A stretch of DNA of 64,000 bases from Candidatus Obscuribacteraceae bacterium (lineage in GTDB: Bacteria > Cyanobacteriota > Vampirovibrionia > Obscuribacterales > Obscuribacteraceae). The stretch lies in assembly GCA_044229845.1 (NCBI GenBank), contig JBGASG010000001.1, positions 864,001 through 928,000 on the forward strand, written 5' to 3'. The notes below the pieces were generated by a model. It saw only the letters and a program-made list of their open reading frames with translations. It did no database searches and was not told the DNA's origin. Shown here one piece after another: positions 1 through 64,000 of the stretch. Positions within the stretch are counted from its first letter, which is position 1. Every line of letters starts with the position of its first letter. The position numbers were made by a program, and so were the translations under genes.

Positions 1-1123
1 GCATGAAAAATGGTGCCAGGGTGGAAATGGCCAGTCCATAATGCAGGTTTGAAACATCAGCAATCGTGCCGACTACCCACGGCATGAAAATTCCGCCGGC
101 ATTACCAAATGCCGCCAGCGCACCGAACATAGTGGCGCCGCCGTTCGGATATCTGTCTGCCGTGATTGCCAGCATGGTCGGCCACAAGCAGCTGCCTGTC
201 AATCCTGCCAGTATGCAGGCGATCAAAGCCAAAATGGCGATCGGACAGAACGAACCGATCAGGAAAAGCAAAACCGAGATGCCGCATCCCCATGCCATGA
301 TCGTGTAGCTGTCGACGCGAGCGCTGAGAGCACCGATACCCATGCGGCCGATGGCCATGCAGATGGAGAAGAGAAACAACCCGACGCCGCCCACCCATTG
401 GGGATATTTCAAGGAAATTTCGGCGTATGCCGGCAGCCATTGAGCCATTCCCAGCTCGGTGGCGCCGCCTAAAAAAATCGCGGTCAGCGCGCCGACGAAC
501 CAGTAGTCTTTGATCAACTGGCGCAGCGGAGTTCGCTCACCACCCTCGGTGACCAGCTGAGGAAACTTCACCGCACCGAGCGCAAAAATTAGTATCAGAG
601 GCAAAGGAATCAGAAACAGACTGGAGACGCGCCAGGAGATGCCTGCCTGCAGAGCAAGAGTCCCTGCTATCACGGTCAAAGTTGCTCCCACGCAGTAGAA
701 AGAATGCAACCAGTTCATTGAGCCGGTGCGTGTCTCCGGGTTGAGCGCCGACACGACCGGGCTGAGCACCATGTCGAGAGTTCCGGCACCGAAGCCGAGC
801 AAAAAGTTGGCGCAAAGCAATACTGTGTAGTCGGGCGACCAGTAAGTGACGATCAATCCGGCGACCAGAAGAGCATTGCCCAGGAGCGCAAATACCTTGG
901 CACCAAATCGATCAGCCAGTGGACCGGTGGTCAAAATTGCCAGCACCAGACCAATGAATGTCACGGCACCGAGGCGACCCAACTGCTCTTGTGTAAGGGC
1001 ACCACCATCAGCACCCGGAAAAGAGTGTTGAATCGACACCAGAAAAATCGGCAAAAGATTGACGCCGATCGCCAGACTCATCATGGCGGCATAGCAAAGC
1101 AGCGTCAGTAGTTTTGGGCGCAA
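1..1123 (-). CDS. MFS transporter (3' end runs off the window; start TTG 1123 or ATG 1084)
   Basis: Manual minus-strand translation KLLTLLCYAAMMSLAIGVNLLP...TGPLADRFGAKVFALLG (MFS motif A) with many hydrophobic helices; absent from the ORF track because there is no stop before the window edge. Confidence 0.85.
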   Translation of the reverse strand, partial: MRPKLLTLLCYAAMMSLAIGVNLLPIFLVSIQHSFPGADGGALTQEQLGRLGAVTFIGLVLAILTTGPLADRFGAKVFALLGNALLVAGLIVTYWSPDYTVLLCANFLLGFGAGTLDMVLSPVVSALNPETRTGSMNWLHSFYCVGATLTVIAGTLALQAGISWRVSSLFLIPLPLILIFALGAVKFPQLVTEGGERTPLRQLIKDYWFVGALTAIFLGGATELGMAQWLPAYAEISLKYPQWVGGVGLFLFSICMAIGRMGIGALSARVDSYTIMAWGCGISVLLFLIGSFCPIAILALIACILAGLTGSCLWPTMLAITADRYPNGGATMFGALAAFGNAGGIFMPWVVGTIADVSNLHYGLAISTLAPFFM

Positions 1124-1127
1124 GCGA

Positions 1128-1814
1128 TCACTTCGCGGCCTGTGTTGCAGGCTGTGGACAGCCCTGGGCCAGCCAGTTGCGTACGTCGTGCAGCGACGAG
1201 AACACGCCTTCGGCAATTTGGCGTGATTCATCCGATGCGGGAAGCAAGTCAGGCACCAGGCACGAACGCATGCCGCCTGCACGAGCTGCCAACAGCCCGC
1301 TATGCGCATCTTCCAGGATCAAACAACGAGCAGGTTCGACTCCCAATGCTTCCTGTGCTTTCAAGAAGATGTCGGGATTCGGCTTGCCGCGCTCTACCAT
1401 GTCACCACCGATGATGACTGTGAAGTACTGGCGAATGTTGTGGTGCTCAAGGCGTTCGCTCGCTTCAGCCTGCACAGTGGAAGTGCCGACGGCGCAAGGA
1501 ATGTTGTTTTCCTTAGCCCAGACGAGCAATTCTTTTACCCCTGGTTTTAAGGGCAGTCCTTCGCGTTCGTGCATTTCCTTATATAGGGATGCCGCGCGAG
1601 TGCGGAAGGTTTCCAGCGGAAACGCCGCACCGAATGAGTCGCACAAAACGCGTTCGCAATCGGCGATGGTGATACCGATCAGTTTTAGATAGAGGGCATC
1701 AGTGAGGTCGAAACCCGATTCTTTTGCCGCCTGTGTCCAGGCCCGTTTGTACAGACCTTCGGTATCGAGAAGCAGCCCGTCCATGTCGAAGATGAGGGCT
1801 TGCGGAGTGCGCAT
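1128..1814 (-). CDS. HAD-family phosphatase (beta-PGM/CbbY-like)
   Basis: FDMDGLLLDT motif I, GKPNPD, ILEDA..G; AAGGGG RBS before ATG 1814. Confidence 0.9.
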   Translation of the reverse strand: MRTPQALIFDMDGLLLDTEGLYKRAWTQAAKESGFDLTDALYLKLIGITIADCERVLCDSFGAAFPLETFRTRAASLYKEMHEREGLPLKPGVKELLVWAKENNIPCAVGTSTVQAEASERLEHHNIRQYFTVIIGGDMVERGKPNPDIFLKAQEALGVEPARCLILEDAHSGLLAARAGGMRSCLVPDLLPASDESRQIAEGVFSSLHDVRNWLAQGCPQPATQAAK

Positions 1815-1830
1815 AATCAGTCCCCTTATA

Positions 1831-2391
1831 TTAGTTGGGCAGTGCCGCCGGTTCGTCGGCTTCCGGCGCCTGGAAGATATCAATCTGCTTGTTGGCGAAG
1901 ACGTTGTCGGTTTCTTCATTGCAGAAGGTGCTGACTTCGCCGATTAAAGCTTCGCCGCCCACCGGCACAAACTCGTGCCAGATGCCCGGTGTCAGCGTTA
2001 TGCGGCTGCCGGCCTTCAGTTGGAAAGGCACACCCGACTCACGCTTTTCCATGGTGCGATCGATTTTTACTTCGACCGCACCATTTGGTTTGCCTTCGCT
2101 GGGGTTCGAAGACCACAACGTGATCTGCAAAGTGCCCTGACGGCAAATGATGTCTTCTTTCTTTTCATAGTGCGTGTGTGCCGGCGTCACCATGCCTTCC
2201 TGCGCGTACATGATCTTTTCGCAGTATTCAGGCTCGTTGGCGAGCAGTACCTCGACCAGACCGACCGTTTTATAGTCGCCCAGTCCGAAATCGCAAGCCG
2301 ACCATTCGGCCTTTGGCGGTAATACCCAGTGATGTTTCTTCAGGCACTCTGCCGCCTCGCGGCAGAGTTTGTTGATTTCGCTTTGCTTCAT
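1831..2391 (-). CDS. D-lyxose/D-mannose family sugar isomerase (cupin)
   Basis: DFGLG, YCEK, P.H.H..KKEDI, PG.WH.F, GEVS, N.F motifs. Confidence 0.88.
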   Translation of the reverse strand: MKQSEINKLCREAAECLKKHHWVLPPKAEWSACDFGLGDYKTVGLVEVLLANEPEYCEKIMYAQEGMVTPAHTHYEKKEDIICRQGTLQITLWSSNPSEGKPNGAVEVKIDRTMEKRESGVPFQLKAGSRITLTPGIWHEFVPVGGEALIGEVSTFCNEETDNVFANKQIDIFQAPEADEPAALPN

Positions 2392-2404
2392 GACGTTCCT
2401 TTAC

Positions 2405-3250
2405 TTACACTTTCGAAAGTTCTTTTTCTTCAATGTGTCTGAGCGCATCTTTGGCTGATTCGCCATTATGCAGAACGGCTTGCAGAGCCTTAGTCATGCC
2501 CTTAGGATTCTTGTGCTGGATGACATTGCGACCGTAAATAAATCCGGCAACGCCTTCAGCCACCAATTTTTCTGTGTGTTCGAGAACTTCTTTGTCTGAA
2601 GCGCGACTGCCGCCTCGTACGCAGACCGGCACGCCCGATGCAGCTTCGATGACGCGATCGAATTCGCTCTCCGGTTCGGTCGAATCGGTTTTGATCAAAT
2701 CGGCGCCCAGTTCGGCCGCCATGCGAGCCAATGTGGCAACGCGAGCAGGATTGCCGTCGCCCACCAGACCGTCTTTGGTTTTCTTGAACGACAGAGGCTC
2801 GATGCCCAGGGGCATGCCGTAGCGATCGCATTCATTCTTGATTTTCAAGATATTGCGAACGCATTGATTGAGCATCTCCGGGAAGTCGTCAACTTGCAAC
2901 AGATTCAACAAGATGCACGCCGCATCGAGGCGAACCGCTACTTCGACCGCGCCTTCGTAGGCTTCGCAGAAAAGTTTGGAGGTCGGAACGACGTCGTTGT
3001 AAAAGTTGGCTGTGTCGGCGCGCAGCATCAAAGCCGGTTTGTTGCGTCCGGGCACGCGTTGCAGATGCGGAGCCTCACCGGGTGACAGAAGCACGCCGTC
3101 GGGATTGGCGTCGGCCAGGGTTGTCACTGTTTTTTCCATGTTCTCGATGCCTTCCAGGAAGGCACTGTTGTTGAAGAGAGCGTGGTCAACCGCGACTACG
3201 AGAGTGCGCTTGGACGTTGGGTGAAACAGACGATTCAATCGATAAAGCAT
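2405..3250 (-). CDS. Class I aldolase, DhnA/LsrF family
   Basis: VAVDHA, AAELGADLIKT (Schiff-base Lys), RGG, YGRNVIQ. Confidence 0.88.
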   Translation of the reverse strand: MLYRLNRLFHPTSKRTLVVAVDHALFNNSAFLEGIENMEKTVTTLADANPDGVLLSPGEAPHLQRVPGRNKPALMLRADTANFYNDVVPTSKLFCEAYEGAVEVAVRLDAACILLNLLQVDDFPEMLNQCVRNILKIKNECDRYGMPLGIEPLSFKKTKDGLVGDGNPARVATLARMAAELGADLIKTDSTEPESEFDRVIEAASGVPVCVRGGSRASDKEVLEHTEKLVAEGVAGFIYGRNVIQHKNPKGMTKALQAVLHNGESAKDALRHIEEKELSKV

Positions 3251-3493
3251 CACTGGTACCTGCGGTGAGTTTTCAACAGTTCCGGCAGCGGGGACGCGCG
3301 GATAAGTTGGCTGATTTTAACATATGCATTGCTTATACAAGGGTGCTCATGGCGACTGCAATTGCGTAGCGAGCGGTGTCGGGTGTTGCCACCAATTGCG
3401 GTACTACACACAGGCATGAGCAAGGGAAAGGAGCGAGGCCGGCAAGAGCAGACCTCGCGTCGTCTATTTTGGTTGATCAATCAATGCGCAGCG

Positions 3494-3988
3494 TTACTTC
3501 AGAAGGTTTTCCAGTCCCTTGGTGCCGCCGACGCCTTGTTTAACGCCCTGTTTCATCAGTTCGTTGACGCCTTTTTGCATGCCTTGTTTAACCAAGCCCT
3601 TCATCATGTCGCCGGCAACGCCGGTGGGGACCAGTGAGTTAGTCGTGGCTTGTGTAGGCGGTGCACCGGCTGCGGCAGTGGCTGCCGGAGCGACGGCCGG
3701 CGTGGTTGCGGCGGTGGCTGGAGTGGCAGGTGTGCCGGGCGTTGCCGGGGTTGCGCTGCCGGCAATTTTCACTTCCAGTCCCTCAGGGGACGGACCAAGA
3801 ATCATGTTGCCTTTTTGCGTCACTGTCAGCGAGTACGACTTATGCGAGATCTGCTCGGTGACGTAGTACTGACCGGCAGGCATGGTTGTTGTGCCGACTT
3901 CCTGTGGTCCCGTGATAGGCGCTGTGTCAGCGGCTGCCGGGAGCATCGCCGAGAGAGCGATTGTTAGTGCAAGCATTACGTGTCGCAT
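3494..3988 (-). CDS. Secreted hypothetical protein with Pro/Thr/Ala-rich linker
   Basis: Signal peptide MRHVMLALTIALSAMLPAAA; GAGG RBS. Confidence 0.75.
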   Translation of the reverse strand: MRHVMLALTIALSAMLPAAADTAPITGPQEVGTTTMPAGQYYVTEQISHKSYSLTVTQKGNMILGPSPEGLEVKIAGSATPATPGTPATPATAATTPAVAPAATAAAGAPPTQATTNSLVPTGVAGDMMKGLVKQGMQKGVNELMKQGVKQGVGGTKGLENLLK

Positions 3989-4089
3989 GTAAATACCTCG
4001 GTGTTTTCAGGACTTTTTTTGGTTCTCCGCACACTCTTACTACCCACTCAGTCGAAGAACTACATTAAATGCGAGAGGCTGTCGATTTA

Positions 4090-4252
4090 GAGTGTCTGCT
4101 TGGCTTCTGGGGCGATCTGGTGAACTCCAGAATGCCGGCCGGCGGGTGTAGTAGCGGTATCACAGACGGTAGTGCAGGTGGTGCTGGAACCCCTCACCAG
4201 TGCTGACGGTGAAGTGTCACTGGCAGAGGCTGTCAGGGCACGACAATGACTC
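4090..4252 (+). ncRNA. Candidate structured intergenic RNA (unassigned)
   Basis: Nested pairings 4102-4109/4224-4231, 4117-4123/4194-4200 and 4126-4130/4184-4188, with G-U wobbles on the + strand. Confidence 0.3.
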
Positions 4253-4387
4253 GAAATACCAGGTTTTTCCCATGCGAAAATGATCGAAAAACAGTTATCA
4301 TGAGGATAGGAAAACAACTCCTGTCGTGCCGCGATGCTCTCACATCGATGCGCGGCTGATTCGTGTTGTCTGTATGAGGATGATTAC

Positions 4388-5965
4388 ATGGTCAATATTA
4401 CGAAGTCCGCAGGTGGTATCACATTCAGTGTCGATGATGTGGAGCCGGCGACAGCCGCGCTCAATTGTCGCGACCTGGGATACGGGCTGAGCACATTGTT
4501 GCCCGGCGGTGTGCGACTCAATTCGTGGTCCGACTACAATTCCAAAGTCGTGAGCGACGTCGAGTTTCATCCGCTGATCGCCGCAGTGCACCTGGCATTC
4601 GCCGATCACCGTCCCCTGGTCATTTCGCCTGACATGATCTGGGTGACGATACTGCAAGGTTTTTCGCAGCACGTGCGCAACAATGCGGAAGCACTGCGTC
4701 ACAAGCTGGTCAAACACGCCGAAGGAAAAGTGGAGATCGGCATCGCGATGGATGACCTCTTTCTTGAATCTCCAGAAAGTGCCTGGCACGAAGCGATTGA
4801 GATGCTGGCATTTGCTTTGCGCAATGAGATTGGCGATATCTTCGATAACTTGATGTGCGACTTCAGCACCACAGGGCCAGTCGAACGCACAGTAAGTCGA
4901 ATCACGCTTCTCGATATCTATGAACCATTTTTCGATTACGTGATCTTAGCTGGATGCGGAATTCCCTCCATTACCCTGGAGGGGACCAGTGCAGATTGGT
5001 TGAAGATGCGCAACAAGCTCGATGTACTCACCGACTTCGGTCTGGACTTCTGGCTTGTTCACGTACGGCCGATTCTGGAGCAGTTTTACAGAGCTTCGCG
5101 TGGCGACATCGATCTCAATCATTGGCAGAGCATCTACAAGCAACAGACCCATTACGGAGTAGCGCGAATCAATGGCTGGATAGCCAAGTTGATTCCATAC
5201 CTGAAAGGGCGCTCTGAGAAATTCGATGATGTAAATCCGCTGCTGCTGCCGTCGTCTGATCCTCGCTCTGAGGATGCCGAAGTGTTTTCCTCATTGCTTC
5301 CAATGGGTACGGCGCTGGTTCCATTTCTGTTAATCGACAAAACGACTGAGCCGACTCGCTCATTCAGTATGGAAATCGTCGGCGGCTTTGTGGGCGTCGA
5401 TCAAGATGAAGAAACACTGGCGCTGCGCCCGAAGCTTGGATGGGCAGTGCGGCAGGCGGCGATTGCGGCCTACTTCAACTACGACATTCCGCAGACTTGG
5501 ACGATTGAGCCGCCTTTGGGCGCAGAGGAGCAGTTGCCGTTGCTCGATTTGTTGCATCTGCGTGCTCTTTATGGCGTTGACGCCAACAGCTTGACCGCGT
5601 TCTACCGGGACTGCAATGGTATTGTGTTCTCTGATACTGTCAGTGGTGTTGGTGCCCGCATCAGACCACTGGCGGAACTCACTTTCGAGCACGAACCGGT
5701 TGTCGACGAGAGCCGTTTCTGGGACCGCACCATCTGGGTGACTATTGCCGACCTGGCCGACGGCGGGCAGGCTTATTTGTGCATCGGCAATGACGACCCC
5801 GCCATCTGGAAAACCGCTCCAGGCTGCGAGGAAAAACTTCCGGTCGCTTATCGCTTTGTGCAATTCGTCAGGGCGTTTGTGAGAAACGAGGGCAACGTCC
5901 CTGTGCTGCCGCCAATGAGTAATGAAGAAAGGAGGAAACTCTGGTTCGGGTTTGCAGAAAACTAA
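4388..5965 (+). CDS. DUF4419 protein with C-terminal SMI1/KNR4-like extension
   Basis: HLAFADHRPLVISPDMIW, DFSTT, CGIPSITLEG, GWI, LRPKLGWAV; C-terminal FY..CNG...IRPL pattern; GAGGA RBS before ATG 4388. Confidence 0.8.
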   Translation: MVNITKSAGGITFSVDDVEPATAALNCRDLGYGLSTLLPGGVRLNSWSDYNSKVVSDVEFHPLIAAVHLAFADHRPLVISPDMIWVTILQGFSQHVRNNAEALRHKLVKHAEGKVEIGIAMDDLFLESPESAWHEAIEMLAFALRNEIGDIFDNLMCDFSTTGPVERTVSRITLLDIYEPFFDYVILAGCGIPSITLEGTSADWLKMRNKLDVLTDFGLDFWLVHVRPILEQFYRASRGDIDLNHWQSIYKQQTHYGVARINGWIAKLIPYLKGRSEKFDDVNPLLLPSSDPRSEDAEVFSSLLPMGTALVPFLLIDKTTEPTRSFSMEIVGGFVGVDQDEETLALRPKLGWAVRQAAIAAYFNYDIPQTWTIEPPLGAEEQLPLLDLLHLRALYGVDANSLTAFYRDCNGIVFSDTVSGVGARIRPLAELTFEHEPVVDESRFWDRTIWVTIADLADGGQAYLCIGNDDPAIWKTAPGCEEKLPVAYRFVQFVRAFVRNEGNVPVLPPMSNEERRKLWFGFAEN

Positions 5966-6000
5966 GCATTCTTTCTGGGGTAGGTGGCTCCTGATTCGGC

Positions 6001-6037
6001 CTTGGGGAAATCAACAGAAGTGTTGATTTCCCCTAAG
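6001..6037. terminator. Hairpin between convergent genes (probable bidirectional terminator)
   Basis: Perfect 13-bp stem GGGGAAATCAACA/TGTTGATTTCCCC with GAAG loop (6004-6033). Confidence 0.55.
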
Positions 6038-6088
6038 GGGTTAGTAGCACCCCCAACGGATTCTTCTTCCCCGTCAGGTCGGGTCGGG

Positions 6089-7198
6089 TCAGGGCACGAC
6101 GACCCAGACGGACGGAAAGCTTTTTTGAAAGTCGGCGACTGACAGCTTGAACGCACCATCAGGGACTCCGTCTCTCGGTTGTCCGTCGGGGGTGACCGGT
6201 TCACTGTTGCCGCCGGGAGACCAGCCCCACGGGTTGCGCACGCTCACTTGCCGGTCACGCGGGTCGTACTTGGCTGTGTACAGGTGCGTGAAAAACACAC
6301 CGCGCTCATCCATGTCCTTGTCGGTGTTAATTGGCTTGGAACCGGCGCACATAGGCAATCCCCACTGCGCCGTCACTTCTAGTTTTTGCCTGAAGTTGCG
6401 GTCTGTTGGATCGAGCCGCGCATACTGCTCGCCGGTCAACAGGCTCAGTGCCACGCCGCAGTCGCCGCCGTGCAATGCAGCGATGTCGTGCTTGGCGGGA
6501 TACGGCGAATTACGGTTGAACAACTGAGCTGCCGCTTTCTCCAGAACTGCCACCCATGATCCGTGTTTATCGGAGCGCGCGAAGAGCGCCATCTCCATCG
6601 CGGTTGGTGCATCGACTGTGACTGGATATTTCGGTGCGCCAGGGAATGTTACCGTGAACTTGCCATCGGGTTCTTCCTTGATCATGCGGGCGATGGTTTC
6701 AGGCATGGTGTCTGCTACCGCTGCTACCGAGCCAAGAAACCAGCAGTCGCCGACCGAGCCCTGTCCTACGGCATCCGACTTGATTGCGTCGACAGGCTTC
6801 TTGAACTCGCCCCACAGTTTTTGATTGATGTTGTCGGTGCGCGAGCCGGCGATCAGCATAGCCAGTTTGAGCTTTTCCGCGAGGTCGCCATTGGGATCGT
6901 CTTTCAGTTTTTTGCTCATCGCTTGCACATCTTTTTCTGAGATGCCGCTGTCTTTCTTGTCTTGTCCGTCAATCAGTTCGAATCCGTAGAGCATACCAAT
7001 CACCATACCCGCATCATGACTGGTGAACTTTTTGTTGGAGACGGTTTCGAACAGCTCCGCAACTTCAACCCTGCCATTGTGATTGGTGTCAAGCTCTTCG
7101 CGGTGAGCCTTGAACCACGGCTCAATATCAGCCACCGTAGGTGGTTGCGCTTGCTTGACCGGCGCCGGTGCTTCCTTTTCGATAATCAAGTCTGCCAT
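6089..7198 (-). CDS. Calpain-like cysteine protease (peptidase C2) with N-terminal EF-hand
   Basis: QGSVGDCWFL (Cys), LEKA, THLYT (His), RNPWG (Asn); EF-hand loop DTNHNGRVEVAE. Confidence 0.88.
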   Translation of the reverse strand: MADLIIEKEAPAPVKQAQPPTVADIEPWFKAHREELDTNHNGRVEVAELFETVSNKKFTSHDAGMVIGMLYGFELIDGQDKKDSGISEKDVQAMSKKLKDDPNGDLAEKLKLAMLIAGSRTDNINQKLWGEFKKPVDAIKSDAVGQGSVGDCWFLGSVAAVADTMPETIARMIKEEPDGKFTVTFPGAPKYPVTVDAPTAMEMALFARSDKHGSWVAVLEKAAAQLFNRNSPYPAKHDIAALHGGDCGVALSLLTGEQYARLDPTDRNFRQKLEVTAQWGLPMCAGSKPINTDKDMDERGVFFTHLYTAKYDPRDRQVSVRNPWGWSPGGNSEPVTPDGQPRDGVPDGAFKLSVADFQKSFPSVWVVVP

Positions 7199-9700
7199 TT
7201 ACTTCTTGCCGCTCAGAGGTGGAATGTACAGTTCGACTTTTGGTCCGGGACTTTGGAGATACCACTGGCGCACTTGCTTGGGTGTACTCGGTGCATTTAT
7301 CTCGTCGAGAAGCTCATCTATCTTTTCCAACGCTTGCATGGTCACCGGTACTTCATCTAAGACGCGGCGTTGCCCGTTGAGGAAGGGAGTTGTCTTTGCC
7401 CAGGGCACGTAAGACTGACCGGGCATGATACGCAAGACGGCTCCGCCGGCGGCTGAGAATAGCGAATCGCCAAAGACATCTTTTCCGTAGTCGGATGCCA
7501 GGTCGAATCCTGATGAATAAGATCCGTCGAATGCCTTGGGTGCGTACTGGCGTCCGCGGGCGATGGCGGATGTGGTGGCACCGGCGGCCAGGTCGGCGAG
7601 TACGACGTTGCGCGCGCCGACTCGACCCATACTGGCGACGGCGCCCACTGCTTCGCGATAGGCGGGGTTGCCGACGAGAGGCAATCTCGAATACCAGGGG
7701 AGACCTGCACGCATACTCTTCAGTCCGGTGTATGCCAGTTCGCGTGCTGTCTCGAAACGTTGGGCGCCTTGCAAGCCTTCCAGCAGCGCAGTGTCGGCGG
7801 AGACGGCGCTCATGGCGCGCTCTGCGGAAGTCAGTGCCCGGGCGCTGCCGTTCAATCCACTCAATGCGGCACGGCGCACTAGAACGCCGGCACCACCGCT
7901 GAGACCATCGACGCCGCCAATTAGCGGGTCGTACCATTTTACTTCGCCTTCGCACATATATTTGAGACCGGTGCGCGTGGCTGATCCGGCGGCGAATCCG
8001 GCTGCTAACGCAGCGGGTCCGCTCCAACCCGTAGCCACCACTACCAGAGCACCGGCGGCGATGGCGGCTGCTGTGTATCCGAGCTCTTTCAGCAGATGCT
8101 TGATGAACGACTCTTCCTTCTCGATAGCCTGCGGCATGGTGGCAAATTTCCGCAGCTCTTCCAGTTGTGTTGCTGCACTTTTCGCGTACTCCGGGTCAAT
8201 CTTCTCGATTTCATCGAAGATTGCCAGGGCGTCGCCTTGCTTCTTGTTGCACAGTGCAAACACGCCTTCCATCAGTCTCGTGTATGCGGGAGCATGTGCC
8301 AGCAGTTCCAGCCCTTTCAGTCCTTCCTTTGCTTCTTCCAACTCGCGCGCCAGTTTTTGTTTGTCGGCGTCCGATGTCGCGATCGCCAGGTCTGCCTCTA
8401 GTTTCTTTGCCTTCTCGTCTTGTGACTGGCGCAATTTTTCGATTGCGTCGGCAGGAAGTTTCTTCACCTCTTCCTGAGCCAGAGCCAGCTCGCGCTGGGC
8501 AGCTTCTGCATCGAACGATTTGGGGCTCAAGTGACGTTGAAACTGCACAAGGTGATTGTGGAACTCGAAGACTGATTGCTCCTTACCTTCAGTTCTGGTG
8601 TAGAGCAAGGTGTTGAGATACATGCCGTGATTTTCGCTGACAAATTCTGGATCGATTTTCGCTGCGCTTTCGACCAGGTTGGTGGCTTCCGCAAAACTTC
8701 CCTGGCTGACCGCCAGTTTCACGCGACCGAACCGCACCGCCGCTGATGCATGCAGCAGTTCTTCGGTAGCCCGTTTTTCCAACTGCAAATCTGCTTGGTG
8801 TTCTTGAGTTGCTTTGCCGGCGGACAGCTCGTCGTCTACCGACTTGAGGCGAGTGCGCAGCGCTGCGTAGTTCAAGCCATCGGCAGCGGCCGTGGCCCGG
8901 TCAAAGTAGCCTGCCGCTTCGCCGCTGTTGTGAAAACTCAATGCACGGCTGCCCATTCTCGCCAGTTCGAGCGGATCGACTCCGCCCGCGATCGCCTGGC
9001 GTTTCAAACGCAGCGCGACGTCATCGCGAATATTCGCGCTTTCCGGTCCGCCGCCGCCATAGAGCATCGATTCGGTCAGGACCTTCTGGGCGCCGGTGAG
9101 GTCCCCGGTCTCAGCAAGAAACGCCGCATGCATTTCGCGAATTGCTCGCGGCGCAGTGATCACTTGCTCCAGACGATTCTTGAGAATAAGCAGTTCTTGC
9201 GGCGTGAATTTTTCCAGATCGAGTTTGCCGTCTGCACGCATTCTGCCTTCCAGATCTAGTTTGGCGGCTGCACCGGGAGTAGGAAGCCGCAACGCCAGGC
9301 TGTTTTGTCCCAGACGCTGCTGGCGCAGCAGCAATTCCTGCTGCACATCATTGAGGACTTGCGCAGCCTTCATGAAGTCGGCGCCGTCGGCGATGTCTTC
9401 TGCGCGCTTGAATTGGCGATTGATCTGCTCAGGCAAACGAGCCACGCGCTCGCCAACTGTGGATTTGACAGTCTTATCGCCATCTCTAAATTCGGTGGTC
9501 TGATCGCGACGCACTCCGGCATAGCCGTTGAGTTCTTCAATCAGAAAACTTGCTTCTGCGAAAGCCAACATCGGGTCCGTTTCGGCAGTCTTTGCCTTAC
9601 CGACTCCGCGCCGCGCGTCTAGAAGCAAGTCGAATCCCGACAAAACCTCCGGGTGCGGAGATGTATCGGCTGGGGGAAGCAGCGTGATTTTATCGCCCAA
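7199..9700 (-). CDS. Large hypothetical protein: helical/TPR-like N-part, hydrophobic Gly/Ala-rich C-part
   Basis: 833-aa ORF; YTAAAIAAGALVVVATGWSGPAALAAGFAAG segment; its TAA directly abuts the calpain ATG; start uncertain. Confidence 0.75.
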   Translation of the reverse strand: MGDKITLLPPADTSPHPEVLSGFDLLLDARRGVGKAKTAETDPMLAFAEASFLIEELNGYAGVRRDQTTEFRDGDKTVKSTVGERVARLPEQINRQFKRAEDIADGADFMKAAQVLNDVQQELLLRQQRLGQNSLALRLPTPGAAAKLDLEGRMRADGKLDLEKFTPQELLILKNRLEQVITAPRAIREMHAAFLAETGDLTGAQKVLTESMLYGGGGPESANIRDDVALRLKRQAIAGGVDPLELARMGSRALSFHNSGEAAGYFDRATAAADGLNYAALRTRLKSVDDELSAGKATQEHQADLQLEKRATEELLHASAAVRFGRVKLAVSQGSFAEATNLVESAAKIDPEFVSENHGMYLNTLLYTRTEGKEQSVFEFHNHLVQFQRHLSPKSFDAEAAQRELALAQEEVKKLPADAIEKLRQSQDEKAKKLEADLAIATSDADKQKLARELEEAKEGLKGLELLAHAPAYTRLMEGVFALCNKKQGDALAIFDEIEKIDPEYAKSAATQLEELRKFATMPQAIEKEESFIKHLLKELGYTAAAIAAGALVVVATGWSGPAALAAGFAAGSATRTGLKYMCEGEVKWYDPLIGGVDGLSGGAGVLVRRAALSGLNGSARALTSAERAMSAVSADTALLEGLQGAQRFETARELAYTGLKSMRAGLPWYSRLPLVGNPAYREAVGAVASMGRVGARNVVLADLAAGATTSAIARGRQYAPKAFDGSYSSGFDLASDYGKDVFGDSLFSAAGGAVLRIMPGQSYVPWAKTTPFLNGQRRVLDEVPVTMQALEKIDELLDEINAPSTPKQVRQWYLQSPGPKVELYIPPLSGKK

Positions 9701-9829
9701 TGGGTTATCTCTGGAAACGGTGGGGATGTTTCCGGATAGCCTGCCCTGGCTCTATATATACGGCCGCGCCCAGTTCTGGACAACGTGGAATTAGGCAACG
9801 GCGGACTGCATATTTATGTATCTGGCCGG

Positions 9830-9906
9830 AATCAGTACAGATTCCGTGCAGAATCAGTGCAGATTCTGTGCAGATTCACCGCAGCATCGGTACAGATTCA
9901 GTACAC
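9830..9906. repeat. Seven degenerate 11-bp tandem repeats (consensus AWTCNGTRCAG)
   Basis: AATCAGTACAG ATTCCGTGCAG AATCAGTGCAG ATTCTGTGCAG ATTCACCGCAG CATCGGTACAG ATTCAGTACAC. Confidence 0.85.
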
Positions 9907-9915
9907 GTATACTAC

Positions 9916-10560
9916 TTAGTCGTCCCGTGGCATTGTGGTGCCGAACGCGCCATCTTTCTGGACGAAGTACACAGTATCGTAATTAGTGCGATTCATCTCA
10001 GACCGCATCTGCGATTCGGTGACTTCGTGTACCCAGAGCTCCAACAGCTTGTATCTGGAACCGTCTGCCTCGAGCGCCTTATAGCTCATATCTTCATACA
10101 AAACTTCAGTTGCGCGTCGCACCAGACCGTCGACACCGGGACCGTGATAAGTACCGGGAGCCTTCACCCAAAATTTCCACTCGCGAGAAGGCGCCGCAAA
10201 GCCCGACGGGAAGATCAAAGTGTCTTGGCAAGTCACTTCCAGAATCAACGTGTATTTGTAGTCGCCAGTCACCTGCAGCACGATCAATCGCGCGAAGTTC
10301 ATAGCCGAAAACGGCATTTGCGCATCGTCCGGTTCAATATGCGCTTCGATGCCTTCGGTCAACCAATGCTCGTAGAGTTCGGTGGCGGAGTATGTGTAGC
10401 CCGATGCTCGATGCAAGTCGAACAGATTGTTCATCACTGTTTCCGCAGCCGCTGTCAGTGCATCGTTGTGCACCGCGAACTCACCGATGGCGGTGCGCCC
10501 GTCAGCGTCACCGACTGAGCGCAGATTTGAGTAGACATTGATGACATCCGTTTGCAACAT
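9916..10560 (-). CDS. Hypothetical protein
   Basis: 214-aa ORF with protein-like composition; no motif recognised. Confidence 0.65.
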   Translation of the reverse strand: MLQTDVINVYSNLRSVGDADGRTAIGEFAVHNDALTAAAETVMNNLFDLHRASGYTYSATELYEHWLTEGIEAHIEPDDAQMPFSAMNFARLIVLQVTGDYKYTLILEVTCQDTLIFPSGFAAPSREWKFWVKAPGTYHGPGVDGLVRRATEVLYEDMSYKALEADGSRYKLLELWVHEVTESQMRSEMNRTNYDTVYFVQKDGAFGTTMPRDD

Positions 10561-10669
10561 GCTCTTTCCGCCGGGAATGACCCGACAACGTTACCGCAAA
10601 ACAGATGTAATGGGCTAGCCGTGCTCAGAACCTGCGGCGCGCGTGCCGAACTCTGTGCTCTTTTCGTGC

Positions 10670-10975
10670 CTAAGCGGCTTTCTTCTTGGACGAAGTCTTT
10701 TTCTTGGTTTTGCCGCCGGCTTGTGTTCCGCGGCGCTTTCTTGTTGCTGCTGCTTTTTTCGCGGCTTCGCTGCGTGATGCTTTCTTGGCGGATTCGGATT
10801 TTTTGGTACCAGAGCCGCCTTTCTTCTCGCCGCCACCTGATTCTTTATTGACGGTTGCCCAGCCACGCGACTTAGCTTCCTTTTCGCTTACGCCTTTCTC
10901 TTCATAGCTCTCGGCAATATGCTCAGCTTGACGCTTTTGTTTGGCGGTGTATTTTTCTTTGCTGCCTCTAGGCAT
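10670..10975 (-). CDS. Small basic protein of the family often annotated plasmid stabilization protein
   Basis: MPRGSKEKYTAKQKRQAEHI...RGWATVNKESGGG signature, Lys-rich tail, AAGGAG RBS. Confidence 0.8.
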   Translation of the reverse strand: MPRGSKEKYTAKQKRQAEHIAESYEEKGVSEKEAKSRGWATVNKESGGGEKKGGSGTKKSESAKKASRSEAAKKAAATRKRRGTQAGGKTKKKTSSKKKAA

Positions 10976-11171
10976 TGTTGAGCTCCTTCTCCTACTATGA
11001 CTTTCAACGGCGACGACGAGCCGCTCGCTTCGTTCCACGGTCGAAATTCATCGCGTGCAGGATGCTCATCCGGACCTGCGATTTTGGGTATTGAACAAAA
11101 CTGCTCGTTTCACCACTCCGAGATGAGCAGTTTTGTTCAATCAGATTCGCAGCAGCAGCGCACACCGAAAT

Positions 11172-12197
11172 CTAATCGAGCTGGAGACACTGCATCAGTT
11201 CGAGCAGGTCCTTATCCATCTGGAAGATCTCAGATTTGATGTCGAGCAGCATGTCTGCCTGGTCGTTGAAAGTGTCGATATTGACCGTGCCGTTATGCCT
11301 GGTGTTAGACAGAATGCCTATGCGTTTCTGCGCTTCCGGTCCTTTCAAGTTGACTGGGATGACTTTGAATCGCTGCCACCGTTCAATCAAAAGTTGCAAT
11401 CTGGTTTTGGTTTCTCCAACCGGAGCGCGGTTGAGATAATTCCAGACCACTGCTGTATAGGTGGATTCTCTGTCTGCCTGGAAGTTGAAAATCTCGGTCA
11501 GCATGTTGGGTTTGATGCTGACGCGCTGCTTGGCACCCGTTTGCTGACGCAACGCCCAGGCACCTAAGCCGATAGTGGCAGCTCCCGCCACCAGTCCGAT
11601 CACCTCGCCGGGCACTTCATTTCTGAAAAGGCTGCCAGCCTGCGCAACCTCTCCCATGGCACCACTTGCTGCCACGTTCTCCATCGAGTTGAGTTTGATC
11701 GCTCGATCGCGTTTATCTTCGAGCACGCCACGCATACGATTGATCATTGCCAGTTCGCGTTCGATACGAGCGGTGGCATCGCGAACTTGCAACGCTGCGA
11801 CGAACAATTTGGAATGCAGTCGTTGTTTGAGTTTGAGCAATTCGATCTCGTCGCGAAGATCGAGTGAAGATCGAGCCTGATATGCAGCAATTTGCTCGAG
11901 CAAAGGCATCAAATCTAGTTGCTGAGCGATATCACGAGCAGTGGGTGTCAGATTGAGCCCCCGATTTTGTGTGCTCGGTGCCGGAGAAGCCACTGGCGCA
12001 CCGGACGCGGCAGCCCCCGACTGCGCGGGTTGTCCAGGCTGCACCGCGGCCAATGCACGGCGTACGGGGGGTGGTGGTGCCACCGTGCTTGATTGTGCGG
12101 AAGCGACCGAAATTGTTTGCGTCATGCACATCGCCAATGCAATGACGGCGGATGCGACTCGACGACTGATGTTACACGTCGCGTCCAGGGTCGTCAT
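11172..12197 (-). CDS. Secreted hypothetical coiled-coil protein
   Basis: Signal-like N-terminus, helical body with a hydrophobic hairpin; start uncertain. Confidence 0.7.
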   Translation of the reverse strand: MTTLDATCNISRRVASAVIALAMCMTQTISVASAQSSTVAPPPPVRRALAAVQPGQPAQSGAAASGAPVASPAPSTQNRGLNLTPTARDIAQQLDLMPLLEQIAAYQARSSLDLRDEIELLKLKQRLHSKLFVAALQVRDATARIERELAMINRMRGVLEDKRDRAIKLNSMENVAASGAMGEVAQAGSLFRNEVPGEVIGLVAGAATIGLGAWALRQQTGAKQRVSIKPNMLTEIFNFQADRESTYTAVVWNYLNRAPVGETKTRLQLLIERWQRFKVIPVNLKGPEAQKRIGILSNTRHNGTVNIDTFNDQADMLLDIKSEIFQMDKDLLELMQCLQLD

Positions 12198-12317
12198 GGG
12201 GAGCAGTCTCCGTCGGTGGCGGCTACATTGTCCCATACGCTTTTATTGGAACTCACACCGCCTCATTGCCGTCTCGGCATTCATTGTTGTCAAGCCGGGG
12301 TGAGCTGCGTCGTGAAA

Positions 12318-13331
12318 ATGTGTTCGTTCCTCACCCTGTTTATCGGCGCTGTCATTGCAGTTAAATCCCCAGCCGGCAACCCGTGCCCGACTCTCAATTC
12401 GGTGGCGGTTCCTTCAAGCTCAGCCGTAGCGATGGAGGCGGTGCCGCCGGTGGCTGTGCCGGCGATTGAGCCGATGCCTGAAAATGAGTATGAGCGCGAG
12501 TACTTGAAGGTCTGGGAATTCGTGCAGCGCAACTACATTTTTTCCGACAAGATGGCTTCCTGGCGCGAGTGGCGAGATCGCTATCGCGGACGCCTGCAGA
12601 ATGAGGAGCAAACGCGCGCTGCTGTAGAACTTATGCTTGCGTCACTGCACGACGACTTCACTTACTTAAAGAAACTGCCGGTACCACCACCGGAGGCTGC
12701 AGGCGCTATAGTGCAGTGGAAGAAACTGAGTGGCAACGTCGGCTACATTCGCATCAGGGCTTTCAACAATGATGCGGTGGAAGCGCGCACGTTGCAGGCG
12801 CTTACGGAGCTCAGAAACAGTAAGGGATACATTCTCGATCTGCGCGGCAACAAGGGCGGTTATATATCACTGACATCGCGGGTGTATTCCATGTTTGTGG
12901 ATCGGGCGCCGTTTCTGCGCATGGTGGAGAGAAACGGCACGGCCGAGAAAGTCGAAGAACTTGTCGTCGACGCGGATTCTATTAAGTCTGGCTTCGAGAG
13001 TCACTGGGATTTGCAGCCCCGTCACAAAAATCTGACTGCGCGCAAGCCGGTGGTAATTCTCGTTGATCGTAAAACCAGATCGTCAGGTGAGATGTTGGCT
13101 GGTGCTTTGCGCGACACGCGTGGTGCGGTGCTCATAGGTGAACGCACGTTCGGCAAGGGCGTGGCACAGGATGTTGTCGAACTGCCCGGAGCGGTGGCGA
13201 AAGTGGTGACCGCCCGTGTGTTTCTGCCCAGCAATGAATGCATGCACGGCAGCGGATTGACGCCGTCTCACTGTCTTGACTGTGAAGCGCAACCCGACAG
13301 CTGGCTCCAGGCTGCTGCGGAACTCATCTAG
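12318..13331 (+). CDS. S41 (CtpA-like) peptidase lacking the PDZ domain
   Basis: GYIRI..F, ILDLRGNKGG, TRSSGE (Ser), TFGKG (Lys), GLTP. Confidence 0.85.
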   Translation: MCSFLTLFIGAVIAVKSPAGNPCPTLNSVAVPSSSAVAMEAVPPVAVPAIEPMPENEYEREYLKVWEFVQRNYIFSDKMASWREWRDRYRGRLQNEEQTRAAVELMLASLHDDFTYLKKLPVPPPEAAGAIVQWKKLSGNVGYIRIRAFNNDAVEARTLQALTELRNSKGYILDLRGNKGGYISLTSRVYSMFVDRAPFLRMVERNGTAEKVEELVVDADSIKSGFESHWDLQPRHKNLTARKPVVILVDRKTRSSGEMLAGALRDTRGAVLIGERTFGKGVAQDVVELPGAVAKVVTARVFLPSNECMHGSGLTPSHCLDCEAQPDSWLQAAAELI

Positions 13332-14574
13332 CTTGAGATTGTGCAGCTCTGATCATCTGCGCACGCGCTTCCAATTTTGCTGCCTCTTGCGGGCGATTAG
13401 TTTTGCGCAACAGTTTTGCGTAGCTTTCCAGATCGGCGATCAGTCCCGGTTGGTTAGGACCATGACTTTCGTCGATCTCCAGTCCCCGCTTGTACAGCGG
13501 TTCCGCAGCCGCATAATTTCCCTGACCGTAATAGAGGTCGGCGAGATTTTCGAGAGTGGTGGCAACGTGTGGATGGTTGGCACCGAGTGTCTTTTCCTCG
13601 ATGGCTAACGCCTGTTTGTACAAACGCTCGGCATCGCCCAATTGCTTGCCTTGTGCTTGATACATGAGAGCCAGGTTCTGCAAATTGATGGCAACGCGCG
13701 GATGATCGGGACCGAGCTTGCGCTCGTTTATGGCGAGAGCGCGCTGATAAAGAGGTTCTGCTTGCGCAAACATCCTCTGGTCACGATTCAGTTCAGCCAG
13801 GTTGTTGAGTACGGTGGCAACCTCTAGATGATCCGGACCGAGAACTTTCTCGTTGATGGAAAGCGCCTTCTCATAGAAGGTCTTCGCTTGCGCGTATTTT
13901 CGCTGCTGATGAAACAGTTCTCCCAGGTTATTCAGCCCCGTGGAAACGGTTATGTGATTGATACCAAAACACTGCTCATGAATTTTCAGGGCACGCCAAT
14001 AAAACTTCTCTGCATCGGCATAGCGACCTTCCTCTTTGTATAGCGCGGCCAGATTGTTGAGCACAGCTCCCACATTTGGATGATTCGGTCCATAAGCTCG
14101 CTCATCGACCGTTAGAGCCCCCTCATAGAGAGGCTCCGCTTGTTCGTATTTGCCCTGCCTGAAGTAGAGCCCCGCCAGATTATTGAGCACCGGCGCTACT
14201 CGTGGATCAAGCTGTCCGTACGCCTTTTGCTGGATTTTATATACTTGTTTGTATAACGTTTCGGCGTCGGCATAGTGTCCTTGCGCGGTCGCCAGCGCTG
14301 CCAGATTGTTGAGGCTTTTCTGATAAGGCTCGCTGGTCGGCCCGGATTTTTCCGCTTCGCTCATAGCCGCCGTCAACAGTTTGGTGGCATCGGCATAATT
14401 GGCATTGCTCAATGCGTTCATGCCGGCGTTCGTATATTGCGTCCATGCTGCGCTTTGTGCGCGTGCTGCCGGCACCACATTCCATCCCTGGACCACATGC
14501 GCACTCGGCACCACATTCGCCATCGCCACCAATGTAACGATCGCGAGCAGATAACTTCTTTTATCCTGGTGCAT
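13324..14574 (-). CDS. Secreted TPR protein (kinesin-light-chain-type 42-aa repeats)
   Basis: Repeated LNNLA.LY..QG.Y..AEPLY.RAL.I.E..LGP.HP.VA. Confidence 0.9.
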   Translation of the reverse strand: MHQDKRSYLLAIVTLVAMANVVPSAHVVQGWNVVPAARAQSAAWTQYTNAGMNALSNANYADATKLLTAAMSEAEKSGPTSEPYQKSLNNLAALATAQGHYADAETLYKQVYKIQQKAYGQLDPRVAPVLNNLAGLYFRQGKYEQAEPLYEGALTVDERAYGPNHPNVGAVLNNLAALYKEEGRYADAEKFYWRALKIHEQCFGINHITVSTGLNNLGELFHQQRKYAQAKTFYEKALSINEKVLGPDHLEVATVLNNLAELNRDQRMFAQAEPLYQRALAINERKLGPDHPRVAINLQNLALMYQAQGKQLGDAERLYKQALAIEEKTLGANHPHVATTLENLADLYYGQGNYAAAEPLYKRGLEIDESHGPNQPGLIADLESYAKLLRKTNRPQEAAKLEARAQMIRAAQSQAR

Positions 14575-14680
14575 TCGATGCAGCCTGTCCGGGTTTAGGA
14601 ATGTCCGTATGCACAAGTGTACACGCTCAAACGGGCACTTCCAAGGTACAATTACCTGGACTGAGTGAGGCAACATCCCC

Positions 14681-15577
14681 GTGTTCCTGGCTGTACTCGC
14701 GCTCCTGCTATCGATCATCTCGCTCTGCGTGGGCTCCACGTACGCGAAGATGCTTTTCGCGCAACTGGGTCCGGAAGGAGCCACAGTCATGCGGGTCGGG
14801 TTTGCCGCGCTCATGTTGCTGGCTGTCTGGCGTCCGTGGCGGTTGTCGCTGTCGCGCCGGCAGGCGGGATTGATTGTGCTCTACGGGCTGATTCTCGGTG
14901 CCATGAACCTGTTGTTCTACAAAGGCATCGAGACGATACCTATCGGAGTGGCCATCGCCATCGAGTTTATCGGTCCACTCGCGCTAGCTGTGTGCACGTC
15001 GAGGCGCGCGCTGGACTTTGTGTGGATTGCCTTCGCGGCTGTCGGCATGTTTTTGCTTTCTCCATTTGCCACCGGCGGTGTCAGCAGTCTGGATCCGGTC
15101 GGCGTCACATACATATTGGTAGCTGCAGTACTCTGGGCGCTCTACATCGTGATCGGCAAAGAAGTCGGCCGTGGGCACTCCGGACAGGTCACTTCGCTGG
15201 GAATGACAGCCGCCGGTTTGGTGGTGCTGCCATTTGGTATCACGCATCTCTCGGGCGCGATTGCAGAACCGTCGCTGCTCCTTGCCGGTGTTGTGGTGGC
15301 TGTGATGTCCAGCGCCATTCCTTTTACGCTGGAGTTGTACGCGCTCAAGAGAATGCCGAAACAGACATTCGGCATCTTGCTCAGCATGGAACCAGTTGCC
15401 GGTGCTCTCACCGGATTGTTCATGCTCAATGAGGTGTTGACGCCGTTGCAGTGGTTAGCGATTACGGCAATCATAACTGCGTCCGTCGGATGCACAGTTG
15501 GCCTTCGTAAGCAGGAAGACGTGCCGCTCAGCGATGCCGATGGCATTGCCCTGACGCAGCTCGACCCCGCAGACTAA
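14681..15577 (+). CDS. rhtA: EamA/DMT transporter, RhtA-like
   Basis: MNLLFY, IPIGVAIAIEFIGPL, SSAIPFTLE, FGILLSMEP; about 10 TM helices. Confidence 0.8.
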   Translation: MFLAVLALLLSIISLCVGSTYAKMLFAQLGPEGATVMRVGFAALMLLAVWRPWRLSLSRRQAGLIVLYGLILGAMNLLFYKGIETIPIGVAIAIEFIGPLALAVCTSRRALDFVWIAFAAVGMFLLSPFATGGVSSLDPVGVTYILVAAVLWALYIVIGKEVGRGHSGQVTSLGMTAAGLVVLPFGITHLSGAIAEPSLLLAGVVVAVMSSAIPFTLELYALKRMPKQTFGILLSMEPVAGALTGLFMLNEVLTPLQWLAITAIITASVGCTVGLRKQEDVPLSDADGIALTQLDPAD

Positions 15578-16305
15578 TCGATTGCGTTGACGAGAAATAT
15601 CATCTCTTCCGATGCAGCGCTGTCGAAGGCGTGGCTGCTCCAGTCACCGAAGATATCGTTCGCTTTGAGACCGCATGCGGCGAGCAGCCGTTCAATTGTT
15701 TCTTTTGATGAGAAACGCAGCGTGCTTTCAGAAACGAGAACTTGCCCGTCGGGAAACTGATACCGCAGGTCGAACTGCATAATGCCGTCCGTCATGCTGA
15801 TCAAGTGTCTCGATTCTCGTACGATACCAACGGAGGTGGCAAGTTTCATCTCGTAGTTCCAACGTGATGACCATTCGATGTCGGGGTTGCGTGACTCGAA
15901 AACGAGCATGCCACCATCACGCAAATGGTGTTTCATCGCAGTAAAAGCGGCGAGAATATCTTGCTCGGTGAGCAGCACTTGGAACGCATGACCAGTCATG
16001 ATGATCAGGTCGAATCGTTTGTCGGACTGAAATGTCTGCGCGGCGGATTGCACCCAATCGATGCTCGCACCATAAGGTTTGCGCCGGGCTACATCGAGCA
16101 TCGCCGGGGACGGATCCGCTCCGGTCACGTGGTGTCCCTTTTCTGCGTAGGCGTTGCATAACAGACCGGTTCCGCAGCCCATGTCGAGAATGTGCTGCCC
16201 TGCCGTTGTCGGTAGAGCCAGGTAAAAATCGCGGTCTTCCGACCATCCGCTATCGAGGTCGTAAATCTGCGCGAGCCGCGGATCTTCATAATGCGCATCA
16301 GGCAT
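15574..16305 (-). CDS. Class I SAM-dependent methyltransferase
   Basis: ILDMGCGTG, GADPS..ML, FDLIIMTGHAFQ, FESRNP. Confidence 0.9.
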   Translation of the reverse strand: MPDAHYEDPRLAQIYDLDSGWSEDRDFYLALPTTAGQHILDMGCGTGLLCNAYAEKGHHVTGADPSPAMLDVARRKPYGASIDWVQSAAQTFQSDKRFDLIIMTGHAFQVLLTEQDILAAFTAMKHHLRDGGMLVFESRNPDIEWSSRWNYEMKLATSVGIVRESRHLISMTDGIMQFDLRYQFPDGQVLVSESTLRFSSKETIERLLAACGLKANDIFGDWSSHAFDSAASEEMIFLVNAID

Positions 16306-16421
16306 TCCAGCGACTCCGTTGCAATCCTTAATCGAACACCCTGTCCTCGCCACCGAGAACTCGAGCCCGATGCTAGCATGGGACTGGGGAAGAAACAATT
16401 ACAAGCATCGAGGCGGGCGCT

Positions 16422-17057
16422 ATGGATGATCCGGTCCCGGCTGTGTGCAGCAAGAAAACCTACGTATGGGCGATTCTGGCGGCATTGTGCATCAGTGTTT
16501 GCCTGCTTTCGCTCCGAATACACATGAACTGGGACGGGACGGCATGGCAGCTTCCCACTCCTGTGGTTACTTCAGACGATGTTCGATGGCGGGAAGCAAA
16601 TCAGCTTTATGATTCCGCGTTATTGCTGCGCATAGCTCACGTAGTCTTCGATCCCAATTCCACCTTTTTGCTTATGCCCTTCGTGCTCTGTCTCATGGTT
16701 GCTCATGCCGCGGTGATTAATCCAACGCGCTCGCTCTGGCGTTTCGTGATGAGCTTTCTGCGCCACTATGCAATCGTTTTTTTTGGCATGTTCATGTTAA
16801 TCGCACTGTTGGGGCGCAGCGTTCAGAGCATAGATGCTGGATTGATGTCACTGACCGTCTTTTCGTTCGTTTCGATCATGCCTCTTTGTGTGGTGCTGGC
16901 GGCTTTTGCTCCATTCGAGTGGACGGCCGAGCGCAGGAAATCCGATGATGACGAGACAAAGCCGGAGTTCAAACTCGAGATTAGACCCGCGAGCAAGGCT
17001 CAAGAAGGGCAGTACATCAAAGTGCGCATCAGAGAAAAGGCGGAAATTACCGGCTGA
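16422..17057 (+). CDS. Hypothetical membrane protein
   Basis: Four hydrophobic segments. Confidence 0.6.
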   Translation: MDDPVPAVCSKKTYVWAILAALCISVCLLSLRIHMNWDGTAWQLPTPVVTSDDVRWREANQLYDSALLLRIAHVVFDPNSTFLLMPFVLCLMVAHAAVINPTRSLWRFVMSFLRHYAIVFFGMFMLIALLGRSVQSIDAGLMSLTVFSFVSIMPLCVVLAAFAPFEWTAERRKSDDDETKPEFKLEIRPASKAQEGQYIKVRIREKAEITG

Positions 17058-17114
17058 TTTCGAAATACAATTTGCCGCAAAGGACGCGCGAGGGGGCTCA
17101 CATCAGCCGCTTAG

Positions 17115-17257
17115 AAAAATGTTGATCTATATGATAACAGCGAGAGTCGACGCTTTCGACAGAGGCTGTAGGCGAAAGCCAATAGGGATGGGCTTTCTCG
17201 GTCGCTGCCAGACACTCTTGAGCCGGGTGAGCCTATTATCGTATAGATCAACAATTT
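17115..17257. other. Inverted-repeat-bounded element (ncRNA or MITE candidate)
   Basis: 17-bp IR GTTGATCTATATGATAA (17121-17137)/TTATCGTATAGATCAAC (17236-17252), with internal hairpins. Confidence 0.55.
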
Positions 17258-17350
17258 CCCAGGCGCTATTGGAGACACTCACGTTCCGTTACGCAGGGAT
17301 ATTTTCCCAAGTTATGTTGCAATCAAAGGCGGTGCGGTGCGTCACTTAAC

Positions 17351-18556
17351 CTAGTCGGTGGAGGCGCTCGGTTCTGTGCCCGACGTCGGGGATTGCGGCG
17401 AGTTAGGAGCACTGGGTGCACCGGACGAACTGGATGCGGTTATGCGCTTGCTCCAGTTTTTCGCGTAGTCGATCGTGTTTTTCGACATGCGAATCGGCGA
17501 GTAATGTTCGATGCTGGTTTTCAGCCAGGATGAGGCAACCGGCTTAGCGCTCTCAGCCTCGGTGGCACCGGCAACCAGCGCGTTGTCCTCGGCCGTCACC
17601 TTGGGAGCAGTAGCCAGCCAATCATCGACGATGCCGACGACTCCCATGTCGACGTCTTGCGACTCGAGCATTAAGTGTCCCTTGTTGGGCAATTCGTGGA
17701 TGCTGACATTATCGCTGCCGATACGCTTCGCCCATTTATTGATGGCTGAGGTCTTGAACACGGCATCCTCATCGCCCGCGACAATCATGATTGGTCTGTC
17801 GGAAGGAATGTTCTTCACCTTTTGAATCGATTCTTTATTCGTCAGCGCGACTTTGATCAATTCGATGGGCGAGAGTTCCTTGCAGATCAGCGGGTCCTTC
17901 AAACAAGTTTGAGTCACTTGTCTGTCGTTCGAGAGGTAGGGAGTGATGTACGGCTCCAGGTTCATCGGCTTCTTCGGATGTCTTAGTCCGTGGAAGAAAT
18001 CTACCACCATGCGCGGTTGCGGATGGATGCGAGTCTTGACGCCGGGCGCGAAAACAACGGCTCCGTCGAAGAGCTGTCCGCCTTCTTCCGACATAGACCA
18101 GAGGGCATAGTTGGCACCCAGGCTCTCGCCCAAAACAATCATTCGCGAGTCGGGATTCTCTGCTCGCAGTTTCTTCGCCAGGCGAGTCAGGTCGTCTTTG
18201 CTCTGCGTGAAGTGCACTTGATCGTCGCCGCCGAATTTCGCGTAATCGGTCTTCCAGCGCCCGAAGCCACGCAGATCGCAAGCGTAGAATTTGAACCCTT
18301 CTGAAGCAAGGTGTCTCGCCAGTTTGTCGTAAGCATCGGCATAAAACGTCAGTCCATGAATGGCGACGATGATTCCTCTTTGCGGAACGCTGGTGTCAAC
18401 CCATTCATAGACCGGCAGATTCAGTTCTTCGCCGACTTTGCTGTCGACGTAGCAGACCGGTTCTGCCGAGGCGCCGGTCGTCGAAATCGAGACCGTGGCG
18501 CTAAGCGCCGAGAATATTGCCAATGCCATGACGGCGCTATTGAAGAGCTTACGCAT
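17351..18556 (-). CDS. Secreted alpha/beta hydrolase (lysophospholipase-like)
   Basis: IHG, DLRGFG, GESLG nucleophile elbow, GDED, GH; signal peptide. Confidence 0.88.
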   Translation of the reverse strand: MRKLFNSAVMALAIFSALSATVSISTTGASAEPVCYVDSKVGEELNLPVYEWVDTSVPQRGIIVAIHGLTFYADAYDKLARHLASEGFKFYACDLRGFGRWKTDYAKFGGDDQVHFTQSKDDLTRLAKKLRAENPDSRMIVLGESLGANYALWSMSEEGGQLFDGAVVFAPGVKTRIHPQPRMVVDFFHGLRHPKKPMNLEPYITPYLSNDRQVTQTCLKDPLICKELSPIELIKVALTNKESIQKVKNIPSDRPIMIVAGDEDAVFKTSAINKWAKRIGSDNVSIHELPNKGHLMLESQDVDMGVVGIVDDWLATAPKVTAEDNALVAGATEAESAKPVASSWLKTSIEHYSPIRMSKNTIDYAKNWSKRITASSSSGAPSAPNSPQSPTSGTEPSASTD

Positions 18557-18690
18557 TTTGTCTTTTAGCGGAGAAGGGGTACTTGTCGAGCATAACCCTT
18601 GTTATACCCACCGTCAATCGCTCCCAGGGTCTGCAGGGTGCATTGTTGCGTTATTGCAGCCACTTGGCTAGCGGCGGGATTCGAGGTTCG

Positions 18691-19515
18691 TCAGCTATCT
18701 TGTGACAACCGGCGGAAGACACGACGAGCCTTTTCCGCATCTTCCTTATCTTCTGGACGCATCAGCGTTTCCAGCACTTGCAAAACATTGGTTCTGATAT
18801 CGGCAGCAGGTGCGCGTTGAAATGCTGTCTCCAGAAGTAAGAGCGCTCGGTCCATGCTGAACTTGCGTGCCTGCAGCGCCAGTTCGAATAAAACGTCTGC
18901 GTCGGCATGATGCGCGTAGCGGTCGCACCACATATCGAGCCGCTCTGGGTAGTGTTCGCACAGATACCTGATCGCGACCATTGCCTTGTTGTTCGAGTAG
19001 TCGGCAGCGTTGCGTTCGAGAATGTCGCAAGCCAGATCGCGCACGGCATCTTGGCGCTCCAGCCGATATAGCGTGCCGATGTTGTCTTCATCGATCAATT
19101 GCTGGCGCTCGGACAGCGAGATGGAAGCAACGTGCCGCAGAACATCCGCAAATCTGCACGCGTCGGCGGCTCCCAGTTGCAATTCGCTCTTCAAACGCAA
19201 TTTGATAGCCAGTCTTGACTCGATCCAGACTTCCATCTTGTCGTGCGCGAAGTAGTATCCATTTTTGTCTTTTTCCCACTCATCGCGTGTTGGCCGTTTC
19301 TCCAGCCCACCGGGGACCAGGACTTTACTCAGGTCGGTCAGGGCGTCGGCAAGCTGTATTGCTTCCTCTGGCGCCAGGTCATGGACTTCATCGGCGTTGT
19401 CATCAGAAGCTGAAAACACTTCGTCGGCCAGCCGCAAACAAATAGTCGAATGCGCGACCCACGCATCGATCTTGTTTCCGATGCAGACGGTGGCTTTGTC
19501 TTGCTGGCGACTCAT
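18691..19515 (-). CDS. Hypothetical protein (HEAT-like C-terminus)
   Basis: 274-aa ORF co-oriented with upstream protease. Confidence 0.6.
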   Translation of the reverse strand: MSRQQDKATVCIGNKIDAWVAHSTICLRLADEVFSASDDNADEVHDLAPEEAIQLADALTDLSKVLVPGGLEKRPTRDEWEKDKNGYYFAHDKMEVWIESRLAIKLRLKSELQLGAADACRFADVLRHVASISLSERQQLIDEDNIGTLYRLERQDAVRDLACDILERNAADYSNNKAMVAIRYLCEHYPERLDMWCDRYAHHADADVLFELALQARKFSMDRALLLLETAFQRAPAADIRTNVLQVLETLMRPEDKEDAEKARRVFRRLSQDS

Positions 19516-19539
19516 GCCTTGAGCCTATCAGATTTTGAA

Positions 19540-20529
19540 TTACTTGGGCGACTTTGTCGGTCTGAAGGTTACCGAAGTCCAGTCAAAGGGTGGAATCAAA
19601 AGCCCGTCATTGCGACGAATTTCTTCGAGCACCAGTCGATCTCTTGCCGGGCAAGAAACGTCACTTTGCTGTGCCTTCGGCGGCGTTGCCTCGCTCGGAA
19701 GCGGTGGCAGTCCGGCGATGCAGAAACTGCCGGGCGCGGAGCGCACGTGAGTGTATGTAATGGTAAAAGGTTTTTCGCGCTCCTGTTTAAGAAACGAACG
19801 CACGTCTTCGACCGGGCGGTAATACGAGATGCTGACACCATCGCGCGATGCGATATCGGCAACGCCGATCACTTTGCCCTCGCTGTTGAGCAGCGGTCCG
19901 CCGGAGTTGCCGCGCTCGACGTGCACATCGCCTTCGATGACTTTGCCGGACAGCGCTTTCAGCCAGTTGTCTTTCTCCAGACTGTTGGCGGATTTGAATT
20001 TGGCGGCGATGGCGTTCTTGTCCACGAGGTCGTAGATCGTTACGTGTGCGTTGTAATCGCCGGGAGAGAGGTACGCTGTGCTGAATCCTTTCGGATAGCC
20101 GATTGAGTACACAGGCTGATCGGGAGCCATTTTAGAATCGTCGGCGAGCTTGAGATAAGGTTGCTTGCTGCCGTCGAATTCTTCAAGTTGCAGGCGCGCC
20201 AGGTCGGTGGTATCAGAGATGTCGACGATGCGGGCGCGGTAAGCTTTGCCGTTCATGGTGACGGCGAAGGTTTCTCTAGCGTTGAGCACCACATGCGCGG
20301 CGGTGAGAATTTCGCCATGGTCGTTGATGAAGAAACCAGAGCCGGTGCCTTTATCTGTCTTTAGTTGAACGACCGCCGGATTCACATCTTCATACATTTT
20401 GCGCAGAGCGGCATCCTGTACTTGCGCCGCCGCATCTGGTGGCGAAAGCGGTACATCTTTGCTGAGTAGTGGAATTCGTGTCTGGTCGGACATGGCGGTA
20501 AGTGCTCTCTTCTGTGTTGTGTCTTCCAT
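19540..20529 (-). CDS. Trypsin-like serine protease (S1C/HtrA-like, no PDZ)
   Basis: GSGFFI, LTAAHV, DLA, GNSGGPLLN. Confidence 0.9.
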   Translation of the reverse strand: MEDTTQKRALTAMSDQTRIPLLSKDVPLSPPDAAAQVQDAALRKMYEDVNPAVVQLKTDKGTGSGFFINDHGEILTAAHVVLNARETFAVTMNGKAYRARIVDISDTTDLARLQLEEFDGSKQPYLKLADDSKMAPDQPVYSIGYPKGFSTAYLSPGDYNAHVTIYDLVDKNAIAAKFKSANSLEKDNWLKALSGKVIEGDVHVERGNSGGPLLNSEGKVIGVADIASRDGVSISYYRPVEDVRSFLKQEREKPFTITYTHVRSAPGSFCIAGLPPLPSEATPPKAQQSDVSCPARDRLVLEEIRRNDGLLIPPFDWTSVTFRPTKSPK

Positions 20530-20580
20530 GGAGGCGAGGCGTGCCCGCAGGCACGCCCACTCTCCATGTTCAACCGAACC

Positions 20581-21681
20581 CTATTTTGTGGGAGCGGCAG
20601 GTTGCGGCACTTCGCCCGGTCTCGGTACATTGATGAACGGAATGGGAGTGCCACCACCCTGGTAGACGGGCACTTTGCCATCCCATTTTTCGATGGCGTT
20701 GAGATCAATCAATGCCGGGTTCACCTTCAGTGCTTCGGCGCGGCGACGGATTGCTTCGGCTTCCGCCTTGCTGCGCACTTCGGTGGCATAGGCTTCGCCG
20801 TCGGCTTTCGCCTTCATGGCTTCACGCAAGCCTTCGGCTTCGGTGATTCGTTGTTTCTTCTCTGACTCGGCGCGCAGTGCATCTTGCGCTGCCTTCACTT
20901 TTAGCTCGATGCTCTTATTGTATTCATCGGAGAATTTGAAGTCGGTGATGGCGATCACACCAATTGAGAGTGCGTTCTCCAGTCCGCGTTCTTTGAGTGC
21001 GGTGGCGATGTACTCCTTCAGTGCTTGCTCAACTTCTTCCTTCACGTGTTGGCGTTTGGTGATCAGTTCTTCCGCCGTGTAGCGGGCGCAGACTGCCTTC
21101 AGGCACTCCAGAACACCAGGATTGATGACGACGGCTTCCACTTTTTCCAGAGTGCCGATCTTCTGGAATACTTGCGGACCATGTCCGGCATTCATGTGGA
21201 ACGGCACCGTTACCTGGGTCGTAACCTGTTGCAAGTCGTGCGAACCAGCCTGCGCACGAACGGTATTGGCAATCAGGTTAGTCGGCATCATATAAACATG
21301 TTGCCACGGCCATTTTGCATGCAGTCCGGGCTCCAACGCATCCTTATATACGTGCCCAAACGAGGTCAGCACGCCTTCGCCTTGTGCCGGGATTTTTGCT
21401 GCCACCACGGCGTTGTAACCGCCGACTTCAATCTCTGCCGGGTGCAGGTTGTCTTGTCCTTGCTGCGGATCATTTACCAGGGTCAGCCCCGGTACATTGT
21501 CCGTGGTACCGGCAGCGGTGGCGGTCATCGCCGTCCAGGCATCTCTCTGCTCGGTTGCGGACGTGCCGGCGAATTGATTGTGCAGGGGTTGGGGCTGCTC
21601 CGCCGCACGTTCTTCGAGATCTTTGGCGATCATGTCCATGATGCTGGGTTGTGCCGGTGCTTGTGTGATAACTTCTGTCAT
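20581..21681 (-). CDS. SPFH/prohibitin (band 7) protein
   Basis: GV..FG.V....L.PGLH...PW, DLQ.V, YTAEELITKR, FS.EY..SIE.K, AEAEA, IEKWDG; GGGAGG RBS. Confidence 0.88.
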   Translation of the reverse strand: MTEVITQAPAQPSIMDMIAKDLEERAAEQPQPLHNQFAGTSATEQRDAWTAMTATAAGTTDNVPGLTLVNDPQQGQDNLHPAEIEVGGYNAVVAAKIPAQGEGVLTSFGHVYKDALEPGLHAKWPWQHVYMMPTNLIANTVRAQAGSHDLQQVTTQVTVPFHMNAGHGPQVFQKIGTLEKVEAVVINPGVLECLKAVCARYTAEELITKRQHVKEEVEQALKEYIATALKERGLENALSIGVIAITDFKFSDEYNKSIELKVKAAQDALRAESEKKQRITEAEGLREAMKAKADGEAYATEVRSKAEAEAIRRRAEALKVNPALIDLNAIEKWDGKVPVYQGGGTPIPFINVPRPGEVPQPAAPTK

Positions 21682-22207
21682 GATTGATTCCTCCCGGTTG
21701 CAGCACAAGGTGCCGCTAAGTAAGAGCGGTGAATAGGTGGTGGTGACTGCCGTGCGAATGCTTGCCATGCGAGCTCCGGCATGGCATGAGGTTATTGACG
21801 CGTGCAACATCGCAAGCCGGAGAGACGCAGCCGACTTCGCGCAACGGCGGCAGGCAGCGGTAAGCTGCAAGCATCGCGTTGCACCGGAAGCTCTGCAGGC
21901 TACCGTGCTTTTGATTTATTCCGCATCAGGACGCAGTGACAGGCACCCTTCAGGGTGTCTTAGTTGATTGGGTTGATGGAGAGTTATTCAGGTCAATGAT
22001 GGTGGCAATGAGCCACCGACGACATAAGGTGGCGAGATTTTACTCGTCTTCGCTCGGACAGGTTGAACGAATTTGCTGGGACATAGCACCCCCTAAACCG
22101 ACAACGCCAGTTGTGATCATTTATGAGCCGGACCCAGTTAACAGCCGATAGTAATTGAACATATACGAGTCGCCGTTTCTTTTGACAAACTAATCATGAA
22201 ATCCGCT

Positions 22208-24745
22208 TTACTTCCAGTCGAGTGTTTGCGAGCAGCATATATCGCGGCTCGACGCACCAAACGCGATTTCGTACTTGCCGGCGGGCGACACCCACTGGTG
22301 CGCTTTCGCATCATATATAGAGAACGATTCGGCATTCAGAGGCAGCGTCACTGTTTTGGTTTCTCCAGGAGCCAGCACCACGCGAGCGAATCCTTTGAGT
22401 TCTTGATTCGGTCTGTCTACGGTGCTGCCGATTGGGCGCACGTACATCTGCACCACTTCGGCGCCGGGGCGCGCACCGGTATTGGTGACGTCAACCGACG
22501 CGGTCATGGGCTGCCCTGTTTCGTGACTGAGCTTCGCGTTGTTCATTGCGAATGTCGTGTACGACAAGCCGTAGCCAAACGGATACAGAGGTTCGATGTG
22601 CTTCTTATCGTAGTGCCGGTAGCCGACGTAGATGCCCTCGGCGTATTTGAGTGTGCCACCGTCCGCGGGGTCGCCGGGATAGTTGCCGAATGCGGGCGAG
22701 TCTTCCCATCTGCGCTCGAAGGTGTCCGGCAACCGGCCGCTTGGATTGAGGTCGCCGAATATGGTTTCGGCGACGGCGGTGTAGCCGTGTTGTCCGGGAT
22801 ACCAGGCATGGAGCAGAGCCGGAACCTTGTCCGCGCTGCCCTGCATGAGTACATTGCCGCCGGCATTGATTACCGCTACGGTGCGGGGATTGAGTTGAGA
22901 AACTTGCTTGAGCAACTCCTGTTGGTCCGCCGGCAAGTCGAGCGAGCGGTCGAATCCTTCGGACTCCAGTGCTGCGTTGAAACCAACAGCTGCCACCACA
23001 ACGTCGGCTGCTTCGATAGCTTTCTTTTGTTCCGGCGAAAAGTCTTTTGTGCATTTGTTGAAAGCAAACTGCATCACCGCTTGCTCCGCCGAGTCGTGCT
23101 TGTATTCGATGACGACAGTACGAGTCTCGCCCGCTTTCATTGAGAGGCTCTGAATCAAGCGCTTGGCGTTCGGGCTATAACCTAGATTGAAGTATGGCTG
23201 ACCTTCCACTGCAATGCGGGCGTTATCGCTGGCAAATGCCAGGTCGTACTCGTCGGTTTGCGGCGCCTTGATTTTGAATGTCCAGCGAGCCGAGAACGGT
23301 TTCTTCAACGGCAGCGGTTTTGGCTGCCACTCCGCCCATTGATGATCGATGATAGTTTCGTAGTCGGTCAAGACCGGCGGTCCTGCCAGCGAATTATTGG
23401 CGAAGTACTCGACTTTGGCCGCTGACAATCCGTTTTCCGGCAGCGGTTCAAATGGTATCTTATTGATGGCGAGATTCAGTGCTTTTGTCGGATCGGGACC
23501 GACCCACGTCGGAATGTACACGACTTCGGTGTTAGGTCCGGCGATGTCCTTCAACGCAAATTGCAATCCCACGCTTTTGAAAGGTTGCGTGTAACTGCTG
23601 CCACCACCGCTTATTACAGGCGGCCAGACGTTGGGACCGAGCACCACCAGTTTGCGGATTTTGATTTTATCGAGAGGCAGGAAGTTGTTTTGATTTTTCA
23701 GCAGCACCAATCCTTCGCGTGCCACTTGCAGAGCCACCGCATCACTTGTCGGGTCATCGAGCGGGATCGATTTGTCTTCCTGCTTGTTGTCGAACCACCC
23801 CATGGCGACCGAAGGGCGCAGCACATTGCTGACCCTCTCGTCGAGAACAGCTTCCGATAATTTTCCGTCACGCAAGAAACCTTTAATCGTGTCGTACTTG
23901 TAGAACTCACGCGTGCCCATCTCCAGATCGGTGCCCGCGGTGAGCGGTCCCAGTGCGTCATGCACCGCGCCCCAGTCTGAGATCATGGTGCCCTTGAAAC
24001 CCCACTGCTTGCGCAGCACGTCGTCGAGCAAGTACTTGTTGGCGGTGCACCAATCGCCGTTCACTTTATTGTATGCAGCCATCAGCGTCCACGAATTGGC
24101 GTCTTGCACGGCCGCTTTGAATGGTGGCAGGCAGATTTCGTGCAGGCGGCGTTCGTCTATGATTGTGTTGATGCTGCCGCGCTGGATTTCCTGATCGTTG
24201 GCGGCGTAGTGTTTGACGCATGCGGCGACGCGCTCGCCCTGGCATCCCTTGATCCAGGCTGACGTGATTGCGGCCGACAGGAAAGGGTCCTCGCCGAAGT
24301 ATTCGAAGTTTCTTCCACACTGTGCGACGCGATAAAGATCGCAACCGGGTCCCAGCAGAATATGCACGCCGCGCGCCCGGCAATCTCGGCCCAGCGCTTT
24401 GCCGACGGCGCGTGCGGTATCAGTGTTCCACGTTGCGGCGAGCATGGCGCCAGCCGGATAGGCGGTGGACTTGCCCCACACGCGCACCCCGACGGGACCA
24501 TCACTGAACTTGAGTTGAGGTATCCCCAATCGCTCGATACCGGGCACTCCCATTTCGTCGCTGGTGCCTGAGAGTAAAAGTATCTTTTCGTCGACTGTCA
24601 TTTGCTTGACCAGGTTTTTCACCTGAGCTTCGACCTTGTCGTCGTCATAGGTGCTCTTCGCAGTAGCATCGTCGAGACAAGCGCCGGCAATCACAACGAT
24701 GCATGCAGAAATCAGCGCCGGCAGTTTGCGAAGCGAGTACGCCAT
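22208..24745 (-). CDS. GH3 beta-glucosidase with PA14 insert and Fn3-like domain, secreted
   Basis: SDGPVG, GRNFEYFGEDP, KHY, SDWG (nucleophile Asp), ESEGFDR, YPFGYGLSYT, ELKGF. Confidence 0.93.
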   Translation of the reverse strand: MAYSLRKLPALISACIVVIAGACLDDATAKSTYDDDKVEAQVKNLVKQMTVDEKILLLSGTSDEMGVPGIERLGIPQLKFSDGPVGVRVWGKSTAYPAGAMLAATWNTDTARAVGKALGRDCRARGVHILLGPGCDLYRVAQCGRNFEYFGEDPFLSAAITSAWIKGCQGERVAACVKHYAANDQEIQRGSINTIIDERRLHEICLPPFKAAVQDANSWTLMAAYNKVNGDWCTANKYLLDDVLRKQWGFKGTMISDWGAVHDALGPLTAGTDLEMGTREFYKYDTIKGFLRDGKLSEAVLDERVSNVLRPSVAMGWFDNKQEDKSIPLDDPTSDAVALQVAREGLVLLKNQNNFLPLDKIKIRKLVVLGPNVWPPVISGGGSSYTQPFKSVGLQFALKDIAGPNTEVVYIPTWVGPDPTKALNLAINKIPFEPLPENGLSAAKVEYFANNSLAGPPVLTDYETIIDHQWAEWQPKPLPLKKPFSARWTFKIKAPQTDEYDLAFASDNARIAVEGQPYFNLGYSPNAKRLIQSLSMKAGETRTVVIEYKHDSAEQAVMQFAFNKCTKDFSPEQKKAIEAADVVVAAVGFNAALESEGFDRSLDLPADQQELLKQVSQLNPRTVAVINAGGNVLMQGSADKVPALLHAWYPGQHGYTAVAETIFGDLNPSGRLPDTFERRWEDSPAFGNYPGDPADGGTLKYAEGIYVGYRHYDKKHIEPLYPFGYGLSYTTFAMNNAKLSHETGQPMTASVDVTNTGARPGAEVVQMYVRPIGSTVDRPNQELKGFARVVLAPGETKTVTLPLNAESFSIYDAKAHQWVSPAGKYEIAFGASSRDICCSQTLDWK

Positions 24746-24813
24746 AGTTTCATCCCCAGCTCAAACAACGTGTGCGTCGCATATTGTAGAGGAAACGGCT
24801 GCCAACAGATGCG

Positions 24814-25554
24814 CTATAGAGGTGTCATCTCGAAGATGGTGACCAGGGATGGTAGCGCCTGAATCACGAATCCGGTGATAAACAAAATGATGCCGGCGGT
24901 ACCGAATGTTTTTGGTGGCAGGTTGTCGGAATACCATTCGATGACCGGGCTGACTGATGTGACTACCAGGATCATGGTTGCGAAGGTGAGGCAGAACTTG
25001 ATCACCAGGAGCAATGTCTTCTGGTCGGCATGGGTGATACTGGCGCCGAACAGACCGGAGGCGAGAGCGAGACTGCCGAGGAACACCACCAGCAAAAGTT
25101 GTTTCCAGTGGAACTGAGGTTTTTTGCCTGACTGATAGACGAGTGTCGGCGATATTTTGACTTTGGGCAAAACGTAGGACATCGTGCACACCAGGCAGCC
25201 CATCAAGATGGCGAGCAGCGGCGATGCGAGCGGCCAGAGTGCGGCGGCCATTGCAACGCCTCGCACCATACCGGTACACATCAGAAACGCGTTGCTGTCA
25301 GGAACATTGCGTCCCGCTCTGTCCAGGTGCAGACCCAGCGGAATTCCAAATCCGAAACCGACGATCAGTGCAAATCTGAAACCCATCGGGACCAGGAAAA
25401 GCAAAACGATCAGAACGCTGTAGTTGATAATCTTGGTCAGGCGAGCAAGCGGACCATTCTCGCCGCCCAGCAAATCGTATGCCAGGTAGAGACCGCCCAT
25501 GACGTCGCACGTCATGCCGATGATCGTCACTATCGCCGAGAGATTGTTATCCAT
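24814..25554 (-). CDS. Hypothetical multi-pass membrane protein
   Basis: About 7-8 hydrophobic helices; YLAYDLLGG. Confidence 0.7.
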   Translation of the reverse strand: MDNNLSAIVTIIGMTCDVMGGLYLAYDLLGGENGPLARLTKIINYSVLIVLLFLVPMGFRFALIVGFGFGIPLGLHLDRAGRNVPDSNAFLMCTGMVRGVAMAAALWPLASPLLAILMGCLVCTMSYVLPKVKISPTLVYQSGKKPQFHWKQLLLVVFLGSLALASGLFGASITHADQKTLLLVIKFCLTFATMILVVTSVSPVIEWYSDNLPPKTFGTAGIILFITGFVIQALPSLVTIFEMTPL

Positions 25555-25698
25555 TCCTACTGTTGACTTCGCCGCTTGCCTGGCGCCGCGCCTTTCGCTC
25601 CTATGGTAACCGACCTGTCGACTGTCGACTGATGAGGAAGTCATGAGTTCCATCTTCTATAATGTCGCAATTGTCTAGGTAGGCGGAGCGAACCGGAA

Positions 25699-27570
25699 AT
25701 GCGATCCAACAAAAAGAGTCGACTGGCACAGATGGTGGTGGCGGTAGCTGTCCTCAGTCTGCTGTGTGGTGCACCAGTGGTGGCGGCCGAGCAGACCGAT
25801 TTTGAGCGCACCATGGCTGGTATCGCTGCGGGCACCGCGACCGACAGCAAGTCCGAGCACGGTCGCCTCTGGAAGATCTTCGATGCTTGCTGGTCCTACA
25901 AAATGCACGAAAGTCCCGACTGGGCAACCGCTGTTGGCTATCCTGGACAAAACGGCAAGTGGACCGATGACTCGCTGACCGCCATCGAAAGACGCAAGCG
26001 CGAATTGGAAGCCCCGATGAAGGCGCTCAAGAGCATTGACAGGACGAAACTATCCAAGGCTGACCAGCTCAATTACGACATGTTCGAATATGGATTGTCC
26101 CTCGAATTGGAGGGGCGGCAGTTTCCCGACGAGCTGATGCCGTTGAATCAATTGAATGGACCGCAGGAAAGTCCTGCCAACACTATTGCGCAAAATCCGA
26201 CCACATCGGTCAAGGATTACGAAGACATTATTTCGCGGTTGAAAGGCGTTCCGACCGTCATCGATCAGCAGATCGATTTGATGAAGGCTGGATTGAAAGC
26301 CGGACTCACGCCGCCGAAGGTGACGCTCAAGGATGTTCCGCAGCAGATCAAGGATCAAATTGTCGACGACCCGATGGCCAGCCCGCTCCTCGAACCGTTC
26401 AAAAAGTTTCCTGCCGAAATAGGCGAAGCAGACCGCAAACGCTTGAAGGAATCGGCAGCCACCATATACACCACCAGTATCAAGCCCTCTTATCAGAAGC
26501 TGTACACCTTCTTCACCGAGGAGTACTATCCGAAGACGCGCGAAACGCTGGCATTGAGCGACCTGCCCAACGGCAAAGCCTGGTACGCGTATAACCTGCG
26601 TTCCAACACGACGACCAACCTTTCGGCAGCGGAGATCCACCAGCGCGGTCTCGATGAAGTGAAGCGCATTCGCGGCGAAATGGATAAGCTGATTGCCGAG
26701 ACTGGATTCAAAGGCAATCTGCAGGATTTCTCCAAATACCTGCGCACCGACCCGAAGTTCTTCTATTCCAACTCGGATGAACTGGTGGCAGCTTATCGTG
26801 ATATCGCCAAGCGTATCGATCCTCAGCTCATGAAACAGTTCGGTAAGTTGCCGCGTTTGCAATATGGAGTGCAAGCGGTGCCTGCATTTTCTGAGCGCGC
26901 GCAACCGACAGCATACTATCGTCCGGGCTCGGTGGAGGCCGGGCGCGCTGGTGTGTTTTTTGCCAACACATACAACTTGAAGACGCGACCGAAGTGGGAG
27001 ATGGAAGCGCTGACATTGCACGAAGCCGTGCCCGGGCACCACTTGCAGATCTCGCTTGCCGAAGAAATGGAGGGCGTACCCGACTTTCGCCGCCATGAAG
27101 GCTATAACGCGTTTGGCGAAGGATGGGGTCTGTACGCCGAAAGCCTTGGTGGCGACCTGGACATGTACAAAGATCCGTACTCCCGATACGGTCAGCTGAC
27201 CTACGAAATGTGGCGTGCAATCAGATTGGTGCTGGACACCGGCATCCATTCGATGGGCTGGACGCGTCAGCAGGCGGTCGATTATTTTAGAGAAAACTCC
27301 AGCAAGACAGAACACGACATCAACGTCGAGGTCGATAGATACATAGTTTGGCCGGGGCAGGCGACTGCGTACAAGATCGGTCAGATGACGATTAAGGAGC
27401 TGCGCCAGCAGGCTAAGAAAGAATTGGGCGACCAGTTTGATGTGCGGGAGTTTCACGATGCGGTATTGGCGAATGGAACTGTGCCGCTCGATGTGTTGCG
27501 GGCGCAGATTGCCCTATGGATCGCATCGAAGCGCCAGCAATCCAGCAACACTCCAGCAGCAATTAAGTAA
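25699..27570 (+). CDS. DUF885 family protein (metallopeptidase-like), secreted
   Basis: HEAVPGHHLQ, EGWGLYAE, RLVLDTGIH, EVDRY..WPGQA.AYK.G. Confidence 0.92.
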   Translation: MRSNKKSRLAQMVVAVAVLSLLCGAPVVAAEQTDFERTMAGIAAGTATDSKSEHGRLWKIFDACWSYKMHESPDWATAVGYPGQNGKWTDDSLTAIERRKRELEAPMKALKSIDRTKLSKADQLNYDMFEYGLSLELEGRQFPDELMPLNQLNGPQESPANTIAQNPTTSVKDYEDIISRLKGVPTVIDQQIDLMKAGLKAGLTPPKVTLKDVPQQIKDQIVDDPMASPLLEPFKKFPAEIGEADRKRLKESAATIYTTSIKPSYQKLYTFFTEEYYPKTRETLALSDLPNGKAWYAYNLRSNTTTNLSAAEIHQRGLDEVKRIRGEMDKLIAETGFKGNLQDFSKYLRTDPKFFYSNSDELVAAYRDIAKRIDPQLMKQFGKLPRLQYGVQAVPAFSERAQPTAYYRPGSVEAGRAGVFFANTYNLKTRPKWEMEALTLHEAVPGHHLQISLAEEMEGVPDFRRHEGYNAFGEGWGLYAESLGGDLDMYKDPYSRYGQLTYEMWRAIRLVLDTGIHSMGWTRQQAVDYFRENSSKTEHDINVEVDRYIVWPGQATAYKIGQMTIKELRQQAKKELGDQFDVREFHDAVLANGTVPLDVLRAQIALWIASKRQQSSNTPAAIK

Positions 27571-27576
27571 GCTGCT

Positions 27577-28605
27577 ATGAAGAAACGCGAACACGGTGCC
27601 GCGCATAAGTCGTGCTTGTCAAATGTAGTCGAGGCGTTCGAAACTCAGAAGGTGCATCTGTCGCCGCCGGTATCTGTTGACGCTCTCGCCGCCTACGAGA
27701 GCGAGCTGGGACTGACACTGCCGGCGGAGCTGGTCGATCTACTTGTTTGTGCCGATGGAGCGACCGGGGTCGGTGGCGAAGAATTGCTCTGGTCGCTGGA
27801 ACGCATCCGTGCCACCAATCACGAAATGCGCAACGACGGAAAGCTGCAAGCGGGATGTATGCCGTTCCAGCATTTGCTGTTTTTCGCATCGTGCCCAAAT
27901 GGCAATTTACTCGGGTTTAGAGTTTTACCGTTCGAGATCGATCAGCAAGTTGTGCAGTGGTGCCGGAAGTCCGATAACCGCGAAGTGCTGGCAGTATGTC
28001 TGGGCAGCTATTTCGAGCGAGTCCTGGCGACCTCGAAGGCGGCCCGCCAAACGAGTTGGGTTTTCGATGCCGAGGCCGTTTTCAATCGCTGCCCGGTCAA
28101 AGCGGTCGACGACATCGCAGGCAAACTCAAGCAATTCTTCGACATTCGCGAAGGAGTGACTGAAAAGCAAATTGCCGACTTCGAGAAAGAAACTGGTTTG
28201 CAGCTGCCACCAGAAGCGAAAGCCATCTATTTATTTAGCGACGGCATTCAGGACGGATGGTGGACGGTGTTTCCTCTGGAGAAACTGTTCGAATTGAACG
28301 CGGCGCAACGTTTGCGGGCTGCGCACCACAAAAACGAAGGCTTTTATCTGCCGTTTGAATCGATGTACTTTTTCGGTGAAGAGGGCAACGGCGATCTCTA
28401 TGGATTTCCAATCGTCGATGGGCAAATCGGCGGACGTGTCTATCGCTGGGATCACGAAACTGACAACCGCGAATTCGTGGGCGCCGACCTTCTATCATTC
28501 TTGCAGTATCAAATCGAATTCAAAGAAGAAGAGGCGCAGGAAGATGCCATTGAGGATCACTGTCATTCTTCCAACGCTTGCGAAATCTATGAGGAGGAGA
28601 GTTAA
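27577..28605 (+). CDS. Tandem SMI1/KNR4 domain protein (immunity-like)
   Basis: Two copies of E..LGL.LP......Y...DG...FF....GDL.GF....V..W..E. Confidence 0.8.
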   Translation: MKKREHGAAHKSCLSNVVEAFETQKVHLSPPVSVDALAAYESELGLTLPAELVDLLVCADGATGVGGEELLWSLERIRATNHEMRNDGKLQAGCMPFQHLLFFASCPNGNLLGFRVLPFEIDQQVVQWCRKSDNREVLAVCLGSYFERVLATSKAARQTSWVFDAEAVFNRCPVKAVDDIAGKLKQFFDIREGVTEKQIADFEKETGLQLPPEAKAIYLFSDGIQDGWWTVFPLEKLFELNAAQRLRAAHHKNEGFYLPFESMYFFGEEGNGDLYGFPIVDGQIGGRVYRWDHETDNREFVGADLLSFLQYQIEFKEEEAQEDAIEDHCHSSNACEIYEEES

Positions 28606-28612
28606 TTGACGC

Positions 28613-29521
28613 ATGCCTGAGTTGCCCGACATCGCAGCCTACATGCATGCGCTCGAGCCGCGCATTGTCGGCAAGCCGCTCGAACAGGTGCGGTTGGCTA
28701 GCGTGTTTTTACTCAGGACCGCCGAACCACCGATTGAGAAAGCGGAAGGACGAGTGGTGCGTGAACTGCGCCGCATTGGTAAGCGCATTGCCATCGGGCT
28801 GGACGGCGATTATTGGTTGGTGCTGCATCTGATGATCGCGGGGCGGCTGCATTGGAGAAGCAAAGGCGCGGCGCTTGGCGGTCGGCAGAACCTGGCGGCG
28901 TTCGACTTCCCCGATGGGTCGCTCGTATTTACGGAGGCTGGGTCGAAACACCGGGCGTCTCTGCATTTCTTCCATGGACAGGATGCGTTGACGGCAATCG
29001 ATCCTGGCGGCATCGATGTGTTTGCCTGCGATTTGCCGGCGTTTCGTGCGGCGCTCTCCGTAGAGAATCGCACCTTGAAGCGCGCGCTCACCGATCCGCG
29101 TATCATCAGCGGCATCGGTAATGCTTACTCAGACGAAATTCTCCATGCGGCGAAGTTGTCCCCGATTGCGCGTACGCACAAATTGACGGACGAAGAGTGG
29201 CAGCGACTCTACGACACATGCAAATCATCGCTGCAGATGTGGATGGATAGATTGTGCGCCGAGGCGGAAAAGAAGTTTCCCGAAAAGGTGACGGCGTTTC
29301 GTCCCGACATGGCGGCGCATGGCAAGTATCAAAAGCCGTGTCCTGTTTGCGGCGAATCCATACAACGTATTCGCTATGCCGATAACGAAACCAACTACTG
29401 CCCGCGGTGCCAAACTGACGGCGTGCTCCTTGCCGATCGCAGCTTGTCGCGCATCCTCAAATCGGACTGGCCGCGCACACTCGACGAACTCGAAGCGCTC
29501 AAGCGCCGCGAAAGCTCGTAA
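28613..29521 (+). CDS. Fpg/Nei family DNA glycosylase
   Basis: N-terminal [24 protein letters not shown] (H2TH), CPVC...CPRCQ zinc finger. Confidence 0.92.
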
Positions 29522-29533
29522 ACGGGTAGAGCG

Positions 29534-30085
29534 TCAGCCGCCTGGCGAGAACATATAGTTTTTGTAGTAGCAGAGGTAATAGCGTTTGCTCGCTGGGTGC
29601 GACAGCAGCACTGCCGTCGTTTCGCACTGCTGCGCGTAGGAGAAACAGCATAATCCCTGCACCTCCGAAGCCGGGATGACCTCGATGACTGCTTTCTCGT
29701 CTGCGAATGCGTCAATGAGATCGTGCTTGCATCGCGCGATCGCGTCTCCCTCAGTTTTCACATCTCCTCGCATGATGTTTTGCAAGCCAGGCTGCTCCCA
29801 ACTGCGAGAATCCATCTTCAAATCATTGGCTGGTTTCAATCCGCCGGGGCTATCACCAGAAAACGCAATAAAGTAGCGGCTGTACAGCCCCAGAGCACCG
29901 CCCGAGGTGCCTGCCGCCTTTACCTGGGAGAAGTTGGAGTCCTCACCCAAATTCGATGCGAGCAGTTTGTGCGCCGAGAGCTGCGCAGGCGTTCCGAAAA
30001 TACACCAGGCGACCACTGCCATACCTACCAGGATGCAGGTGAGGAAGATGGCGAGCTGTTTGTTTCTCTTCTTGCTTGTGCTCAT
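29534..30085 (-). CDS. Hypothetical membrane-anchored protein
   Basis: Basic N-terminus followed by a TM helix. Confidence 0.6.
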   Translation of the reverse strand: MSTSKKRNKQLAIFLTCILVGMAVVAWCIFGTPAQLSAHKLLASNLGEDSNFSQVKAAGTSGGALGLYSRYFIAFSGDSPGGLKPANDLKMDSRSWEQPGLQNIMRGDVKTEGDAIARCKHDLIDAFADEKAVIEVIPASEVQGLCCFSYAQQCETTAVLLSHPASKRYYLCYYKNYMFSPGG

Positions 30086-30159
30086 TTATATCGAGCGCTC
30101 CAGGCATGCTGTACTCACATCATCGTAACATAGGCATGTGTCGACATTTCGTCAGCGCT

Positions 30160-32796
30160 CTACCTGGAGGTGTACAGCGACCGGACGTAAGTCGCCAGGT
30201 CTGCGCGTTCTTGTTGTGTGAGGCGCAACGACCAGGGTGGCATCGATGTTCCCGGGACACCGTTGGCAATCACCTGCTCGGCGTATTCCTGCGTTGGTCG
30301 ATCAGTGAGGAAACTCGGAGGACGGCGCGGCAGCGTGGCGGCAGCCGGACCGTTGCCGTCGCCTCTCACTCCATGACACGACACGCAGTTTTGTGCGAAC
30401 AGCCTTCCACCTGAAATGTTCATAGCGACGTTGGGCGACGAACCATCCGGAGACGCGTGCTTTGCCGGCGACAAAGTCTGCACAAAAGCAATCAGATCCT
30501 CGATTTGACCTGGTGGCAGATCGCGCCATGCTGGCATCGCGGTTCCAGGCACGCCATTGAGTATGGCGTTGCCGATGCGGTCGTGCGAGAGGTTTTTGGC
30601 GGCGAGATCGGCGGGCTTGGGCAAAAGCAGTGCTGCGGCATCGCCATTTCCCTCGCCGGAGTATCCGTGGCAGGATGCGCAGTTCTGTTTGAAGAGAGTG
30701 CCGCCTCGACCAGTGTCGGGTGCGCCGGTACCGGTCGGCGGCGTGTATGTGACATTGTTGATTGCCATGTTGGCATTTGTATTGAGCGGAACGTCGGGAC
30801 TCTCGAGGTCTCGCACCTCATCCGGGCAGTTGCAGCCAGGTAGGGGACCGGCATTTGCATTACCAGACATAATGCGAGCGCGTCCGAGGGTTTTTACATA
30901 TGCCAGCAACGCTTGCCCATCTTTATTCGGCAAGGCGGCCGAGCCATCGAACAACCAGGGATAGCGGGGCATGTTCGATTGCGCCACCACCAGCCGCGGA
31001 TTGAATAGATGGACTCGCTGCCAGTCATCGCTGCGCACCGAACCTTCACGTGCCAGGTCCGGTCCTATCCGTCTGGTGCCCCAGAGTTGCGGGTAGTCGA
31101 AGGTTGTTTCCCAGGCGCGCGTTGGGGCACCAAATCGTTTGGCGTCCGCCAGGACGAAACGCACCTGTTGCGTGTGACAGTAGGCACAGCCCTCGCGGGC
31201 GTAAATGTTTCTTCCATGTTCTTCCTGCGCAGTCAGCGGCACCATGTCAGGTGGCTTGGTGAGTTTGATTTGCTGCGCCAACGCAAGACCGGGAGCGATA
31301 CCGAGCAAGGCAAAAGAAAACACGAACAACCCAAAGCCGGCTGCGAAGGCGCTGAGATACGCCATGCGTAACCAGGGGTGAGTTGACTGCGGAGGAGGTG
31401 TTTCCGATGCGGTGAAGATTGCGTCGCTCGCCCGTTCAGCACCTTCGTCAACTTCAGTTTTGTTGCCGGTGAAAAACGAGGCGAATAGCAGAACAAATCC
31501 GGCAATCAGAGGCACTGCCGACCAGGTGCGCCACACCCAGTATTGTCTGGATGCGCGCAGAGATTCCAGCCACGGCAGTCCGTCCTGCCAGAGTTGTGCC
31601 TGCGCCACGCCGGCGATGCTGAGGTCGACTACCATCCAGAGCAAGCCGACCAGCAACAGCCAATAGCAGTATTTGAATACTCGCGAATTGAACTTCATCT
31701 GCGGAGTCGCTTGCCACACGTAAGCCATGCCACCGATGGTGGTGAATGTGGCGAATCCCAGCATGGCCAGATGCGAGTGTCCAATGACCCAATCTGAGAA
31801 GTGCAGCAATTTGTTGACCGGCATCAAGGCTTGCATTGAGCCTTGCAGGCTGACGATCAGATAGGCGATGGTTCCGGTTTTTACAAACAGAAGCGGCAGG
31901 CTGCCGCGTATTTCAGCTTTGCGCATCGAGAGGAGCAGGTTGGACACGACGATAATCACGTCGATGCCGAGAATGACCGAGGCGATGATGGCACCTGTCT
32001 GCGCCTCCATGGGCAGTGCCGAGAAGACATAGTGGTGCGTGCCGTTCAACGGGTAGACGAAGAAGAGCAACCAGAAACCAAGCATCGAATAGAAGTGACT
32101 GAATATCGGGCGCTTGCTGACTGCCGGAATCACGAAATAAGCAATCGACAACACCAGCGGTGTCACATAGAGTCCGATCGCGTCGTGGATCCACAGACCA
32201 CTAAATGCAGCTCCCTGGGCTCCTGGCAAAAGCTCTGGCACGAGATTGCCGACGGGGTAGGCGAGCAATGTGAATATCAAGCCACCCAGTATGTACCAGC
32301 CGGAAACAAACAATTCGTGCAACCGCGAGCGCAAAAGCGGTATCACAAATTGTGCCACCATCAGTGCAAACGAAAGCACGATTACGCCATCGATGACCAG
32401 AGGAAACTCCGCCCACTCCAGAGCCTGGCTATGTCCCATCAGCATCAGCACTAACCCGCCGACAGTGGCGCAATTCCAGAGGGCGAAAAGGAACCATCCC
32501 AGCTTTGGGCTTGTAATCGAGCGACGCGCCAGCCTGGGCACCGCGTGATAGAGAAACATCAAGAAAGCGTTGCCGAGCCATCCAAAGAACACAGCTTGCG
32601 TGTGGCTATAGCGGATGCGTCCCCAGGTCATTGCCGCGCTGTTGGCGGCTACATCAGGCGAATGCAATTTCATCGCGGCGAGAACGCCGAATGTGGCGAC
32701 CAGCGCCAGCATCACAAATGCTGCTATGCCGTGAGCGCGTATCAGCCCGGTAGCAGTCGGTGGCGAGTCGAAATTGCCCTCTGCCTGATGAGTCAT
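30160..32796 (-). CDS. ccoN: cbb3-type (C-family) haem-copper oxidase, fused CcoN-CcoO plus two cytochrome c domains
   Basis: WGRIR.SH, WIHDAIG, Y...GTHH, HFSDWVIGHSH; CcoO EGCAYCHTQQVR, WG.RR.GPDL, S.MP; further CASCH and CVSCH. Confidence 0.88.
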   Translation of the reverse strand: MTHQAEGNFDSPPTATGLIRAHGIAAFVMLALVATFGVLAAMKLHSPDVAANSAAMTWGRIRYSHTQAVFFGWLGNAFLMFLYHAVPRLARRSITSPKLGWFLFALWNCATVGGLVLMLMGHSQALEWAEFPLVIDGVIVLSFALMVAQFVIPLLRSRLHELFVSGWYILGGLIFTLLAYPVGNLVPELLPGAQGAAFSGLWIHDAIGLYVTPLVLSIAYFVIPAVSKRPIFSHFYSMLGFWLLFFVYPLNGTHHYVFSALPMEAQTGAIIASVILGIDVIIVVSNLLLSMRKAEIRGSLPLLFVKTGTIAYLIVSLQGSMQALMPVNKLLHFSDWVIGHSHLAMLGFATFTTIGGMAYVWQATPQMKFNSRVFKYCYWLLLVGLLWMVVDLSIAGVAQAQLWQDGLPWLESLRASRQYWVWRTWSAVPLIAGFVLLFASFFTGNKTEVDEGAERASDAIFTASETPPPQSTHPWLRMAYLSAFAAGFGLFVFSFALLGIAPGLALAQQIKLTKPPDMVPLTAQEEHGRNIYAREGCAYCHTQQVRFVLADAKRFGAPTRAWETTFDYPQLWGTRRIGPDLAREGSVRSDDWQRVHLFNPRLVVAQSNMPRYPWLFDGSAALPNKDGQALLAYVKTLGRARIMSGNANAGPLPGCNCPDEVRDLESPDVPLNTNANMAINNVTYTPPTGTGAPDTGRGGTLFKQNCASCHGYSGEGNGDAAALLLPKPADLAAKNLSHDRIGNAILNGVPGTAMPAWRDLPPGQIEDLIAFVQTLSPAKHASPDGSSPNVAMNISGGRLFAQNCVSCHGVRGDGNGPAAATLPRRPPSFLTDRPTQEYAEQVIANGVPGTSMPPWSLRLTQQERADLATYVRSLYTSR

Positions 32797-33185
32797 TTCG
32801 GCGCCTCCGGCTTTCCTTTAATAGTAGCCAGATAATCAATGATTTCGTCGGCGTCGGCATCGGATATAGGTGCACCGTAAGTGGTGACCATCTTATGAAC
32901 GACTTTTGCCCATGTAGTTTTGGGGAAATTCGGCTGCATCTCGATATAACGCAGCGAATGGCAAATAGTGCAGGAGGCGGCAAACTTATCGTAGCCCTTC
33001 ATCTGCGGGAAGACGCCCTGATCTACGGGGAACTGGACATTACGTGCTTCCATGTAGTCTGCCGGCACATTTGCGTGAGCATCGGGCGCCACCGGAGCAG
33101 TACCGGCGGTTCTAGTGCTTGAACATGCCGATAACATCAGCACGGTGAAAACAGCTATGGGAAGAAGCGGCTGTCGGAGGTTCAA
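32793..33185 (-). CDS. sorB: SorB-like monohaem cytochrome c lipoprotein
   Basis: Lipobox LSAC; CTICHS..YI..QP...W...V.KM...YGAPI; TTG start overlaps the sorA stop. Confidence 0.82.
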   Translation of the reverse strand: MNLRQPLLPIAVFTVLMLSACSSTRTAGTAPVAPDAHANVPADYMEARNVQFPVDQGVFPQMKGYDKFAASCTICHSLRYIEMQPNFPKTTWAKVVHKMVTTYGAPISDADADEIIDYLATIKGKPEAPK

Positions 33186-34408
33186 ACGACTTTGACCTCC
33201 ACTTTCTCGATAACGTTTCGCATGTACCCACTGCGATTCCACTGCGGTATGTTGGTCTGCACGGCGCCCGAGTTGCTGGTGGCGCGCACGGCGAGTGTGT
33301 GCTGGCCGATGCTGTCCGGACGCCAATCAAAACGCCACTGCCTCCAGCTGTAGTTGCCCAGGTCTGGTCCAACCAGAGTTGCAGGCTTAAATGTATTGCC
33401 GCCGTCGGTGGATACATCAACCTGCTTTATGCCGGAACCGGCATCGAATGCAATTCCCTGACACTGGATTTGCTCGCCGGAGGAAACTGTGGCGTTCATT
33501 TCAGGTACCACGAATATCGACCGCAGGTTGAGCTTGTTGATGGGGACGGTGTCGGTCGCCAGTGTTTTCGGCAATTCATTGGCGGTGGCATTGTTCGGAA
33601 TGCGATATGCGGTTTTCATCCAGAAACTGTCCAGCGCGCCCGGCAAGACCGTTATCTCGGTCAGTGCTTTTACCCAGTATGTCGCGTACCAACCCGGCAC
33701 CACCAGGCGCAGCGGGAATCCGTTGAGCACCGGCAGCGGTGCACCGTTCATCTCATAGGCGACCATCACCTCGTCCGATAAAGCGTGGTCGACTTTCAGC
33801 GACTTGCAAAACTTCGGCATGTTGGAAAGTGGTGCTTCGTCAGTGCCGGCAAATGCGACTTCGACCGCACCAGATTTGATGCCGGCTTTCTTCAGCAAAT
33901 CCTTCAACCGCACTCCGGTCCAGCGTGCGTTGCCCATGGCGCCCTCACCCCACTGCCCGCCGGGTACTGGTGGGAGCATGCGGCTGCGAGAGTTGCCGGA
34001 ACACTGGCAGACAGCGGTGATCGTTGTTGGGTCGAACTGCTTGCGCAACTCTTCCATCCCGAGCGAGATCGGGTTTCCTACCAGCCCGTTGACGCTCAAG
34101 GTGAAACTCTTTGGGTCGATGCTGGTTTGAATGCCCGCATAGTGCCACCGCACAAAGAATGCATCGTTTGGTGTCAGCATTTCCTTGAAATAGTAAAGCG
34201 GCGTTTCCAACTGCGGCGGCCGTTCGGTGAGCATGATCAACTGCGCTTTCTCAGGAAACCGCGCGACAGTTTGCCCCGCCGGCACGTGAATTAGCGACTT
34301 CTCGGCGCGTTCTACACAGCCGGCCAGTCCAGACGCTGCTGTACCGGCGAGCGCAGCGATTCTCAGAAATGCACGCCTATCTAATCGAGCGCCGAGCAGC
34401 TCATCCAT
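33182..34408 (-). CDS. sorA: SorA-like sulfite:cytochrome c oxidoreductase molybdopterin subunit
   Basis: Tat RRAFL plus lipobox LAGC; RPPQLETP, FFVRWH, QCSGNSR, NGFPLRLVVPGWYATYWVK, WN..GY.RN. Confidence 0.9.
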   Translation of the reverse strand: MDELLGARLDRRAFLRIAALAGTAASGLAGCVERAEKSLIHVPAGQTVARFPEKAQLIMLTERPPQLETPLYYFKEMLTPNDAFFVRWHYAGIQTSIDPKSFTLSVNGLVGNPISLGMEELRKQFDPTTITAVCQCSGNSRSRMLPPVPGGQWGEGAMGNARWTGVRLKDLLKKAGIKSGAVEVAFAGTDEAPLSNMPKFCKSLKVDHALSDEVMVAYEMNGAPLPVLNGFPLRLVVPGWYATYWVKALTEITVLPGALDSFWMKTAYRIPNNATANELPKTLATDTVPINKLNLRSIFVVPEMNATVSSGEQIQCQGIAFDAGSGIKQVDVSTDGGNTFKPATLVGPDLGNYSWRQWRFDWRPDSIGQHTLAVRATSNSGAVQTNIPQWNRSGYMRNVIEKVEVKVV

Positions 34409-34419
34409 GCATCAACGTC

Positions 34420-36036
34420 TCACTCTGGTGGCAGTGCAGGTTTGGCCGCCGCGGCACACTCTCCGGTCTGTACCGGGAATCCTGCTTTTTGCCAGGCCGT
34501 GATGCCACCACGCAAATCGCTGACGTTCTTGAAACCCTGCTGGCGCAAAAGACTGGCTCCCAGGGACGACCGAAACCCGGTGGCGCAGTAAACCACAATC
34601 TCTTTGTCCTTCGGAACATCGGCGAGTTGTTGCTTCAGCACGTCAGCGATGTTTGTCTGCATCTGAATAAGCGGAATGAACAGCGAGTTAGCAATCTGCG
34701 CTTCGCCGCGTTCCGTTTTGGTCCTAATATCCAGCACTACCGGTGGTGTTTGGCCTTTAACCTCGCTTTCCAGTTGTTGCGCATCTGTGCGCGGCGCTTT
34801 CACAAGCGTTCCTTCTTCAAGTGAGAGCTGATCGATCGCGTCACTCAAAAATCCCGAATAGTTATCGAAACCGACACGGCCCAGACGCAGCGCAGCTTGT
34901 TTCTCCTTGCCAGGTGGGGCGATCAAAACAATCGGGATTTCGCGGTCGAGAAACGCTCCCGCCCACCCAGCAAACCGACCCGAGAGCGGAATGTTGAGAC
35001 TATCTACGAAGTGCACCTTGGCGTAGTCGTCGGCTTCACGTACATCCAATATCTGTGCGCCACCATTTTTAAGTCTCAAGAGTTGCTCGCGATTTAATGG
35101 CTTAAGCTTCTGAGCGACTACAGTTTCCAGCGAGGGATGTTTGCTCATGTTGAGCTTGGCGTCATAACTGAAATACTTCGGTGCCGGCGGTTGATCCGCA
35201 GTTACCAGCGCTATGAACTTATCTTTCTCCATCTCTTGCAGCGCATAGTTAGTCTTCTTCTGCTCGCCGATGGTTGAAACAGTTTCTGTGCTCATATTTT
35301 TGCCGCACAGCGACCCTGCACCATGCGCTGGGTAGACGAGCACCGCATCGTCCAGCTTCATCAGCTTGCTTCTCAATGACTCGTAGAGCATGCCGGCCAG
35401 TTGCTTGTCGGTATAACCCGATGATGCCAGCAAGTCAGGGCGACCCACATCACCGATGAACAATGCATCGCCGGTCAGTACCGCATACGGTGCTGCGTTA
35501 TCGGACGCGGCGCCGGTTGCACTCTGCTTATCGACAATCGCCAGCGAAATCGCTTCCGGCGTGTGCCCCGGTGTGTGTATGGCTCGCACCTCCAGTCCGT
35601 CGAAGGTCAGTTTGTCACCATCTTTGAAAGGAAGAAACTTGAACGCACCCTTTGCTTCCGAACCCATGCAAACCTGCGCGCCCGTGCGTCGCTGCAGTTC
35701 CAGGTGTCCGGCGACGAAATCGGCATGCACGTGCGTCAAGAACACGTGCGTGATTTTGAGTCCGTGTTTCTGAGCCGACTCTATGTACTTGTCGATGTCG
35801 CGTTCAGGATCGACAACAATCGCTTTGCCTGATTTGGTGTCGCCAATCAAATAAGATGCTTGCGACAGGCAAGGAAGATAGAACTGCTCGAAGACAATGC
35901 CTTTGTGCTTCGGCGCTTCCTTTACTTCAGCCACGCAAGAAACCGTCGCCAGCGCCGGCGAACACCAATGCGAAGTTCCAGCCATTCCGATGCCGAGAGT
36001 CAGCATTCCTACCAGCAACCCGACGACAGCGTGCAT
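34420..36036 (-). CDS. MBL-fold persulfide dioxygenase-like protein fused to two rhodanese domains
   Basis: THVHADF, TPGHT, TGD.LF.GDVGRPDL, PAHGAGSLCG, ST.G.Q; C-terminal rhodanese VYCATGFRS; GGAGG RBS. Confidence 0.88.
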   Translation of the reverse strand: MHAVVGLLVGMLTLGIGMAGTSHWCSPALATVSCVAEVKEAPKHKGIVFEQFYLPCLSQASYLIGDTKSGKAIVVDPERDIDKYIESAQKHGLKITHVFLTHVHADFVAGHLELQRRTGAQVCMGSEAKGAFKFLPFKDGDKLTFDGLEVRAIHTPGHTPEAISLAIVDKQSATGAASDNAAPYAVLTGDALFIGDVGRPDLLASSGYTDKQLAGMLYESLRSKLMKLDDAVLVYPAHGAGSLCGKNMSTETVSTIGEQKKTNYALQEMEKDKFIALVTADQPPAPKYFSYDAKLNMSKHPSLETVVAQKLKPLNREQLLRLKNGGAQILDVREADDYAKVHFVDSLNIPLSGRFAGWAGAFLDREIPIVLIAPPGKEKQAALRLGRVGFDNYSGFLSDAIDQLSLEEGTLVKAPRTDAQQLESEVKGQTPPVVLDIRTKTERGEAQIANSLFIPLIQMQTNIADVLKQQLADVPKDKEIVVYCATGFRSSLGASLLRQQGFKNVSDLRGGITAWQKAGFPVQTGECAAAAKPALPPE

Positions 36037-36175
36037 CGCATGTCCCTCCGCGATTCAGACTTACACCGATGTGCAAGGATATCGCAAAATCGCCGACCAA
36101 GCCCTAGTTTCCTGTCACGTTCGCCTCGTGCGGTGTTGTCAGGATAAGGCGCTGCGTATTCTGACTGGCAATGCT

Positions 36176-36868
36176 TCAGTGATGGGCTTTTTGCAGCTGT
36201 TTCTCAAGAGCTGTTGCTTCGTCCGTGCGCCCTTGTTGGCGATAGATTTTGGCGAGTGCCGCATATTCATCCGCGCTCATGTCAAACTTCATTGATTCGT
36301 ACGCGCCGGCACGCGGAAACTGCTCCGGCCTCAGCTGAGCAGTTTTCATATCGATCGACTTTTTATAGAGTTGAACGGCCTCGTCGTACTTCTTCTGTGC
36401 TGCCAGGTTGGCAGCAAGTTTGTCGGACTGCGACCAGTAGTTTGTCTGGAGTTGGTCTTTCTGCTGAGCATTTTGTTGGTGAGCCTGGAGAATGGTTCGC
36501 CTCAATGGTTCCGCAGCGGCGAACTTGCCCTGTGCTTCATAGCACTCTGCGAGTTGATCGAAATTCGGAGGGTCGGGCAGCCCGTTATTCATGTTTTTCT
36601 GAATCGCGGAGGGTACGTCCGACATCAACGCGTCATTCTTCCCGTAGATGCTGGTCCACAACTCTTCCCTGCGCTTCAGCACTGGCTCTGCCTCGGCGTA
36701 GTGCTCTGATACCATCAACTCCAAACCTTGCTTTTCCAGTTTTTCAAGTTCGGCACGCTGCTCCGGACCGTCCTCCACTTTTGTCGGCGTCACCTTTGTG
36801 ATCGCGCCACAGGAGGAAAGCAAAGTTGCCGCAAGCACCGCAATGGCAATGCTGCGTACCGCGATCAT
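36176..36868 (-). CDS. TPR lipoprotein
   Basis: Lipobox LSSC; LA..Y..QGK...AEPL repeats. Confidence 0.75.
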   Translation of the reverse strand: MIAVRSIAIAVLAATLLSSCGAITKVTPTKVEDGPEQRAELEKLEKQGLELMVSEHYAEAEPVLKRREELWTSIYGKNDALMSDVPSAIQKNMNNGLPDPPNFDQLAECYEAQGKFAAAEPLRRTILQAHQQNAQQKDQLQTNYWSQSDKLAANLAAQKKYDEAVQLYKKSIDMKTAQLRPEQFPRAGAYESMKFDMSADEYAALAKIYRQQGRTDEATALEKQLQKAHH

Positions 36869-36937
36869 GTTCTTGACGGGGAGCATACTCAACCTCGTTG
36901 GTGCGGCGGCGGAATTCAAATTGTACAGGAGCTAAGT

Positions 36938-37333
36938 TCAATCGACCCAGATCAGGCAACTTTCAACCTGTTCGTTCTTGAACTCAATGGTGAGCCAAAG
37001 TGTGTCAAAAAGGTAAGGACCCAAGTTATAAGTTAGACTTTCGGGACGTTGCTCAATGTGACACCCATCTTCTGGTCCGAGCAGCTCAATCACTTGCTGC
37101 CGATGTAATCCATGAAGTCGATGATTTTGTTTGATGTCCTCTGCCATGCATTCACGCAACTTGTTGCCGCCTGTGCGCCACTTGCCAGCGTCAAAAGCAA
37201 GTGGCGCGGGACTGTCTATCAGGTCTGAGAGGAATGCTTCCTCCAACATTCCGCTCGCGAACATGAAGATTACGCAGCAGAGCAGGAGCATGGTGTGCTT
37301 TACTCGAACATCAATTACCGGCGTCAGCAACAT
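36938..37333 (-). CDS. Hypothetical membrane-anchored protein
   Basis: TM helix, then FD...W...R..M..D....V..LLG.D. Confidence 0.6.
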   Translation of the reverse strand: MLLTPVIDVRVKHTMLLLCCVIFMFASGMLEEAFLSDLIDSPAPLAFDAGKWRTGGNKLRECMAEDIKQNHRLHGLHRQQVIELLGPEDGCHIEQRPESLTYNLGPYLFDTLWLTIEFKNEQVESCLIWVD

Positions 37334-37337
37334 CGGG

Positions 37338-38000
37338 TCAGCGAGACACGTAGACTTGGAACCGCTGGGGTTGACCTTGTTGCGCCGGCATTCCATACTG
37401 CTGTTGCTGCTGCATAGGCATTTCGCCGCCATATTGCTGTTGTTGCATTTGCGCTTGCTGCTGCTGCGCGCGCAATCCGAACGTGCGCATCGACGGCGGG
37501 TGGTGCTGTTGTGGTGGCGCCTGCTGCTCAGTCGCCGGCGTTTGTTCAGGCAGAGGTGGTGCCTGCTCCACCGGTGGTGCATAGTAATCGCGCATCGCTT
37601 TGTCCGATACACCCAACGACTGTTGGGCGGTGTTCATCAACAGGCGTTCTGCCGGAGACAGTTCACCCGATGGGTTATAGCCGCTTTCGTTATTGGCGGA
37701 CCTCACAAAACTGGAGAGCATAAAGACCGTGATCAGAGCTGCTCCGATTAGCACGCAGTAAGCTTTAGCCTGATTCTGCCGACTCTGTTCCAAAAACAAG
37801 GGTATCGGCTCGTCATATCCGAGCACCCAGTTCCACTTTTTTTGCGGGTACTGCGCGGCAAGCTTGTCGCCCTCTGACCCATATAAAGATTCGCCCCGCT
37901 TATAACCGAAAACGCGCAGCAGGTGTTCCTTAACAGTAGGAACACGAATGTCCTCATCCGGACGCTGTGTAGTCTGCCCACTAGTCGTGGTGTGCTGCAT
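37338..38000 (-). CDS. Hypothetical membrane protein with Gln/Pro-rich tail
   Basis: One TM helix, poly-Q C-terminus, RBS before ATG 38000. Confidence 0.6.
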   Translation of the reverse strand: MQHTTTSGQTTQRPDEDIRVPTVKEHLLRVFGYKRGESLYGSEGDKLAAQYPQKKWNWVLGYDEPIPLFLEQSRQNQAKAYCVLIGAALITVFMLSSFVRSANNESGYNPSGELSPAERLLMNTAQQSLGVSDKAMRDYYAPPVEQAPPLPEQTPATEQQAPPQQHHPPSMRTFGLRAQQQQAQMQQQQYGGEMPMQQQQQYGMPAQQGQPQRFQVYVSR

Positions 38001-38140
38001 GTTCACTTCCCTTGCCTCCAACCACGGCAGGGACGGGGATTGCCAGCCAAAATAGTACCCCAAGACGACCCCAGCCGTCTTTCGTAAAACCAGCACTGAG
38101 CCGGCTCCGGCTGATTAGTCCTGTCTCAGCATTGGCGGCG

Positions 38141-38416
38141 TCAGCCCGATTTGAGCATGTCCATGAAGAAGTTATAGAGCGGGGCGGCAGGTCTGAAACC
38201 AGCCAGGTGACCGCCAAAAGCCACAGTGCCCAGCAAACCGCAAACTATCCAGGCAATGGAGAGCATGGATGCCTTCTTCCCGGTGTAGGTCTGCTTGGTG
38301 TAAAACGCCATACTCTGACCGGTGACCTCACCGGTTTGCAGTCCCATAACGCCGTACAGCGTCAGCACTATCGAGAGGACGAGCCCTCCCACCGGAATAA
38401 TGGTGTCGAAGTTCAC
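38141..38416 (-). CDS. Small membrane protein
   Basis: Two TM helices, strong GAGGAGG RBS. Confidence 0.7.
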   Translation of the reverse strand: MNFDTIIPVGGLVLSIVLTLYGVMGLQTGEVTGQSMAFYTKQTYTGKKASMLSIAWIVCGLLGTVAFGGHLAGFRPAAPLYNFFMDMLKSG

Positions 38417-38710
38417 TGTCTAACGGTGCCTCCTCGCCGAGACACTCATTATATCGGCACACGCAGCCGGTAGATTGTCGTGTAGATGATGCTCGACGTC
38501 CCGACTGAAGGGATATGGTGCTGAAGGCGAGAAGTCGCACCATGGGCTGACACCATTGGCGGTATCAACCGAAGAGATGACTGAATACATTGCATTGCTT
38601 CGGGTGTCAGTCACTCCATGGTGGCAGGTGTGCTGAATTTAAACTTTTCGGCGGGTAGAACTCCCCTAATATCGGCGTCGCTCAGGTCATTACCCTTGTT
38701 GTAGGACGTT

Positions 38711-39460
38711 GTGATGACAAGCGAAAAGAGCCGGTTTCTGGTCCAGCTACTGATGCCAATGCTGCTGAGCGCGCAATTTGCGCCTGCTGCGTTTGCTGGA
38801 GATTTGCCGTCCCTGCAAAAGCAAGAAGCTGCCGTCGATACGCAAACTGCCGCGGAGGATGCGCCGGCCGCAACGCCGACCTTGAAGGGCGCAGTTGAAA
38901 AAGGGGATGCGCTCGGTTCAGCATCTTCTGCGGATGCTGGAACACTGCAGACGCAACCGGCCAGCCCTGCCGATCGAGCCGCCAGACGTGAAGCGGCATT
39001 GAAGAAACTGGCGCTGCGCGCCAAACTCACCTCCGACGACTACCGCGACCTCGGCATTGGTGTTCTCGGATACGACAGCGACCGCACCTACTTCACCCAG
39101 TTTGCCAAAATTACGGTGCTGATTCCCGGATGTCCGGCTGAAAAGGCGGGAATTAGATTGGGCGACCTGATAGTCGTAGATGAGGAGGAAGCAGAGGACG
39201 CGGGCATCAAAGATCCCTCAATTCCGACCTGGGTTTTTAGCTGCGGCGTCGAAGGGCAAGCCGTGGATCTGACCATCAAGCGCGGCGACGAACTTCTGCA
39301 GTTTCACCTGGTGCGCATGAACATGGAAGATGTCCCCGATCCGCATGCCAGACATCAATATGAACAACTGGTACGGCAAACCGGACTCAGCCAGGGACAG
39401 GTTGAAATCAATAAACCTGTGTCCGTTCCTGCTACGCTCCGGACGCTGCTCGGTCTGTAG
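38711..39460 (+). CDS. Secreted stand-alone PDZ domain protein
   Basis: GIGVLG, PGCPAEKAGIRLGDLI, V.LTIKRG; signal peptide. Confidence 0.8.
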   Translation: MMTSEKSRFLVQLLMPMLLSAQFAPAAFAGDLPSLQKQEAAVDTQTAAEDAPAATPTLKGAVEKGDALGSASSADAGTLQTQPASPADRAARREAALKKLALRAKLTSDDYRDLGIGVLGYDSDRTYFTQFAKITVLIPGCPAEKAGIRLGDLIVVDEEEAEDAGIKDPSIPTWVFSCGVEGQAVDLTIKRGDELLQFHLVRMNMEDVPDPHARHQYEQLVRQTGLSQGQVEINKPVSVPATLRTLLGL

Positions 39461-39470
39461 ACCCCGATCG

Positions 39471-40559
39471 CTACTCCGTCGCAGCGGTGGCACTCTTCAG
39501 ACGTTTGACGCAGCTCTGCATGTCTTCTTGATCGTCGTCGGACGAGTAGAGTTTGGAAGCCTTGTCGTATTCGGCGGTGGCACCGGTGATATCACCGCTA
39601 TCTTCGAGCGCATAAGCCAGAATGCGATGTGCCTTCGGCGAATCGGGCGCAAGCTTCACCGAATGCTGTGCATCCTCCAGCGCCTTAGGAACGTTCTTCA
39701 GTCCCAGATAAGCCAGTGCGCGAAACATGTAAGCTACCGGTGAATTCGGCATGCCTTCCGCAGCCTTGGTCAGGTCAGGCAACGCCTTGTCGAATTGATC
39801 GCAAAGCAAATAAGCTCGTGCTCTGTCCAGGTAATAGCGTGGGCTGGGATCTTTTTTAATTGCTTCGCTGAAGTCACTGATCGCCACGGCTGCATCGCCC
39901 AGAGTCAGCCGGCACTGCCCTTTGATTTGCCAGGCATCGGCGAGGTTCGGGTCCAACTTCAAAGCTTTGTCTTCGTCCAACACTGCTGCTATGGCATTGT
40001 TGGACATCGAGTGTCCTTTGCCGCGAATGTAGAACGCCTGTGCATTCTGGTGCAGCTTGATGGCGTGGGTGCAGTCTTCAGTGCCTCCATCGGCATCACC
40101 CATGCTGGTTTTGGTCCAGCCTCGAAATGTCAAGGCATCGGCATTCTCATCGTCGTACTTGAGCGCCTCGCTGAGGTCAGCAAGCGCGTAGTTGGTTTCG
40201 TTTAGTTTCAGTCGAGCAAATCCGCGCCAGGTCAAAGCGGTGACGTTCTTGGGGTCGGCTTTCAACGCTTCGTTCAAATCAACGATGGCAGCTTCCCAGT
40301 TTCCTTTATTGATCTTCTCTCTTGCTCTCTGAATCGCTTCCGATTCAATCGATCTGGTCGCCCGCCATTTGCCCTGCAGTGCAGTCACAGGCAAATTTTG
40401 GTCGGCGCTGGAAAATGCCATTCGCTTCAGCGTGCTTGCCGTTTTGGCATCTTGAGATCCTTGCGCTTGGCAAGTCGCTATGGTGAATAATAGGGCCAAT
40501 GCTGCCGGCACAATTTTCCCGAACGGAGTGAATTTGTTAGATAGCATCGGTCTTTCCAT
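39471..40559 (-). CDS. Secreted TPR protein
   Basis: Repeated RG...A..D...A...DP; signal-like segment; start 40559 or 40547. Confidence 0.85.
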   Translation of the reverse strand: MERPMLSNKFTPFGKIVPAALALLFTIATCQAQGSQDAKTASTLKRMAFSSADQNLPVTALQGKWRATRSIESEAIQRAREKINKGNWEAAIVDLNEALKADPKNVTALTWRGFARLKLNETNYALADLSEALKYDDENADALTFRGWTKTSMGDADGGTEDCTHAIKLHQNAQAFYIRGKGHSMSNNAIAAVLDEDKALKLDPNLADAWQIKGQCRLTLGDAAVAISDFSEAIKKDPSPRYYLDRARAYLLCDQFDKALPDLTKAAEGMPNSPVAYMFRALAYLGLKNVPKALEDAQHSVKLAPDSPKAHRILAYALEDSGDITGATAEYDKASKLYSSDDDQEDMQSCVKRLKSATAATE

Positions 40560-40646
40560 ACTCCGGCAGACGAGAAATTGTTCACAACCTCGCGTCATTT
40601 TCGCATTTCGTCTTAATATGTGCACGATCAACCCAGGCATACAACT

Positions 40647-41579
40647 ATGTCGTTTTCGAAATTGCGCTTCTACCTGTTGCTGGCAGCACTGCTCGTGTCC
40701 ACCCTCGGACCGGTGCGCGCAGCGTCGGAAAAAACTGAGGCAGCCGCGCCGGCAGCCGCTTCTGTCGATCGCCCGGTCACCGATAAGTGGGCATTGCTGA
40801 TTGGAGTTAGCGAGTTTCCCACAGTCGATTTGCTCGGCGCTCACATCGAGAAAGGTGCGTCCACTACTCCTCGCCTGGTCCTCCCGGCTCGCGCCGACTC
40901 GCTCACATTCAGCGTTAAAGATGCCGTCGACGTGCGCAATTTCCTGATTTACAAAGCCGGGTTTGCCCCCAGCCACGTGAAAGTCTTGTTGAACTCCCAA
41001 GCCACTGGCGAAAAAATTCGTTATTACCTGGGTTCGGGCTGGCTGAAGAATGTTGTTCGCCCGGACGACCTGGTGGTTGTGTATTTCTCCAGCCACGGCA
41101 GCACGTCATTCTCGGACAAGAACGGCGAAAATTACATTCTCACCTACGACTTCGACGATCGAAATCCGAAGAGCACGGGATTGAGCATGCAAGAGCTGGG
41201 TCGCATGATCAAACAATCGCTCCCCTCAGATCGAGTCGTCATCATCGTTGATACCTGTTTTTCCGGCAACGTCAAAACCAGAGACGCCGCAGCGACCACC
41301 GACGTCATCGGTGCCGGACAGATTGCTGTCACCGCCTGCTCTGCCAATGAAACATCTGTAGATGACGATTTTAACGAGAGCGGGCTTTTCACTCACTATC
41401 TTTTGGAAAACCTGTCCAAATACGACGGAAAACTCAAGACTGCTTTTGAAGAAACACGCCAGCAGGTGATTATGGCAGCCAGGCTGCGCATGCACGAACA
41501 GCATCCCACGGTGAACTACAGCCGGTGGAGCGGCAGCGATGCCGTGCTTTTTGCAAAACCTTCAGACCCATCGCCCTAA
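40647..41579 (+). CDS. Caspase-family (peptidase C14) protein, signal peptide
   Basis: KWALLIGV, DA, YFSSHG (His), VDTCFSG (Cys), GLFTHYL, QHP. Confidence 0.88.
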   Translation: MSFSKLRFYLLLAALLVSTLGPVRAASEKTEAAAPAAASVDRPVTDKWALLIGVSEFPTVDLLGAHIEKGASTTPRLVLPARADSLTFSVKDAVDVRNFLIYKAGFAPSHVKVLLNSQATGEKIRYYLGSGWLKNVVRPDDLVVVYFSSHGSTSFSDKNGENYILTYDFDDRNPKSTGLSMQELGRMIKQSLPSDRVVIIVDTCFSGNVKTRDAAATTDVIGAGQIAVTACSANETSVDDDFNESGLFTHYLLENLSKYDGKLKTAFEETRQQVIMAARLRMHEQHPTVNYSRWSGSDAVLFAKPSDPSP

Positions 41580-41618
41580 GTCAGTCAACGCCATCCAACA
41601 GGATGAAGGAATCGAGCA

Positions 41619-43736
41619 ATGAAACGACATCTGATCTCTCCAGTGGTGGCACTTTGCGTGATGCTGGTGGCGGTACTCGGACCGATTCGTATGGCTGCCG
41701 CAGCTGACGCTCCCCAGCAGCCGGGCAATCAAAACAAGTTTGCCCTTTTGATTGGCATTGATGACTACATCTCCAAACGCCTGGAAAAGCTGGATGGTTG
41801 TGAAAACGATGCGAAGGACATGCGCAAGCTTCTCACGACACGCTTCGGGTTTCCTGATGACGACAAACATATAAAAGTCTTGCTCTCGCGCCAGGCAACC
41901 AGACAAGCCATCGTTGATGCGTTCAAGGCTCAATTGATTGAGAATGCCAAAGCAAATCCGAATGCCATCTGTGTGTTTCATTACAGCGGGCATGGCTCTC
42001 AGGTGCCCGACATGAACGGCGATGAGGAGGACGGTATGGATGAAACTCTCGTGCCGGTAGATTCTCGCCAGCCCGATCACTACGACCTTACCGACGACGA
42101 TCTGGAAGACCTGATCAACCAGCTCGGTCAATATACGAAAAACATCACCATAATCACTGATTGCTGCCACTCCGGCTCCAATGTTCGAGACGCGACCGTG
42201 AGTGTGAGACTGCGCAAGGCCGAGACTGATGACAGACCGCAACCTCCACAAAAACCAAAGGACGCCAAAAGCGCTCCACCGGCTACTTATGTGTCAATGG
42301 CGGGATGCTTGCCCAACGAGACTGCCGGCGAGTCCGACACCGATACTCCGCAGGGTGACCGTGCCAATGGACTTCTGACAAGAAACTTGATTGATGCGCT
42401 TGAGCAGGCAAACGCCGGTACTACATATCGCGACTTGTGGGGAGCGGTGGCAACGGGAGTGACGGGCAACCGTTCCAATCAGCATCCGCAAATCGAAGGC
42501 GACATCGACCGTTTCATATTCGGCGATGCAACCGATCGAGCCGATCCGTACATTCCAGTTTCGGAAGTCACCGACAAGAGCATCACCATTGCCGCCGGTT
42601 CTCTGCAGGGGATCGATCCAGGCACGCTGGTGGCGTTCTATAAAAAGGAAGCAACTCAGCTGCGCGGCAACAAAGATTTGTTGGGTGTCGCCAGCGCCAA
42701 AGATTGCAATGCACTCAGTGCCACCATCGAAAGACCGGCAGGCGTTGATCAGGAAGCGTTGAAGTCGGCCAAAGCCAAAATCGTCACGCCGCACTTCGGC
42801 GCCGGTCCGCTCAATGTGACAGCATTCAATGCCGTTCCTGGAGAAACGAACTCAGCCAGCTGGCAGCAGTTCACCAAGGGCCTGACTGATTCGGTCGACC
42901 CCAAACTGGTCAAAATTGCCAGCAAAACCGCTGATCCGTTTAAAACGCGCGACGCCGGTGGCTGGGACATGTCTGTCGTAAAGGACACATACAACAACTT
43001 CCAGCAGGAGAAAAGTACCGCCGGCACTCGTGACGCCAAAGGCAACGGTTACTTCATTGCCACTAAGGATGGTGCGCCGCTCTTTGATGTCTGGGTGGAT
43101 GAAAACGATCCACACGCTGCCGACACCATAGCCAGCGCTCTGGAAAAGGGAGCTCGACAGCAGCGCGTGTTGGCTCTCGATAATCAAGTCTCGCCTCTCA
43201 AGGGCGCTCTGAAGATCGAAGTGCTGAAAGTTACCCCACTTGGTAAAGACGAATGGGGCGAGCCGACCTTCAAAGAAGATCCCGTTCCAGGAAATCAACT
43301 TGTGCCCACCGTGCACGTGGGGGACAAGTTGCGACTCAAGTTGACCAACACCACGGACGAAAATATCTACATCGCTATTTTGGCAATTGAGACCAGCGGC
43401 AGCATCGCTGTGCTCTATCCGCCGGACAATGCCAAATATCCGCTGCCTCCTAAAGGTACTTTCCGGTGGCCGGCACAGAAGCGCTTGCTTAGCATCAAGC
43501 CGCCCCTGGGAGTGGAGACCCTCAAATTTATCGTCACAACCAAGCCGGCTGATTTCACCATACTCGGACAGTCTGGCGTCAGCCGTGCTGCTCCGTCCGG
43601 TCCCGGTACGGCGCTGGAAGAACTTTTCCGCCGCAGCGTCGGTGGTCACAACACCCGCGATCTGGGCGTCAGCGAGGAAGACAGCAACTCGCTTGACGAG
43701 TGGACCACGACGACTCTCAGGCTTGTCATTAGATAA
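41619..43736 (+). CDS. Caspase/metacaspase-like C14 protease with C-terminal DUF4384-like domain, signal peptide
   Basis: ALLIGID.Y, L.GC.ND, HYSGHGSQ, DG.DETLVP.D, DCCHSG, QHPQ.EG; C-terminal GD.L.L...N....YI.IL....G.I..LYP. Confidence 0.9.
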   Translation: MKRHLISPVVALCVMLVAVLGPIRMAAAADAPQQPGNQNKFALLIGIDDYISKRLEKLDGCENDAKDMRKLLTTRFGFPDDDKHIKVLLSRQATRQAIVDAFKAQLIENAKANPNAICVFHYSGHGSQVPDMNGDEEDGMDETLVPVDSRQPDHYDLTDDDLEDLINQLGQYTKNITIITDCCHSGSNVRDATVSVRLRKAETDDRPQPPQKPKDAKSAPPATYVSMAGCLPNETAGESDTDTPQGDRANGLLTRNLIDALEQANAGTTYRDLWGAVATGVTGNRSNQHPQIEGDIDRFIFGDATDRADPYIPVSEVTDKSITIAAGSLQGIDPGTLVAFYKKEATQLRGNKDLLGVASAKDCNALSATIERPAGVDQEALKSAKAKIVTPHFGAGPLNVTAFNAVPGETNSASWQQFTKGLTDSVDPKLVKIASKTADPFKTRDAGGWDMSVVKDTYNNFQQEKSTAGTRDAKGNGYFIATKDGAPLFDVWVDENDPHAADTIASALEKGARQQRVLALDNQVSPLKGALKIEVLKVTPLGKDEWGEPTFKEDPVPGNQLVPTVHVGDKLRLKLTNTTDENIYIAILAIETSGSIAVLYPPDNAKYPLPPKGTFRWPAQKRLLSIKPPLGVETLKFIVTTKPADFTILGQSGVSRAAPSGPGTALEELFRRSVGGHNTRDLGVSEEDSNSLDEWTTTTLRLVIR

Positions 43737-43852
43737 AGCCAAGGAATTTTTTGTAGAAACATATGGGCAAATCGTTATCTGCCGACGATAATCTGTTCTG
43801 GCCCGCCATAAGGGAAGTAGCCTTCCCTGAGTTATAGGAATTGGAGGACAGA

Positions 43853-44197
43853 ATGGAAAAATTGAACAAGACCGATTTGACGGTATTGCTCGCAGCGATC
43901 AGCGTCAGCTCTGGTGTTCTGGTCAGCTCAGGTCAACCGGCAGTAGCAGCCAAATCGACCGGAATGGCAATCGCTGAAAAGGGAACCAACCTGGCCGACA
44001 CCGATAAGAAAGACGACACCAAGAAAGAAGAAGCCAAGCCTGCCGGCAAGAAAAAAGGTCCTGGCAAAAACAGAGGCGGCGGTTGCACATATCCGTGCGG
44101 ATGCCACTACGGCAACGCCAAGAAGCATGGCAAGACCGACAAAGCCGGCGAATCCAAACCGGCCGAAGATGCCAAAAAGGAAGCTGAAACCAAGTAG
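43853..44197 (+). CDS. Putative RiPP precursor for the downstream DUF692 enzyme
   Basis: GGAGG RBS; signal peptide ending PAVA; Lys/Asp/Glu-rich low complexity around the only Cys cluster GGGCTYPCGCHYG; first gene of the DUF692 operon. Confidence 0.75.
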   Translation: MEKLNKTDLTVLLAAISVSSGVLVSSGQPAVAAKSTGMAIAEKGTNLADTDKKDDTKKEEAKPAGKKKGPGKNRGGGCTYPCGCHYGNAKKHGKTDKAGESKPAEDAKKEAETK

Positions 44198-44212
44198 TCA
44201 GCCTCAGGTTCA

Positions 44213-45649
44213 ATGAGAAAATTTAGCCCTGCGTCCGTGCTAGCAACGTTGTGTCTGGTTGGTAGTTTATTTGCCAGCCAGCTCAAGTTGCCCGCAATGG
44301 GCGCAGGGTTTGATTCTCTAGTAGGCACCGCACTACCTGTCCAACACAATGGTGAACGAGCGGGAGCCCAGCAAGCGGCCCCAGCAGCGCCAGCGGCACA
44401 ACCAGCAGAAGGGCCGCTGAGCACCGTCGAAATCACTATCGGTCCTTTCGACCTGGCCAAAAAATATCGATCCATGGAAGGTCCGTATGTGCGCGAGCCG
44501 CTGCGCATCGCCGACCTGATTGCGTCGAAACAGATCCAAATTCCTGAAGCCCTTGTACAATTCGTCGAAGGTTGTTCAAAACCGGCACCTTCAATGTCCG
44601 GCAGTGCCAAAGGCGCGAAGTCCGATGTACCGGATGCTGGTGTGATCGGGCTCAACACAGCGCGCACAAAAGGCAGAGAGTTGCTCTGGCTGAAGTCGGT
44701 CAAGCTGGAAGTCCTGGACGAAAACGATCAGGTCTTACCCACGGACGAATTTTTCTGCCACTCGACCATTGATGTCGATCTGGATTTCCGCAGCCATGTG
44801 TTTCCTGAAAGTGAACAGCCAGGGAGCATGCGCCACATAGTTCTTTCGCAGGGGCAGACCGAGTTTTCCTTCCCGCGCGGATATGGACTGCCGGTTGCCA
44901 GCGACGAAACCTGGAGATTCATTTTTCAGGCAATCAATAGAGATAGCGACAAACACCGGCGAGTCAAGCAACGCTGTGTACTTTCATTCGTTCGCGATTC
45001 GGAATTGGTTTATCCGATCAAAGCTCTGTTCTGGTACTACCCGGTGATCAATGTGGTGATCGATCGCAATTCGCCGGAGGCGGCACAAGAAGAACACAAC
45101 ATGTGCCCGGACTGTTCGTTGATGTCTGATGGCGTGCCGGCTCCGAGCAGCATGCGCAGCATGATCTTCAATGATGAGCTGGGGCGCAAACAAATCGGCC
45201 ACTGGGTGGTGCCACCCGGTACTCACACTTACACAAGTCCCGTCAGCACCATCACATCCCCTGCTAATGCCGATTTCTCCGCGGTAAACAGACGTGTTCA
45301 TCTGGTCATGGCTCACGTGCATCCTTATTGTGAAAAATTTGCTCTGGTAGAGTGCAACGGTAAAGCACGCAAGGACGTGATCGTGGTCAAGGCGCGAACG
45401 CAGGAAAAGCCGCTGCAGATTTTGCACATCGACACGCTGAGTTCCAGCGAAGGTATTCCTCTGATAGCGGGCAAGCATTACGAGCTGGAAGCGACTTACG
45501 TCAATCCGACGGCGCAGCCGCAAGACTCGATGGCCGGCATGGCAATTTATTGCGCCGACACAAAATTTGTGCGACCTGACTGGTCGTACGCCGGTGACTC
45601 CAATCCCGCTGATTGTGGACTTCCCGTTAGCAAGCGCAAGGCGAAATAA
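44213..45649 (+). CDS. Secreted protein, PHM/type II copper monooxygenase-like (tentative)
   Basis: Signal peptide; EFFCH, FP.GYG, HWVVPPG, AHVHP (HxH), YELEATY.NP...DSM (Met ligand spacing resembles the CuM site). Confidence 0.55.
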   Translation: MRKFSPASVLATLCLVGSLFASQLKLPAMGAGFDSLVGTALPVQHNGERAGAQQAAPAAPAAQPAEGPLSTVEITIGPFDLAKKYRSMEGPYVREPLRIADLIASKQIQIPEALVQFVEGCSKPAPSMSGSAKGAKSDVPDAGVIGLNTARTKGRELLWLKSVKLEVLDENDQVLPTDEFFCHSTIDVDLDFRSHVFPESEQPGSMRHIVLSQGQTEFSFPRGYGLPVASDETWRFIFQAINRDSDKHRRVKQRCVLSFVRDSELVYPIKALFWYYPVINVVIDRNSPEAAQEEHNMCPDCSLMSDGVPAPSSMRSMIFNDELGRKQIGHWVVPPGTHTYTSPVSTITSPANADFSAVNRRVHLVMAHVHPYCEKFALVECNGKARKDVIVVKARTQEKPLQILHIDTLSSSEGIPLIAGKHYELEATYVNPTAQPQDSMAGMAIYCADTKFVRPDWSYAGDSNPADCGLPVSKRKAK

Positions 45650-46557
45650 TGACGTCTAAGTTTCTCGATGTGAAAAAGCAATTGCCGATACTGGGTGTCG
45701 GCCTGGGGCTGCGCAACGAAGTGGAAGACGAAACCTTCGAGCACGCCGACCAGATCGACTGGCTGGAAATAATCTCCGAGCAATTCATGGGACTGGGCGG
45801 AAAATCGCGAGCCCGCTTGGACAGGGCTTTAAATGTATTCCCTCTAATCGCGCACGGGGTCGGACTGTCTCTCGGGAGCACCGACGAAATAGACCAGGAC
45901 TACATCCGGTCTTTGAAGAAACTCCTGAAGCATATCGATGCTCCTTGGTGGAGCGATCATCTTTGTTTCAGTGCCTTTGGCGGTGTGCAAACCCACGAGT
46001 TGCTGCCGCTGCCGTTCTCACGCGAGGCAGTTGCGCATTGCGTAACACGCGCGAAGAAAGTCCAGGAGATGACGGACATTCCGTTTCTTCTCGAAAACAT
46101 CACGTACTACATGCGCATGCCCGGCAGTGAGCTGGATGAAGCTCAGTTTCTTTCTGAAGTGTTGGAGCAAGCCGATTGCGGGCTTCTGCTCGATATCAAC
46201 AATGTGTATGTCAATTCGCTCAATCACAAATTCGATCCTTTCGAATTTATGGATCAGATTCCGCTTGAGCGCACCGTACAAATTCACATAGCCGGTCACC
46301 ACCATGCTCCCGAATTCGATGCCTATGTGGATACGCATGGTGCCACACCTCCAAGACCGGTTCTGGATCTGCTTAAGTATGTGATGGAACGGGTTCCAGT
46401 CAACGCGATTCTCCTCGAGCGCGATCAGCATTTTCCCGATGAGTTTTCTGAGTTACTGGCAGAGCTGGACGATATTCGAGCTGTAGTCAAAGCAGCACAA
46501 CCAGGCTGGCTCGACAGCAAGTCTCAGGCGAAGACGTCGCACCAGGTGCGCGGATAA
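45649..46557 (+). CDS. DUF692 multinuclear non-heme iron oxidative enzyme (MNIO)
   Basis: GVGLGLR, WLEI..E, HGVGLSLG, WSDHL, LLPLP, LLEN, LLLDINN.YVN..NH, HIAGH, DTHG, LLERD. Confidence 0.95.
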   Translation: MTSKFLDVKKQLPILGVGLGLRNEVEDETFEHADQIDWLEIISEQFMGLGGKSRARLDRALNVFPLIAHGVGLSLGSTDEIDQDYIRSLKKLLKHIDAPWWSDHLCFSAFGGVQTHELLPLPFSREAVAHCVTRAKKVQEMTDIPFLLENITYYMRMPGSELDEAQFLSEVLEQADCGLLLDINNVYVNSLNHKFDPFEFMDQIPLERTVQIHIAGHHHAPEFDAYVDTHGATPPRPVLDLLKYVMERVPVNAILLERDQHFPDEFSELLAELDDIRAVVKAAQPGWLDSKSQAKTSHQVRG

Positions 46558-46561
46558 GACT

Positions 46562-47404
46562 ATGCCTGGTAGCACGCTCTCCGAAGTCGAAAAGGCAATG
46601 ACCAAGTTGTGGACGAATCGCGACGCATTGGAGCGATTTCTGGCAGGCGACTTCTCAGACATTGGTCCCGAGATCGCCGCTCAAATCGATAAAGAGCGGC
46701 TGATGATCTACGTTCAAGTTTTGCAAGTCAAACACTACGAAACGATGAGCATGACTTTTCCTCTGACGGAAAAACTGTTAGGAGAAGACTGGGACGAGAT
46801 CGTTGAAGACTATCGCAACATCTGCCCGCCGACCAGCTACAGGTCCAGTCGCGCCGGCGAACACTTCAAGACATTCATCGAAAAACATTTGAACGAGCAG
46901 GTGAAGGAAAAGTTTCCTTACTTGACGGACCTTGTCGATTACGAGTTTTCCGAAAGCGACATGATTGATTTCGATGATACGGAATTCGATTATCAATCCG
47001 ATACGTGCCTGCTGCAATCGGCTGAGGAATTCGCGGGATTCAAACCTCTGGTCAACCCGGCTCTGCTTATTCGGCGGTATCACTTCGATCTCATCGCCAT
47101 CGCCGAAAAGCTGGAAGAAGAGTCGGATGAGTTGCCGGCAGACGTGAAGGCGGAGCCGAGTATTGTCCTTGTTTATCGAGATCCTGAGGACAAAGAGATT
47201 CGATTCTTGTCCGTGGGACATGTGGCGGCGGCGATCATTGAGAAAGCTCAGGAAGGAAACAGCTCCTACGGCGATCTCGCAGGACTTGCGGTCGCGCTCA
47301 ATCCGGATCAAGATCCGCAAACGACATTGGCCGATTTTATGGGACTAGTAGAGTCCCTGCAGGGCAAGCACGTTTTTATTGGACATCGCAGAATTTCCGG
47401 CTAA
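46562..47404 (+). CDS. DUF2063-type MNIO partner protein
   Basis: RL.IY, FP....LLG..W, PP.S, F..F, PYL.DL..YE, L.YR; directly downstream of DUF692. Confidence 0.85.
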   Translation: MPGSTLSEVEKAMTKLWTNRDALERFLAGDFSDIGPEIAAQIDKERLMIYVQVLQVKHYETMSMTFPLTEKLLGEDWDEIVEDYRNICPPTSYRSSRAGEHFKTFIEKHLNEQVKEKFPYLTDLVDYEFSESDMIDFDDTEFDYQSDTCLLQSAEEFAGFKPLVNPALLIRRYHFDLIAIAEKLEEESDELPADVKAEPSIVLVYRDPEDKEIRFLSVGHVAAAIIEKAQEGNSSYGDLAGLAVALNPDQDPQTTLADFMGLVESLQGKHVFIGHRRISG

Positions 47405-50400
47405 CTACCAGCCCACGCCGTCGTAGACCCAACCCGCCCAGTAGTAGGGATGCTTCCACTTGCCACCGGGGGTTGACTTCACCGACTCTTGCGCCGCCTT
47501 CAATGCGTCGACTGGTTTCATCGGTTTCGTGGGATTCCACAGATTTTGATAGAACGCCTTCATCAATTCTTTTGTGGCCTTGTCATCGACAGACCAGAGT
47601 GACATCAAGACTCCTCGCGTTCCGGCACCGATTAATGCGGCGCGCAGTCCCATCACTCCCTGCCCTTCGTAGTCTTTGCCGCGACCGGTGTTGCAGGCGG
47701 ACAAGACAACGAGATTGCAGTGGCTCAAGTCCTGGCCAACCAACTCCTCAGCGGTAAGCCGATCGTTGTTGCTGCCCGCGATGATGTTCAGGTAGTTGGA
47801 TTTGAATTGGCCACCGCCCAATTTTTGTGCGTCCGGTATTGGTGCCACCAGAAGACCGGACAAGACAAGTGGATTGCGCGAGGCGGCTGCAGCTCTCGTG
47901 TCGATGCCGCCCTGATCTTTGCCGGAGAACCTCACTGTGTCGCCAGGCAATGTCACCAGGGGCACCGTTTTGTCTCGGTCGTCTGCCGGATCGAAGAATC
48001 CGTGCGTGGCAAGGTGTGCATAAGTGGAACTGCTCAAGTGTTTGAGCACCTCATCCTTGGTCGGCTGAAGACCAGTCAACTTCGACACATGAAGCTTCAT
48101 TGGCTCTGCAAGCGCGGCGATTTCGTTGGCTTCGGATTCTGTACCCGGAAGGAAAAGTGCCTTTTGCGCAAACTCGATGCCGCCGATCACAAAGAGATCT
48201 TTTGCTTGAGGAGCTTTATAAGGTGCCCGCAATTGCAGCAGGGCGCGCGGACTGTCGATTTGACAGGTGCGTATGCGGCCGCCTTCGTTGTTATCTATGA
48301 GAACAGACCAGGGCAGGGTCGCAAGTTTTGAGTCGGGGCAAATCCACACTTTTGGAGCGCTTGCCGGGATTGCTGCTTTGATGGGCAACCAAAGTTTCTT
48401 GCCGACGGCATTTGCCAGCTCAGTGCAATTGACGCGGGGTGCATTGGCAGCGTTTGGCGAGTTTGGTTTCTCGTCGTCGTCGGTAATGGAGACATCGCGG
48501 GCGGTGCCAGAGTTCGAAGCCATGGCGTGAAGCCAATCGGTTGACACCTTATCTATGTCGTCGGCATCACCCAGTCGAAATCCCTTGACACCACCTGACT
48601 TAGAAACTGCAAACACGAAGTATGCCGACTTGTTGGTGAGCATATCTTTGTAGCGGAGCATGTCTACTACGACTTCATCGCTGCTCAATGAGCTGGCGAA
48701 CTCGCGAGCTGTTTTGGTGAGCGTTGGATCGATCTCGCCGGTCGCAGTATTTTTGAGGGCGAGTTTGCGTTCGAGCATTTCTTTAATTTCTGTCCGGGTC
48801 TGAATGCCGATCAGATCGGATTGTTGACCGGCACCACCGGCGGAGAGTTTTGAAAGCTCTTGCCTGATGTTTCTGAGGGCGGCGACGGTGTTCGGGTCGC
48901 CGCTGCGTTCCAGGTTGGCCTGTTGTCTGACAGCGTTGATCAAAAGACCCTGCCAGCGCATAACATATTCAAATCGCTTGTCGGCTGACTCAGTTGCCGA
49001 GCCGTATGATAGGAGCGCGTTGATCTGATCGCCTACGCACTTGATAAACGCGCACTGACCTGCAAATGAGAGCTTCGGAAACCCGGACTTTACAAACTCG
49101 TCCAGCTTCTCGCAGGCGGCCAAAACATTTTTATTCGCAACTGCTTGGGCACCAAGTTTGCTGTTAGCGAATGCAATGCCATTGTAGTCCGCCACCAGCC
49201 CAAGAACACCAGCGCTCGACGTGTCTTTGAGATGCAGTTTCAATGCCTGGTTATACTCGGTGTCCGCAAGTTTGTAGTCTTGCTTGGAAAGGGCAAGCCC
49301 GGCAAGCAGCAAGTGCGCCTTTGCTAGTTCGGACTGATCAGTGTAGTTGGGTTGGATGATGCTGGAGAGAATGGTCACCGCTTTTTGCGCGACCGATGCC
49401 GCCTCAGCGGCGTTGTTCGACAAGCTGAGAACTTGTGCTAGTTCCAGTTGATGACTAGCTACCTGACTGTTGCTCAATCGCAGGTTCGATTTCCCACACA
49501 GCTGCCGCGCATAGTTTTCTGCTGCTGCCAGATCGCCTTTGGATCGGGCGACCGACGTGAGGATCTCCAGGCAATTCATGCCGAGCATGTTGTCCTGATA
49601 ATAGGTCGGCCCCCAAAGTTTCTTGCAGAGATCTTCTGCTTCTCTGGCTCTCGACCAAGCTACATCATAGTCACCTTCCAGGCGACACACTCTGGCTCGG
49701 GCAATCAGTGTTCGCACTCTGTTGTCTTGCGGCTGGTTGTGGTTTGCGTACCAAATTTGAGACGCCGCGAAGGTAGCTTCAGCCTTTGCATAGTCTCCGA
49801 GATTTTCAAACAACAGTCCCAATCCGTACTTTTCGCGACCGTTAACAGGCGATACGGATAAGTCACCGTTGGGAGCAAGAGCGCTGAAATTGGCAAGAGC
49901 CAGATTTGCCAGTTCTACCCCCTTCTGCCGCGTTCTCTCATCGCCGGACAAGAGGTAAGCCAGGCGCACCAACGATGCTTGAACGGCTGGTGTCTTGAGG
50001 CGAGCATCTTTTGCATCGCTCAACTTCTTCCAGATTGCATACCCTTCCAGCGCGGGCGGAACATAGTCACCACCCAGCGCCGCCAGTCGATGTGCGATCA
50101 AAAACTTTTCCTGAGCGACGGACGGGCTATCGTTGCCTTCCAGCTTCTGTCTGATCTGCATCGCCTGAACAATGATTGGAATCACCGGCTGCGTCTTGTT
50201 TTTGAAGTATGGATACGCAATTGCAACATCGTCCAGAAACTGGGCGTACTGGACCGAGTTCGGATCCATTTTTGAGCCGTTGTCGGACATTACTTTGCTG
50301 AGATCGGGTGCGATACCAAAAGCTTTTTCGTGAGTTTCGCGTGCGGCGGCGTTCTGAGCTTCTAAAGCAATGTCGATGAAAATGTTTTTGCGAATTAGTG

Positions 50401-50647
50401 CATCGTTGTCTCTGTACTGATTGTAGAGGGGCTCCGCCTCTGTCGGGCGACCCTCCGCGACAAGTATGCCAGCCAAGTCTCGATTGGCTTTCGCCAGCTG
50501 CGCCTCAGGAGCCTTATTTTTAGTGAGCTGCTCAATTTGCGCACGGGCAGCCTTTTCGGCGTCCTGCAGTTTCTTGTTGGTTTCCTGGGCATCCACCTGG
50601 CAGGCACAGGAAAGTGCCGCCGCTACGAGAAGTACCAGTCTCTTCAT
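47405..50647 (-). CDS. TPR-CHAT protease, signal peptide
   Basis: ICPDS.L..LPW, LPGT..E, HLATHGF (His), LVVLSAC.TG (Cys), SLW.V.D, AL..AQ, HPYYWAG. Confidence 0.92.
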   Translation of the reverse strand: MKRLVLLVAAALSCACQVDAQETNKKLQDAEKAARAQIEQLTKNKAPEAQLAKANRDLAGILVAEGRPTEAEPLYNQYRDNDALIRKNIFIDIALEAQNAAARETHEKAFGIAPDLSKVMSDNGSKMDPNSVQYAQFLDDVAIAYPYFKNKTQPVIPIIVQAMQIRQKLEGNDSPSVAQEKFLIAHRLAALGGDYVPPALEGYAIWKKLSDAKDARLKTPAVQASLVRLAYLLSGDERTRQKGVELANLALANFSALAPNGDLSVSPVNGREKYGLGLLFENLGDYAKAEATFAASQIWYANHNQPQDNRVRTLIARARVCRLEGDYDVAWSRAREAEDLCKKLWGPTYYQDNMLGMNCLEILTSVARSKGDLAAAENYARQLCGKSNLRLSNSQVASHQLELAQVLSLSNNAAEAASVAQKAVTILSSIIQPNYTDQSELAKAHLLLAGLALSKQDYKLADTEYNQALKLHLKDTSSAGVLGLVADYNGIAFANSKLGAQAVANKNVLAACEKLDEFVKSGFPKLSFAGQCAFIKCVGDQINALLSYGSATESADKRFEYVMRWQGLLINAVRQQANLERSGDPNTVAALRNIRQELSKLSAGGAGQQSDLIGIQTRTEIKEMLERKLALKNTATGEIDPTLTKTAREFASSLSSDEVVVDMLRYKDMLTNKSAYFVFAVSKSGGVKGFRLGDADDIDKVSTDWLHAMASNSGTARDVSITDDDEKPNSPNAANAPRVNCTELANAVGKKLWLPIKAAIPASAPKVWICPDSKLATLPWSVLIDNNEGGRIRTCQIDSPRALLQLRAPYKAPQAKDLFVIGGIEFAQKALFLPGTESEANEIAALAEPMKLHVSKLTGLQPTKDEVLKHLSSSTYAHLATHGFFDPADDRDKTVPLVTLPGDTVRFSGKDQGGIDTRAAAASRNPLVLSGLLVAPIPDAQKLGGGQFKSNYLNIIAGSNNDRLTAEELVGQDLSHCNLVVLSACNTGRGKDYEGQGVMGLRAALIGAGTRGVLMSLWSVDDKATKELMKAFYQNLWNPTKPMKPVDALKAAQESVKSTPGGKWKHPYYWAGWVYDGVGW

Positions 50648-50695
50648 ATCTCGCTGTTCCTCCACACTGCCAAAGACCAAGCGCTGTCAAGAAAC

Positions 50696-53600
50696 TTACC
50701 AACCCACTCCGTCGAAGACCCAGCCTGCCCAGTAATAGGGATGCTTCCATTTGCCACCAGGAGCCGACCTGACGGTGTTCTGAGCGGCTCTCAACGCGGC
50801 TACGGGTTGCATCGGATTGGTTGGGTTCCAAAGATTCTGGTAGAAGTTCTTCATCAACTCTTTGGTTGCGCGATCATCAACCGGCCAGAGAGACATCAGC
50901 ACTCCGCGTGCACCGGCTCCGATCAGTGCGGCGCGCAGCCCCATCACACCCTGCCCTTCGTAATCTTTGCCGCGACCGGTGTTGCATGCGGATAGAACAA
51001 CCAGGTTACAGTGGCTGAGATCTTGGCCGACCAGTTCTTCGGCCGTCAGTCGGTCGTTGGCGTTCACATTGGCGCCCTGGGCTGGTGCTACGAGCAAGCC
51101 TGACATTACGAGCGGGTTTCGTGCGGATATCACAGCCGTGGTGTTGAGTCCGCCCTCTCCTGTGGAAACTGTCGCGAAGCTTCTCTGCGACGCCAACAAC
51201 TGATCTGCGACAGTTTGTGCATGTTGCTGACTGATTGTTTTTTCGTCACCTTGATCGAAAAAGCCGTGAGTAGCAAGGTGCGCATAAGTTGCCGTCCCGA
51301 GTTGTCTCAAAACTTCGTTCTTTGTCGGCTCAGCACCGGTCAGTTTCGACAGATGCAGTTTCATCGGCTCGGCAAGTTTCGAAATGTCGGCGACTTCAGA
51401 TTCGGTGCCGGGAAGAAACAGAGATTGTTGAGCGAACCGAATACCGCCAACCAACAGGAGATCTTGCGCGACCGGAGTCTGGTGTGGCGCTTTGAGCTGC
51501 CACCAAGCCCTGGGGCTATCGATTTGGCTAGTCAGTACCTGTCCGTTTTCCACTGAATCCACCATGGTGGACCACGGCAAAGTGGCTAGCTGGGAATCCG
51601 GGCAAATCCACACTCGGCGTATGCCGGGAGGCAGTGCAGCTTTTATCGGCGTCCACAGTTTTTGTGTGACGGTGCCGGTAGCGGCATCCAGGTCGATCTG
51701 AGTTTTGGCAGGCTCAGCTGATTTGGGATCTTCATCCAAGATCGACACGTCACGGGTGCTGCCGGAATTGGATGCCATTGCCTGCAGCCACTGGGCGGAC
51801 AGCTTTTCGATGTCATCCGCATCTCCCAGACGGAATCCTTTGACACCGGCTTTCTTCGAAACTACGAAAGCGTAATATGCAGGTTTGTTAGCGAGCAAAT
51901 CTTTATAGCGCAGTACGTCCACCAGAGCTTCGTCGTTTGCCAGTGAATTGACAAAGTCACGTGGAGTCAGCGTTAGCATCGGATCGGTGGTGGCAGTGGT
52001 GACCGTGGTGCTGAGAGCGAGTTTACGCTCCAATGCCTCCTTCGCTTCGGTCTTGGTTTGAATCGCAGCCGCAGTAGATGCAGCTTGATTATTCATGCCG
52101 CCGCCCGATGAAAGTTGCGACAACTCTTGTCTGATTTGTCGCAGTTGCGCGACAGTCTGCGGATCACCGCTGCGCTCGATACTGGTCTGTCGCCTCACCG
52201 CATCTATGAGTAGACCTTGCCAGCGCATCACATATTTGAATGGTTCAGCAGCAGTATCGCCAGTAGTGCCGAGCGAAAGCAGCGGATTGATCTCATCGCG
52301 TACACATTTGATAAACGCGCATTGTTCAGCAAAGGAAAGTTCTGGAAACCCGGTTTTGATGTAGGTGTCCAGTTTGTCGCAGGCGAGCAGCGCATTTTCA
52401 ATGGCGGCTTGTTTCTTGCCGAGCTTGCTGCCGGTGAAAGCTATGCCATTCAAGTCTGCCACCAATCCCAATACTCCGTCGGTGGACTTATCGGTGCCGT
52501 GTAGAATAAATGCCTGTCTGTACTCTGCATCGGCGAGCTTATAATCTTGCTTCGCCAGCGCCAGACCACCCAATAGAAGGTGCGCCTTAGCCAACTCGAT
52601 CTCATCGTATGAGGTCTTCTCTCTCAGGTTCGAGAGAATTGAGACTGCGTCCTGAGCATATCTGGTGGCTTCGCTTTTGTCGTTGCCCATGCTCAACACC
52701 TGAGCTAGCGCCAGATAGTGGCGTGCCATATCACTGTTTTGCTGCAGCCATTTGGTTTTCAGTGTCAGCATACGCGCGTAAAGTTCGGCCGCTTCCAGAT
52801 CTCCTCTGGCTCTGGCGATCGCCGTCAGTGTCTCCAGGCACATCATCCCGGCGACGTTTTCCTGATAGTGGGTAACTCCCCAATTCTTTTGACAGATCGC
52901 TTCAGCGGCTTTTGCTTTTTGCCAAGCAACATCGTAGTCGCGTTCGAGATAACAAATTCGTGCATCAGCAATGGCGGTGCGCGCCGTGCCTGTGGGATCG
53001 TTGTGAGCCTGAAACCAGAGGTTCGCTTTTTCATAAGCGGTACGTGCCTGCCCGAATTCTCCTAGATTCTCGTACAGGAGTCCGAATCCGCCCCATTCGC
53101 GGCCGGCATTCGGCGAATCCGGAGCAAGGTTTGCGCGGGCTAAAGTTGCCATTTCCAACGCTTGCGATTTGGTCTCGGCATTTCCGGCAAGCAGGTACGC
53201 AAGCCGCAGGATGGAAGGCTGAAATGACTTGAGACGCACATCGTGTCTGTCGCGCAATTTTACCCAAATCTTGTATGCGTCCAGAGCGGGAGCTGTGTAA
53301 TCACCTCCGAGATTGGCGAGACGCACGGCGATTTGGAATTTGTCGTCGGCAATTCTTGGCGTATCGGGACCTTCAACACGCAGCCTGATCTGAATGGCTT
53401 CTTCAAGCAAGGGAATCAGGGGCTGTCGTTTGATGCGAAAGTTTGGATAGGCAAAGCCAACGGATTCCAAAAAATCAGCGTACGCCAGAGAACGTGAATT
53501 AACACCGCCATTAGGATCAAGTCGGGCTTTGGTGTCTGCGATGGTTTTAGCGAGATCGACGGCGTTGCCGCCAAACTTGCTTTTATAGACGCTGGTGGCC

Positions 53601-54649
53601 ATTGCGCTCTGGGTTTCTATGACCACATCAATAAAAACGTTCTTTCGCACCTGTCTTTTGTTGGCTATGCTCACGTAAGCCTGGTTGTAATAAGGTTCTG
53701 CCTCTCCGAGACGTCCCAACTCGACCAGTGCCCGGCCCAGTTCCTTAAGTGGATCTTCCAGTTCGGAGGCGGTGGCTTTGGACTTGATCAGCAAATCCAA
53801 CTGAGTGCGGTATGCCTTTTCCGCCGCCTGCAGGTTTCCTTTCCTTCTATTGAGCTTTCCGAGGTCGCCATACAGATAGGCACAAGTCGTACTTGACGCC
53901 AGGTTATTCTTCGTCAAAATGTCGATGGCTTTTGTGTAGCTGGCTTCCGCCTGTGTGTAGTCACTACGCATGTAATAACAGTCGCCCAGATACTCGACGG
54001 CAGTCGCCAGCGAGTCGGGGTCGTTCAATGAATTGCGGTGTTCTCTTAGTGCGATTACTTGCTTGTAGACCTTCTCTGCTCGGTCGTATTGGCGCCGATA
54101 CTTGTATATGTCCGCCAGGCAGGAGAGGGGATAAGCAGCTTCCACACTATTGGGACCCCAGATGGCTAGAGCCCGTTCTAGAAGCGGCTCTGCCTCGGTA
54201 TCGCGAAATTGTCCAGAGAACAGCGAGCCTAGCTGTGCGAAAGCGCCGGCTTGAAGGTCCACCAATGCCGATTCGATCTGCTTCGGCGTAAGTCCCCGAT
54301 CGCGCAGAGTCTTTGTTCTAGGAGGCTTTAACTCAGCGATCTTGACGGCCCGTTCTGCATTCTTTTGTGCATCGGTCAACAAATTGTCCGAATTGTAAGC
54401 CCGGCTCAATGCTACTAAAACAGGAATCAATTCGACTGTTTCTGGGTCTTTTGCTTCTATTTGCTTAATCAGTGCCAGCAGTTTGGTTTGCGCGCCTTTG
54501 TAATTGCCCGAATCCTGGTCTGCCATCGCTGCAGCGAACGCATCCTGCGAAGAAGACCCTGCAGAAGCTGTTTCTCCAGCGGATGAAATCGGCATCGTGC
54601 TTGCCAATAGCAGCATCGCGCAGCAAAGGGTGACTAGAAATCTCGGCAT
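50696..54649 (-). CDS. TPR-CHAT protease, signal peptide (paralog with extra N-terminal TPRs)
   Basis: Same CHAT motifs as the neighbour; N-terminal TPR repeats. Confidence 0.92.
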   Translation of the reverse strand: MPRFLVTLCCAMLLLASTMPISSAGETASAGSSSQDAFAAAMADQDSGNYKGAQTKLLALIKQIEAKDPETVELIPVLVALSRAYNSDNLLTDAQKNAERAVKIAELKPPRTKTLRDRGLTPKQIESALVDLQAGAFAQLGSLFSGQFRDTEAEPLLERALAIWGPNSVEAAYPLSCLADIYKYRRQYDRAEKVYKQVIALREHRNSLNDPDSLATAVEYLGDCYYMRSDYTQAEASYTKAIDILTKNNLASSTTCAYLYGDLGKLNRRKGNLQAAEKAYRTQLDLLIKSKATASELEDPLKELGRALVELGRLGEAEPYYNQAYVSIANKRQVRKNVFIDVVIETQSAMATSVYKSKFGGNAVDLAKTIADTKARLDPNGGVNSRSLAYADFLESVGFAYPNFRIKRQPLIPLLEEAIQIRLRVEGPDTPRIADDKFQIAVRLANLGGDYTAPALDAYKIWVKLRDRHDVRLKSFQPSILRLAYLLAGNAETKSQALEMATLARANLAPDSPNAGREWGGFGLLYENLGEFGQARTAYEKANLWFQAHNDPTGTARTAIADARICYLERDYDVAWQKAKAAEAICQKNWGVTHYQENVAGMMCLETLTAIARARGDLEAAELYARMLTLKTKWLQQNSDMARHYLALAQVLSMGNDKSEATRYAQDAVSILSNLREKTSYDEIELAKAHLLLGGLALAKQDYKLADAEYRQAFILHGTDKSTDGVLGLVADLNGIAFTGSKLGKKQAAIENALLACDKLDTYIKTGFPELSFAEQCAFIKCVRDEINPLLSLGTTGDTAAEPFKYVMRWQGLLIDAVRRQTSIERSGDPQTVAQLRQIRQELSQLSSGGGMNNQAASTAAAIQTKTEAKEALERKLALSTTVTTATTDPMLTLTPRDFVNSLANDEALVDVLRYKDLLANKPAYYAFVVSKKAGVKGFRLGDADDIEKLSAQWLQAMASNSGSTRDVSILDEDPKSAEPAKTQIDLDAATGTVTQKLWTPIKAALPPGIRRVWICPDSQLATLPWSTMVDSVENGQVLTSQIDSPRAWWQLKAPHQTPVAQDLLLVGGIRFAQQSLFLPGTESEVADISKLAEPMKLHLSKLTGAEPTKNEVLRQLGTATYAHLATHGFFDQGDEKTISQQHAQTVADQLLASQRSFATVSTGEGGLNTTAVISARNPLVMSGLLVAPAQGANVNANDRLTAEELVGQDLSHCNLVVLSACNTGRGKDYEGQGVMGLRAALIGAGARGVLMSLWPVDDRATKELMKNFYQNLWNPTNPMQPVAALRAAQNTVRSAPGGKWKHPYYWAGWVFDGVGW

Positions 54650-54903
54650 GGTATAGCGTCTTGCGAGGAAGCAGGAACGAATTATATCGTTTTGGCAGTG
54701 CCTGTGTTGTCTTTAAGCAACATATTTAGTAATCAAGAGGCGTCAAGTCCGCGCTTTGGATGACACTACGGGTGGTATTACCAGGACGGACACCAGAGGC
54801 GGCTTTTCGATTTCCAGACTTCTTGCCGACTCGACAGGCAAGCCCTGTGAGTGGCATGATAATATCAACGAGATAGATCTCACAATGAGTGGCGGTCGCC
54901 AGC

Positions 54904-57900
54904 ATGTTGAATCGGGTCTCAGCGCTAAGAATACTCGTTGCAATCGTGATTGCCGTGTCCCTCGGCGGGTGTAGCAGCCTGGTCGAGAAAGTTAAATCGC
55001 TCAGCCCCTTCGGCAAATCTAAAGTCCAGCGCAATGACCTTCGCCTGATTATCGATCGTGGGCACGACGGCGACATCATGGCCATCAAGTTCAATCCGTC
55101 TGGAAAATTGCTCGCCAGCGGCAGCGACGACCGGACTGTAAAAATCTGGGATGTGCCAAACCAGTGCGAACTGCGTACTATCGAGACGGGCTTCAAAGTA
55201 ATCGCGATTGCCTTCAGCCATGATGGCACGCTGATCGCAGCCGGCAGCTACGAGAACAAAGAAAAGAATCACTGTCCCATACAAGTGTGGAATGCCTTGA
55301 CCGGCGAGAAGGTCATGGAATTCTTCACTGACGATACCGGAGTTAACGATCTGGCATTTACTCCGGATGACAAATCATTGGCTGTCACATGTACGCGTGG
55401 CAAAGACAAGCAAAAAGACGGCGCTGCGGTGCGTTTCTGGAACATAAAGACCGGCAAGTGCACGGAGACTTTCTACGGACCGGAGGAGCACTCTTGCAAC
55501 AGTCTTTGTTTTAGTCCAGATGGTGAAAATCTGGTAGGCACTACATCTGGTGGACTCATCACCGTATGGAACGTGTCTGATCAGAAGAAGTTGAAAAGTT
55601 TTGACTGCGACTTTGAAGATGCTACCCGCGCTGTAGTGACCTATAGCCCCGACGGGAAGACGCTTGGACTGCTTAATGCCACCAAAGTGGTTCTCATAAA
55701 CATTGAAGACGGGACGAAAAAATCCGTGACGCTGCCAGGAAAAGTGGATCAGCCGAGCATTGCCTTCAGCCCGAACGGAAAAGCCGTCATTGCCACCACC
55801 AAAGACATGATTTACATGTTGAGCACGGACGACTTGCACGAGATTCTCAGAAAGGACAGAGAAACGAAAGCTGTTGCGTTTGCGCCTAATGGTCGGTGCT
55901 TTGCCACCAGTCGCGCAGACCATATCTCAGTCTACGATTCGGGAGACGCCGAGAGATGGTATTCATTGGGTCTTGACGGACCGCCGATGTCTATGGCGGA
56001 TTTCTCGTTCAGTCCTGATGGCAAGAGCATCGTCACTTGCGAAGCAAACGCGAAACTCTGGGATCTTACGGGCAAGCGTAACGTCCGCATGTTCGACTAT
56101 CAGGAAGCCGCCATCAGTCCGGATGGCTCTTTGATTGCGGTCGGCGGATATGTTTTCATGCACGGCTATACCAATACTGTTGAGATCAGAAACACGCAGA
56201 CTGGCGGCATCCTTCGCACGATTAAAACGGCAGGACCAGTGCAGCAGCTCTGTTTCTCCAGTGACGGCAAACATATCTTCAGCATCGATGAAGAGGAGAG
56301 GAATCGGAAAGGCGACTACGGAGCCTCCATGGTTCAGAGCTTTGATGTGGCGACCGGAAAGGAGACTTTGCGAGTCGCTTACAAGGATAAGGAGTACGAT
56401 ACGCCCTGGGAGATGGATTCGAAGACTGACACAGCTGCCTGCCCCAGGAAAGCCGGCATCGATATAATCGACATGCGCACGGGCAAGACGAAATCCAGTG
56501 TCAAGTCGACGGGCGACATCAACATGGACCTCTCCGAGGGTGCTAAGTTTCTTTCGGTGGTACAGGTGCATGACCTTTGTGTTCATGATCTCGAGCACGG
56601 CAACCGCGTGATCATGAAATTGACCGAGCCGAAAGATTACATCAGGACCGTCGGCTCCCTGGCGATTTCGCCGGACGGCAAGACGCTGGTGACTTCCAGT
56701 CGCAGTGAGAATGCCACCCGTGTCTGGAGTGTCCCGGACGGCAAGCTTCTCGACACGCTTGACGGAACAGCCGGCATAGTCAGGTTCAGTCCGGACGGTT
56801 CGCTGCTCGGAAGCGCCGAAAATCGCATGTTGGTGCTCAGGAAGACGGACGATTGGACCGAGCTTGCCAAAATAGTGCCTCTCGCTCACAGCGAATGGGT
56901 GGTTCTGGATCCTGAAGGAAGATTCGATTCATCCAAGAGAGGGCGAATGGTTATTCACTTCGCCAAAGGCACCGCTTTCCTGTCGCTCGACCAGCTGTGG
57001 AGTCAGTATTATCAACCCAACTTGTTGTCCAGGTTGGTAGGCTTCAACTCCGAGCCACTGCGGGCTGCTCCTGCCATGACTGATATCGGACTGGCGCCCG
57101 AAGTGGAGTTGGAACCGCCGGCGAAAGGGTCTGGTGTGCTGAACATCAAGATCAAGAAACGCGACGGCGGCTTAGGCAAAGTGGTTGTTCGCGTCAACGG
57201 CAAGGAGTTGCCGGCGCAGGCGCAGCCACGCGCTTTGGATCTGGGAGGGACTGACGTTAAGGTGCGGGCAGACCTGATGCAGGCTGCATCCGCGGAGTAT
57301 GGCAAGACAAATAAGGTGAGCGTCGTTGTCTACAACGCCGACGGCACCATGACCAGTCGCGATTGCCAGGTCTCGTGGGCGGCACCGGAGACGGAGGCTG
57401 AGCCAGCTCATGCGAAGCCGGAACTCTATGCCATCATATGTGGTACTTCCAAGTACAAGAACTCGCGGCTGAATTTGACGTTTCCTGCAAAAGACGCGAC
57501 GGATTTCAGCAAGTCTCTGGAGATTGGTGCGCCTTCGCTCTTCGGTACCGAGAAGGTGCATATCATCCTGCTGACGACGGATAGCGAGTCAGATGAGACA
57601 CCGACCAAGGCTCACCTCGAAGCCGCTTTTGCCGCGGCCAAAAAATCGCGGCCGGACGATGTGTTTGTCGTGTACATGGCTGGTCATGGCGTTACCGTCA
57701 AGGAACCGGCTGACACGTACTACTACCTGCTCACAGATGCGGAGAGCGCAGATTTATCTAATAAGAAACTGCGAGACGCCAGCACCGTTTCCAGCGAGGA
57801 ACTGGCTGACTGGATCACGAGAATTCCTGCGAAACACCAGGTAATGATCTTCGATACGTGTGGTGCAGGAGGATTGATCAAGAAACTGGCGCAACGTCGA

Positions 57901-58602
57901 GATTTCTCCACTGATGGTATTCGTGCCATCGAGCTGTTGAACAGACGAGCGGGGACTCACGTGTTGCTTGGATGCGCCGCCGATGCGGTGAGTTATGAAT
58001 CGAGTCAGTATTCGCAGGGATTGCTTACTTATGCCCTGCTGGAAGGGATGCGCACCACGAAGGGGCTGCATAAGGATTCGGAAGGTTATGAGCAAGATGT
58101 TCTGACGTTGTTTAACTACGCGCGCAATCGCGTGCCCGAGTTAGCTCAATCAATAGGCGGCATCCAGGAACCACGGGTGGTGGCAGACCCGGAAGGCAGC
58201 TTCGCCATCGGGTTGTTGAAGCCGGAGGACACGGGCAAGATACCTCTGGCTAAAGCGAAACATCGATTAACACCACCGCGCCTTGTGGACGCCGATCAGG
58301 TCGATGATACGCTCGACTTAAGTAATCGACTGGGCATTAAGTTGAGTGACCTCGCTACTCCGACGAAGAGCAGATCGACGGAGCCGTATGTCTACATCAC
58401 CGACGCGGATCTTGCCGACGCAATCAGGGTGTTCGGTAAATATAAGGTTTCTGGAAATAAGGTGACCGTTACGGTCAACATGCTTCGCAATCACGAGCAG
58501 TTAGAGAAGTTCTCGGTCGAGGGAACCAAGGACGATCTGCCCAAACTGGTCGGAGCGCTTTCCGACAAGATACGCGCCACACTGCGCAAGGTCGCTACGT
58601 GA
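54904..58602 (+). CDS. WD40-repeat caspase-family (C14) lipoprotein
   Basis: Lipobox LGGC; many FSPDG/WD repeats; W....P.G.FD; YMAGHG (His), FDTC (Cys), QG..TYALL.G, Q.P. Confidence 0.9.
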   Translation: MLNRVSALRILVAIVIAVSLGGCSSLVEKVKSLSPFGKSKVQRNDLRLIIDRGHDGDIMAIKFNPSGKLLASGSDDRTVKIWDVPNQCELRTIETGFKVIAIAFSHDGTLIAAGSYENKEKNHCPIQVWNALTGEKVMEFFTDDTGVNDLAFTPDDKSLAVTCTRGKDKQKDGAAVRFWNIKTGKCTETFYGPEEHSCNSLCFSPDGENLVGTTSGGLITVWNVSDQKKLKSFDCDFEDATRAVVTYSPDGKTLGLLNATKVVLINIEDGTKKSVTLPGKVDQPSIAFSPNGKAVIATTKDMIYMLSTDDLHEILRKDRETKAVAFAPNGRCFATSRADHISVYDSGDAERWYSLGLDGPPMSMADFSFSPDGKSIVTCEANAKLWDLTGKRNVRMFDYQEAAISPDGSLIAVGGYVFMHGYTNTVEIRNTQTGGILRTIKTAGPVQQLCFSSDGKHIFSIDEEERNRKGDYGASMVQSFDVATGKETLRVAYKDKEYDTPWEMDSKTDTAACPRKAGIDIIDMRTGKTKSSVKSTGDINMDLSEGAKFLSVVQVHDLCVHDLEHGNRVIMKLTEPKDYIRTVGSLAISPDGKTLVTSSRSENATRVWSVPDGKLLDTLDGTAGIVRFSPDGSLLGSAENRMLVLRKTDDWTELAKIVPLAHSEWVVLDPEGRFDSSKRGRMVIHFAKGTAFLSLDQLWSQYYQPNLLSRLVGFNSEPLRAAPAMTDIGLAPEVELEPPAKGSGVLNIKIKKRDGGLGKVVVRVNGKELPAQAQPRALDLGGTDVKVRADLMQAASAEYGKTNKVSVVVYNADGTMTSRDCQVSWAAPETEAEPAHAKPELYAIICGTSKYKNSRLNLTFPAKDATDFSKSLEIGAPSLFGTEKVHIILLTTDSESDETPTKAHLEAAFAAAKKSRPDDVFVVYMAGHGVTVKEPADTYYYLLTDAESADLSNKKLRDASTVSSEELADWITRIPAKHQVMIFDTCGAGGLIKKLAQRRDFSTDGIRAIELLNRRAGTHVLLGCAADAVSYESSQYSQGLLTYALLEGMRTTKGLHKDSEGYEQDVLTLFNYARNRVPELAQSIGGIQEPRVVADPEGSFAIGLLKPEDTGKIPLAKAKHRLTPPRLVDADQVDDTLDLSNRLGIKLSDLATPTKSRSTEPYVYITDADLADAIRVFGKYKVSGNKVTVTVNMLRNHEQLEKFSVEGTKDDLPKLVGALSDKIRATLRKVAT

Positions 58603-58678
58603 GGATGATGTTGGTGTTGGTGACTACGGTTTGCGTGTCCCTCGACTTGTTCGCAAGGCATACTAAACAAGGGAACAA

Positions 58679-59008
58679 ATGCCCAAACAAAAGGACTTTG
58701 CTCATTGGCTGTTCGAACAGAATGTTCTCCCATGGCTGACGGCATTCAGTTGGATTATTGGTTTCGAACTTACCGACGCCGATAAGAAGTCAGTGGAGGC
58801 GAAGGTTGATACCAGCGACTTTGACAGCGAAAGCTGGTGCCACTTCGAATTTACAGGCAGGCATAGCGTCAAAGTGAGATTTGCTAAGGGACCTCGACCT
58901 GGCATTGTGCATGTTCGAGGTGAGGTTCCAAAACACCTGCATGAGCAAGTAGAAGTTGCGCTGATTATATTTGGTCACTTTCGTCTCGTTGATCCTTCGG
59001 AGCAATAG
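58679..59008 (+). CDS. Hypothetical protein
   Basis: 109-aa ORF with AAGGGA RBS. Confidence 0.6.
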   Translation: MPKQKDFAHWLFEQNVLPWLTAFSWIIGFELTDADKKSVEAKVDTSDFDSESWCHFEFTGRHSVKVRFAKGPRPGIVHVRGEVPKHLHEQVEVALIIFGHFRLVDPSEQ

Positions 59009-59016
59009 CTACTCAC

Positions 59017-59724
59017 TCAGAGGCTGAATCTGAATAAGACGTGCTTATTCTTGTTGCGAGCCGTCTTGCAGGTCACGACAATCTTTTTGAGCAATTCCGC
59101 CACATTTCGCTGTTCCAAATGATACTCGGCGAAGCGGGGCTCGATCTTCATCCAGTCAACTGCGACTTGCGACACCTCACTGTCCTTGACGCCTGCGAGC
59201 GTTTCGACGAATGCATCCGGAAATTTGGTGACAAAGCATTCGGCTCCCATGATGGACGGATACAGAAGTTTGAAATATTTGTAGTAGCTTTTGTCGGTCG
59301 CCTGATGCTTTTCTGCATCTCGCATCAGGCGATCCATTAGACCTGGATGCTTCGCCTCGAAATCCTTGAGTGTTTCTGCGACGGTCTTTCCTGTGGAAAG
59401 CTTTGTATCTGAATTCGCGGGGGTGCCCGATGCAACAGCAATCACCGGGGGACCCTGTTTAGGCAGAGAGTACTCCTGAAGTTTCATGGTCTTGTTTCGT
59501 GTGCGACACACCGATAATAGGGACAATTGCCTGGCTTCATCAAAACCCGATACATCAACCGAGTCTGAAGTGTCAGATTCGCCTTCGCAGATGTCCTTTG
59601 CTGCGCTTTCATCTGCCACATAGAGGTCGTACAGTTGGCTAGCGACTGACGCTGGCCCAGTCATCAGTAGAGCAAGAGCTGTAGAAATGACTACCGGCAC
59701 CAATCTCTCAAATGTACTTGTCAT
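59017..59724 (-). CDS. Secreted hypothetical protein
   Basis: Signal peptide; GAAGGA RBS. Confidence 0.65.
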   Translation of the reverse strand: MTSTFERLVPVVISTALALLMTGPASVASQLYDLYVADESAAKDICEGESDTSDSVDVSGFDEARQLSLLSVCRTRNKTMKLQEYSLPKQGPPVIAVASGTPANSDTKLSTGKTVAETLKDFEAKHPGLMDRLMRDAEKHQATDKSYYKYFKLLYPSIMGAECFVTKFPDAFVETLAGVKDSEVSQVAVDWMKIEPRFAEYHLEQRNVAELLKKIVVTCKTARNKNKHVLFRFSL

Positions 59725-59855
59725 TGAATCCTTCGCGAGGGTCGCATCACTACCGGCGCTGCTAGCCTACACGGAAACTCTAGGAGTCTCAAGCGTGGTT
59801 CTTTGCAGATGGTAGAATCGAAGAGTCCCGGCTTTCGATTGGTCCGTAAACAGCT

Positions 59856-60233
59856 ATGAGTATGTTCGATTGGGTAGTTTGCACGCTTTCTGAATGGCTC
59901 TTGAATCGTGCCCGAGGCACATCTGCCGATGGCAACGCCGAAGCGATCTCCCGGGTCCACAAGTATGAGCACAGACCACGACCAACATGGTCTGTGCGCC
60001 CAGGCGAGGATCTGTGCAAGCTGTCTAGGCAACTCTTCCATAAGGCCGAACTTGGTTGGCTGATTGCGGACATTAATGCAGGTAGCATCAGCGAGATGTT
60101 TGACGGCAGGAAACGTATCATCGAACTATCTGTCGGTCAAAAGATCGAGTTGCCTGTGTGGCAGGACGTAGTCGAGTTCTACAGGCTAAAAAACAACTTC
60201 AGATCGAGCGACGTTATCACCGTGATCAAGTAA
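59856..60233 (+). CDS. LysM-like small protein
   Basis: WSVRPGEDL..LS......W.LIA.IN...L.VGQKI.LP pattern. Confidence 0.55.
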   Translation: MSMFDWVVCTLSEWLLNRARGTSADGNAEAISRVHKYEHRPRPTWSVRPGEDLCKLSRQLFHKAELGWLIADINAGSISEMFDGRKRIIELSVGQKIELPVWQDVVEFYRLKNNFRSSDVITVIK

Positions 60234-60368
60234 GAGTACCTCATCTCGATCTAAGAGGAGAGTGCTTTGGCAATAGTGAGCGCGCTCTGGCTGACCCTAC
60301 ATGTGGTGGCACGCACACGTGGACACCTTTTGCCTAATCGAATCCAGCGGTTTGAGAGTTGTAGAGCA

Positions 60369-60449
60369 TGTATACCAAGGGTTTACAAGACAGCCTATAT
60401 CTAAACCTAGCAGTCTGAAACATGCTAGAATGTCAACCATGGGTATACA
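60369..60449 (+). promoter_or_regulatory. Putative AbiEi operator (19-bp inverted repeat) with extended -10
   Basis: TGTATACCAAGGGTTTACA (60369-60387) matches the reverse complement of 60431-60449 at 16/19; TGCTAGAAT at 60423-60431. Confidence 0.55.
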
Positions 60450-61269
60450 AAGATACGACAAGCTAAACCACCTTCAAAGGGTACTACCGGAAGGCTTGCT
60501 GGTGGATTCCGCCTGGCTACAGGCGCAGGGTTATTCGCGTCAGCTTATAGCCAAGTATGTGCGCCACTGTTGGCTTAGTTCGCCAGTGCGCGGGGTCTAC
60601 CGAAGAGGCAGTGCGGCGACCGATATACATAGATGGGAGCCCGTGGTCATATCTTTGCAGTCCCTGTTGAAACTGTCCCTCACCGTCGGCGGGCGGACGG
60701 CGCTCGAGCTTGACGGTGTCACGCATTATCTCTCAATGCACGACAAAGGTGAGGTTCATCTCTACGCGTCGGAGGCGCTACCGGGCTGGGTTGCCAGGCT
60801 TCCAGTGAAGCATGATTTTGTACTTCACTCGACCAACCTGTTCAAGACCGCTACCGCGCAGATAGAACGAGATAGCCAACTACGCGCTGCGAATTTCGCA
60901 GCGTACAAGTGGGGAGCATCCGAGTGGACGATTCGGGTCTCGACGCCCGAGCGCGCGGTTCTCGAGCTTCTCGATGAATTGCCGATGCGCGAAAGTTTTC
61001 ATCAGGCAGATGTCCTGATGGAAAGTCTGACCAACTTGCGTCCTCAGTACATGAACTCGCTGCTAGTCGATTGTCGGAGCATCAAAACAAAACGCCTATT
61101 CCTTTGGTTAGCCGAGCGACATAATCATCCCTGGTTCAAGAAACTCGAAATCGAAACAATCGACTTGGGAAAAGGCAAGCGCATGATCGTCGCCGGCGGC
61201 AAGCTGGATACGAAATATCTGATCACGGTGCCGGAAGAGTTTGCAAATGATAGAGAGCGCGCCATATAG
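60439..61269 (+). CDS. abiEi: Type IV TA antitoxin, AbiEi family
   Basis: KLN.L...LPEGLLVDSAWL, RGVY, VGG.TALE, STPERAVLELL, C.SIK.KRLFL, DLG.GKR, ITVP. Confidence 0.9.
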   Translation: MGIQRYDKLNHLQRVLPEGLLVDSAWLQAQGYSRQLIAKYVRHCWLSSPVRGVYRRGSAATDIHRWEPVVISLQSLLKLSLTVGGRTALELDGVTHYLSMHDKGEVHLYASEALPGWVARLPVKHDFVLHSTNLFKTATAQIERDSQLRAANFAAYKWGASEWTIRVSTPERAVLELLDELPMRESFHQADVLMESLTNLRPQYMNSLLVDCRSIKTKRLFLWLAERHNHPWFKKLEIETIDLGKGKRMIVAGGKLDTKYLITVPEEFANDRERAI

Positions 61270-61366
61270 ACGACAAGTCAGCTTGTTGGTTCGTGTCTTG
61301 CCCATCGTCGGGGAAGAAAAATGCTTTGCACTGAAGGGTGGAACTGCATTTGAAGAAAGCTCTTGA
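61247..61366 (+). pseudogene. abiEii: Truncated AbiEii nucleotidyltransferase toxin (39 aa)
   Basis: MIESAPYRRQVSLLVRVLPIVGEEKCFALKGGTA then FEESS-stop; overlaps the antitoxin 3' end. Confidence 0.8.
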
Positions 61367-62076
61367 GTAACAGCAGCACCATTTGTCAAAATTTGCTGAG
61401 GCGCACCAGATATCACAACCTGGGTGCGGAGCGAGAGGACCTGATCGCGCGTGTTTTGCCAGCACTCGCGCTCGATTTGGATGACCATGCGCGCGTCGAA
61501 CTTGCGCAGCTGTTTCCTGTTGCTGTGAGCGATATCATTCTGGAGATCGGTTTTGGCGGCGGTGAACATCTGGCCGCCGAGGCTCGTCGATTGCCAACCT
61601 CGGGCTTCATTGGATGTGAGACCTATGCGAGCGGACTGGCGCGGTTGCTGAATGAGATCGAGCTTTCCGGACTGAGCAACGTCAGGCTATATGCGGGTGA
61701 TGGACTTGATGTGGTTAGGTGGTTACCCGACGGTTGTCTTTCGCGCGTCGATGTGTTGTTTCCAGACCCCTGGCCAAAGCTAAAGCACCAAAAGCGACGT
61801 CTCCTGCGAGTTCCAAACATTCCCTTGTTTGCTCGAGTTTTACGTCCGCAAAGTGAATTACGATTCGCTTCCGACAACGCGCATTATGCGAGGCAGGTGT
61901 TTGAATCCATTTGCCGGTCGCCGTTTTTCGACGCGATGCTGCCGGCACTATTGGATTGCGTTGAGCCGTGGGAAAACTTTCCTGGCACCCAATATCACAC
62001 CAGAGCAAAGAAGGAAGGTCGCCAATCGTACTTCCTCAGGTTTTGCAGAAACTACAATCCTATCGCTCTGCTGTAA
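61363..62076 (+). CDS. trmB: tRNA (guanine-N7)-methyltransferase TrmB-like (N-terminus uncertain)
   Basis: LEIGFGGGEHL, FIGCE, FPDPWPK.KH.KRRL, FASD...Y, T.Y...A. Confidence 0.8.
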   Translation: MSNSSTICQNLLRRTRYHNLGAEREDLIARVLPALALDLDDHARVELAQLFPVAVSDIILEIGFGGGEHLAAEARRLPTSGFIGCETYASGLARLLNEIELSGLSNVRLYAGDGLDVVRWLPDGCLSRVDVLFPDPWPKLKHQKRRLLRVPNIPLFARVLRPQSELRFASDNAHYARQVFESICRSPFFDAMLPALLDCVEPWENFPGTQYHTRAKKEGRQSYFLRFCRNYNPIALL

Positions 62077-62192
62077 TACGAGCTCCGCGCTTTTTTATGC
62101 GTGATCTGCTGCCAGCAGCCGATCTGTGCATTTTACTTTTGAAATACGGTGTGCACCATTCCTTTGCCGCGGTAGCGAGAGTGCAACTCCCG

Positions 62193-62900
62193 CTACCGGT
62201 CGAATGGTTGTGGCACTAGTGGCCAAGCCCGTCCCTTAGTAGTCGGAAAGAGAGTGATGTCGGTAGGAGGTTCCCGTGCCGCTTTTACATGCGCGATCTC
62301 TACCGCTCCTTTGACCGTTGCTGTGGCAAGCAATCCGAAAGTTGCGTAGTCTGATTGTTCAAAATCAAAGCTAGGGATCGAATACGACCCGTCGGTGGCG
62401 GAGTCCGCAGTCAGTTCCGGCATCAGTGAGTCTTGTTGGGTATTTAGACACCATTCATCTTCGGTGTAGTCGAAAATACTAGTTACCAGCACGCGACACT
62501 TATCCACTGGAACTTTGCTCTGGCTAAAAACCTTGCCGCGCAAGATGCATCCTTTTGAGGATTCCACCAATGTGACCGCAGGAGCGTTCTTTCGTTTGCT
62601 CCAGATCTCGGCTTCAGCTATGTATAATGCTGAGCCAGGAAAGGCGATAACTACGATGGCTTTGCGAATGTCGTTTTCGTCCACATTCACTGTCAATATT
62701 CCGGCGCTATCTGTTTTGCTTTGACACAGAACCTTTCCATGTTCATTACGCACTTCCACGCGGGCGGCTGTTGCAGGCTTGCCGTTCGGAGCCAGAATTT
62801 GTCTGGTGAGGGTGAGAGTTTTGCCGAACGCAGGCGTACAGGTGATTCCGCAACAGGCAATTGTCAAACATGCAACTGCGAACCAAGCAGTCAGTTTCAT
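62193..62900 (-). CDS. Secreted protein with carboxypeptidase-regulatory-like beta domains (possibly C-truncated)
   Basis: Signal peptide; G.P...A.V...TD..G and L.G.V...PV...DG.Y patterns. Confidence 0.55.
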   Translation of the reverse strand: MKLTAWFAVACLTIACCGITCTPAFGKTLTLTRQILAPNGKPATAARVEVRNEHGKVLCQSKTDSAGILTVNVDENDIRKAIVVIAFPGSALYIAEAEIWSKRKNAPAVTLVESSKGCILRGKVFSQSKVPVDKCRVLVTSIFDYTEDEWCLNTQQDSLMPELTADSATDGSYSIPSFDFEQSDYATFGLLATATVKGAVEIAHVKAAREPPTDITLFPTTKGRAWPLVPQPFDR

Positions 62901-62967
62901 GGCGCATCTCCTGGAAAGGCTGATTCAACCGCGCCTAGAATAGCAGGAGTGGCAACACGGGACGATC

Positions 62968-64000
62968 TCAATGATCTTCGGCAGGTTTAGAGTTTTGGCG
63001 ATTGCTCAATGGCTGCGTCTCGAAGACTTTATCGTGCATGACATATAGACCAAAGGTGCTTAGTCCGACTATCAGAACACGTCTATAGTTTAGTGGTTTG
63101 AGGAATCGCAGCAACCGGTCCAGCTCTTCTGCGGAACATGATGTGCCCTTCCAGAATGTAATCAGCAAGAGATTCTTCGTTTGATGCTCCGGTAGGTGGT
63201 CATACAACTGCCCGTAGGAAATCTCCGGAGAATCAGGAGCGCCGCCAAGTCGCAGCATGCCTGGTTGCGCGCACCATAACCGCGTGTCAGCCTTGCTCAT
63301 CGTCCGAAAGATCGCTTCAAACAAATCGGAGTCTTCGTTTCCTCCCCGACCGTAATAGTCCGACTTAAATGCCATGTTCTCAGGAATCGAAATGGGGGGA
63401 TCGAGTTGTTCGATCCGTGCAAGAGCAACGCGATATGCACCCAAGATGGCGTCAGTTTCAACAACGGGACAATTTCTCAGCCGACCGCGAAGAATGTCCC
63501 GCGTGGGAAACATGTCGACCTGGTAAGAGATCATTAGTGCCTTGACAGCGTTTTCTTGCTCACCAGATTTCGCGTAAATTTGGGCTAGTGCCACCCAACC
63601 GCGATGGCACTTAGGATCGAGTGCAATCGATTGAATAGAATGCCTTTTTGGCGACAATGTCATCGGTCAAGATTTCCATGTCTGTGAGCTGGGTGACTGC
63701 ATAAAATGATCCGGGATTCCTTGCGGACTCCTTTAGCAGTGCCTTTGCTTCCGCTCGGTAGTAGTCCTGCGGAGAGGCATAGTCCGAGGGATTTAGGACC
63801 TCTCTGTGGCTTCTTTTCTCGACCGGCTTAGGGCGTTTTGACAGATCGTCTACGACCGAGCGCACAAGGACTCTATCGGGTGTGCCTTCCGATTTGATCA
63901 ATCGCTCGATCAGACAGGTGGCATCGTCCGACTCAGCAGCGATCGCCGCCATCGAACAAACACACAACTCCAACATCAAGAGGAGCAGGACAGCACCACA
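62968..64000 (-). pseudogene. Frameshifted secreted TPR protein (start outside the window)
   Basis: ORFs 63611-63979 and 62968-63663 join into DDIVAKKAF-IQSIALDPKCHRGWVALAQIY if one base near 63637 is removed. Confidence 0.55.

Follow-up and report, generated by a model that had tools for sequence, protein, structure and literature searches.

A four-gene operon in the window (the whole stretch of 64,000 nucleotides analysed here), which comes from an uncultured, non-photosynthetic cyanobacterial relative, is read as a new and rare form of the bufferin/captophorin pathway, with a chemistry that is predicted. In the joint reading, put forward tentatively and at a little under an even chance, an MNIO (DUF692) enzyme and its DUF2063 partner would make copper-binding thiooxazoles on a precursor with a cysteine core, and a secreted protein with a PHM/DBH fold would oxidise the exported peptide.

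The four ORFs lie on the + strand (43853-47404) in the order precursor, 478-aa secreted protein (X478), MNIO and DUF2063 protein (Table 1), with a spacing of 15 nt between precursor and X478, a TAATG overlap between X478 and MNIO, and a gap of 4 nt before the DUF2063 gene. The operon described in the earlier note is real, with all of its coordinates and junctions borne out. No DoxX gene was found within it. Metatranscriptome contigs from four runs in three studies covered the precursor gene, and the precursor/X478 junction was spanned by two RNA-library contigs (X15 and X18) from two studies. Contig starts at 43818-43821 in three runs of two studies give a weak hint in favour of the promoter-like site listed in the table. 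Contig depth falls downstream of the precursor, and parts of the operon are uncovered in the RNA libraries; neither observation carries weight in the readings below. A stem-loop 3' of the precursor stop was considered as an attenuator; the terminator scan had flagged the minus strand, and the + strand region folds no better than shuffled sequences (z -0.38), so this candidate was rejected.

Table 1. Positions in the window of the genes and sites of the operon.
Feature	Coordinates	Strand	Basis or remark
Promoter-like site (TGGGCA, 17 nt spacer, GATAAT)	43764..43792	+	Upstream of precursor gene; consensus scan, 9/12 matches
Precursor gene, 114 aa from ATG	43853..44197	+	ORF; Shine-Dalgarno GGAGGA five bases upstream
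Core motif G77-x-C-x-Y-P-C-G-C-H-Y-G87 (GCTYPCGCHYG)	44081..44113	+	Three Cys, presumed MNIO targets
X478, 478 aa, secreted, predicted two-domain PHM/DBH-like fold	44213..45649	+	ORF; AlphaFold2 model
MNIO (DUF692), 302 aa, without signal peptide	45649..46557	+	Start overlaps X478 stop (TAATG)
DUF2063/NGO1945-type partner (PME1 type), 280 aa, without signal peptide	46562..47404	+	Pfam

The precursor, for which an alternative TTG start exists at 43841, consists of a putative Sec-type signal (approximately residues 1-33, ending in AVA before AK), a Lys/Glu-rich spacer, the core and a Lys-rich tail. As read by eye, the N-termini of both precursor and X478 carry one or two basic residues, a hydrophobic stretch and an AxA-like site. 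The cysteines of the core follow the pattern C78-TYP-C82-G-C84-H85, that is CxxxCxCH. Zero Pfam or NCBIfam families matched the precursor, even at E 10. Homologs in two further genomes (G178 and G240) share 48-49% identity with it and have an invariant core; indeed, G77, C78 and Y80 through G87 do not vary in the three-sequence alignment (A4). When back-translated, YPCGCHYG occurs once in each of 4 of the 104 genomes of the family Obscuribacteraceae, the reversed control giving 0. A protein-pattern scan of metagenomes returned 130 pattern stretches, none encoding a relative, and the YPCGCHYG DNA pattern had 8 metagenome matches that lay in stop-broken frames or were without flanking relatives, with an MNIO or X478 nearby in none of the 8.

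The identities that had been assigned to the MNIO and DUF2063 genes agree with their Pfam and NCBIfam matches. The MNIO matched PF05114 (MbnB_TglH_ChrH) with E 9.5e-92 and 307.4 bits (cut-off 25) over positions 1-262 of the 263 in the profile, and its best NCBIfam matches were BufB (NF050167; 270.8 bits, below the equivalog cut-off of 310) and then HvfB (NF003818; 260.8 bits, below that of 360). The partner protein matched PF09836 (E 3.8e-9, 37.1 bits, cut-off 27.2) and PF22106 (E 1.8e-7, 31.9 bits, cut-off 27), and scored 67.6 bits against the HvfC family, below the cut-off of 142. According to the accessible parts of two papers, MNIO-DUF2063 pairs act on precursors with Sec signals, form 5-thiooxazoles and are associated with copper binding (PMC13097082; PMC12452194).

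The operon shares with the captophorins and bufferins (BufABC, HvfABC oxazolin and FonABC fontiphorin) an MNIO of the same Pfam family, a DUF2063/NGO1945_C partner encoded beside it, and a short Cys-containing precursor, first in the operon, with a putative Sec-type signal. It differs from them in lacking DoxX, in MNIO and HvfC-type scores below equivalog cut-offs, and in its precursor, which falls outside the DUF2282, BUF_6/12Cys, EGKCG/Lys-Cys, Cys-Lys and CxxxxC groups, the BUF_6/12Cys, EGKCG and CxxxxC groups being set apart by their descriptions. No Cys of the core is flanked by Lys, and the spacing is CxxxC/CxC. The main difference is the extra secreted PHM-fold protein between precursor and MNIO, which breaks the bufABC order called "strictly conserved" in the portion of PMC12452194 that was available. 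No description of the combination of precursor, X478, MNIO and DUF2063 was found in the literature searched, in line with the statement of the earlier note that it was not recognised from described clusters; the supplementary tables examined from PMC12452194 contain 0 mentions of Obscuribacter, Melainabacteria, SZAS, Cu2_monoox or Pro_isomerase.

X478 itself had zero matches in Pfam, NCBIfam and the PDB sequences. Searches of the PDB with phmmer and with a 33-sequence profile gave nothing better than E 1, all by chance; none of the 33 family members matched PF01082 or PF03712 at E values up to 10, Pfam at E 10 returning a fused cyclophilin domain alone, and a PF03712 search of five genomes with X478 relatives did not recover those relatives. 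The AlphaFold2 model (pLDDT 84.1, pTM 0.81) nevertheless matched PHM in Foldseek with E 1.2e-7 and probability 1.00, and it aligned in VIA-align with PHM (6ala_A; Z 16.0, rmsd 3.5 A, 238 aligned) and with DBH (4zel_A; Z 15.9, rmsd 3.9 A, 263 aligned). Profile comparison with hhalign against six Pfam-verified bacterial Cu2 monooxygenases gave a probability of 58% (E 9.9e-5) over the whole length, and of 81% (E 1.2e-5) for the C-domain alone against the same type of enzyme.

H368, H370 and M440 of X478 align with the invariant HxH and Met that constitute the catalytic His2Met ligands (CuM), and they are conserved in 119, 119 and 118 of 119 family sequences, respectively. H370 and M440 stand 70 residues apart, as do H244 and M314 among the ligands of PHM (PMC12164859, seen in part). 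At the position of the expected CuH His-His pair, X478 has Cys182-His183, with Cys at position 182 in 117 of the 119 sequences, and no conserved third CuH His was found in the N-domain, where Leu or Ile stands at that position in an alignment that is not significant (probability 0.3%). H330 and M88 are further residues noted alongside Cys182-His183. X478 resembles PHM and DBH (PF01082 plus PF03712) in its two predicted beta-sandwich domains, its HxH and Met and its extracytoplasmic location; it differs from them in having no Pfam match, in the altered CuH site and in two additions, an insertion about 58 residues long and an N-terminal strand pair that bears an invariant motif of the YRSMEGP type. 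It is, moreover, bacterial, and in its MNIO-linked subclade it is encoded within a RiPP operon. The label "copper-monooxygenase-like" given earlier to this protein thus holds at the level of the modelled fold and of the putative His2Met site. The absence of the PHM His3 site indicates that X478 is no ordinary member of the PHM family, and without the CuH triad monooxygenase activity is not assured.

The wider X478 family comprises approximately 1025 clusters at 50% identity, with hosts in Obscuribacterales, Myxococcota, Gemmatimonadota, Verrucomicrobiota, Acidobacteriota and others. An MNIO was present at 2 of 80 loci of X478 relatives and absent, within up to 6 kb on each side, from the other 78, suggesting that the family acts on other substrates as well. 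The MNIO-less loci showed no small Cys-rich gene as a conserved neighbour, and no gene emerged as a partner shared across the family. Two-component genes recur in the vicinity of X478 paralogs (clusters c2 and c3, at 11 and 9 of the 80 loci); considered as partners, they were rejected, being of generic OmpR and histidine-kinase families in which no heavy-metal equivalog exceeded its cut-off. In genome G100, one X478 paralog (43% identity) has an MNIO operon 7 kb away, on the opposite strand; this was treated as a coincidence.

The close relatives behave differently. Among the 104 Obscuribacteraceae genomes, all four X478 matches of at least 60% identity adjoin an MNIO; hence the co-conservation of the 478-aa gene with MNIO that the earlier note had raised does not extend to the family as a whole but stands for the closest subclade. 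The same four genomes, from two genera, hold all three elements (precursor core, X478 ortholog and adjoining MNIO), which argues that the arrangement is not due to chance. Two gene orders were found, precursor-X478-MNIO-DUF2063 and precursor-MNIO::DUF2063-X478, so that the MNIO-DUF2063 pair is either split or fused, and stop/start codon overlaps are present in both. The four X478-linked MNIOs form one clade (support 100/98 in a 28-row tree), and the 12 proteins of the X478 subclade form a monophyletic group (SH-aLRT 100), the genomic contexts covering four genomes, with P0002-P0005 and P0008-P0011 outside this comparison. Taken with the shared core, these two clades describe a co-inherited architecture and bear out the proposal of a distinct subclass; with 4 genomes and 2 genera, the system represents about two independent lineages. 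Other MNIO operons of Obscuribacteraceae carry EGSCKGK-repeat or CGKGSCG precursors and are without X478. In genus g11, the operon lies directly downstream of a CusA/CzcA-type efflux gene, and a response regulator is also present in the neighbourhood.

In the joint reading, which takes bufferins, oxazolin and fontiphorin as its model, the MNIO and the DUF2063 protein would first modify Cys78, Cys82 and/or Cys84, and the Sec system would then export the peptide and remove its signal. X478, exported separately, would bind copper at H368/H370/M440 and hydroxylate a C-H bond of the core, with an electron-supplying site that would differ from that of PHM. This order, in which one peptide would meet the MNIO in the cytoplasm and a copper enzyme outside it, is proposed from topology and linkage. 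A candidate target is the invariant Gly87, where a PHM-like alpha-hydroxylation could result in cleavage and leave a C-terminal amide; PHM requires that the Gly be free at the C-terminus, and the internal position of Gly87 counts against such amidation. The benzylic carbon of Tyr80 or Tyr86 would be the alternative, DBH-like target. Plant BURP-domain peptide cyclases, which often occur as fusions with their own core peptides, show that a copper site of the PHM type has a precedent in RiPP maturation, although they belong to another fold family, set apart here by description, and to another kingdom. These cyclases, which make burpitides, use PHM-like His2Met copper chemistry on aromatic side chains of ribosomal peptides, as described in the accessible part of PMC12164859.

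A more far-reaching reading, which we regard as rather doubtful, makes X478 the founder of an undescribed family of secreted copper oxygenases, one branch of which would act in a bufferin-type operon as the first RiPP pathway to use iron and then copper. The His2Met site of PHM would have been kept and the His3 site replaced by Cys-His (plus His330/Met88), reminiscent of blue copper, and recruitment into the bufferin-type operon would have taken place in two genera of Obscuribacteraceae. The iron enzyme would act in the cytoplasm and the copper enzyme on the same peptide after Sec export, possibly amidating it at Gly87 in a bacterial parallel to the amidation of neuropeptides.

It is also conceivable, if unlikely, that the thiooxazole peptide serves X478, as a copper protein, in the role of a dedicated periplasmic copper carrier or buffer that would load or protect it, and that X478 acts on a different substrate. 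Captophorins bind copper, as reported in the available part of PMC13097082, the copper-type site of X478 is conserved, both X478 and the precursor carry putative export signals, and the g11 operon follows an efflux gene directly; furthermore, most X478 relatives operate without RiPP genes, suggesting that X478 has substrates of its own. The same relatives, at 78 of the 80 loci, would nevertheless need copper too and have no dedicated peptide, and the linked cores are rich in Tyr, Pro and His, unlike the repeat-type copper sponges of neighbouring operons, a composition more in keeping with a substrate than with a generic carrier.

Quite improbable, in our estimate, is that X478 is an independent periplasmic metal-stress protein that shares the promoter of a bufferin-like cassette and leaves the peptide alone. 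The transporter and response regulator near the g11 operon are in keeping with co-regulation, as is the stress induction of bufferin clusters, which often include accessory genes (PMC12452194, in its accessible part). This explanation has to contend with the three-way co-occurrence of a specific precursor core, an MNIO clade and an X478 clade, and with an adjacency, including stop/start overlaps, that has outlasted a change of gene order and a gene fusion. A non-redox X478, in which the same double beta-sandwich fold would serve, for instance, a hydrolase resembling PNGase F or a binding protein, is highly improbable: PNGase F-type chains also match the model (Z 7.4-8.2), no PHM/DBH chain was matched at the sequence level and the N-domain profile alignment is not significant, yet PHM and DBH score about 8 Z units higher and the nearly invariant His-x-His and Met align with the CuM ligands.

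Clusters of the bufferin/captophorin type rank with the most numerous known for RiPPs, and tailoring beyond the MNIO step is almost absent from their published surveys. As far as the accessible parts of the bufferin surveys indicate, they depend on the gene order precursor-MNIO-partner, so that the operon in the window would be missed. If the joint reading is true, it would add a second, extracytoplasmic maturation step for bufferin-type peptides and, beside the thiooxazoles, a further chemical handle in the form of hydroxylation, amidation or cross-linking that would be new. For the large, unannotated family of PHM-fold proteins, X478 in this operon would offer a functional foothold in the form of a likely natural substrate.

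The four genes described in the earlier note were recovered with the same boundaries, all on the + strand, with 15 nt between precursor and X478 genes, a TAATG at which X478 and MNIO share one base, and 4 nt between MNIO and DUF2063; the precursor ATG is preceded by a strong Shine-Dalgarno sequence, GGAGGA. Pfam bore out the identities proposed for the iron enzyme MNIO and its partner DUF2063, and the best NCBIfam matches of the two proteins were BufB, HvfB and HvfC, all under the equivalog cut-offs. As far as the available text of PMC12452194 goes, the largest MNIO group consists of MNIO-DUF2063 pairs acting on Cys-containing precursors with Sec signals, and in that of PMC13097082 every characterised pair installs 5-thiooxazoles in a product that binds copper, for which the class name captophorins is proposed. 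The window precursor shows a signal-like N-terminus (read by eye) and a single core, GCTYPCGCHYG; searches of Pfam and NCBIfam up to E 10 found no family for it. The operon neighbours are unrelated by Pfam: two caspase-domain (Peptidase_C14) proteins upstream, one also with DUF4384, and a convergent 1091-aa TPR-CHAT protein downstream. Caspase-domain genes recur close to X478 paralogs as well (6 of 80 loci), which may reflect their mere abundance in these genomes.

Coordinates of the operon and of related features (window positions unless a locus, L, or a genome and contig, G:C, is named)
Feature	Position	Strand	Description
Promoter-like site	43764-43792		upstream of precursor gene
Precursor gene	43853-44197	+	ORF, 114 aa
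X478	44213-45649	+	ORF, 478 aa
MNIO	45649-46557	+	ORF, 302 aa; PF05114, E 9.5e-92, full-length
DUF2063 protein	46562-47404	+	ORF, 280 aa; DUF2063 + NGO1945_C domains (Pfam)
Caspase-domain and TPR-CHAT flanks	40620-43736 and 47405-50680		
Y-R/K-S-M-x-G-P motif of X478	44465-44485		Y85-P91
Cys-Gly pair of X478	45614-45619		C468-G469
MNIO::DUF2063 fusions	L081:3475-5328 (G178), L002:4076-5902 (G240)		one ORF, ~608-617 aa
Efflux/regulator/fasciclin stretch, second genus	L002:51-3327 and L081:3-2653		TIGR00914, 518 bits on truncated efflux ORF
X478 fragment	L087:3044-3172 (G239:C159)		43 residues
Contig-12 MNIO	G000:C12:6839-7705		
Contig-12 precursor	L090:4746-5159		137 aa
Tandem-precursor loci	L083:6894-7666, L084:2865-3615, L085:5851-6661, L088:2828-3589		

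The secreted 478-aa protein, X478, had no Pfam, NCBIfam or PDB match by sequence. Its confident AlphaFold2 model (33-sequence alignment; pLDDT 84.1, pTM 0.81) has two beta-sandwich domains behind a signal peptide and a linker that is disordered over residues 23-54, and Foldseek ranked peptidylglycine alpha-hydroxylating monooxygenase (PHM) and human dopamine beta-hydroxylase (DBH) at the top (E 1.2e-7, probability 1.00). VIA-align gave Z 16.0 with PHM 6ala_A (238 residues, rmsd 3.5 A) and Z 15.9 with DBH 4zel_A (263 residues, rmsd 3.9 A), followed by PNGase F-type chains at Z ~8. The X478 family was also aligned by hhalign with six Cu2 monooxygenase proteins from genomes that also encode X478 relatives (five in PF01082 and PF03712, the sixth in PF03712 only), with probability 58% and E 9.9e-5 over the whole length, and 81% and 1.2e-5 for the C-terminal domain alone. 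In both alignments the invariant His-x-His of these enzymes falls on H368 and H370, and in the whole-length one their invariant Met falls on M440. In PHM, copper is bound by H242, H244 and M314 (M site) and by H107, H108 and H172 (H site; PMC12164859, available text); PHM and X478 share a His-to-Met spacing of 70 residues. Among 119 sequences (window X478 plus 118 of 137 newly listed cluster representatives; those under 330 aa are among the 19 excluded), H368 and H370 are conserved in 119 each and M440 in 118; C182 (117), H183 (118) and H330 (116) are also conserved. In contrast, the second copper site of PHM, His3, is not kept: a Cys occupies the expected first-His position, and a non-significant profile alignment of the N-domain places Leu or Ile at the third. 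Of the earlier label copper-monooxygenase-like, the fold and the His2Met alignment stand, whereas the His3 site is not retained and Pfam gives no match. At the predicted catalytic site X478 resembles a PHM-type copper protein, judging by sequence and model; it lacks two features that define the PHM-type family and is therefore not assigned to it.

Two further elements of X478 were observed. One is an N-terminal strand pair that has no counterpart in the PHM alignment; its Y-R/K-S-M-x-G-P motif hardly varies (M88 in 114, G90 in 115 and P91 in 116 of the 119 sequences), and Met88 could be a metal ligand. The other is the Cys-Gly pair close to the C-terminal end, in a tail modelled with low confidence. 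It never varies within the MNIO-linked subclade and is frequent among Obscuribacterales relatives, being present in 23 of the 119 sequences and otherwise absent or gapped; some myxobacterial members end a few residues past it.

When 1.84 billion representatives were searched with a profile of X478, 1025 proteins matched at E <=0.001, 760 at 1e-10 and 401 at 1e-30. Many of the best 120 of 173 word-based matches carry a C-terminal cyclophilin fusion. Record titles name Obscuribacterales/Melainabacteria, Xenobia, Myxococcota, Gemmatimonadota, Acidobacteriota, Omnitrophota, Opitutales and others. In eight Gemmatimonadaceae loci (L047, L048, L051, L054, L055, L058, L061 and L065), two of them overlapping on one contig, the X478 relative adjoins a divergent ~900-aa protein with a Peptidase_M14 (zinc carboxypeptidase) domain, a pairing that recalls carboxypeptidase trimming ahead of peptide amidation in animals.

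The co-conservation with MNIO expected from the earlier note failed for the X478 family at large and held for the closest orthologs. Across 80 loci from species-representative genomes (up to 6 kb a side), MNIO, DUF2063 and a precursor homolog were found near an X478 relative in only two, and no partner gene common to the whole family was found; the family as a whole is therefore not a RiPP enzyme. Among the 104 genomes of the window's own family, MNIO occurs in 99 and X478 relatives in 27. Matches of at least 60% identity number four, in the window's genome (G000), its congener G237, and G178 and G240 of another genus, and MNIO adjoins X478 in all four. The core did prove co-conserved: a back-translated YPCGCHYG pattern matched just these four of the 104 genomes, once each (reversed control, 0). 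In a tree of 28 MNIOs, chosen from more than 200 matches so as to include most of the top-scoring ones and some with lower scores, the four linked MNIOs group together as a single clade (ultrafast bootstrap 100, SH-aLRT 98). The 12 X478 proteins closest to that of the window also form one clade (SH-aLRT 100), with the four of known context on both main branches. Gene order in the second genus runs from the precursor through a fused MNIO::DUF2063 ORF (608 or 617 aa; both halves Pfam-confirmed) to X478, whose start codon overlaps the upstream stop. Two metagenome scans for further linked loci gave no genuine match; the X478-linked RiPP operon is rare, with four genomes in two genera.

Immediately upstream of the operon in the second genus are three genes that the 64-kb window does not have: a CusA/CzcA-family heavy-metal efflux gene, an OmpR-type response regulator and a fasciclin-domain gene. 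Another genome of that genus, G239, encodes a fragment that shares 72% identity with the C-terminal end of the G178 X478; neither MNIO nor precursor was seen nearby, and the fragment appears to be what is left of an operon since lost.

Other MNIO operons of the Obscuribacteraceae, one in the window's genome, carry EGSCKGK-repeat or CGKGSCG/EGACKGK precursors without X478. That genome holds four MNIO genes, including those on contigs C12, C14 and C3; the contig-12 MNIO gene follows a precursor gene whose product contains roughly a dozen EGSCKGK repeats and is of the oxazolin/fontiphorin-like type, but with Ser-Cys-Lys in place of Lys-Cys-Gly. Several MNIO operons of the family bear a tandem pair of different precursor genes, in which a single CGKGSCG core in one (matching HvfA weakly, E 8e-4) is accompanied by a EGACKGKDASCK core in the other. 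Many further MNIO matches sit in open frames 590-860 aa long, which suggests that fusions of MNIO with its partner are common in the family.

The operon stretch was found in sludge and bioreactor metagenomes, and partly in six metatranscriptome runs. Assembled RNA contigs, retrieved by search with this stretch and indicating presence rather than expression level or transcript ends, covered the precursor gene in all four runs compared with the window (three studies), and two, X15 (43810-44414) and X18 (43818-44247), spanned the junction of the precursor and X478 genes, extending more than 31 letters to either side; across a 19-kb control stretch the same runs otherwise gave only scattered short contigs. 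In three runs from two studies contigs begin at 43818-43821, which hints weakly at a 5' end downstream of the promoter-like site.

By eye, signal-like N-termini were seen on the precursor and X478 and none on MNIO and DUF2063, which suggests the order of three steps in the simplest reading: MNIO would modify the three precursor Cys in the cytoplasm, Sec would export the modified peptide, and X478, as a predicted copper protein, would oxidise the same core outside. Alternatively, copper might be delivered between peptide and X478 instead of any tailoring, X478 and the RiPP cassette might merely be co-regulated, or the role of X478 might be non-redox. For oxidation by X478, candidate C-H bonds would be those of Gly87, for a PHM-like attack, and of the benzylic carbons of Tyr, for a DBH-like one; the distinctive Tyr, Pro, His and Gly residues invariant in aligned cores of the linked precursors would fit a co-evolved substrate. 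In line with the earlier note, the literature searched, including the available parts of PMC12452194, its supplements, PMC13097082 and PMC12164859, held no description of an MNIO RiPP operon with a secreted PHM-fold protein. The PMC12452194 survey, in its available text, calls as precursor only the ORF directly before MNIO, if under 200 aa, a slot that X478 occupies, so its search logic would miss the window operon. This operon offers a first functional handle on the large, unannotated X478 family.
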